Shown: piece after piece, positions 1-64,000 of the stretch
Layout: each line of letters starts with the position of its first letter
Position numbering within the stretch: position 1 is the first letter of the stretch
Program-made: the position numbers and the translations under genes
DNA from: Escherichia coli
Lineage (GTDB): Bacteria; Pseudomonadota; Gammaproteobacteria; Enterobacterales; Enterobacteriaceae
Length of the DNA stretch: 64,000 nucleotides
Assembly: GCF_041886205.1 (NCBI RefSeq)
Contig: NZ_CP169029.1
Reading direction: 5' to 3' (one strand)
Notes under the pieces: generated by a model
What the model saw: only the letters and a program-made list of their open reading frames with translations
What the model was told of the DNA's origin: nothing
Database searches by the model: none

Positions 1-3000
1 CTCTTCAGCCAGCATACCCTTCACCGAACAGACGACCGTACCCAGATCAACACCGGTTTGGGCTGGCGTCATTTCACCCCCAGCTGGATGTCAGGCATCA
101 ACCTGTTTTTTGACCACGACCTGAGCCGCTATCACTCCCGCGCGGGGCTTGGCGCAGAATACTGGCGTGATTATCTCAAGTTAAGCAGCAACGCTTATAT
201 CGGCCTGACCGGCTGGCGTAGCGCACCAGAATTGGATAATGACTTCGAAGCCCGCCCGGCCAACGGTTGGGATTTACGCGCGGAAGGCTGGTTACCTGCC
301 TGGCCACAACTGGGTGGAAAACTGGTCTATGAACAATACTACGGCGATGAAGTGGCGCTGTTTGACAAGAATGATCGCCAAAGTAATCCCCATGCTATTA
401 CCGCGGGCCTCAACTATACCCCCTTCCCGCTTCTGACTCTCAGTGCGGAACAGCGTCAGGGGAAACAAGGTGAAAATGACACACGTTTTGCCGTTGATCT
501 GACCTGGCAACCCAGCAGTTCAATGCAGAAACAGCTTAACCCGGACGAAGTGGCCGGACGGCGCAGTCTGGTCGGTAGTCGTTATGACCTGATTGATCGC
601 AACAACAACATCGTTCTGGAATACCGCAAGAAAGAGCTGATTCGCCTGAGTCTGCTGGATCCGGTGAAAGGGAAGTCTGGAGAAATAAAACCGCTGGTTT
701 CCTCGCTACAGACCAAATATGCCCTGAAAGGCTATAACATCGAAGCCGCTGCGCTGGAAGCTGCCGGAGGTAAAGTCAGCACTTCTGGAAAAGATATCAC
801 GGTCACGCTGCCAGGTTACCGCTTCACTAACACCCCAGAAACCGATAATACATGGTCGATAGACGTTACCGCCGAGGATGTAAAAGGTAACCTGTCACAT
901 CATGAACAAAGCATGGTAGTCATTCAGGCTCCGACATTAAGCCAGAAAGATTCTCTGTTATCCGTTAATCCGCTAACCGTGGCTGCAGATAAAAAATCGA
1001 CGACCACATTGACCGTTACTGCACACGATTCCGACGGAACCCCGGTGCCGGGGCTTGCGCTGCAAACCCGCAGTGAAGGCGTTCAGGACATCACCCTGTC
1101 TGACTGGACAGATAACGGTGATGGTAGTTACACACAGATGCTGACCGCCGGAACGACATCAGGTTCAGTAACACTGACGCCGCAAATTAACGGTGAGAGT
1201 GCGGTAAAAGAATCTATCGTCGTTAATATCGTCCCTGTTGTCTCATCCCGCGACCATTCATCAATAACAATTGATAACGTATCGTATTATGCCGGAGACG
1301 ACATCAAGGTTAGGGTGGAGCTGAAAGACGATAGCAATCAACCGGTTGCATATCAAAAAGAGGAATTGGTAAAAGCCGTTACTGTCGAAAACAGCAAACC
1401 TGGAGCCACGATTGTCTGGCACGAAGAGCTGCCGGGGGTTTATACCGCGAATTATCCGGCCCATAAGCAAGGGACAGCACTAAGGGCACAACTTAGCCTT
1501 CACAACTGGAATGCTCCACTGCAATCGCATATTTATAACATTGAGGCAAACCAGAATAAGGCTCGCGTCGCCACATTATCAGCGACGAATAATGACGTTT
1601 ACGCTGATAAAAAGACATTTAATACCCTCACTATCAACGTCACTGATGAGAGTGATAATCCCCTGACAAATCATCAGGTCACCTTTAAGAATGAAAAAGG
1701 AAGCGCGGAATTTGTCGAACCGCCGCAGCAAAATACGGATGCATATGGTGTTGCCACAATCAACATGGTAAGTCAGGTTGCGGAAGAAAATACGATTAGC
1801 GCCACGCTGCCAAATGGTTTCTCACAACGGATAATTGCGAAATTTGTTAGCGATTCGAGTACGCCAAAATTCAAACAACTGGTTGCCGATCCAGATACCA
1901 TTATTGCTGGCAACAGCCAGGGCAGCACTCTGACCGCCACCGTCACAGACTTTCATAACAACCCATTAAAAGATATGAAAGTGAATTTTGTGGCACCTGG
2001 TGGCTCGCAACTGGACAACACGACCGCCACAACAGACCAGTACGGTATTGTGCGGGTGCATCTGACCAGTTCAAAAGCTGGTAGCTATTCCGTAGATGCC
2101 TCGCTTGAGGCGGATAAAAATATTCACCAGTCGGTCACGATCACCGTGGTCCCAAACAGGGAACAATCGGTAATGACCTTGAATGCCGGGTCGGGCAGTG
2201 CGGTCGCTAACAATACAAATACCGTTACCCTGACTGCCAGTGTGAAAGATGTTTATGGACACCCATTGCCGGATGAGGATGTGAAATTTACCTTGCCAGC
2301 CTCCATGACCGGGAACTTCACGCTAAGTAGTGAAACCGCCCGCACCGATGCAAACGGCGATGCCATGGTCACATTGCGAGGCACAAAAGCGGGTGAGTTT
2401 ACAGTTACGGCGACGCTGACAAGAAATAATACCATTGCTCATCAGCAAGTTTCTTTTATTGGGGATACAAACAGTGCGCAGCTCCAGCCGCTGACTGCCT
2501 CATTAAATACCATTGTTGCGGGTAACAGTACGGGGAGTACCCTGACGGCAACGATCCTGGACGCTTACCAAAATCCGCTTAAAGACCAGCTGGTCACTTT
2601 CCAGAGTAACGATGTCACTCTAAGCGGAACAGAAGTCACCACCAATACGCTGGGTCAGGCGACGGTAACAATGACCAGCAATATTGCCGGACAACATAAC
2701 GTCGTGGTGAGCCGGAAAGCACAAGCCTCCGATAATAAAACGTTTAGTTTATCAGTGCTCCCGGATGAAAGTTCGGCGAAGGTAATAAGTATAACCGGAG
2801 CCGAAAAAACGATAACGGTTGGCGAAAACATCACGCTACGGATACTCGTCCAGGACGCGTTTAACAATGTAATAGCGGGTCAACGTGTCAGATTAAGTGC
2901 GCAGCCAACAGCTCACATTACGATAGGCGATACGGCTTACACCGATAATAACGGTTATGCGTACGTTCACCTTATTAGCACCCAGTCTGGGGTTTATCAG

Positions 3001-4578
3001 GTGACGGCAACGCTGGACAATAACAGTAGTAGTAAGGTTGACGTGAATGTGGCAAATGGCAAACTCGAGTTAACATCATCGAAGCCAGAAACCACGGTCC
3101 ATAACAGTGAGGGTATTACGCTTACCGCAACGGCGAGAAATGCGCGGGATGAATTGATGCCTGGGCAAATTATCACCTTTAGCGTAACGCCTGAAGGTGC
3201 AACGCTAAGCAATACAGGGGAAGTCCTTACTGACCAGTCTGGTCAGGCCAAAGTGACGCTGACCAGTGACAAAGTGAATGTCTATACCGTTACGGCCACA
3301 ATGGGCAAAGATGTTCCCGTTCAGAGCCAGGTAACGGTTGCGGTTAAGGCAGATGCTAAAACGGCACATGTTGTAAGCGTCGTGGCCTCTCCTGACACCA
3401 TAACCGCCGACGGCGTTGATAGCAGCACCGTCACGTCACGAGTAGAAGATGATTACGGATTCCCGGTTGAAGGTGTCGATGTTAGTTATGCCTTAGACAC
3501 CAAAGGTCGCCCGGTTGTTAATATTCCAACTACGCGTACCGATCAATCCGGGCAAGTCACGGCGACAATAACCAGTACATTGGCAGAAACCTTAACAGTC
3601 AATGTGCAAGTTCCTGGTACAGCCAACCAATCCGCAGCTATTACCTTGATTGCCGGCACGGCGGATGAAAGTAAGTCAATTTTGAAATCCGACGTTGGCA
3701 CTCTGATGGCTGACTACCAGCATAGCGCGAAACTTACGCTAACATTGCAAGACAAGTACGGTAACCCGATAGTGACGTCTGATCATCTGGAATTTGTCCA
3801 GTCAGGTCCCTTCGTGAACTTTCTCAAGTTGAGCGATATTGATTACAGCCAAAGAAATTATGGCGAGTACACCGTGACTGTCACTGGCGGAAAAGAGGGA
3901 ACAGCGACTCTCATTCCCATGCTGAACGGGGTTCATCAGGCAAACTTAAGCGTATCGCTGAATCTCATCCGCTCGATAAAAGAAATGTCCGGTCATGTCA
4001 CTGCAAACAACCATACCTTCTCCACGGCTAAATTCCCGAGCGAAGGTTTTGCAGGAGCGTATTACACACTCAACAATGATAACTTTGAAGCGGGTAAAAC
4101 CGTTGATGATTATATGTTTTCAAGTTCACAGAGTTGGGTGTCTGTCGATGCGTCAGGTAAGGTTTCTTTCACAAATATCGGCGATCAAACGTCAGTCACA
4201 ATAAGCGCTGTTCCCCGACAAGGAGGTACAACCTACCAGACCTTAATTAAGCTGAAAGGCTGGTGGGTGAATAATGGAAATCAAACCAATATCTGGCTAA
4301 CTGCCAATGCGCTCTGTCATGCGAAAAATGATGGATATACTCTTCCTGGCATCACACATTTGACGTCTGGCGAAAACAAACGCACGCAGGGATCGCTATA
4401 TGGTGAATGGGGGAACGTTGCAGCGTTTTCCAGTAATTCGCCATTTACACCAGGTGCTTACTGGACAAATGAATCTGATGATTACAATAGGCACTACTAT
4501 GTGCAGATGCTAACGGGTATGACCGGAAGCGACGCTGATTCCAGCCCCCAACTGACCGCCTGCCGTAAATCACTTTAA
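1..4578 (+). CDS. Inverse autotransporter adhesin (intimin/invasin family), 5-prime partial: end of beta-barrel, about 9-10 Big_1 Ig-like repeats, Cys-containing C-terminal domain
   Basis: Frame is open from base 1 (no stop before the listed TTG at 58). N-terminal stretch AEYWRDYLK...ERPANGWDLR...KLVYEQYYGDEVALF resembles the intimin/invasin barrel end; recurring about 100-aa units with motifs such as STLTATVTD..NPL..V.F; stop at 4576-4578. Confidence 0.8.
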   Translation, partial: LFSQHTLHRTDDRTQINTGLGWRHFTPSWMSGINLFFDHDLSRYHSRAGLGAEYWRDYLKLSSNAYIGLTGWRSAPELDNDFEARPANGWDLRAEGWLPAWPQLGGKLVYEQYYGDEVALFDKNDRQSNPHAITAGLNYTPFPLLTLSAEQRQGKQGENDTRFAVDLTWQPSSSMQKQLNPDEVAGRRSLVGSRYDLIDRNNNIVLEYRKKELIRLSLLDPVKGKSGEIKPLVSSLQTKYALKGYNIEAAALEAAGGKVSTSGKDITVTLPGYRFTNTPETDNTWSIDVTAEDVKGNLSHHEQSMVVIQAPTLSQKDSLLSVNPLTVAADKKSTTTLTVTAHDSDGTPVPGLALQTRSEGVQDITLSDWTDNGDGSYTQMLTAGTTSGSVTLTPQINGESAVKESIVVNIVPVVSSRDHSSITIDNVSYYAGDDIKVRVELKDDSNQPVAYQKEELVKAVTVENSKPGATIVWHEELPGVYTANYPAHKQGTALRAQLSLHNWNAPLQSHIYNIEANQNKARVATLSATNNDVYADKKTFNTLTINVTDESDNPLTNHQVTFKNEKGSAEFVEPPQQNTDAYGVATINMVSQVAEENTISATLPNGFSQRIIAKFVSDSSTPKFKQLVADPDTIIAGNSQGSTLTATVTDFHNNPLKDMKVNFVAPGGSQLDNTTATTDQYGIVRVHLTSSKAGSYSVDASLEADKNIHQSVTITVVPNREQSVMTLNAGSGSAVANNTNTVTLTASVKDVYGHPLPDEDVKFTLPASMTGNFTLSSETARTDANGDAMVTLRGTKAGEFTVTATLTRNNTIAHQQVSFIGDTNSAQLQPLTASLNTIVAGNSTGSTLTATILDAYQNPLKDQLVTFQSNDVTLSGTEVTTNTLGQATVTMTSNIAGQHNVVVSRKAQASDNKTFSLSVLPDESSAKVISITGAEKTITVGENITLRILVQDAFNNVIAGQRVRLSAQPTAHITIGDTAYTDNNGYAYVHLISTQSGVYQVTATLDNNSSSKVDVNVANGKLELTSSKPETTVHNSEGITLTATARNARDELMPGQIITFSVTPEGATLSNTGEVLTDQSGQAKVTLTSDKVNVYTVTATMGKDVPVQSQVTVAVKADAKTAHVVSVVASPDTITADGVDSSTVTSRVEDDYGFPVEGVDVSYALDTKGRPVVNIPTTRTDQSGQVTATITSTLAETLTVNVQVPGTANQSAAITLIAGTADESKSILKSDVGTLMADYQHSAKLTLTLQDKYGNPIVTSDHLEFVQSGPFVNFLKLSDIDYSQRNYGEYTVTVTGGKEGTATLIPMLNGVHQANLSVSLNLIRSIKEMSGHVTANNHTFSTAKFPSEGFAGAYYTLNNDNFEAGKTVDDYMFSSSQSWVSVDASGKVSFTNIGDQTSVTISAVPRQGGTTYQTLIKLKGWWVNNGNQTNIWLTANALCHAKNDGYTLPGITHLTSGENKRTQGSLYGEWGNVAAFSSNSPFTPGAYWTNESDDYNRHYYVQMLTGMTGSDADSSPQLTACRKSL

Positions 4579-4649
4579 TTTCTGCAGTTGTTATTAAAGG
4601 ATACCCTTGTGCGAGGGTATCCTTTCCGACTGATAACAAACGCTACATT

Positions 4650-4708
4650 GCCTAATGCGCTGCGCTTATCTGGCCTATATAATCCCTGCAATATATTGAA
4701 TTTATTGT
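4650..4708. repeat. REP-like palindromic element with conserved extension (second copy at about 40085-40142)
   Basis: gcgctgcgcttatctggcctat...cctgcaatatattgaatttattg closely matches gcgctacgcttatcaggcctac...cctgcaatttattgaatttgttg downstream of ridA. Confidence 0.6.
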
Positions 4709-5286
4709 TTTTGTGGCCCAGCCGACATGAACGGCCACTCAAGAAACTCAACAGCAACCGTTGATGTCAGCCAGACCCCGTTTTCCGCTTGCCAGAAAGG
4801 GATGCCTCGTTTCGCCATTTCCTGTGCTTTGACGGTTAAGATAACCGGCGATCCGTGTCTTGCTCCCACTTTGCGTGCCGTTGCTTCATCAGCAGAGAGA
4901 TGTACGTAATGACGCTCCCCTGCAATCAGCCCCTGTTTTTTTATCTCGTCAAGGAAACGGCTTGCCGTACCGTGGTAGAGAAACTGTGGCGGTGTTTTTT
5001 CGGCAAAGGAAATGGCGACCTGCGAAGTCGAATGCCCCTGAACCGCGCGGATGCACCTACCATCACTGGAATAACTAAAACGCTTTTTATCGCTGGTGGC
5101 AACCACAGTATCCAGCAATGCACGGGTTAACCGCTTGCCCGCTTTTTGGGCACAGAGTATAAGCTTATCGATATCCGCCCATCCTTCACGGTCAAGTACG
5201 ATACCAATCGCCTCCGGTTTGTGTCGGAGGACAAAACTTAAAAACTTGCTCGTATCCGCCAGCTCTTTTTCGTTGTACTTTGCCAT
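4702..5286 (-). CDS. kptA: RNA 2'-phosphotransferase KptA (Tpt1 family)
   Basis: Translation [28 protein letters not shown]...[16 protein letters not shown] matches the KptA/Tpt1 family; start chosen at internal Met of the 228-aa ORF. Confidence 0.85.
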
Positions 5287-5523
5287 CTCGTTTTCGTCCC
5301 TGGATTTTCTGTTTTTATTTACTGATGTCATTGTCACTTGGTTTATGAATTTTCTGCAACTCAATCCTGCGCAGAGCCTTTTCCACACAGCGTAATTTTT
5401 CCGCTATGCAAAAAACGCATAGCCAGAAACATACTTGCATTTTCCCCATACCCACATGGCTGATAAGGTTTTTCCGCTCCAGGAATTTTCCTGGCTCAAG
5501 CAACACACAAACACAAAAAAACA

Positions 5524-6219
5524 ATGGGGATTGTTATGACACAACAAGGGGATGCTGTAGCCGGGGAGCTGGCGACAGAAAAAGTGGGCATTAAAGGGTA
5601 TCTGGCTTTTTTTCTCACCATAATCTTTTTTTCCGGTGTTTTTTCCGGGACAGACAGTTGGTGGCGCGTTTTTGATTTTTCCGTTCTGAACGGATCGTTT
5701 GGGCAACTGCCTGGTGCGAATGGAGCCACCACCTCATTTCGCGGGGCGGGTGGCGCGGGGGCTAAAGATGGCTTTCTCTTTGCGCTGGAGCTGGCACCGT
5801 CAGTCATTCTCTCTCTGGGGATTATTTCAATTACCGATGGTCTTGGTGGATTACGCGCCGCGCAGCAGTTAATGACACCTGTGCTAAAACCGTTGTTGGG
5901 CATTCCAGGGATCTGCTCGCTGGCGCTGATCGCTAACCTGCAAAACACGGATGCCGCCGCCGGTATGACCAAAGAGCTGGCGCAGGAAGGTGAAATTACC
6001 GAACGCGATAAAGTGATTTTCGCCGCATATCAAACCAGCGGTAGCGCCATCATCACCAACTACTTCTCTTCCGGCGTCGCGGTGTTTGCCTTTCTGGGCA
6101 CGTCCGTAATCGTACCTTTAGCCGTCATCCTGGTGTTTAAATTTGTCGGAGCCAACATTTTGCGCGTCTGGCTTAACTTCGAAGAACGTCGCAACCCAAC
6201 GCAAGGAGCGCAAGCATGA
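5524..6219 (+). CDS. yjiH: Inner membrane protein YjiH (SpmA-like nucleoside-recognition-domain protein)
   Basis: Hydrophobic 231-aa ORF; position and order yjiH-yjiG-iadA as I recall for K-12; 4-bp overlap with the next gene. Confidence 0.75.
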   Translation: MGIVMTQQGDAVAGELATEKVGIKGYLAFFLTIIFFSGVFSGTDSWWRVFDFSVLNGSFGQLPGANGATTSFRGAGGAGAKDGFLFALELAPSVILSLGIISITDGLGGLRAAQQLMTPVLKPLLGIPGICSLALIANLQNTDAAAGMTKELAQEGEITERDKVIFAAYQTSGSAIITNYFSSGVAVFAFLGTSVIVPLAVILVFKFVGANILRVWLNFEERRNPTQGAQA

Positions 6220-6677
6220 CAACTCAGGTCCGCAAAAATGTCATGGATATGTTTATCGATGGTGCGCGCCGTGGCTTTACTATCGCCACGACCAACCTGC
6301 TGCCAAACGTGGTGATGGCGTTTGTCATCATTCAGGCGCTGAAAATTACCGGCCTGCTCGACTGGGTGGGGCATATCTGTGAACCCGTAATGGCGCTGTG
6401 GGGATTACCCGGTGAAGCGGCAACCGTCCTTTTAGCCGCATTAATGAGTATGGGCGGCGCAGTCGGTGTTGCCGCCAGTCTGGCGACCGCCGGCGCATTA
6501 ACCGGTCACGATGTCACCGTTTTACTGCCCGCGATGTATTTAATGGGCAACCCGGTGCAAAATGTCGGTCGCTGCCTGGGGACAGCCGAAGTGAATGCCA
6601 AATATTACCCGCATATCATTACGGTCTGCGTGATTAACGCATTGCTGTCGATCTGGGTTATGCAGCTTATTGTTTAA
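6216..6677 (+). CDS. yjiG: Inner membrane protein YjiG (SpmB-like)
   Basis: 153-aa membrane ORF translationally coupled to yjiH and followed by iadA. Confidence 0.75.
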   Translation: MTTQVRKNVMDMFIDGARRGFTIATTNLLPNVVMAFVIIQALKITGLLDWVGHICEPVMALWGLPGEAATVLLAALMSMGGAVGVAASLATAGALTGHDVTVLLPAMYLMGNPVQNVGRCLGTAEVNAKYYPHIITVCVINALLSIWVMQLIV

Positions 6678-6689
6678 CAAGGAGTTACC

Positions 6690-7862
6690 ATGATTGATTA
6701 TACCGCAGCCGGTTTTACCCTGCTGCAGGGAGCGCATTTGTATGCGCCGGAAGATCGGGGAATTTGCGATGTCCTCGTCGCTAACGGCAAAATTATCGCC
6801 GTTGCCAGCAATATCCCTTCTGACATTGTACCGGACTGCACGGTTGTCGATCTCAGCGGGCAGATCCTCTGTCCTGGTTTTATTGATCAACACGTCCATT
6901 TGATTGGTGGTGGCGGTGAAGCAGGTCCCACGACGCGCACGCCAGAAGTGGCGCTAAGTCGCCTGACGGAAGCGGGCGTCACGTCAGTGGTTGGTCTGCT
7001 GGGCACCGACTCTATCTCTCGCCACCCGGAATCCCTGCTCGCCAAGACCCGTGCGCTCAATGAAGAAGGCATCAGCGCCTGGATGCTGACCGGCGCTTAT
7101 CATGTCCCTTCCCGCACCATTACAGGTTCCGTGGAAAAAGACGTGGCGATTATCGATCGTGTGATTGGCGTGAAATGCGCCATCTCTGATCACCGTTCTG
7201 CCGCACCGGACGTTTATCACCTGGCTAATATGGCGGCGGAATCCCGCGTTGGCGGTTTGCTCGGCGGTAAACCTGGCGTCACCGTGTTCCACATGGGCGA
7301 CAGCAAAAAGGCGTTACAGCCTGTCTATGACCTGCTGGAAAACTGCGATGTGCCGATCAGCAAGTTGCTGCCGACCCACGTTAACCGCAACGTTCCGTTG
7401 TTTGAGCAGGCGCTGGAGTTCGCGCGCAAAGGCGGCACTATCGATATCACCAGCAGCATTGACGAACCGGTCGCCCCTGCCGAAGGTATTGCGCGCGCCG
7501 TTCAGGCGGGTATTCCGCTGGCACGCGTCACCCTCAGCTCCGACGGCAACGGTAGCCAGCCGTTCTTCGATGACGAAGGGAATTTAACCCATATCGGTGT
7601 TGCCGGTTTTGAAACGTTGCTGGAAACCGTGCAGGTGCTGGTCAAAGACTATGATTTCAGTATCAGCGATGCCCTGCGCCCGCTCACCAGTAGCGTAGCC
7701 GGTTTCCTTAACCTGACCGGGAAAGGCGAAATTCTGCCAGGCAATGATGCTGACTTGCTGGTCATGACGCCAGAACTGCGCATTGAGCAGGTATACGCTC
7801 GCGGCAAACTGATGGTCAAAGACGGCAAAGCCTGCGTGAAAGGAACGTTTGAAACGGCTTAA
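6690..7862 (+). CDS. iadA: Isoaspartyl dipeptidase (amidohydrolase superfamily)
   Basis: 390 aa; metal-binding HxH motif near N-terminus (FIDQHVHLIGGGGE); RBS aggag upstream; K-12 synteny. Confidence 0.85.
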   Translation: MIDYTAAGFTLLQGAHLYAPEDRGICDVLVANGKIIAVASNIPSDIVPDCTVVDLSGQILCPGFIDQHVHLIGGGGEAGPTTRTPEVALSRLTEAGVTSVVGLLGTDSISRHPESLLAKTRALNEEGISAWMLTGAYHVPSRTITGSVEKDVAIIDRVIGVKCAISDHRSAAPDVYHLANMAAESRVGGLLGGKPGVTVFHMGDSKKALQPVYDLLENCDVPISKLLPTHVNRNVPLFEQALEFARKGGTIDITSSIDEPVAPAEGIARAVQAGIPLARVTLSSDGNGSQPFFDDEGNLTHIGVAGFETLLETVQVLVKDYDFSISDALRPLTSSVAGFLNLTGKGEILPGNDADLLVMTPELRIEQVYARGKLMVKDGKACVKGTFETA

Positions 7863-7926
7863 ACGGTTGTCAGCCGCCCGAATGGACGTAGAATGCCCGC
7901 AAGGGCGGCTGACAGAGTAAAACGTA

Positions 7927-8763
7927 ATGGATGACTGTGGTGCGATTTTGCATAATATTGAAACCAAATGGCTTTATGATTTTCTGACCCTGGAAAAATG
8001 CCGCAATTTTTCCCAGGCGGCAGTCAGTCGCAACGTCTCGCAACCGGCATTCAGCCGCCGCATCCGTGCGCTGGAACAGGCGATTGGTGTTGAATTGTTT
8101 AACCGCCAGGTAACGCCGCTGCAACTCTCAGAACAAGGGAAAATCTTCCATTCGCAGATCCGCCATCTGTTGCAACAGTTAGAGAGCAATCTGGCAGAGC
8201 TGCGTGGCGGCAGCGATTACGCGCAACGAAAAATCAAGATAGCCGCTGCACACTCTCTTTCCCTCGGGCTGTTACCGTCCATTATCAGCCAGATGCCGCC
8301 GCTCTTTACCTGGGCAATTGAAGCTATTGATGTCGATGAAGCGGTCGATAAACTGCGTGAAGGGCAAAGTGACTGTATTTTTTCCTTTCACGACGAAGAT
8401 TTGCTGGAAGCGCCGTTTGACCACATTCGCTTATTTGAATCTCAATTGTTCCCTGTCTGCGCCAGTGACGAACACGGAGAAGCACTTTTTAACCTCGCGC
8501 AGCCACACTTTCCGTTACTGAATTACAGCCGCAACTCCTACATGGGGCGATTGATTAATCGCACCCTGACGCGCCACAGTGAGTTAAGTTTCAGCACCTT
8601 TTTTGTCTCTTCGATGAGCGAGCTTTTAAAGCAGGTTGCCCTCGACGGCTGTGGGATTGCCTGGCTGCCGGAGTACGCCATCCAACAAGAAATTCGCAGC
8701 GGGAAGCTCGTTGTACTGAATCGGGACGAACTGGTGATCCCGATTCTGGCCTATGCATACTGA
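7927..8763 (+). CDS. hypT: LysR-family regulator HypT (YjiE), apparently truncated by an in-frame TGA; 24 further sense codons continue to a second stop at 8836-8838
   Basis: N-terminal HTH typical of LysR regulators; ORF ends ...ILAYAY then TGA, followed in frame by [24 protein letters not shown] and a stop. Confidence 0.75.
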   Translation: MDDCGAILHNIETKWLYDFLTLEKCRNFSQAAVSRNVSQPAFSRRIRALEQAIGVELFNRQVTPLQLSEQGKIFHSQIRHLLQQLESNLAELRGGSDYAQRKIKIAAAHSLSLGLLPSIISQMPPLFTWAIEAIDVDEAVDKLREGQSDCIFSFHDEDLLEAPFDHIRLFESQLFPVCASDEHGEALFNLAQPHFPLLNYSRNSYMGRLINRTLTRHSELSFSTFFVSSMSELLKQVALDGCGIAWLPEYAIQQEIRSGKLVVLNRDELVIPILAYAY

Positions 8764-8830
8764 ATGAATACCCGCATGAATCCAGTTGCCGAACGCTTCT
8801 GGCGTGAACTGCGCGAGCTGGAGATTGTAC

Positions 8831-9223
8831 TTAGCTGACATTCTCCAGCGTCGCACTACGCCAACCGCCATTATCCCAGACCAGATCAAACGTTAGCGGT
8901 TCATCGTCGTGGTACAGCATTATCTCAAGGCTGATCGCCAGCGTGTGACTGTACGCTTCTTTCAGATTGACCTGCAACGCCGCAATCCGTGGCTCATGAA
9001 ATAACAGTGCAGAACGCAGCTGACGGCAATACCAGCTCTGGAGATGTTTGTCGCTCTGGTTATGCACTTGCCACTCGGGCATGCCTGAAACAAGTAATGA
9101 CGGTAATGCCGAAAGAGGAGAATTAAAAAGAGTGAGGAGATCGCTGCATACCGATTTACGCAGCAATGACGTTTTATTGCCTGAAATTTTAGGTAAAACA
9201 GCCTGAAGTGATTGGCGCATCAT
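8831..9223 (-). CDS. iraD: Anti-adapter protein IraD (YjiD)
   Basis: About 130-aa ORF convergent with hypT; sequence [11 protein letters not shown]... as recalled for IraD; K-12 synteny. Confidence 0.75.
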
Positions 9224-9894
9224 TTTGCGCACTCCTGACGTTTAGCAACATATGCGGCTTGCCCTGAACACCGGGCACCACTGTATTGATGCTCATTTTC
9301 CATAGCCATTCCCTTTTGTTCATTACATCCATGTCAGTCTGAGACAGGCCTGAATCCTGTCAGCAAAGTATAAAACCTTACTTGCCTATGAATATCTACT
9401 GACTTTTCAGGAAAAAAGTCATGATTTGATAAAAATCATCAAACTCAAAAAAAAACCGCTAGTATATTCTGAATATTCCGAATAGTTACGTAGATGAAAA
9501 TACTTGTCACCGCCGCTACTTAATTCCGGTTGGAAATTATTTATTTCCGCATAATCATCTATGTATTATTTGAAACAATTAGTTTGTAAATAATATAAAT
9601 TGATAACATATCAAATACATCAAAAATACCATTCACAGGCATTATTAATATAGACCTCAATATAGCAACATCAAATTCCAATTAGTAATAAGATATGCTT
9701 TTAAATTGCATGCAAATAATTTTAAATGAGCGTTTTTTGATACTTTAGAGTGTTTCCTACCATTTAATATCACTGTGTAGAGTTGATATCACTACAACAG
9801 AAACATGCATGTCATTTGTTTACTTCTCTTTTACTACAGAAAAATTTATCTATTTTTCTAAACATCAGTGAAATACTCATAAAAGGTAACTATT

Positions 9895-10725
9895 ATGTCT
9901 ATGCCATTAAGCAATGCCGCTAATAACCAATTCTATATAAATAATCACTTCCTTCATCATCCAAAAGTCGACAATGAGTTAACACGTAAATATGAACGTG
10001 CACGCCTGGATACGGAAAATATCTATCTTCTGCCTCTTACTCGTGGCAATAACCATAATTACGATGGAAAAAGCGTTGTCGAAATTAGAAAACTTGATAT
10101 TAGTAAAGAGTCCTGGCCATTTAATTATGTGACAGAAACATGCAGAGAATCCGATGGTATTACAACAACAGGTCGTATGCTCTATCGAAACTTGCGAATT
10201 ACCTCAGCTTTAGACGAAATATATGGTGGTATATGTAAAAAGGCGCATGCTGCCACAGAGTTAGCAGAAGGATTACGGCTAAATTTATTTATGAAGAGCC
10301 CTTTCGATCCTGTTGAGGACTATACAGTTCATGAAATAACATTAGGCCCTGGTTGCAATGTTCCTGGTTATGCCGGAACCACGATAGGATATATTTCAAC
10401 CCTTCCAGCTTCTCAGGCAAAAAGATGGACCAATGAGCAGCCAAGGATTGATATCTATATTGATCAGATAATGACGGTAACAGGGGTAGCAAATTCTTCC
10501 GGATTCGCCCTTGCCGTATTACTTAATGCTAATATTGAGTTGGGTAATGACCCAATAATTGGTATAGAAGCCTATCCCGGTACCGCGGAGATCCATGCAA
10601 AAATGGGATATAAAGTTATCCCGGGTGATGAAAATGCACCACTCAAACGTATGACTCTGCAACCGTCATCTCTTCCAGAACTGTTTGAATTAAAAAATGG
10701 TGAATGGAATTATATTGGTAAATAA
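9895..10725 (+). CDS. yjiC: Uncharacterized protein YjiC, low-GC gene
   Basis: 276-aa ORF with AT-rich codon usage, preceded by a 660-bp very AT-rich intergenic region; position matches K-12 yjiC. Confidence 0.7.
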   Translation: MSMPLSNAANNQFYINNHFLHHPKVDNELTRKYERARLDTENIYLLPLTRGNNHNYDGKSVVEIRKLDISKESWPFNYVTETCRESDGITTTGRMLYRNLRITSALDEIYGGICKKAHAATELAEGLRLNLFMKSPFDPVEDYTVHEITLGPGCNVPGYAGTTIGYISTLPASQAKRWTNEQPRIDIYIDQIMTVTGVANSSGFALAVLLNANIELGNDPIIGIEAYPGTAEIHAKMGYKVIPGDENAPLKRMTLQPSSLPELFELKNGEWNYIGK

Positions 10726-10865
10726 CTACCAGGAAGAATGAGTACTAACATTCAGGTTATACAGATAGCTAAACAATACCCTGCAATTTACAAAGTAATA
10801 CTCATTGCGACTTCTTAATTTAAGAAAGCGCAAGGAACGTTTACCCTTGCGCTTATTATAATAAG

Positions 10866-11639
10866 TCAGGCGTCGACTTTATCCAGCGGCCATGAATCAA
10901 ACAGATAGCCATCAAAATAAATATCGTCAACGTTCGAGAATTCCAGCAGACGTTGCTTAACGTTTTCCAGATGCTGCCACATTGCCAGCTTCGCCGCTCG
11001 GGCATCTTTTTTGATTAACGCGGCGAGGATCTGTTTGTGATCGCCCAACCACTCTTTGCGATACAGGCTGTCATCCAGATGGCTGTGCAACTGGATCCAC
11101 ATTGGATTGTTTTCCCGCCACTGCCAGGACTGACGGAACAGCTCCACCAGCATGCTGTTATGCGTTGCTTCGGCAATAGCGAGATGGAACTGCATGTCAC
11201 CGCTTTCGCTGCTGCCCGGCGCACTGGAAGCCAGTTCACGCTCTTCCAGTTGCAATGCCTGACGCATTTTGACGATATCTTCGCGGGTAGCCTGCAGGGC
11301 GGCAAACTCGGCGATGTTGCTCTCAAGAAGCTGTCGCGCCTGCAACAGCTCAAAAGGACCCGCATCATTGCAAACGTTGGCATCCGGACTGTCTGTGTTG
11401 TGGCTGCCTGAGCTATCAAGAACATAGATACCGGCACCCCGGCGCACTTCCACCAGCCCTTTGATCTCCAGCATGATCAGCGCTTCACGTACCACCGTCC
11501 GCGTGACATCAAGCATTTCTGCAATTTCACGCTCCGGCGGCAGCCGTTCGCCAGGATTGTACGGCGTCTTTATGATCAGATCGCGGATCATCGCCCCGAC
11601 TTCCTGGTAAGGTCTTTGCGCAGAGGTGGCAGATTTCAT
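10866..11639 (-). CDS. uxuR: GntR/FadR-family transcriptional repressor UxuR
   Basis: 257 aa; N-terminal GntR-type HTH (RLPPEREIAEMLDVTRTVVREAL); adjacent to uxuAB. Confidence 0.9.
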   Translation of the reverse strand: MKSATSAQRPYQEVGAMIRDLIIKTPYNPGERLPPEREIAEMLDVTRTVVREALIMLEIKGLVEVRRGAGIYVLDSSGSHNTDSPDANVCNDAGPFELLQARQLLESNIAEFAALQATREDIVKMRQALQLEERELASSAPGSSESGDMQFHLAIAEATHNSMLVELFRQSWQWRENNPMWIQLHSHLDDSLYRKEWLGDHKQILAALIKKDARAAKLAMWQHLENVKQRLLEFSNVDDIYFDGYLFDSWPLDKVDA

Positions 11640-11674
11640 GGTGTTGTGTCCGTTAGGTGCGGTTAATCAAATTT

Positions 11675-11708
11675 TGCCGGATGCGGCGTGAACGCCTTAT
11701 CCGGCCTA
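11675..11708. repeat. REP (repetitive extragenic palindromic) element
   Basis: gccggatgcggcgtgaacgccttatccggcctac, the canonical E. coli REP sequence, between uxuR and uxuB. Confidence 0.8.
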
Positions 11709-11852
11709 CAACGGGCAATTTTACGGCCCCCGTTAATCTCAAACTATACCATTAGCACTGGAAGTTGGCACGTACAGGTGGGCAAAAAAACGAAAACTGG
11801 TCAACCAAATATCAGTTTGATTGACCAGTAAGTCTGTAGGGTAATCAGTTAG

Positions 11853-13313
11853 TTACAGCGCAGCCACACACTCGCGCGCACCGCGTTCGCACAGCTGCTG
11901 ATATGCCGCCGTCACCGCGCCAACAAAGTCCGCATTTTGCGGCAGATCATCGGCAAAAATACCGCTCAGGCCCAGCAACGCTTTCACGCGGTCTGCGCCC
12001 TGATTCTGCGCGTTGATCTTCTGGAACTCCGCCAGCATCGGGTCAACTACGTCAATGGCATTACCCTGCTCATCCACGCCCTGGGTGTAGCGCATCCAGC
12101 CAGCCACGCCCAGCGCCAGGTGACGCCAGCTGCCGCCGTTTTGCAGGTGCAGACGCACCGGATCCAGCAGACGCTGCGGTAACTTCTGGCTGCCGTCCAT
12201 CGCAATCTGCCAGGTACGGTGACGCAGAGACGGGTTGCTGAAACGCTCGATCAGCAGCGTCGCATAGGCGTTCAGGTCCGTACCTTCCGGCATCGACAGC
12301 GTTGGCGCTTGTTCCTGCATCATCAGGGCAAAGGCCGCTTTGCGATAATCCGGGTTAGTCATGGTGTCGGCAATAGTTTCATAGCCGCCGAGGTAACCGA
12401 GGTATGCCAGGAAAGAGTGGCTGCCGTTCAGCATACGCAGCTTCATCATTTCGAACGGCACAACGTCTGCAACGAACTGTGCGCCCACTTTATCCCAGTC
12501 CGGGCGACCATTAACGAAGTTATCTTCAATCACCCACTGACGGAACGGTTCGCAGGCAATGGCGCACGGGTCGTAAACACCCAGCTGGTCAGCAATTTCC
12601 TGTAAGGTTTCTGGCGTCGCCGCCGGAACGATGCGGTCAACCATGGTGCACGGGAAGGTGACGTTCTCTTCAATCCATGCCGCCAGCTGCGGATCGCGTG
12701 CCTGAGCCAGCCCAAGAACGGCAACCTTCGCCACATGACCGTTTTCTCGCACGTTGTCGCAGGACATCACCGTAAACGCTTTCAACCTTTTTTCACGACG
12801 CAGGCGCAACGCTTCTACGATGTAACCAATCGCGGACTTCGGCGCAGTCGGGTTTTCCAGATCGTGCTTGATCAGCGGGTTATTGAGATCCAGTTGACCG
12901 CTTGCCGCATCAGCGCAGTAGCCTTTTTCCGTGACCGTTAGAGAGACAATCGCCGTTTGCGGACGCGCCATCGCGTTGAGAATACCTTCGCAGCCATCGA
13001 TTTCCGGATGCAGCGCTTCTTTCATTGAACCGATAATTTTCAGCTCGGTGCTTTCTGCGCCTTTTTCCGCCACGGTGTACAGCAGTTGCTGTTTTTTCAG
13101 GTTTTCGATCAGCACGCGGTCGTTGCCTGGCATCAGGTTAACTTCGCAGATACCCCAGTCGCTGTCGGTGCTTTCCAGCAGGTGATGGGTATACAGCGCC
13201 TGGTGCGCGCGGTGAAACGCCCCGCAACCGAGATGCACAATGCGTGATTCCAGACGAGAATGATCCCATGACGGGCGGGCAACCGGCAGATTGCTGTCAA
13301 CAATAGTAGTCAT
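11853..13313 (-). CDS. uxuB: D-mannonate oxidoreductase (fructuronate reductase)
   Basis: 486 aa, mannitol-dehydrogenase-family protein with N-terminal Rossmann motif (VHLGCGAFHRAH); uxuAB operon context. Confidence 0.9.
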   Translation of the reverse strand: MTTIVDSNLPVARPSWDHSRLESRIVHLGCGAFHRAHQALYTHHLLESTDSDWGICEVNLMPGNDRVLIENLKKQQLLYTVAEKGAESTELKIIGSMKEALHPEIDGCEGILNAMARPQTAIVSLTVTEKGYCADAASGQLDLNNPLIKHDLENPTAPKSAIGYIVEALRLRREKRLKAFTVMSCDNVRENGHVAKVAVLGLAQARDPQLAAWIEENVTFPCTMVDRIVPAATPETLQEIADQLGVYDPCAIACEPFRQWVIEDNFVNGRPDWDKVGAQFVADVVPFEMMKLRMLNGSHSFLAYLGYLGGYETIADTMTNPDYRKAAFALMMQEQAPTLSMPEGTDLNAYATLLIERFSNPSLRHRTWQIAMDGSQKLPQRLLDPVRLHLQNGGSWRHLALGVAGWMRYTQGVDEQGNAIDVVDPMLAEFQKINAQNQGADRVKALLGLSGIFADDLPQNADFVGAVTAAYQQLCERGARECVAAL

Positions 13314-13393
13314 CGTAAACTCCAGAATCCGTCTTCAGAGAGTGACGGCAAGGAAGAAGGAACCGGCACGGCGCGCAGCCATGCCGGTGGATA

Positions 13394-14578
13394 TTAACGG
13401 CTAAAGAAAGCGCGCTGGATCGCCAGTTCGACACCGCGAACTTCGGCCAGGCCTTTCAGACGACCAATTGCGGAGTAACCTGGGTTGGTTTTCTTCTTCA
13501 GGTCGTCCAGCATCTGATGACCGTGGTCCGGACGCATCGGGATCAGGTCTTCTTTGCCTTCCGCTTTACGACGGTGTTCTTCTTCAACAATCGCTTTCAC
13601 CACTTCGTACATATCAACGTCACCGTTCAGGTGCGCCGCTTCGTGGAAGGTTTTGGGGTTATCTTCACGCATGGTGGAGCGCAGATGGGTGAAGTAAATG
13701 CGCGGACCAAACTGCTTGATCATATCAACCAGATCGTTGTCAGCACGCACGCCGTAGGAACCGGTGCACATGGTGAAACCGTTCGCCATGCTGTTTACGG
13801 TATCAACCATCCACTGCATATCTTCAATGGTGGAAACAATGCGCGGCAGGCCGAGGATCGGGCGCGGCGGATCGTCCGGGTGAACAGCCATACGCACGCC
13901 AACTTCTTCGGCAACCGGAATAATCGCTTTCAGGAAGACCGCAAAGTTTTCGCGCAGTTTGGCTTTGTCGATATCTTTGTACAGCTCCAGGTGTTTACGG
14001 AACTGGTCGAGGGTGTAGCCTTCTTCCGCGCCCGGAAGACCAGCAATGATGTTACGGGTCAGACGCGCTTTGTCTTCGTCGCTCATAGTGGCGAAGCGAA
14101 CAGCAGCCTGAGCAATTTCTTCTTCGGCGTAATCCGCTTCCGCGCCTGGACGTTTCAGGATATGCATTTCGAATGCAGCGAATTCGATCTGGTCGAAGCG
14201 CAGCGCTTTGGAGCCGTCTGGCAGCACGTATTCGAGGTCAGTACGGGTCCAGTCGAGCACCGGCATGAAGTTGTAGCACACGGTGCGAATGCCGCACTGC
14301 GCCAGGTTGCGCAGAGTCTGCTGATAGTTAGCGATCCACTGCTCATAGTTGCCAGTGTGGGTTTTGATATCTTCGTGAATTGGTACGCTTTCTACGACAG
14401 ACCACACCAGGCCTGCGTCTTCAACGATCGCCTTGCGTTTGAGGATCTCTTCTACGGACCATACTTCGCCGTTCGGGATATGGTGCAGCGCGGTAACCAC
14501 GCCAGTTGCGCCCGCCTGACGGACATCAGCTAAAGAAACCGGATCGTTTGGGCCGTACCAGCGCCAGGTCTGTTCCAT
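13394..14578 (-). CDS. uxuA: Mannonate dehydratase
   Basis: Translation from [23 protein letters not shown]... (394 aa) matches UxuA; start chosen at internal Met of the 406-aa ORF. Confidence 0.9.
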
Positions 14579-14740
14579 GATTTTTCCTCTTTCACATAGT
14601 GGGTTCCACAGCAAAGAGACGCGGAACCCTGGAGTTGTTTAGGTATCCGGATGAACAACCAGACCGCAGCCGTGGCGTTGCATCGGATGAGATGGCGTAT
14701 AAGTTCTACCTTTTGGTAAGACATGTCAACCCGAATTCTG

Positions 14741-14864
14741 AAATTGGTTAACCACATCACAAGAAATCAACTCTATTGCTGGTTGATGCAAATGACAACA
14801 AAGGAGAAGCGGCGGTTAGTAATCGGGGGATGTGACATTCATCGCAATAATGGTTGACCAATTT
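14741..14864. promoter_or_regulatory. uxuAB control region with two UxuR/ExuR-operator-like palindromes
   Basis: aaattggttaaccacat (14741-14757) and tggttgaccaattt (14851-14864), near-palindromes around TGGTTAACCA, upstream of uxuA. Confidence 0.55.
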
Positions 14865-14972
14865 ACATAACGTGTCGCCCAAAATAACAATGGATTAACC
14901 TACTCCCCCATTGCATAAGTTGTGACCGACACAACAAAACTGATGTTGTTGCAAAGATTGCTATTTAGTTTT

Positions 14973-14987
14973 GGTATAAAAGGTATA
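14973..14987. promoter_or_regulatory. NanR-operator-like GGTATA direct repeats upstream of nanM
   Basis: ggtataaaaggtata about 50 bp upstream of the nanM start; NanR is known to bind GGTATA repeats. Confidence 0.45.
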
Positions 14988-15036
14988 CAGGCACATGGTG
15001 CGACATTTGAATTCCAGCGATCAGGAGTAATTCACA

Positions 15037-16143
15037 ATGAATAAAACAATAACGGCGCTTGCTATCATGATGGCTTCATTTGCCGCAAACGCGTCTGTAT
15101 TACCGGAAACTCCTGTGCCATTTAAAAGTGGTACCGGAGCAATTGATAACGACACTGTCTACATTGGTTTAGGTAGCACAGGTACGGCATGGTACAAGCT
15201 GGATACACAGGCCAAAGATAAAAAATGGACAGCGTTAGCTGCATTCCCTGGCGGACCAAGAGATCAAGCAACCTCGGCATTTATTGATGGCAATCTGTAT
15301 GTGTTTGGCGGCATTGGCAAAAACAGCGAGGGCTTGACTCAGGTATTTAATGACGTACACAAATACAACCCCAAAACCAATAGTTGGGTTAAATTGATGT
15401 CGCACGCACCGATGGGCATGGCGGGTCATGTAACTTTTGTACACAACGGCAAGGCTTATGTTACTGGCGGTGTTAACCAGAATATCTTCAATGGCTATTT
15501 TGAAGATCTCAACGAGGCTGGAAAAGATTCAACCGCTGTAGATAAAATCAACGCTCACTATTTTGACAAAAAAGCAGAAGATTATTTCTTCAATAAGTTT
15601 CTGTTGTCTTTTGATCCCTCAACACAGCAATGGAGTTACGCTGGCGAATCCCCCTGGTACGGAACGGCTGGTGCGGCGGTTGTGAATAAAGGTGATAAAG
15701 CCTGGCTTATTAATGGCGAAGCCAAACCAGGATTGCGAACGGATGCCGTATTTGAACTTGATTTCACCGGTAATAATTTAAAATGGAATAAGCTTGCTCC
15801 CGTCTCATCACCAGATGGCGTCGCTGGCGGTTTTGCGGGGATAAGCAATGATTCTCTTATATTTGCCGGAGGGGCCGGATTCAAAGGTTCACGAGAAAAT
15901 TACCAGAACGGTAAGAACTATGCGCATGAAGGCCTGAAAAAATCATATAGCGCTGATGTTCATCTTTGGCATAACGGGAAATGGGATAAATCGGGCGAAT
16001 TGTCGCAAGGTCGGGCCTACGGAGTATCATTGCCCTGGAATAATAGTTTATTAATTATTGGCGGTGAAACTGCAGGCGGCAAAGCGGTGACGGATTCAGT
16101 TTTGATCTCTGTGAAGGATAATAAAGTCACAGTACAAAACTAA
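15037..16143 (+). CDS. nanM: N-acetylneuraminate epimerase (Kelch-repeat sialic acid mutarotase), signal peptide present
   Basis: 368 aa with N-terminal signal peptide (MNKTITALAIMMASFAANA) and repeated Kelch-like GG motifs; RBS aggag. Confidence 0.85.
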   Translation: MNKTITALAIMMASFAANASVLPETPVPFKSGTGAIDNDTVYIGLGSTGTAWYKLDTQAKDKKWTALAAFPGGPRDQATSAFIDGNLYVFGGIGKNSEGLTQVFNDVHKYNPKTNSWVKLMSHAPMGMAGHVTFVHNGKAYVTGGVNQNIFNGYFEDLNEAGKDSTAVDKINAHYFDKKAEDYFFNKFLLSFDPSTQQWSYAGESPWYGTAGAAVVNKGDKAWLINGEAKPGLRTDAVFELDFTGNNLKWNKLAPVSSPDGVAGGFAGISNDSLIFAGGAGFKGSRENYQNGKNYAHEGLKKSYSADVHLWHNGKWDKSGELSQGRAYGVSLPWNNSLLIIGGETAGGKAVTDSVLISVKDNKVTVQN

Positions 16144-16207
16144 CGCTTCAGGGCCCCAGTAAAGGGGCCCTGCTATCAATTTATCATATCAATTACGCGA
16201 AAATTAT

Positions 16208-17188
16208 ATGGACGCAATAATATCGCCCGATTATTACTATGTTCTTACCGTTGCTGGTCAGTCTAATGCCATGGCGTATGGCGAAGGACTGCCATTACCG
16301 GACAGGGAAGATGCGCCTCATCCCAGAATTAAACAATTAGCAAGATTTGCGCATACGCATCCCGGAGGCCCGTCATGTCACTTTAACGACATTATTCCAC
16401 TGACTCACTGCCCACACGATGTTCAGGATATGCAGGGTTATCACCATCCTCTGGCAACGAATCATCAAACACAGTACGGCACCGTTGGCCAGGCACTGCA
16501 TATTGCACGGAAATTACTGCCCTTCATTCCTGATAATGCAGGGGTTCTCATCGTTCCATGTTGTCGTGGCGGCTCGGCTTTTATCGCAGGCAGCGAAGGG
16601 ACATATTCAGAACGGCACGGAGCCAGCCATGATGCTTGTCGTTGGGGAACGGATACTCCGCTATACCAGGATTTAGTCAGCAGAACGCGAGCCGCACTGG
16701 CAAAAAATCCGCAGAACAAATTCCTCGGCGTATGCTGGATGCAAGGCGAATTTGACTTAATGACCTGTGACTACTCGTCACACCCTCAACACTTTAATCA
16801 TATGGTTGAAGCCTTTCGTAGGGATCTAAAACAATACCATTCTCAGCTTAATAAAATTACTGACGCGCCGTGGTTTTGCGGCGATACCACCTGGTACTGG
16901 AAAGAAAATTTCCCTCATGCGTATGAAGCTATTTATGGCAATTATCAAAATAATGTTTTAGCTAATATTATTTTCGTCGACTTCCAGCAACAAGGTGAAA
17001 GAGGACTGACGAACGCGCCTGATGAAGACCCGGACGATTTAATCATGGGATATTACGGTTCAGCGTACCGGTCACCGGAGAACTGGACGACGGCACTGCG
17101 AAGCAGTCATTTCAGCGCGGCAGCCCGTCGGGGGATTATTTCTGACAGGTTTGTAGAAGCAATTTTGCAGTTTTGGCGCGAAAGGTGA
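16208..17188 (+). CDS. nanS: 9-O-acetyl-N-acetylneuraminate esterase (SGNH/DUF303 family)
   Basis: 326 aa beginning ...YVLTVAGQSNAMAYGEG (GQSN catalytic-serine motif); directly downstream of nanM. Confidence 0.8.
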   Translation: MDAIISPDYYYVLTVAGQSNAMAYGEGLPLPDREDAPHPRIKQLARFAHTHPGGPSCHFNDIIPLTHCPHDVQDMQGYHHPLATNHQTQYGTVGQALHIARKLLPFIPDNAGVLIVPCCRGGSAFIAGSEGTYSERHGASHDACRWGTDTPLYQDLVSRTRAALAKNPQNKFLGVCWMQGEFDLMTCDYSSHPQHFNHMVEAFRRDLKQYHSQLNKITDAPWFCGDTTWYWKENFPHAYEAIYGNYQNNVLANIIFVDFQQQGERGLTNAPDEDPDDLIMGYYGSAYRSPENWTTALRSSHFSAAARRGIISDRFVEAILQFWRER

Positions 17189-17195
17189 GCGTTCA

Positions 17196-17846
17196 TTAAT
17201 TTGATTTATTCGCATCCATTAGCGCTTTTAACTGCTCCGGCGTAAACGGTGGTTTGCGTCGGTGCAGCATCGCATGGCAATTAGGGCACACAGGAAGCAA
17301 ATCATTAACTGGATCCAGCTGGTAATCCTCTTTAATGGCTGAAAGCGGCACCAGGTGATGCACATGGATAAAGCCTTCAGCGATATCACCATAGATCTTC
17401 ACCAGATCAACGCCGCATACGTTGCATTGGCATCCATGATGTTCGACCGCTTTATCTCGGGCCTTTTTATCGCGTTCATAGCGGTTTACTGTCACCTTTA
17501 TCGCCGCACCTTCAACGTAGGTCCCCTGCGACGGCAGCTCATCCGGGAACAGAACGTCGGCTATGGGAGCCGCAGCGGCTTTATCCTGATGAATATGAAA
17601 TCCCTGCTCTATGAGTAGCTTGACACATTTAGATTTTATTCCGCCGGTGAAATCCGCAGGGGTAAATTGCGTCCCCGTCATCAATGTCGCTGCGATGCCA
17701 GCAATCGCCTTCGAGGGGTAACGTCGGCCATGATATTCAATTTCATACAACCGTGCAGGCTGGAACTGATGAGTTTCTCCCGCATCCCATAAATGAATAG
17801 CTTCGATGATATACCGCCGCGGAAGATGATCGGGGAGTTTATTCAT
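17196..17846 (-). CDS. HNH endonuclease, McrA-like (candidate modification-dependent restriction/defence nuclease)
   Basis: 216 aa; C-terminal HNH/zinc-finger signature CQCNVCG...HVHHLVPLS...NDLLPVCPNCH; N-terminal roughly 120-aa domain of unknown type; convergent with nanS, next to IS1. Confidence 0.7.
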   Translation of the reverse strand: MNKLPDHLPRRYIIEAIHLWDAGETHQFQPARLYEIEYHGRRYPSKAIAGIAATLMTGTQFTPADFTGGIKSKCVKLLIEQGFHIHQDKAAAAPIADVLFPDELPSQGTYVEGAAIKVTVNRYERDKKARDKAVEHHGCQCNVCGVDLVKIYGDIAEGFIHVHHLVPLSAIKEDYQLDPVNDLLPVCPNCHAMLHRRKPPFTPEQLKALMDANKSN

Positions 17847-17992
17847 AGAGAATGTCCTTATACGTTCTCAGAACAAGCAGCAAAAAAACAAATGAGATCA
17901 AAGTAATATATCTTCACTTGCAGGCTTGAACAGCAGAAAATTTGCGAGCATGATCGCAATTATTTCACTGCCAGGGAGGTAATGACTCCAAC

Positions 17993-18496
17993 TTATTGAT
18001 AGTGTTTTATGTTCAGATAATGCCCGATGACTTTGTCATGCAGCTCCACCGATTTTGAGAACGACAGCGACTTCCGTCCCAGCCGTGCCAGGTGCTGTCT
18101 CAGATTCAGGTTATGCCGCTCAATTCGCTGCGTATATCGCTTGCTGATTACGTGCAGCTTTCCCTTCAGGCGGGATTCATACAGCGGCCAGCCATCCGTC
18201 ATCCATATCACCACGTCAAAGGGTGACAGCAGGCTCATAAGACGCCCCAGCGTCGCCATAGTGCGTTCACCGAATACGTGCGCAACAACCGTCTTCCGGA
18301 GCCTGTCATACGCGTAAAACAGCCAGCGCTGGCGCGATTTAGCCCCGACATAGCCCCACTGTTCGTCCATTTCCGCGCAGACGATGACGTCACTGCCCGG
18401 CTGTATGCGCGAGGTTACCGACTGCGGCCTGAGTTTTTTAAATGGCGGAAAATCGTGTTGAGGCCAACGCCCATAATGCGGGCGGTTGCCCGGCAT
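17993..18496 (-). CDS. insB: IS1 transposase InsB reading frame (expressed as InsAB' by -1 frameshift)
   Basis: 167-aa [19 protein letters not shown]...DGWPLYE... overlapping the insA 3-prime end in the -1 frame, as in IS1. Confidence 0.9.
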
Positions 18497-18690
18497 CCAA
18501 CGCCATTCATGGCCATATCAATGATTTTCTGGTGCGTACCGGGTTGAGAAGCGGTGTAAGTGAACTGCAGTTGCCATGTTTTACGGCAGTGAGAGCAGAG
18601 ATAGCGCTGATGTCCGGCGGTGCTTTTGCCGTTACGCACCACCCCGTCAGTAGCTGAACAGGAGGGACAGCTGATAGAAACAGAAGCCAC
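18415..18690 (-). CDS. insA: IS1 protein InsA
   Basis: 91-aa [46 protein letters not shown]..., the IS1 InsA zinc-finger protein. Confidence 0.95.
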
Positions 18691-18745
18691 TGGAGCACCT
18701 CAAAAACACCATCATACACTAAATCAGTAAGTTGGCAGCATCACC

Positions 18746-19057
18746 CAGCAAACGAACCTGGATGATTTGCCGGATAAAGCCAGCATCATTGACGCGTTTT
18801 TTACCTTTGCTCAACGCGAACAGCAACGTGAAGCAGAAGCCTTGATCAAAGAAGAAAATCTCAATGAAGAGGCGGCGAAACGCTATATTCGCACGTCTTT
18901 AAAACGCGAATACGCCACCGAAAATGGCACGGAATTAAACGAGACATTGCCAAAACTCAGTCCGTTAAATCCGCAATATAAGACGAAAAAACAGACGGTT
19001 TTCCAGAAGATCGTCGCGTTTATTGAGAAGTTTAAAGGTGTAGGCGGGCAGATATAA
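18746..19057 (+). pseudogene. 3-prime remnant of a larger gene truncated at its 5-prime end by IS1; encoded tail is charged and helical
   Basis: Reading frame is open from the IS1 boundary with no start context (first listed codon is TTG); peptide ...[37 protein letters not shown]...[15 protein letters not shown]. Confidence 0.6.
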
Positions 19058-19240
19058 TGTATTAATCCGAACCTGATCTGGCAGATAGCTGTCAGATCAG
19101 GACTGAGCTAATACAAATTAATGTCGAACCGAAAATACCAACGCCTGTACCAACATTTTTCGTTTGCGATGGGTTGGAATTGGTTAGCCCTGAGAGAGTT
19201 AAAATAGCGAGAAAGATAGGTAACTAACGGATTTCAGACA

Positions 19241-19268
19241 CAAAAAAAGCCGCTCTTGAGCGGCTCGA
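19241..19268 (-). terminator. Rho-independent terminator of leuX
   Basis: On the minus strand gagccgctcaagagcggc hairpin followed by a T-run immediately 3-prime of the tRNA. Confidence 0.7.
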
Positions 19269-19281
19269 TTTGCATACGGTG

Positions 19282-19366
19282 TGGTGCCGAAGGCCGGACT
19301 CGAACCGGCACGTATTTCTACGGTTGATTTTGAATCAACTGCGTCTACCGATTTCGCCACTTCGGC
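19282..19366 (-). tRNA. leuX: tRNA-Leu (CAA), leuX
   Basis: Reverse complement reads GCCGAAGTGGCGAAATCGGTAGACGCAGTTGATTCAAAATCAACCGTAGAAATACGTGCCGGTTCGAGTCCGGCCTTCGGCACCA with CAA anticodon loop and encoded CCA end. Confidence 0.95.
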
Positions 19367-19561
19367 ACTGAAGAGGTATGCGGAAAACGTTGTGGATTAT
19401 ACCTGTCGCACGCCACCATGCAAGCGCCAGCTTGCTCGCACCTCGCTAAGTGCTGAAATTTTCAGCATTGCATACAGCGATGTGTAACCTTTGTCACACT
19501 CCAGGCACCCCGCCCTGCCATGCTCTACACTTCCCAGACCACACCAGAGAAGGACCAAAAA

Positions 19562-20581
19562 ATGTCGATGATAAGAAGCTATGCCGCAAAAGAAGCGGGC
19601 GGCGAACTGGAAGTTTATGAGTACGATCCCGGTGAGCTGAAGCCACAAGATATTGAAGTGCAGGTGGATTACTGCGGGATCTGCCATTCCGATCTGTCGA
19701 TGATCGATAACGAATGGGGATTTTCACAATATCCGCTGGTTGCCGGGCATGAGGTGATTGGGCGCGTGGTGGCACTCGGGAGCGCCGCGCAGGATAAAGG
19801 TTTGCAGGTCGGTCAGCGTGTCGGGATTGGCTGGACGGCGCGTAGCTGTGGTCACTGCGACGCCTGTATTAGCGGTAATCAGATCAACTGCGAGCAAGGT
19901 GCGGTGCCAACAATTATGAATCGCGGCGGTTTTGCCGAGAAGTTGCGTGCGGACTGGCAATGGGTGATTCCACTGCCAGAAAATATTGATATCGAGTCCG
20001 CCGGGCCGCTGTTGTGCGGCGGTATCACGGTCTTTAAACCACTGTTGATGCACCATATCACTGCTACCAGCCGCGTTGGGGTAATTGGTATTGGCGGGCT
20101 GGGGCATATCGCTATAAAACTTCTGCACGCAATGGGATGCGAGGTGACAGCCTTTAGTTCGAATCCGGCGAAAGAGCAGGAAGTGCTGGCGATGGGTGCC
20201 GATAAAGTGGTGAATAGCCGCGATCCGCAGGCACTCAAAGCACTGGCGGGGCAGTTTGATCTCATTATCAATACTGTGAACGTCAGCCTCGACTGGCAGC
20301 CTTATTTTGAGGCGCTGACCTATGGCGGTAATTTCCATACGGTCGGTGCGGTTCTCACGCCGCTGTCTGTTCCGGCCTTTACGTTAATTGCGGGCGATCG
20401 CAGCGTCTCTGGTTCTGCTACCGGCACGCCTTATGAGCTGCGTAAGCTGATGCGTTTTGCCGCCCGCAGCAAGGTTGCGCCGACTACCGAACTGTTCCCG
20501 ATGTCGAAAATTAACGACGCCATTCAGCATGTACGCGATGGTAAAGCGCGCTACCGAGTGGTCCTGAAAGCCGACTTCTGA
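19562..20581 (+). CDS. ahr: NADPH-dependent aldehyde reductase Ahr (YjgB), zinc-dependent alcohol dehydrogenase family
   Basis: Translation from [21 protein letters not shown]...; Zn-ADH motifs (GICHSD, GHEVIG) and Rossmann GIGGLGH. Confidence 0.9.
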
Positions 20582-20710
20582 TCCCTTTGCCGGGTGCCTG
20601 TCGCCCGGCACTTAAATCTCTTTGGAAGGCATCTCGCAATCTGCTTAATTTAGCGGTGAAGAGTGCATAGCCGTTGCCTATACTCCAGGCAGGAAACTGG
20701 AGGAAATCTC

Positions 20711-22213
20711 ATGAGTGAACCCCTGTTAATTGCCCGCACGCCGGACACAGAACTGTTTTTACTGCCGGGAATGGCTAACCGTCACGGGCTGATTACTGGC
20801 GCAACGGGGACGGGTAAAACTGTCACGCTGCAAAAACTGGCGGAGTCTCTATCGGAAATCGGTGTTCCGGTGTTTATGGCCGATGTGAAAGGCGATCTGA
20901 CCGGCGTCGCGCAGGCAGGAACGGCGTCGGAAAAACTGCTCGCAAGGCTTAAAAATATCGGCGTCAATGACTGGCAACCGCATGCCAATCCGGTGGTGGT
21001 GTGGGATATCTTTGGCGAGAAAGGCCATCCGGTGCGGGCGACGGTTTCGGATCTGGGGCCGCTGTTGCTGGCGCGGCTGTTGAATCTCAACGATGTGCAA
21101 TCTGGCGTGCTGAATATCATCTTCCGCATTGCTGACGATCAGGGGCTGTTACTGCTCGACTTTAAAGATTTGCGGGCGATTACCCAGTACATCGGCGATA
21201 ACGCCAAATCTTTCCAGAATCAGTACGGTAATATCAGTAGCGCATCGGTTGGTGCCATCCAGCGCGGATTACTGTCGCTGGAACAGCAAGGCGCAGCACA
21301 CTTCTTTGGTGAGCCGATGCTGGATATCAAAGACTGGATGCGCACCGATGCCAACGGTAAAGGCGTTATCAATATCCTCAGCGCCGAGAAACTTTATCAG
21401 ATGCCGAAACTGTACGCCGCCAGCCTGCTGTGGATGCTTTCAGAGTTGTATGAACAATTGCCGGAAGCGGGCGATCTGGAGAAACCAAAACTGGTGTTTT
21501 TCTTCGACGAGGCACATCTGCTGTTTAACGATGCACCGCAGGTACTGCTGGATAAGATTGAGCAGGTGATAAGGCTTATTCGCTCAAAAGGCGTGGGCGT
21601 CTGGTTCGTTTCGCAAAACCCGTCTGATATTCCGGATAATGTGCTCGGCCAGCTCGGTAATCGCGTTCAGCACGCTTTGCGGGCTTTTACGCCCAAAGAT
21701 CAGAAAGCAGTGAAGGCAGCGGCGCAAACCATGCGGGCCAATCCGGCATTTGATACCGAAAAGGCAATCCAGGAACTGGGGACCGGCGAGGCGTTAATCT
21801 CGTTTCTCGATGCAAAAGGAAGTCCTTCTGTGGTGGAACGGGCGATGGTGATTGCGCCTTGTTCGCGGATGGGACCGGTGACGGAAGATGAGCGCAATGG
21901 CTTGATTAATCACTCTCCGGTGTATGGCAAGTACGAGGATGACGTGGACCGGGAATCCGCCTATGAGATGTTGCAAAAAGGCTTTCAGGCCAGTACCGAG
22001 CAGCAAAATAATCCTCCCGCGAAAGGGAAAGAGGTGGCGGTGGATGACGGTATTCTTGGTGGATTGAAGGATATTTTGTTTGGCACTACCGGACCACGCG
22101 GCGGGAAGAAAGATGGTGTGGTGCAAACAATGGCGAAAAGCGCCGCCCGCCAGGTGACGAATCAGATTGTACGCGGGATGTTGGGGAGTTTGCTGGGGGG
22201 GAGAAGAAGGTAA
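20711..22213 (+). CDS. yjgR: P-loop NTPase YjgR (DUF853 family)
   Basis: Translation from [11 protein letters not shown]...; Walker A GATGTGKT; about 500 aa. Confidence 0.8.
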
Positions 22214-22373
22214 GTCAGGCGCGATTTGTCTTTGCCTGATGCGACGCTGGCGCGTCTTATCATGCCTACACCACTGCAACATATTGGATTTTCATGATTT
22301 TTCAGGCATGAACGAAGCACACTTTGCTAACAATAATAAAGGGAGCTTTAGCTCCCTTTATTCGTTCATCAGG

Positions 22374-23456
22374 TTACGATTTTCTCATTAACAGCCACAG
22401 GCTGATTAAGAAGAAGCTGGCGCTTGGCAACAGTGCGCCAATGATCGGCGGGATGCCGTAAACCAACGTCAGCGGGCCGAAGATCTGGTCCAGTACGTAG
22501 AAGACAAAACCGAAGCTGATACCGGTGACCACACGCACACCCATCGGTACGCTACGCAGTGGGCCAAAGATGAACGACAGCGCCATCAGCATCATCACCG
22601 CCACGGATAGCGGCTGGAAGATTTTGCTCCACATGTTGAGCTGATAACGTCCGGCATCCTGACCGCTCGACTTCAGATACTTCACGTAGTTGTGCAAACC
22701 GCTGATTGAGAGTGCATCCGGGTCCAGCGCCACCACGCCCAGTTTGTCTGGCGTGAGGTTGGTTTTCCAGGTGCCGCTCACCGTCTGCGAACCGGTGATC
22801 TGTTTCGGATTGGTCAGATCAGATTCATCAACCTGCGACAGACGCCAGACTTTATGTTCCGGGTCAAACTTCGCGGTAGCGGCATAGCGTACGGATTGCA
22901 GACGACGATTCTCGTTAAAGGCATAAATACTGATGCCACCTAACTCTTCGTCACCTTTAACCCGCTCAATGTAGACGAAGTTGTTGCCATCTTTCGCCCA
23001 TAAACCTTGCTGGGTAGAGAGCAACGAGCCACCGTACATCGCCTGCGCACGGTAGTTACGCGCCATCTGCTCGCCCTGCGGCGCGACCCATTCACCAATC
23101 GCCATCGTCAGTAAGACCAGCGGAATGGCGGTTTTCATCACCGACAGCGCAACCTGCATACGGGTGAAACCAGAAGCCTGCATCACCACCAGTTCGCTGC
23201 GCTGCGCCAGCATCCCAAGACCAAGCAACGCCCCAAGCAGAGCCGCCATCGGGAAGAATATTTGCACATCTTTCGGCACGCTCAGCAAGGTATACATTCC
23301 TGCGCCTAACGCGTCGTAACTCCCCTGCCCGGCTTTTTTCAGCTGATCGACAAATTTGATAATGCCCGACAGCGACACCAGCATGAACAGCGTCATCATG
23401 ATGGTGGTGAAAATAGTTTTACCGATATAGCGGTCAAGTACGCCAAAAGGTTGCAT
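22374..23456 (-). CDS. lptG: LPS export ABC transporter permease LptG
   Basis: 360-aa membrane protein MQPFGVLDRYIGKTIF...; overlaps the stop of the upstream lptF. Confidence 0.9.
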   Translation of the reverse strand: MQPFGVLDRYIGKTIFTTIMMTLFMLVSLSGIIKFVDQLKKAGQGSYDALGAGMYTLLSVPKDVQIFFPMAALLGALLGLGMLAQRSELVVMQASGFTRMQVALSVMKTAIPLVLLTMAIGEWVAPQGEQMARNYRAQAMYGGSLLSTQQGLWAKDGNNFVYIERVKGDEELGGISIYAFNENRRLQSVRYAATAKFDPEHKVWRLSQVDESDLTNPKQITGSQTVSGTWKTNLTPDKLGVVALDPDALSISGLHNYVKYLKSSGQDAGRYQLNMWSKIFQPLSVAVMMLMALSFIFGPLRSVPMGVRVVTGISFGFVFYVLDQIFGPLTLVYGIPPIIGALLPSASFFLISLWLLMRKS

Positions 23457-24556
23457 CACACCGCTCCTTTACGCGAAAAACTGGCGCGCAGGCGGCGGAC
23501 CGGCACGGTGTCCCAAAGGTTGAGAACAATCGCCAAAGCCAGATAAATCAGGTTAACGGTCCACATCCACAGCGTCGGATCCAGCTTACCTTTACCGCCG
23601 TTCGATTTCAGGGAGGTCTGGATCAGGAAGAAAAGTAGATACAGCAGCATGGCTGGCAGCATCGATAGTACGCGTCCCTGACGTGGGTTAACCACGCTCA
23701 GCGGTACGACCATAAGTGCCATCATAAACACGGTGAATACCAACGTGATACGCCAGTTCAGTTCTGCGCGAGCACGATCGGTGTCAGTGTTCCACAATGT
23801 ACGCATGTCCATCTGGTCGGTATCGTTCGGGTCGAGCGCCACCGCCTGGTGACCAATGATCGCCTGATAATCCTGGAAGTCCGTAATGCGGAAATCACGT
23901 AACAGTGCAGTGCCTTCGAAGCGCGTTCCCTGGTTGAGAGTGACGACCTGGGAGCCGTCGCGCAGCTGGGTTAAATGTCCGGAATCGGCCACCACCACAG
24001 AAGGACGTGCATTACCTTTTGGTCGAATTTGCGCGAGGAACACATCTTTGAAATCGCTGCCGTCAACGCTTTCGATGAACAGCACCGAGCTGCCATTAGT
24101 CGCTTGCTGGAATTGCCCTTGCGCCAGCGCCGCCATGCCAGGGTTCGCTTTCGCTTCTGCTAACACTTCATCCTGATGACGCGATGACCACGGTCCCGCC
24201 CACATCACGTTAACCGCCGCGACGATTGCCGTGAATACCGCAAGGATCATTGCCGCTTTCACCAGAACCGCTTTGCTCAGGCCGCAGGCATGCATTACCG
24301 TAATTTCACTTTCGGTATACAGTTTGCCCAGCGTCATCAGCAGCCCGAGGAACAGGCTTAATGGCAGGATAAGCTGCGCCATTTCCGGCACGCCCAACCC
24401 GAGAAGGGAGAGCACCAGATTCGCCGGAATATCGCCGTCAACCGCTGCGCCGAGGATCCTCACTAACTTTTGACAGAAGAAGATCAAAAGCAAGATGAAG
24501 AGTATCGCCAGCTGGCTTTTGAGCGTCTCCCGCACCAGATATCTTATGATTATCAC
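23456..24556 (-). CDS. lptF: LPS export ABC transporter permease LptF
   Basis: 366-aa membrane protein MIIIRYLVRETLKSQLAILF...; divergent from pepA. Confidence 0.9.
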   Translation of the reverse strand: MIIIRYLVRETLKSQLAILFILLLIFFCQKLVRILGAAVDGDIPANLVLSLLGLGVPEMAQLILPLSLFLGLLMTLGKLYTESEITVMHACGLSKAVLVKAAMILAVFTAIVAAVNVMWAGPWSSRHQDEVLAEAKANPGMAALAQGQFQQATNGSSVLFIESVDGSDFKDVFLAQIRPKGNARPSVVVADSGHLTQLRDGSQVVTLNQGTRFEGTALLRDFRITDFQDYQAIIGHQAVALDPNDTDQMDMRTLWNTDTDRARAELNWRITLVFTVFMMALMVVPLSVVNPRQGRVLSMLPAMLLYLLFFLIQTSLKSNGGKGKLDPTLWMWTVNLIYLALAIVLNLWDTVPVRRLRASFSRKGAV

Positions 24557-24819
24557 TTTAAATACGCCCGTAAAAACTCGTCTTTTGCAGGATTTTAGCT
24601 TGTTTCATGGCTTAAACGTCATTTATTCTCTTGAGTCGTCGAAATCGTCGCTAAGATAATTATACTCAACGGATTCACCTCTCAGATTTTGTTCTGACGT
24701 GCCAATGCCGTAATAACGTTAAGATTAACACGAAGTCATCGCAACAGCGGACATGAGTTACGAAAGCTTGCAATTCTATCTGTAGCCACCGCCGTTGTCT
24801 TTAAGATTCAGGAGCGTAG

Positions 24820-26334
<1,515 letters not shown>

Positions 26335-26348
26335 TTGCGTCAGGCAAG

Positions 26349-26540
<192 letters not shown>

Positions 26541-26591
26541 CTGCGGTGTATACCTGATGCGTATTTAAATCCACCACAAGAAGCCCCATTT

Positions 26592-27035
26592 ATGAAAAAC
26601 GCGACGTTCTACCTTCTGGACAATGACACCACCGTCGATGGCTTAAGCGCCGTTGAGCAACTGGTGTGTGAAATTGCCGCAGAACGTTGGCGCAGCGGTA
26701 AGCGCGTGCTCATCGCCTGTGAAGATGAAAAGCAGGCTTACCGGCTGGATGAAGCCCTGTGGGCGCGTCCGGCAGAAAGCTTTGTTCCGCATAATTTAGC
26801 GGGAGAAGGACCGCGCGGCGGTGCGCCGGTGGAGATCGCCTGGCCGCAAAAACGCAGCAGCAGCCCGCGCGATATATTGATTAGTCTGCGAACAAGCTTT
26901 GCAGATTTTGCCACCGCTTTCACAGAAGTGGTAGACTTCGTTCCTTATGAAGATTCTCTGAAACAACTGGCGCGCGAACGCTATAAAGCCTACCGCGTGG
27001 CTGGTTTCAACCTGAATACGGCAACCTGGAAATAA
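26592..27035 (+). CDS. holC: DNA polymerase III chi subunit
   Basis: 147-aa [49 protein letters not shown]...; stop overlaps the valS start (ATAATGG). Confidence 0.9.
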
Positions 27036-29890
27036 TGGAAAAGACATACAACCCACAAGATATCGAACAGCCGCTTTACGAGCACTGGGAAAAGCAGGGC
27101 TACTTTAAGCCTAATGGCGATGAAAGCCAGGAAAGTTTCTGCATCATGATCCCGCCGCCGAACGTCACCGGCAGTTTGCATATGGGTCACGCCTTCCAGC
27201 AAACCATCATGGATACCATGATCCGCTATCAGCGCATGCAGGGTAAAAACACCCTGTGGCAGGTCGGTACTGACCACGCCGGGATCGCTACCCAGATGGT
27301 CGTTGAGCGCAAGATTGCCGCAGAAGAAGGTAAAACCCGTCACGACTACGGCCGCGAAGCTTTCATCGACAAAATCTGGGAATGGAAAGCGGAATCCGGC
27401 GGCACCATTACCCGTCAGATGCGCCGTCTCGGCAACTCCGTCGACTGGGAGCGTGAACGCTTCACCATGGACGAAGGTCTGTCCAATGCGGTGAAAGAAG
27501 TTTTCGTTCGTCTGTATAAAGAAGACCTGATTTACCGTGGCAAACGCCTGGTAAACTGGGATCCGAAACTGCGCACCGCTATCTCTGACCTGGAAGTCGA
27601 AAACCGCGAATCGAAAGGTTCGATGTGGCACATCCGCTATCCGCTGGCTGACGGTGCGAAAACCGCAGACGGTAAAGATTATCTGGTGGTCGCGACTACC
27701 CGTCCAGAAACCCTGCTGGGCGATACTGGCGTAGCCGTTAACCCGGAAGATCCGCGTTACAAAGATCTGATTGGCAAATATGTCATTCTGCCGCTGGTTA
27801 ACCGTCGTATTCCGATCGTTGGCGACGAACACGCCGACATGGAAAAAGGCACCGGCTGCGTGAAAATCACTCCGGCGCACGACTTTAACGACTATGAAGT
27901 GGGTAAACGTCACGCCCTGCCGATGATCAACATCCTGACCTTTGACGGCGATATCCGTGAAAGCGCCCAGGTGTTCGATACCAAAGGTAACGAATCTGAC
28001 GTTTATTCCAGCGAAATCCCTGCAGAGTTCCAGAAACTGGAGCGTTTTGCTGCACGTAAAGCAGTCGTTGCCGCAGTTGACGCGCTTGGCCTGCTGGAAG
28101 AAATTAAACCGCACGACCTGACCGTTCCTTACGGCGACCGTGGCGGCGTAGTTATCGAACCAATGCTGACCGACCAGTGGTACGTGCGTGCCGATGTCCT
28201 GGCGAAACCGGCGGTTGAAGCGGTTGAGAACGGCGACATTCAGTTCGTACCGAAGCAGTACGAAAACATGTACTTCTCCTGGATGCGCGATATTCAGGAC
28301 TGGTGTATCTCTCGTCAGTTGTGGTGGGGTCACCGTATCCCGGCATGGTATGACGAAGCGGGTAACGTTTATGTTGGCCGCAACGAAGACGAAGTGCGTA
28401 AAGAAAATAACCTCGGTGCTGATGTTGTCCTGCGTCAGGACGAAGACGTTCTCGATACCTGGTTCTCTTCTGCGCTGTGGACCTTCTCTACCCTTGGCTG
28501 GCCGGAAAATACCGACGCCCTGCGTCAGTTCCACCCAACCAGCGTGATGGTATCTGGTTTCGACATCATCTTCTTCTGGATTGCCCGCATGATCATGATG
28601 ACCATGCACTTCATCAAAGATGAAAATGGCAAACCGCAGGTGCCGTTCCACACTGTTTACATGACCGGTCTGATTCGTGACGACGAAGGCCAGAAGATGT
28701 CCAAATCCAAGGGTAACGTTATCGACCCGCTGGATATGGTTGACGGTATTTCGCTGCCAGAACTGCTGGAAAAACGTACCGGCAATATGATGCAGCCGCA
28801 GCTGGCGGACAAAATCCGTAAGCGCACCGAGAAACAGTTCCCGAACGGCATTGAGCCGCACGGTACCGATGCCCTGCGCTTCACCCTGGCGGCGCTGGCG
28901 TCTACCGGTCGTGACATCAACTGGGATATGAAGCGCCTGGAAGGTTACCGTAACTTCTGTAACAAGCTGTGGAACGCCAGCCGCTTTGTGCTGATGAACA
29001 CAGAAGGTCAGGATTGCGGCTTCAACGGCGGCGAAATGACGCTGTCGCTGGCGGACCGCTGGATTCTGGCGGAGTTCAACCAGACCATCAAAGCGTACCG
29101 CGAAGCGCTGGACAGCTTCCGCTTCGATATCGCCGCAGGCATTCTGTATGAGTTCACCTGGAACCAGTTCTGTGACTGGTATCTCGAGCTGACCAAGCCG
29201 GTAATGAACGGTGGCACCGAAGCAGAACTGCGCGGTACTCGCCATACGCTGGTGACTGTACTGGAAGGTCTGCTGCGCCTCGCGCATCCGATCATTCCGT
29301 TCATCACCGAAACCATCTGGCAGCGTGTGAAAGTACTTTGCGGTATCACTGCCGACACCATCATGCTGCAACCGTTCCCGCAGTATGATGCATCTCAGGT
29401 TGATGAAGCGGCGCTGGCCGACACCGAGTGGCTGAAGCAGGCGATCGTTGCGGTACGTAACATCCGTGCAGAAATGAACATCGCGCCGGGCAAACCGCTG
29501 GAGCTGCTGCTGCGTGGTTGCAGCGCGGATGCAGAACGTCGCGTAAATGAAAACCGTGGCTTCCTGCAAACCCTGGCGCGTCTGGAAAGCATCACCGTGC
29601 TGCCTGCCGATGACAAAGGTCCGGTTTCCGTTACGAAGATTATCGACGGCGCAGAGCTGCTGATCCCGATGGCTGGCCTCATCAACAAAGAAGATGAGCT
29701 GGCGCGTCTGGCGAAAGAAGTGGCGAAGATCGACGGCGAAATCAGCCGTATCGAGAACAAACTGGCGAACGAAGGCTTTGTCGCCCGCGCACCGGAAGCG
29801 GTCATCGCGAAAGAGCGTGAGAAGCTGGAAGGCTATGCAGAAGCGAAAGCGAAGCTGATTGAACAGCAGGCTGTTATCGCCGCGCTGTAA
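27035..29890 (+). CDS. valS: Valine--tRNA ligase
   Basis: 951 aa; class I aaRS HIGH motif ([14 protein letters not shown]) and KMSKS motif (KMSKSKGN); C-terminal coiled coil. Confidence 0.98.
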
Positions 29891-29910
29891 TCAACACCGT
29901 GATGAAAACG

Positions 29911-29939
29911 AAGGCCGGAGCATGCTCCGGCCTTTTTTA
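29911..29939. terminator. Bidirectional rho-independent terminator between valS and yjgN
   Basis: aaggccggagcatgctccggcctt perfect hairpin followed by tttttt, preceded by A-rich stretch. Confidence 0.8.
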
Positions 29940-29943
29940 TCTC

Positions 29944-31140
29944 TTACAGAAATGGTAAAGAAGGCATAACTCCCCGTGAAATACTGGCTAATAAGCCTTT
30001 ATCTGGTTGTTCTTCTTTATTGATTAAAGGAAGGTCATCCAAATCGCCCAGCAAATACGTATTTTTTGCCTGCCAGTCAATCATCCATATTTTCAGCAGT
30101 GGATAAGCCAGACCGCCCGTAATCCCGGATATCACTACCAACGCACACATGCGATAAAGCATACCGTGGTAAGTTAAAGTTGAGCGAAAACGAATACGCC
30201 CATCATTCAGTGACAGGTTGCTCATAAAATGATTTCGCAACGACACCGTTAAATAACTGGTGCTAACAGCAATCCCAAAATAATAGATTAACTGCGCGAT
30301 TATCATTTTACGTTGCACTTCCATAAATTGCTGTAAATTCTCAATATCATCATTTGCATACACAGAACTATAATACTCATTTAATATTTGATCGAAGATA
30401 ATATAACCAGCAACAGCGAGAAAAGGTAATAAAGCTAAAAATGCGAGGATGGCATATTTTATACAATACGCAGTATCTAATTTCACCTTGAAACGATGTA
30501 TACCGAAACTGGTATTGCTCCAGAGAAAACTCATTACCAGGCTATATAAAGTACCATTAAAAATACCAATGGAAACAATACCAACTATTGCCATCAGAAC
30601 CACAGATATAATAACACTACTTGAACTATTGGCATGTAGCATCTTTGTCGAGATAAAGAAAACAGTCCCCATCCCAATGGCCATTAAAATCGGCAAGAAA
30701 AAGGTTACCCACCAGAACCCTTTCATAGAGCAATTAAAACTAAATCTTACGCCGTTGAGACTGGTCATCAAGGCCTGATAACGCAGTCCTTTTGCTGCCA
30801 TAAATATAAGCAAAACCAACAGTGACAAAGTCAAAACACAGCCAACAAGCGGCATATCTGCTGACACTGTCATTAAGATTGCGAAATAGAAAAAAACAAA
30901 AACAAGACAACTAACAAAAACATTCCCACCAGTAATTCCATAAGAAAATCGTTGTCCGTTAACTTCCATATTAGCATAGAGATAACGCTTACATTTCATT
31001 AATGCCCATGGTAAATAGATACCTAGCGTTATAATCGTCAACAACACATTCACCACACAAATAAGAAAATATCTCTCACCTGTACCATGAAAAACAAACG
31101 AATGGGACGGAACATCCATTTCATTAATAACTTGAGCCAT
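29944..31140 (-). CDS. yjgN: Inner membrane protein YjgN (DUF898 family), low-GC gene
   Basis: About 398-aa polytopic membrane ORF with AT-rich codon usage; position between valS and yjgM as in K-12. Confidence 0.75.
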   Translation of the reverse strand: MAQVINEMDVPSHSFVFHGTGERYFLICVVNVLLTIITLGIYLPWALMKCKRYLYANMEVNGQRFSYGITGGNVFVSCLVFVFFYFAILMTVSADMPLVGCVLTLSLLVLLIFMAAKGLRYQALMTSLNGVRFSFNCSMKGFWWVTFFLPILMAIGMGTVFFISTKMLHANSSSSVIISVVLMAIVGIVSIGIFNGTLYSLVMSFLWSNTSFGIHRFKVKLDTAYCIKYAILAFLALLPFLAVAGYIIFDQILNEYYSSVYANDDIENLQQFMEVQRKMIIAQLIYYFGIAVSTSYLTVSLRNHFMSNLSLNDGRIRFRSTLTYHGMLYRMCALVVISGITGGLAYPLLKIWMIDWQAKNTYLLGDLDDLPLINKEEQPDKGLLASISRGVMPSLPFL

Positions 31141-31332
31141 AAAAATTCCCTGAATTAAAAAATCCATTGATATAATTTATAGATACAGACAGTAAAATGT
31201 TCTGCCACGTTACAATACTCTTATCAGTAATAGGCTGGCAAAAACTTTATTACTTTATAAGTCGCTTGCGCACGTAAGAAGAGAGTGGTATTAAACATAT
31301 GTATAATTACTTTATTTTTATTGGGTTAAACT

Positions 31333-31836
31333 ATGAATAACATTGCGCCGCAATCATCTGTAATGCGTCGCCTGACGTTGCAGGATAATCCTGCTATCGC
31401 CCGCGTCATTCGTCAGGTATCCGCCGAATACGGTCTTACCGCTGATAAAGGCTACACCGTCGCCGATCCGAACCTTGACGAGTTGTATCAAGTGTATAGT
31501 CAGCCTGGCCATGCATATTGGGTGGTTGAGTTCGATGGTGAAGTGGTCGGCGGCGGTGGGATTGCGCCATTAGCAGGTAGTGAATCGGACATTTGCGAAC
31601 TGCAAAAGATGTATTTTCTTCCGGCTATTCGCGGTAAAGGGCTGGCGAAAAAACTGGCCTTAATGGCGATGGAGCAGGCACGAGAGATGGGCTTCAAACG
31701 CTGCTATCTGGAAACGACCGCTTTTTTAAAGGAAGCCATTGCGCTTTATGAGCATTTGGGCTTTGAGCATATCGACTATGCGCTTGGCTGCACGGGCCAT
31801 GTCGATTGTGAAGTGCGGATGCTACGCGAACTCTAA
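31333..31836 (+). CDS. yjgM: GNAT-family N-acetyltransferase YjgM
   Basis: 167 aa; acetyl-CoA binding motif region ([21 protein letters not shown]). Confidence 0.8.
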
Positions 31837-31881
31837 AAAAATGCCCGCTAGTGTGTGCTATCGGGCATTTTAATCAATTAA

Positions 31882-32298
31882 TTAGTGGCGAACCCCGTCA
31901 TCGTCTTCGTCGACAAAATCTTCATCGTCGCCGTCTTCGCCGTTAGGATCTTCAAAGTAAGTGCCCCAACCATCGTACTCAACGTCAAATTTCTCCGCCA
32001 GCGTCATCAGTTGTTCAACCTGGGCATCGATCAGATCGGCATTCAACGCGCACTCGCTGAGGATGTCGCAGCAAATCACGATGTCACCATCTTCAACTTC
32101 CAGCTCTTCTGGATCGGTCACTTCGTAACCGAGTTTAAACGCTTCAACTGCTGCTTTTTCCAGGGTTTCCAGATCGTCTGCGGAAAGATGGTGTTCGATG
32201 GTGTACAGCGCGTCCGGATCGCTGCCATCTTCCAGTAATTCTTCAATAATCAAACGTGTTTCTTCACGCTGTTCTTCCAGTTGTTCCGGGTTTGCCAT
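31882..32298 (-). CDS. rraB: Regulator of ribonuclease activity B (RraB)
   Basis: 138 aa, strongly acidic C-terminus ([20 protein letters not shown]); adjacent to argI. Confidence 0.85.
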
Positions 32299-32394
32299 GG
32301 CTCATTCCTCTTAATGTCCTGCCGATACTCTTATTGTCACACACCACTGACATTGCCTCCACCTTTGTGACAAAGATTTATGCTTTAGACTTGC

Positions 32395-32433
32395 AAATGA
32401 ATAATCATCCATATAAATTGAATTTTAATTCAT
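32395..32433. promoter_or_regulatory. argI operator: two tandem ARG boxes (ArgR binding sites)
   Basis: aaatgaataatcatccat and aaattgaattttaattcat fit the ARG-box pattern TNTGAAT(W4)ATTCANW; preceded by ttgcaa -35-like hexamer. Confidence 0.7.
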
Positions 32434-32459
32434 TGAGGCGATAGCCACAGGAGGGATCT

Positions 32460-33464
32460 ATGTCCGGGTTTTATCATAAGCATTTCCTGAAATTACTCGA
32501 TTTCACGCCAGCTGAACTCAACAGCCTGTTGCAGTTAGCCGCGAAGCTGAAAGCCGATAAGAAAAGCGGTAAAGAAGAAGCCAAACTCACTGGTAAAAAC
32601 ATCGCGCTCATCTTCGAAAAAGACTCGACCCGTACCCGATGCTCTTTCGAAGTTGCCGCATATGACCAAGGTGCTCGCGTTACTTATCTCGGCCCAAGCG
32701 GCAGCCAGATTGGTCATAAAGAGTCGATTAAAGACACTGCCCGCGTGCTTGGTCGCATGTATGACGGTATTCAGTATCGCGGCTATGGTCAGGAGATTGT
32801 CGAAACACTGGCGGAATACGCTGGCGTGCCGGTATGGAACGGCCTGACCAATGAGTTTCACCCCACGCAGCTGCTGGCGGATCTTCTCACCATGCAGGAG
32901 CATTTACCCGGCAAAGCGTTCAACGAAATGACGCTGGTCTATGCAGGTGACGCACGTAACAACATGGGCAATTCGATGCTCGAAGCTGCGGCGCTTACCG
33001 GTCTGGATTTGCGTCTGGTCGCGCCACAGGCATGCTGGCCGGAAACTGCGCTGGTTACGGAATGCCGCGCTCTGGCACAGCAAAATGGCGGGAATATTAC
33101 GCTAACGGAAGATGTAGCCAAAGGAGTTGAAGGTGCTGACTTTATCTATACCGATGTGTGGGTGTCGATGGGGGAAGCAAAAGAGAAATGGGCAGAACGC
33201 ATTGCATTACTGCGTGATTATCAGGTGAACAGCAAGATGATGCAGTTGACCGGTAACCCGGAGGTCAAATTCCTCCACTGCCTGCCCGCGTTTCATGACG
33301 ACCAAACGACGCTTGGCAAGAAAATGGCGGAAGAGTTTGGCCTACATGGCGGAATGGAAGTGACTGATGAGGTCTTCGAATCTGCCGCCAGCATTGTATT
33401 TGATCAGGCGGAAAACCGCATGCATACCATCAAAGCGGTGATGGTCGCGACGCTCAGTAAATAA
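32460..33464 (+). CDS. argI: Ornithine carbamoyltransferase
   Basis: 334 aa; carbamoyl-phosphate motif STRTR and ornithine-binding HCLP motif. Confidence 0.9.
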
Positions 33465-44372: not shown

Positions 44373-45794
44373 ATGATGAGCAAAATAAACCAAACGGATA
44401 TCGATCGGTTGATTGAACTGGTCGGCGGGCGCGGCAATATTGCGACGGTGAGCCACTGTATTACTCGCCTGCGCTTTGTCCTCAACCAACCGGCCAATGC
44501 CAGACCGAAAGAAATTGAGCAACTCCCCATGGTGAAAGGCTGTTTCACCAATGCCGGGCAATTTCAGGTGGTGATTGGCACCAATGTGGGTGATTACTAT
44601 CAAGCACTGATTGCGTCAACCGGACAGGCGCAGGTTGATAAAGAGCAGGTAAAAAAAGCCGCCCGGCAGAATATGAAATGGCATGAGCAGTTGATCTCTC
44701 ATTTCGCGGAGATCTTCTTCCCGTTGCTGCCCGCGTTGATTAGCGGCGGTTTGATCCTCGGTTTTCGCAATGTGATCGGCGATTTGCCCATGAGCAACGG
44801 TCAAACGCTGGCGCAAATGTACCCTTCCCTGCAAACGATCTACGATTTTCTGTGGTTGATCGGTGAAGCGATCTTCTTCTACCTGCCGGTCGGGATTTGC
44901 TGGTCAGCGGTGAAAAAAATGGGCGGCACGCCGATCCTTGGTATCGTACTTGGCGTAACGCTGGTTTCTCCACAGCTGATGAACGCTTATCTGCTCGGGC
45001 AGCAGCTGCCGGAAGTGTGGGACTTTGGCATGTTCAGCATCGCCAAAGTAGGCTATCAGGCGCAGGTGATCCCGGCACTGTTAGCCGGGCTGGCGCTGGG
45101 CGTTATTGAAACTCGCCTTAAACGCATCGTGCCGGATTACCTCTATCTGGTGGTGGTGCCCGTCTGTTCGCTGATCCTCGCGGTGTTCCTCGCCCATGCG
45201 CTGATTGGTCCGTTTGGACGCATGATTGGCGATGGCGTTGCCTTTGCGGTACGTCACCTGATGACCGGCAGCTTTGCACCTATTGGCGCAGCATTGTTTG
45301 GCTTCCTGTACGCCCCGCTGGTGATCACCGGTGTACACCAGACCACGCTTGCTATTGATTTGCAGATGATTCAAAGCATGGGTGGTACGCCAGTGTGGCC
45401 GCTGATTGCGCTGTCGAATATCGCTCAGGGCTCCGCCGTGATAGGCATTATCATTTCCAGCCGCAAGCACAATGAACGCGAGATCTCCGTGCCTGCCGCT
45501 ATCTCCGCCTGGCTTGGGGTCACTGAGCCTGCAATGTACGGCATCAACCTGAAATATCGCTTCCCGATGCTGTGCGCGATGATTGGTTCTGGTCTGGCAG
45601 GATTGCTATGCGGCCTGAACGGCGTTATGGCGAATGGCATCGGCGTAGGCGGCCTGCCGGGAATTCTCTCGATTCAACCGAGCTACTGGCAGGTGTTTGC
45701 GCTGGCAATGGCTATCGCCATCATCATCCCGATTGTACTCACCTCGTTTATCTATCAGCGGAAATACCGCCTGGGCACGCTGGACATTGTTTAA
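44373..45794 (+). CDS. treB: PTS trehalose-specific EIIBC component
   Basis: 473 aa MMSKINQTDIDRLIELVGGRGNIATVSHCITRLRF... (EIIB Cys motif) followed by EIIC membrane domain. Confidence 0.95.
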   Translation: MMSKINQTDIDRLIELVGGRGNIATVSHCITRLRFVLNQPANARPKEIEQLPMVKGCFTNAGQFQVVIGTNVGDYYQALIASTGQAQVDKEQVKKAARQNMKWHEQLISHFAEIFFPLLPALISGGLILGFRNVIGDLPMSNGQTLAQMYPSLQTIYDFLWLIGEAIFFYLPVGICWSAVKKMGGTPILGIVLGVTLVSPQLMNAYLLGQQLPEVWDFGMFSIAKVGYQAQVIPALLAGLALGVIETRLKRIVPDYLYLVVVPVCSLILAVFLAHALIGPFGRMIGDGVAFAVRHLMTGSFAPIGAALFGFLYAPLVITGVHQTTLAIDLQMIQSMGGTPVWPLIALSNIAQGSAVIGIIISSRKHNEREISVPAAISAWLGVTEPAMYGINLKYRFPMLCAMIGSGLAGLLCGLNGVMANGIGVGGLPGILSIQPSYWQVFALAMAIAIIIPIVLTSFIYQRKYRLGTLDIV

Positions 45795-45843
45795 TTTTCT
45801 TCGGGGCGCAATTGCGCCCCCTCGCATTCGCAGGAATAACGTA

Positions 45844-47499
45844 ATGACTAATCTTCCCCACTGGTGGCAAAACGGCGTTATCTACCAGATTTATCCAAAG
45901 AGTTTTCAGGACACCACGGGTAGCGGTACCGGCGATTTACGTGGCGTTATCCAACGCCTGGACTATCTGCATAAACTGGGCGTTGATGCCATCTGGCTAA
46001 CCCCCTTTTATGTCTCTCCCCAGGTCGATAACGGTTACGACGTAGCGAACTATACGGCGATTGATCCCACCTACGGCACGCTGGACGATTTTGACGAACT
46101 GGTGACGCAGGCAAAATCGCGCGGGATTCGTATCATTCTCGATATGGTGTTTAACCATACCTCTACCCAACATGCCTGGTTTCGCGAGGCGCTGAACAAA
46201 GAAAGCCCTTACCGCCAGTTTTATATCTGGCGCGATGGCGAACCAGAAACGCCACCGAATAACTGGCGTTCAAAATTTGGCGGTAGTGCGTGGCGCTGGC
46301 ATGCGGAAAGCGAACAGTACTATTTGCATCTCTTTGCACCAGAACAGGCGGATCTCAATTGGGAGAATCCAGCGGTACGCGCAGAGCTGAAAAAAGTCTG
46401 TGAATTCTGGGCCGATCGTGGGGTCGATGGGTTGCGCCTGGATGTGGTGAATCTGATCTCCAAAGACCCGCGTTTCCCTGAAGACCTGGATGGCGACGGG
46501 CGTCGCTTCTACACCGACGGGCCACGAGCACACGAGTTTTTGCACGAGATGAACCGCGATGTGTTTACGCCACGCGGGTTAATGACCGTAGGTGAAATGT
46601 CCTCCACCAGCCTTGAGCATTGCCAGCGATACGCGGCACTGGCAGGCAGTGAATTATCGATGACCTTTAATTTTCATCACCTGAAGGTCGATTATCCCGG
46701 TGGTGAAAAATGGACGCTGGCTAAACCTGACTTTGTGGCGTTGAAAACATTGTTCCGCCACTGGCAACAAGGAATGCACAACGTAGCATGGAATGCCTTG
46801 TTCTGGTGTAACCACGATCAGCCGCGCATTGTTTCTCGCTTTGGTGATGAAGGTGAATACCGCGTGCCTGCGGCAAAAATGCTAGCGATGGTGCTGCATG
46901 GCATGCAGGGAACGCCGTATATCTACCAGGGCGAAGAGATTGGCATGACCAACCCGCATTTCACGCGCATTACTGACTATCGCGACGTGGAGAGCCTCAA
47001 TATGTTTGCCGAGCTGCGCAACGATGGGCGTGATGCCGACGAGTTATTGGCAATCCTCGCCAGTAAATCCCGTGACAACAGCCGCACGCCCATGCAATGG
47101 AGCAACGGCGATAATGCCGGGTTTACGGCTGGCGAACCGTGGATTGGCCTGGGCGATAACTATCAACAAATCAACGTAGAAGCCGCGCTGGCCGATGATT
47201 CCTCGGTGTTTTACACCTACCAAAAGTTAATCGCACTGCGTAAGCAGGAAGCCATCCTGACATGGGGCAATTACCAGGATCTGCTGCCAAACAGCCCTGT
47301 ATTGTGGTGCTATCGCCGTGAATGGAAGGGGCAAACCTTGCTGGTCATTGCCAACCTTAGCCGTGAGATCCAACCCTGGCAGCCAGGGCAAATGCGCGGC
47401 AACTGGCAGCTTGTGATGCATAACTACGAAGAAGCCTCACCACAACCCTGTGCCATGAATTTACGGCCTTTTGAGGCTGTCTGGTGGTTACAGAAGTAA
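45844..47499 (+). CDS. treC: Trehalose-6-phosphate hydrolase (GH13)
   Basis: Translation from MTNLPHWWQNGVIYQIYPKSFQD...; GH13 motifs (DAIWLTP, GLRLDVV, NHD). Confidence 0.95.
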   Translation: MTNLPHWWQNGVIYQIYPKSFQDTTGSGTGDLRGVIQRLDYLHKLGVDAIWLTPFYVSPQVDNGYDVANYTAIDPTYGTLDDFDELVTQAKSRGIRIILDMVFNHTSTQHAWFREALNKESPYRQFYIWRDGEPETPPNNWRSKFGGSAWRWHAESEQYYLHLFAPEQADLNWENPAVRAELKKVCEFWADRGVDGLRLDVVNLISKDPRFPEDLDGDGRRFYTDGPRAHEFLHEMNRDVFTPRGLMTVGEMSSTSLEHCQRYAALAGSELSMTFNFHHLKVDYPGGEKWTLAKPDFVALKTLFRHWQQGMHNVAWNALFWCNHDQPRIVSRFGDEGEYRVPAAKMLAMVLHGMQGTPYIYQGEEIGMTNPHFTRITDYRDVESLNMFAELRNDGRDADELLAILASKSRDNSRTPMQWSNGDNAGFTAGEPWIGLGDNYQQINVEAALADDSSVFYTYQKLIALRKQEAILTWGNYQDLLPNSPVLWCYRREWKGQTLLVIANLSREIQPWQPGQMRGNWQLVMHNYEEASPQPCAMNLRPFEAVWWLQK

Positions 47500-47512
47500 A
47501 TCTTCCCTAAGC

Positions 47513-47542
47513 CCCGGTAATGCCGGTCATTCCGGGGTTTTG
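47513..47542 (+). terminator. Rho-independent terminator after treC
   Basis: ccccgg taatgccggtcatt ccgggg hairpin followed by tttt. Confidence 0.75.
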
Positions 47543-47643
47543 TCTGTCAGCATGTTGTTTTTGTTGATTTTTCAACCAGCAAATTCATTAAAAAATTTAC
47601 ATAACGCTGTAGCGCCCGTCATCCGTACGCTCTGCTTTTTACT

Positions 47644-47731
47644 TTGAGCTACATCAAAAAAAGTTCAAACATCCTTGATGCAAAGCACTATATATAGACT
47701 TTAAAATGCGTCCCAACCCAATATGTTGTAT
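47644..47731 (+). promoter_or_regulatory. nrdDG promoter region with FNR-like site and two NrdR-box-like motifs
   Basis: ttgagctacatcaa (TTGAT-N4-ATCAA pattern), gcactatatatagac and cccaatatgttgta upstream of nrdD. Confidence 0.5.
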
Positions 47732-47892
47732 TAATCGACTATAATTGCTACTACAGCTCCCCACGAAAAAGGTGCGGCGTTGTGGATAAGCGGATGGCGA
47801 TTGCGGAAAGCACCGGAAAACGAAACGAAAAAACCGGAAAACGCCTTTCCCAATTTCTGTGGATAACCTGTTCTTAAAAATATGGAGCGATC

Positions 47893-50031
47893 ATGACACC
47901 GCATGTGATGAAACGAGACGGCTGCAAAGTGCCGTTTAAATCAGAGCGCATCAAAGAAGCGATTCTGCGTGCAGCTAAAGCAGCGGAAGTCGATGATGCC
48001 GATTATTGCGCCACTGTTGCTGCGGTTGTCAGCGAGCAGATGCAGGGCCGCAACCAGGTGGATATCAACGAGATCCAGACCGCAGTTGAAAACCAGCTGA
48101 TGTCGGGTCCATACAAACAACTGGCTCGTGCTTACATCGAGTACCGTCACGATCGCGACATTGAACGTGAAAAACGCGGTCGCCTGAACCAGGAGATCCG
48201 TGGTCTGGTCGAGCAGACCAACGCCTCGTTACTCAACGAAAACGCCAACAAAGACAGCAAGGTGATTCCAACCCAGCGCGACCTGCTGGCCGGGATCGTG
48301 GCTAAACACTATGCACGCCAGCACCTGCTGCCGCGTGACGTGGTGCAGGCACATGAGCGTGGCGATATTCACTATCACGATCTCGATTACTCGCCGTTCT
48401 TCCCGATGTTCAACTGCATGTTGATCGACCTGAAAGGCATGCTGACCCAGGGCTTTAAGATGGGGAACGCCGAGATTGAACCGCCGAAGTCGATCTCTAC
48501 GGCAACCGCGGTAACTGCGCAGATTATTGCTCAGGTCGCCAGCCATATTTATGGCGGCACCACCATTAACCGTATCGATGAAGTGCTGGCACCGTTTGTC
48601 ACCGCCAGCTACAACAAACATCGCAAGACCGCAGAAGAGTGGAACATCCCGGACGCCGAAGGCTACGCTAACTCTCGTACCATTAAAGAGTGCTACGATG
48701 CCTTCCAGTCGCTGGAGTACGAAGTAAACACCCTGCACACCGCCAACGGTCAGACGCCGTTTGTAACCTTTGGTTTTGGTCTGGGCACCAGCTGGGAATC
48801 GCGCCTGATTCAGGAATCTATCCTGCGTAACCGTATCGCAGGCCTCGGTAAAAACCGTAAAACTGCGGTGTTCCCGAAACTGGTGTTTGCGATTCGCGAT
48901 GGTCTGAACCATAAAAAAGGCGATCCGAACTACGACATCAAACAGCTGGCGCTGGAGTGCGCAAGCAAGCGCATGTATCCGGATATCCTGAACTACGATC
49001 AGGTAGTGAAAGTCACCGGTTCGTTTAAAACCCCGATGGGCTGCCGCAGCTTCCTCGGCGTGTGGGAAAATGAAAACGGCGAGCAGATCCACGATGGTCG
49101 TAACAACCTCGGCGTGATCAGCCTGAACTTGCCGCGTATTGCTCTGGAAGCAAAAGGCGATGAAGCCACCTTCTGGAAGCTGCTGGATGAACGTCTGGTG
49201 CTGGCACGTAAGGCGCTGATGACCCGTATCGCTCGTCTCGAAGGCGTGAAAGCGCGCGTGGCCCCGATCCTCTATATGGAAGGTGCTTGTGGCGTGCGTC
49301 TCAATGCTGACGATGATGTTTCTGAAATCTTCAAAAACGGTCGTGCGTCTATTTCGCTGGGTTACATCGGCATCCACGAAACCATTAACGCGCTGTTCGG
49401 CGGCGAGCATGTTTACGACAACGAGCAGCTTCGCGCGAAAGGTATCGCCATTGTTGAACGTCTGCGTCAGGCAGTGGATAAGTGGAAAGAAGAAACGGGT
49501 TATGGTTTCAGTCTCTACAGCACGCCGAGTGAAAACCTGTGCGACCGCTTCTGCCGTCTCGATACTGCTGAGTTTGGCGTGGTGCCGGGCGTGACCGATA
49601 AAGGTTACTACACCAACAGTTTCCACCTCGATGTGGAGAAGAAGGTGAACCCGTACGACAAGATCGACTTTGAAGCGCCTTACCCGCCGCTGGCGAACGG
49701 TGGTTTCATTTGCTACGGCGAGTATCCAAACATTCAGCACAACCTGAAGGCGCTGGAAGATGTCTGGGATTACAGCTATCAGCATGTACCGTATTACGGC
49801 ACCAATACACCGATTGATGAGTGCTACGAGTGTGGCTTTACCGGTGAGTTCGAGTGCACCAGCAAAGGCTTCACTTGCCCGAAATGTGGTAACCATGACG
49901 CCTCCCGTGTGTCGGTGACTCGCCGCGTGTGCGGATATTTAGGTAGCCCGGATGCACGTCCATTTAACGCCGGTAAGCAGGAAGAAGTTAAGCGCCGCGT
50001 TAAACATTTGGGGAATGGGCAGATAGGTTAA
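47893..50031 (+). CDS. nrdD: Anaerobic ribonucleoside-triphosphate reductase
   Basis: 712 aa; N-terminal ATP-cone, C-terminal glycyl-radical region and Zn-ribbon CYECGFTGEFECTSKGFTCPKCG. Confidence 0.97.
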   Translation: MTPHVMKRDGCKVPFKSERIKEAILRAAKAAEVDDADYCATVAAVVSEQMQGRNQVDINEIQTAVENQLMSGPYKQLARAYIEYRHDRDIEREKRGRLNQEIRGLVEQTNASLLNENANKDSKVIPTQRDLLAGIVAKHYARQHLLPRDVVQAHERGDIHYHDLDYSPFFPMFNCMLIDLKGMLTQGFKMGNAEIEPPKSISTATAVTAQIIAQVASHIYGGTTINRIDEVLAPFVTASYNKHRKTAEEWNIPDAEGYANSRTIKECYDAFQSLEYEVNTLHTANGQTPFVTFGFGLGTSWESRLIQESILRNRIAGLGKNRKTAVFPKLVFAIRDGLNHKKGDPNYDIKQLALECASKRMYPDILNYDQVVKVTGSFKTPMGCRSFLGVWENENGEQIHDGRNNLGVISLNLPRIALEAKGDEATFWKLLDERLVLARKALMTRIARLEGVKARVAPILYMEGACGVRLNADDDVSEIFKNGRASISLGYIGIHETINALFGGEHVYDNEQLRAKGIAIVERLRQAVDKWKEETGYGFSLYSTPSENLCDRFCRLDTAEFGVVPGVTDKGYYTNSFHLDVEKKVNPYDKIDFEAPYPPLANGGFICYGEYPNIQHNLKALEDVWDYSYQHVPYYGTNTPIDECYECGFTGEFECTSKGFTCPKCGNHDASRVSVTRRVCGYLGSPDARPFNAGKQEEVKRRVKHLGNGQIG

Positions 50032-50053
50032 TCTTCACTCTGCGCTAAGCAAA

Positions 50054-50140
<87 letters not shown>

Positions 50141-50188
50141 TGATTACCGGATGCATCCTATACGCGGACTGATAAGCCAGGCGAAACA

Positions 50189-50653
50189 ATGAATTATCAT
50201 CAGTACTATCCTGTCGACATCGTCAACGGCCCCGGCACTCGCTGCACCCTGTTTGTCTCCGGGTGTGTTCATGAATGCCCCGGTTGCTATAACAAAAGCA
50301 CATGGCGGGTAAATTCTGGTCAGCCATTTACCAAAGCAATGGAAGACCAGATCATTAACGATCTGAATGACACTCGTATCAAACGCCAGGGGATTTCCCT
50401 CTCCGGCGGCGATCCGCTGCATCCGCAAAACGTGCCGGATATTCTGAAACTGGTAAAACGCATCCGCGCCGAGTGTCCGGATAAAGACATCTGGGTGTGG
50501 ACAGGCTATAAACTCGACGATCTCAACGCTGCGCAAATGCAGGTTGTTGATTTGATTAACGTACTGGTCGACGGCAAATTTGTGCAGGATTTAAAAGACC
50601 CTTCCCTGATCTGGCGCGGCAGCAGCAATCAGGTGGTGCATCATTTGCGATGA
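50189..50653 (+). CDS. nrdG: Anaerobic ribonucleotide reductase activating protein (radical SAM)
   Basis: 154 aa; radical-SAM cysteine cluster CVHECPGCYN. Confidence 0.95.
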   Translation: MNYHQYYPVDIVNGPGTRCTLFVSGCVHECPGCYNKSTWRVNSGQPFTKAMEDQIINDLNDTRIKRQGISLSGGDPLHPQNVPDILKLVKRIRAECPDKDIWVWTGYKLDDLNAAQMQVVDLINVLVDGKFVQDLKDPSLIWRGSSNQVVHHLR

Positions 50654-50697
50654 TAAGTTCCCTGTTACCTGAGTGCAGGCAACAGGGAAATGAGGAA

Positions 50698-51087
<390 letters not shown>

Positions 51088-51138
51088 TCACTTCCTTTTT
51101 TATTATGAAGATTTGGCGCGGCAGGTCGCGCCAGTTTT

Positions 51139-52491
51139 TTACTGCCCGGCGATTTTCATCTCCGGCAACAGCACAGAACCACACTGTATATTACTGCGTG
51201 TTTCAATATCGTTACCGACGGTGACAATATTGCGCCACATATCTTTTAAATTACCTGCGATGGTGATTTCGCTAACCGGATACTGAATTTCGCCGTTTTC
51301 TACCCAGAAGCCCGCCGCACCACGGGAATAATCACCGGTAATTGCACTCACGCCCTGGCCCATCAGCTCCGTCACCACCAGCCCGGTGCCCATCTCTTTG
51401 AGCATTTGTTCGAAGCTTAGCCCTTGTCCGGCAATCCGCCAGTTGTGAATACCGCCCGCATGTCCGGTGCTTTTCAGCCCCAGTTTTCGCGCCGAATAGC
51501 TGGTCAGCAGCCACTGAGTCAGGATGCCATCTTTAATAATATCGCGACGCTCGGTGCGCACACCTTCGCTGTCAAATGGCGTCGATGCCAGCCCTTTCAG
51601 CAGATGCGGATGCTCTTCAATGGTCAGCCAGTCCGGCAGAATTTGTTTACCCAGCGAATCCAGCAGGAAGGTAGATTTACGGTAAACCGCTCCACCCGCT
51701 ATCGCCCCCACCAGATGCCCAAAAAGCCCGGTTGCCACTTCATTGGCAAAAATGACCGGCGCTTTCATGGTGGAGAGTTTACGCGGTGACAGGCGCGATA
51801 AAGTACGGCGAGCACAGTCGGCCCCAACCCACTCTGGCGTTTGCAGATCGCTCATCGCACGACCAATGGTGTAGGCGTAATCACGCTCCATATCGCCATT
51901 TTCTTCGGCAATTACACAGCTGGAGAGCGAATGACGCGTAGAGCAGTAACCCTGCAACATGCCGTGGCTGTTGCCAAAAACTTTGACACCGTAGTGGCTG
52001 TTAAAGCTGCCACCTTCGGTATTGGTGATACGTTTGTCCGCCTGTAATGCTGCCTGTTCTGCGCGGGCCGCCAGTTCAATGGCTTCATCCGGGGAAACTT
52101 CCGCAGGGTGGAACAAATCGAGATCCGGTGCCTCAAAGGCCAGCAGCTCTTTGTCTGCCACGCCGGCACAGGGATCTGGCGAGGTATAACGGGCAATATC
52201 CAGCGCCGCCTGTACGGTGCGGGCAATGGCCTGCGGGCTTAAATCGGTGGATGATGCGCTACCTTTGCGGTTCTGGTGATAAACAGTGATCCCCAGCGCG
52301 CCATCGCTATTGAATTCAACATTCTCCACTTCACCATAACGCGTGCTTACGCTAATGCCGGTGGTCTTGCTGACGGCAACTTCCGCACCGTCCGATTTGC
52401 CTGAGGCCAACTCCAGCGCAGTGGAAACTGCTTCTTCCAGAATCTTGCGCTGCGCTTCAACTTGAGAGATTACTTTCATTGCAAGTGCCAT
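51139..52491 (-). CDS. pmbA: Metalloprotease PmbA (TldE)
   Basis: 450 aa; TldD/PmbA family; K-12 synteny. Confidence 0.9.
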
Positions 52492-52584
52492 AATGTAGAG
52501 AGTTTCTCTGAAGTCTAACAGAGAACCGTTTTTCAGTGCGCATCTTAACTGGTAACATTAGCCTCTTTTTTTAAGGAGCCTGAG

Positions 52585-53136
52585 ATGACTAAGCAGCCCG
52601 AAGACTGGCTCGACGACGTTCCCGGTGATGACATCGAAGACGAAGACGATGAAATTATCTGGGTCAGTAAAAGTGAAATTAAACGTGATGCCGAGGAGCT
52701 AAAACGCCTTGGCGCGGAAATTGTTGATCTGGGGAAAAACGCGCTGGATAAGATCCCGTTAGATGCGGATCTGCGCGCGGCTATTGAGCTCGCCCAGCGT
52801 ATTAAGATGGAAGGTCGCCGCCGCCAGTTGCAGCTCATCGGTAAGATGCTGCGCCAGCGCGACGTAGAGCCTATTCGTCAGGCGCTGGATAAGCTGAAAA
52901 ACCGTCACAACCAGCAGGTGGTGCTGTTCCATAAACTGGAAAACCTGCGCGATCGTCTGATCGATCAAGGTGATGACGCCATCGCTGAAGTATTGAATCT
53001 GTGGCCCGATGCCGATCGTCAGCAGCTGCGTACTCTGATCCGCAACGCGAAGAAAGAGAAAGAAGGGAATAAGCCGCCGAAATCCGCACGCCAGATTTTC
53101 CAGTATCTGCGCGAACTGGCGGAGAATGAAGGGTAA
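52585..53136 (+). CDS. yjgA: Ribosome-associated protein YjgA (DarP, DUF615)
   Basis: 183 aa, acidic N-terminus and basic C-terminus; K-12 synteny. Confidence 0.8.
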
Positions 53137-53159
53137 TTTTCGTTGTTGATGTGAGTATG

Positions 53160-53280
53160 GTTTGCCGGATGCGGTGCACCTGTAGGCCTGATAAGACGCA
53201 TCAAGCGTCGCATCAGGCACTATGCTCAAATGCCGGATGCGGCGTGAACGCCTTATCCGGCCTACGCACACTATATCAGG
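53160..53280. repeat. REP elements (BIME) between yjgA and mpl
   Basis: tgccggatgcggtgcacctgtaggcctgataagacgcatcaagcgtcgcatcaggc ... gccggatgcggcgtgaacgccttatccggcctac. Confidence 0.8.
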
Positions 53281-53291
53281 CTAAGGCCGAA

Positions 53292-54665
53292 TTACTGCGC
53301 GGCTTCCGCCTTCTTCGCCAGACCATCCAGCAGTTTCTGATGGATCCCACCAAAACCGCCGTTGCTCATCACCAGAATATGGTCGCCAGGCTGAGCGGTT
53401 TTCACCACCATATCTGCCAGCGTATCCACATCGCCACTCCAGTGTGCAGGCTGAACGCAGGCTTCTGCCACTTCTGCCACCTGCCACGGAATATGCGCTG
53501 GTTGCAGCAGGAAGACTTCATCGGCACGACCTAATGAAGGTGCCAGATCGTCTTTGCAGATCCCCATTTTCATGGTATTCGAGCGCGGTTCCAGCACAGC
53601 AATAATGCGCGCCGTACCGCCAACTTTGCCACGCAGCGCCGCAAGCGTTGCCAGAATCGCCGTCGGGTGATGGGCAAAATCGTCATATACCGTGACGCCA
53701 TTCGCTTCACCACGCAACTCCAGACGGCGGCGAGCGTTAATAAACGAACCCAGCGCGTTAGCGGCATCTGCCGGCGCTACACCAACATGGCGAGCCGCCG
53801 CAATCGCCATCAGGCCATTGTGCATATTATGTTCGCCTACCAGCGACCATTTCACTTCGCCCACTTTTTCGCCATCCAGCAAGACTTCCCATTCGGAAGC
53901 ATCGGTGGTCAGCTTTTTCGCCTGCCAGTGACCCTGCTCACCCACCAGCTCCTGCTCGCTCCAGCAGCCCATCGCCATGGTCTGTTTCAGGTTGATGTCG
54001 TTTTCCGGCCAGATAATACGGCCCTGCCCCGGAACGATACGCACCAGATGGTGGAACTGTTTCTGGATCGCTTTCAGGTCGTCAAAGATATCGGCGTGAT
54101 CGAACTCAAGGTTGTTGAGGATCAGCGTACGCGGGCAGTAATGGACAAATTTAGAGCGTTTGTCGAAGAAGGCGCAGTCATACTCATCCGCTTCGATAAC
54201 AAAGAAGTCGCTTTCGCCCAGACGCGCCGAAACCTCAAAGTTCCCCGGCACACCGCCGATCACAAATCCCGGTTTGTAACCGCACTGTTCCAGAATCCAG
54301 GTCGCCATTCCCGCGGTGGTAGTTTTGCCGTGTGTACCGGCAACGGCCAGCACCCAGCGGTCGCGCAGCACAAAATCGTGCAGCCACTGCGGACCTGACA
54401 TATAAGGGATGTTTTTTTCCAGTACCGCTTCCACACACGGATTTCCACGGGTCATGGCGTTGCCAATAATCACCAGATCCGGCTGCGGATCGAGCTGGCT
54501 GGCATCGTAACCCTGAATCAGTTCAATGCCTTGCTTCTCAAGTAAGGTGCTCATCGGCGGATACACATTGGCGTCCGAACCCGTTACTTCATGGCCTAAC
54601 TGGCGCGCCAGCATCGCCAGACCGCCCATAAACGTGCCACAAATTCCTAAAATATGAATGCGCAT
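53292..54665 (-). CDS. mpl: UDP-N-acetylmuramate:L-alanyl-gamma-D-glutamyl-meso-DAP ligase (murein peptide ligase)
   Basis: 457 aa; Mur ligase family motifs (GTHGKTTT). Confidence 0.95.
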
Positions 54666-54840
54666 ACGTCACTATCCTTTTTTAATCTGCCGCTCATTTT
54701 ACGCATATGTCGGGCAAGTGAGAAACGCATTTCAGGATAATCCGCAATTTGCTGGCGCGATTCACCTGAGCGCAACATTCCGATTATTTGTTAAGATTGT
54801 TACGGTCGCTTTACTCCATAAACATTGCAGGGAAAGTTTT

Positions 54841-55839
54841 ATGAAAACGTTAGGTGAATTTATTGTCGAAAAGCAGCACGAGTTTTCTCATGCTACCGGT
54901 GAGCTCACTGCTTTGCTGTCGGCAATAAAACTGGGCGCCAAGATTATCCATCGCGATATCAACAAAGCAGGACTGGTTGATATCCTGGGTGCCAGCGGTG
55001 CTGAGAACGTGCAGGGCGAGGTTCAGCAAAAACTCGACTTGTTCGCTAATGAAAAACTGAAAGCCGCACTGAAAGCACGCGATATCGTTGCGGGCATTGC
55101 CTCTGAAGAAGAAGATGAGATTGTCGTCTTTGAAGGCTGTGAACATGCAAAATACGTGGTGCTGATGGACCCACTGGATGGCTCGTCCAACATCGATGTT
55201 AACGTCTCTGTCGGTACCATTTTCTCCATCTACCGCCGCGTTACGCCCGTCGGCACGCCGGTAACGGAAGAAGATTTCCTCCAGCCTGGTAACAAACAGG
55301 TTGCGGCAGGTTACGTGGTATACGGCTCCTCTACCATGCTGGTTTACACCACCGGATGCGGTGTTCACGCCTTTACTTACGATCCTTCGCTCGGCGTTTT
55401 CTGCCTGTGCCAGGAACGGATGCGCTTCCCGGAGAAAGGCAAAACCTACTCCATCAACGAAGGAAACTACATTAAGTTTCCGAACGGGGTGAAGAAGTAC
55501 ATTAAATTCTGCCAGGAAGAAGATAAATCCACCAACCGCCCGTATACCTCACGTTATATCGGTTCACTGGTCGCGGATTTCCACCGTAACCTGCTGAAAG
55601 GCGGTATTTATCTCTACCCAAGCACCGCCAGCCACCCGGACGGCAAACTGCGTTTGCTTTATGAGTGCAACCCGATGGCATTCCTGGCGGAACAAGCGGG
55701 CGGTAAAGCGAGCGATGGCAAAGAGCGTATTCTGGATATCATCCCGGAAACTCTGCACCAGCGCCGTTCGTTCTTTGTCGGCAACGACCATATGGTTGAA
55801 GATGTCGAACGCTTTATCCGTGAGTTCCCGGACGCGTAA
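54841..55839 (+). CDS. fbp: Fructose-1,6-bisphosphatase class 1
   Basis: Translation from [29 protein letters not shown]... (332 aa); start at internal Met of the longer listed ORF. Confidence 0.95.
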
Positions 55840-55847
55840 TCTCCTGC

Positions 55848-55873
55848 GCCTCTCCACACGGAGAGGCGTTTTT
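55848..55873 (+). terminator. Rho-independent terminator after fbp
   Basis: cgcctctcc acac ggagaggcg hairpin followed by ttttt. Confidence 0.75.

Positions 55874-64000: not shown

Follow-up and report, generated by a model that had tools for sequence, protein, structure and literature searches.

In Escherichia coli K-12, the genes for L-idonate use (idnK and idnDOTR) are located between ahr and yjgR. In the E. coli DNA analyzed here, a stretch of 64,000 nucleotides referred to below as the window, the two flanking genes are direct neighbors. The question raised by this locus is whether the idn genes were deleted from it in the lineage of the window, or whether the short spacer between ahr and yjgR is an inherited state of the site.

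Gene content of the ahr–yjgR interval and its distribution in E. coli

The ahr gene (yjgB; positions 19562–20581, + strand) encodes an intact NADPH-dependent aldehyde reductase of 339 aa, which contains the Pfam domains ADH_N and ADH_zinc_N; its open frame reaches upstream as far as position 19520. BLAST comparison showed that the product is 99.1% identical to K-12 Ahr over 339 aa, and the gene is named ahr in the annotation of the matching genomes. The yjgR gene (20711–22213, + strand) is also intact and encodes a HerA-like/DUF853 P-loop protein of 500 aa (Pfam HerA_C, E = 2e-254) with 99.6% identity to its K-12 counterpart. With ahr ending at 20581, stop codon included, and yjgR starting with its ATG at 20711, the spacer is exactly 129 bp long (20582–20710, + strand), in agreement with the original prediction that the two genes are adjacent and about 130 bp apart. 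This spacer takes the place of the slot for idnK-idnDOTR in K-12. Both genes are intact and lie on the same strand with only the short spacer between them, and the spacer shows end-to-end homology to those of other idn-less Escherichia and Citrobacter; on these grounds we assign the window to the “empty” allele of the locus. The core genes of the window are approximately 98.1–98.4% identical to those of K-12, indicating that the window is derived from E. coli proper, and the closest complete genome is that of strain ET201.

In the annotated K-12 record, the gene order is yjgR-idnR-idnT-idnO-idnD-idnK-ahr-leuX (b4263–b4270). The placement of idnK and idnDOTR between ahr and yjgR in K-12, which the original prediction had stated, was therefore right, and a contiguous ahr–yjgR arrangement in K-12 is ruled out. 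None of the five genes of the GntII / L-idonate system (idnK, idnD, idnO, idnT and idnR) was found in the 64-kb window by tblastn with the five K-12 Idn proteins or by blastn with the 5,087-bp K-12 idn segment, and the same searches found no idn coding remnants at the slot or elsewhere in the window. The sole matches to the Idn queries were distant (21–33% identity) and were located outside the ahr–yjgR gap or inside ahr. The strain from which the window comes is thus not expected to grow on L-idonate or 5-ketogluconate via the GntII pathway, and the main value of the observation lies in annotation and in this phenotype prediction. Use of L-idonate and 5-ketogluconate has been proposed as a gut-colonization advantage in E. 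coli (PMC8545132), and in Salmonella the idonate trait has been linked to fitness in intestinal infection of farm animals (PMC6138749).

The empty allele is the majority state of the locus, present in approximately 59% of complete E. coli genomes. A 429-bp junction probe, scored as contiguous when at least 80% of the 429 bp was covered, was contiguous in 3,214 of 5,426 complete genomes, including those of O157:H7 and Seattle 1946, and a 2.9-kb ahr–yjgR probe was contiguous in 3,212 of the same 5,426. The K-12 idn segment was detected in 2,055 genomes (~38%), usually in one copy and never on a plasmid; in all of the idn+ genomes listed, the match to the junction probe starts at query position 241 (window position 20672). 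Roughly 160 genomes belonged to neither class, and at least two of these begin matching inside the spacer. Strain Z22-6, the one of these that was examined, represents a rare third state, in which most of ahr has been deleted in an empty-allele background; a 187-bp ahr remnant (8784–8970 of its locus) is left beside leuX, and a dptFGH island lies across leuX.

The idnODRKT genes have been treated as accessory before, with a frequency of 83% in pks-positive and about 31% in pks-negative E. coli and with variation inside ST95 (PMC8545132). The accessory status of idn is thus already in the literature, and because the window shares its state with most complete E. coli genomes, the finding in itself is not novel; the state is ordinary and opens no new question. 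What is mildly new is that both alleles occur with matching junctions in Escherichia and Citrobacter, while the diversity of the E. coli cassette is low.

On the other side of ahr, just upstream of the gene, leuX, encoding tRNA-Leu(CAA) (19282–19366, − strand; ARAGORN, and 59.4 bits with the Rfam tRNA model), is a neighboring site of island integration. The original prediction had placed a second accessory-gene boundary next to the leuX region, and the gene order together with the presence or absence of idn in the population bears this out. An IS1 copy (Pfam DDE_Tnp_IS1) at 17978–18745 is located where ET201 has a leuX island of roughly 10 kb that carries a type I restriction–modification system, AbiE and other genes. 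Of hsdR, the final ~310 bp remain at 18746–19057 and adjoin IS1, so that an IS1-associated deletion appears to have taken out most of the leuX island. Further away, uxuA and nanM are neighbors at about 14579–15036, as in ET201. In K-12, this interval presumably holds nanC, the whole fim operon and gntP; other matched strains show fimD and gntP there, and the type 1 fimbriae cluster appears to be absent between uxuA and nanM in the window. Two other variable segments interrupt a region that is otherwise ~98% identical: 31878–34478, which is 91% identical to K-12 and lies near the argI/yjgL region of that strain, and 29937–31384, which is unmatched in ET201 and lies near a yjgN-family gene of ET201. 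A low block identity to K-12 of 95.4% stems from the far side of leuX.

Structure of the spacer and its boundaries

BLAST alignment showed that homology to K-12 ends together with the ahr stop codon, at 20581, and restarts at 20672, 39 nt upstream of the yjgR ATG. The intervening 90 bp (20582–20671, + strand) are specific to the empty allele and are replaced in K-12 by 5,087 bp (record positions 4490103–4495189). A search of 16 kb of K-12 sequence and of eight further idn+ alleles found no counterpart of these 90 bp. The K-12 matches to the 90 bp were mostly scattered stretches of 9–14 nt that resemble chance matches, and they were set aside, with the exception of a 9-mer at the junction. This 9-mer belongs to the motif TC(C/T)CTTTGCCGG, which directly follows the ahr stop codon (20582–20593, + strand) and recurs at the yjgR-proximal end of the idn segment. 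The motif is shared with the E. coli idn+ alleles as a 9-nt match for the window type and a 12-nt match for the O157 type; in a shuffle test, a common substring of at least 9 nt was obtained in 17 of 20,000 trials, and one of at least 12 nt in 0 of 20,000. The (TCT)CTTTGCCGG motif, which is on the left in the empty spacer and on the right in the idn segment, probably marks the point of cassette insertion.

A terminator scan detected a G+C-rich hairpin with a 9-bp stem and a 5-nt loop, followed by a moderately U-rich tail, at 20588–20610 (+ strand). The hairpin folds at −21 kcal/mol (z −2.3) and is likely to be an intrinsic terminator of ahr; in the idn+ alleles, the left arm of the ahr-proximal hairpin is truncated. 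Closer to yjgR, a 20-nt block, AATTTAGCGGTGAAGAGTGC (20647–20666, + strand), is missing from the idn+ alleles, is identical in Citrobacter werkmanii and differs by one base in Escherichia albertii. We presume that the block is a regulatory element upstream of yjgR. The pattern CGCAA-N7-AATT(T/G)A-N19-GGTTGCC, as read by eye, also has the same spacing in Enterobacter and Leclercia sequences.

The 39 nt at 20672–20710 (+ strand) are common to all of the aligned alleles and form the right-hand boundary of the variable slot. They contain the sequence CGTTGCC, a −10-like TATACT (20679–20684), a GGAGGA ribosome-binding site and an inverted repeat, CTCCAG/CTGGAG, at 20683–20688 and 20697–20702. The repeat region (20683–20704) overlaps the GGAGGA Shine–Dalgarno sequence of yjgR, and its Citrobacter version is CTCCA...TGGAG; the inverted repeat may form a hairpin for translational control. 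An Rfam scan of 19000–23000 yielded nothing in the spacer, the tRNA alone passing the threshold. A sigma-70 promoter scan of 20400–20900 gave no match, so the yjgR promoter was not located, and a manual check for the consensus sequences of other sigma factors produced nothing convincing. Downstream of yjgR, two REP-like repeats (22233–22265 and 22335–22362) were observed, the first of which has a sub-threshold match to the Rfam family naRNA4 (28.7 bits against a gathering score of 59.5). These repeats probably account for the many extra BLAST places per genome that were obtained with the ahr–yjgR probe.

Origin of the empty and the idn-bearing alleles

We consider it very probable that the window carries the native empty allele, either inherited directly or at most replaced by another empty allele, that the idn-bearing allele is derived, and that no fresh deletion from a K-12-type locus took place. 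Whether the idn genes were ancestrally absent or had been deleted was left open by the original prediction; the evidence favors an inherited empty allele, and not a lineage-specific deletion. The native ahr–yjgR region would consist of a hairpin that probably ends ahr transcription, the conserved block upstream of yjgR and the ribosome-binding region, and idnK-idnDOTR would be an accessory cassette that occupies the slot in a minority of E. coli. In the simplest reading, a lower-GC cassette of ~5.07 kb entered the site right behind the ahr stop codon, the idn-bearing allele lost 78 nt of the spacer (window 20594–20671), and the idn haplotype would later have spread in E. coli via recombination with short flanks. 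Since the 90 bp that are lacking in the K-12 type cannot come from a deletion, all forerunners of the window's allele would have been empty as well.

A comparison with the Enterobacter/Leclercia allele, in which a dak gene fills the slot, bears on whether the cassette was originally gained or lost. When the sequences were lined up ungapped from the shared boundary, the 60 nt preceding it were identical at 21–26 of 60 positions between the empty and the dak allele (z 1.8–3.3), a weak similarity among pairs that are not independent. The same 60 nt in the idn allele matched neither the empty nor the dak allele (8–17 of 60 identical). The empty allele thus appears to have kept the native region upstream of yjgR. 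The anchored comparison replaced a gapped global alignment of the empty and dak alleles, in which z was 0.7–3.4. The G+C content of the idn cassette is 47.3%, compared with 54–56% in the flanks. The ends of the K-12 cassette carry no terminal repeats of at least 7 nt and no recombinase gene is annotated in the cassette, so the cassette was not classed as an island borne by a mobile element.

Nucleotide diversity was estimated in 8 idn+ and 8 empty genomes, a small sample chosen from a ranking by flank identity. In this sample, π was 0.72% (maximum 1.1%) for the idn cassette, 2.8–3.2% for ahr, 3.7–5.1% for yjgR, 1.3–1.5% for lptG and 3.6% for the empty-specific 90 bp. The cassette of 1,973 of the 2,055 idn carriers is at least 99% identical to that of K-12, and between K-12 and UPEC 536 the identity switches at the cassette edges (95.6% in ahr, 99.3% in the cassette and 96.4% in yjgR). 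Linkage to the cassette was confined to the final ~120 nt of ahr, where π was 1.1% among idn+ and 4.5% among empty genomes, dxy was 5.3%, and two fixed differences separated the two classes. The low diversity of the cassette relative to its flanks suggests that it spread later by recombination with short flanks. Taken together, the similarity to the outgroup, the G+C content, the shared motif, the diversity and the linkage suggest that, in E. coli, the empty allele was resident at the site before the idn allele.

Sequences from other species bear on the age of both alleles. The cross-genus comparison of the slot covered at least eight Enterobacterales loci, with Salmonella, E. fergusonii and Klebsiella outside the sample. 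The whole spacer of the window aligns with the 129-bp ahr–yjgR spacer of E. albertii and the 136-bp one of C. werkmanii; in the latter, a hairpin of different sequence is present at the same place behind ahr. Of eight C. werkmanii places examined, seven were empty and one was filled with N. In Citrobacter CP069762.1, the apparent 5.1 kb in the slot was found to be a run of 5,136 N (2825–7960 of the locus), and this sequence was dismissed as uninformative. Its YjgR and that of the C. werkmanii type strain are identical, and the locus has further runs of N, one of them upstream of ahr; it resembles an assembly with N-filled gaps, and the base adjacent to the boundary is of the idn-allele type (ATTGCC). 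Citrobacter sp. FP75 carries ahr-idnK-idnDOTR-yjgR, with a right junction homologous to that of K-12 and a left boundary at the ahr stop codon. Between K-12 and FP75, dS was 1.2–2.8 for the idn genes and 1.0–1.3 for ahr and yjgR. Because the divergence of the idn genes matches or exceeds that of the flanks, the idn allele is old as well, and not the product of a recent transfer between Escherichia and Citrobacter.

The matching boundaries in E. coli and FP75, with a divergence equal to or above that of the flanks, are also what would be seen if the idn-bearing arrangement were the original state in Escherichia and Citrobacter, possibly also in Salmonella, with a single ancient and precise loss giving rise to the empty allele and a later loss of 78 nt from the idn alleles. 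Salmonella Typhimurium has idnD (STM4484), and 6 of 6 Typhi strains lack idnDOTK (PMC6138749), which would fit such a loss; our literature search on Salmonella gene order found nothing for STM4480, STM4481, STM4485 or STM4486. The hairpin, too, could equally have been the terminator of idnDOTR, because it would lie downstream of these genes in the same orientation. We nevertheless regard an ancestral idn arrangement as unlikely. It needs a deletion that started exactly at the ahr stop codon and left a functional hairpin, followed by a second event, and it is at odds with the G+C content of the cassette, which is below that of the flanks, with a cassette that is far less diverse in E. coli than the empty spacer and the flanks, and with the uniformly empty state of E. 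albertii (10 of 10 further places examined).

The native empty allele could also have reached the lineage of the window secondarily, if an ancestor that carried idn lost it through homologous recombination with DNA of an idn-less strain; the allele would then be old and the absence of idn secondary. Recombination is intense at this locus. The flanking genes ahr and yjgR are mosaic and do not cluster by phylogroup; grouping by the presence of idn was likewise rejected, so the history of the window lineage itself is not readable from the flanks. The window and ET201 differ at 46 positions in 18748–20563 and at none in 20564–23030, which indicates that a recombination breakpoint lies no more than about 20 nt from the ahr stop codon, and the presence of idn varies even inside ST95 (PMC8545132). 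Polymorphism among E. coli is unusually high at the 3′ end of ahr, where the last 220 nt show up to 22 differences. Raised divergence from K-12 beside the junction was looked for as well, and was absent in ahr and noisy in yjgR. Against a replacement, the past of the lineage shows no positive sign of idn, ET201 is likewise empty with an identical spacer, and the 3′ end of the window ahr is closest to those of other empty strains (5 differences, compared with 11–21 for idn+ strains). We judge a secondary loss of this kind to be quite improbable.

A deletion of the idn operon from a K-12-type locus in the lineage of the window, although idn is at the site in K-12 and 38% of genomes and Z22-6 shows that deletions do happen here, is most improbable and was rejected, because a deletion joins only pre-existing sequences and the junction of the window does not join two sequences that are both present in an idn-bearing allele, because 20582–20671 has no counterpart in K-12 or the eight other idn+ alleles and is conserved in E. 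albertii and C. werkmanii, and because the 64-kb window holds no idn remnants.

For either allele, the junctions match between the two genera and the divergence is about like that of the flanks. We tentatively propose, with a confidence a little short of even, that the locus is an ancient presence/absence polymorphism whose two alleles had a single origin each, dating to about the Escherichia–Citrobacter split or earlier. The E. coli idn cassette would then be a low-diversity unit that has been recombined across phylogroups, and dak would be a third cargo of the same slot. The locus neatly illustrates, on a small scale, how an accessory operon and its empty site can coexist beside a tRNA island hotspot.

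Comparison with corresponding loci

The K-12 GntII locus resembles the window in having ahr, yjgR, leuX, lptG and lptF in the same order and orientation, with a DNA identity of 97–98% in ahr and yjgR and about 98% over the rest of the common region. It differs in carrying the 5,087-bp idnK-idnDOTR segment in place of the 90 bp of the window. The idn-less E. coli strains O157:H7 FRIK2069, Seattle 1946 and ET201 share with the window the 129-bp spacer, the hairpin and the conserved block, and differ from it by single-base polymorphisms only. The spacer of the window is the same as that of ET201 and shows at most 6 differences in 129 positions (4.65%) from those of the seven other empty genomes sampled, whereas its ahr haplotype is 2.8% from that of ET201.

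The spacers of E. albertii and C. werkmanii, like that of the window, have a hairpin next to the end of ahr as well as the 20-nt block and the 39-nt leader of yjgR, but they are separated from it by species-level divergence (flank dS of 0.5 and 1.2, respectively), and the hairpin sequence of C. werkmanii differs. In Enterobacter cloacae, Enterobacter sp. Ag1 and Leclercia, a Dak1/Dak2 gene occupies the ahr–yjgR slot. As in the window, the ahr stop codon and GTTGCCTATACT upstream of yjgR delimit the slot of E. cloacae and Leclercia adecarboxylata, and a weak, spacing-preserving similarity to the window persists in the 60 nt that precede the GTTGCCTATACT boundary. In these two species, unlike in the window, the slot is filled by a gene on the opposite strand that encodes a 548-aa Dak1/Dak2 dihydroxyacetone-kinase-like protein.
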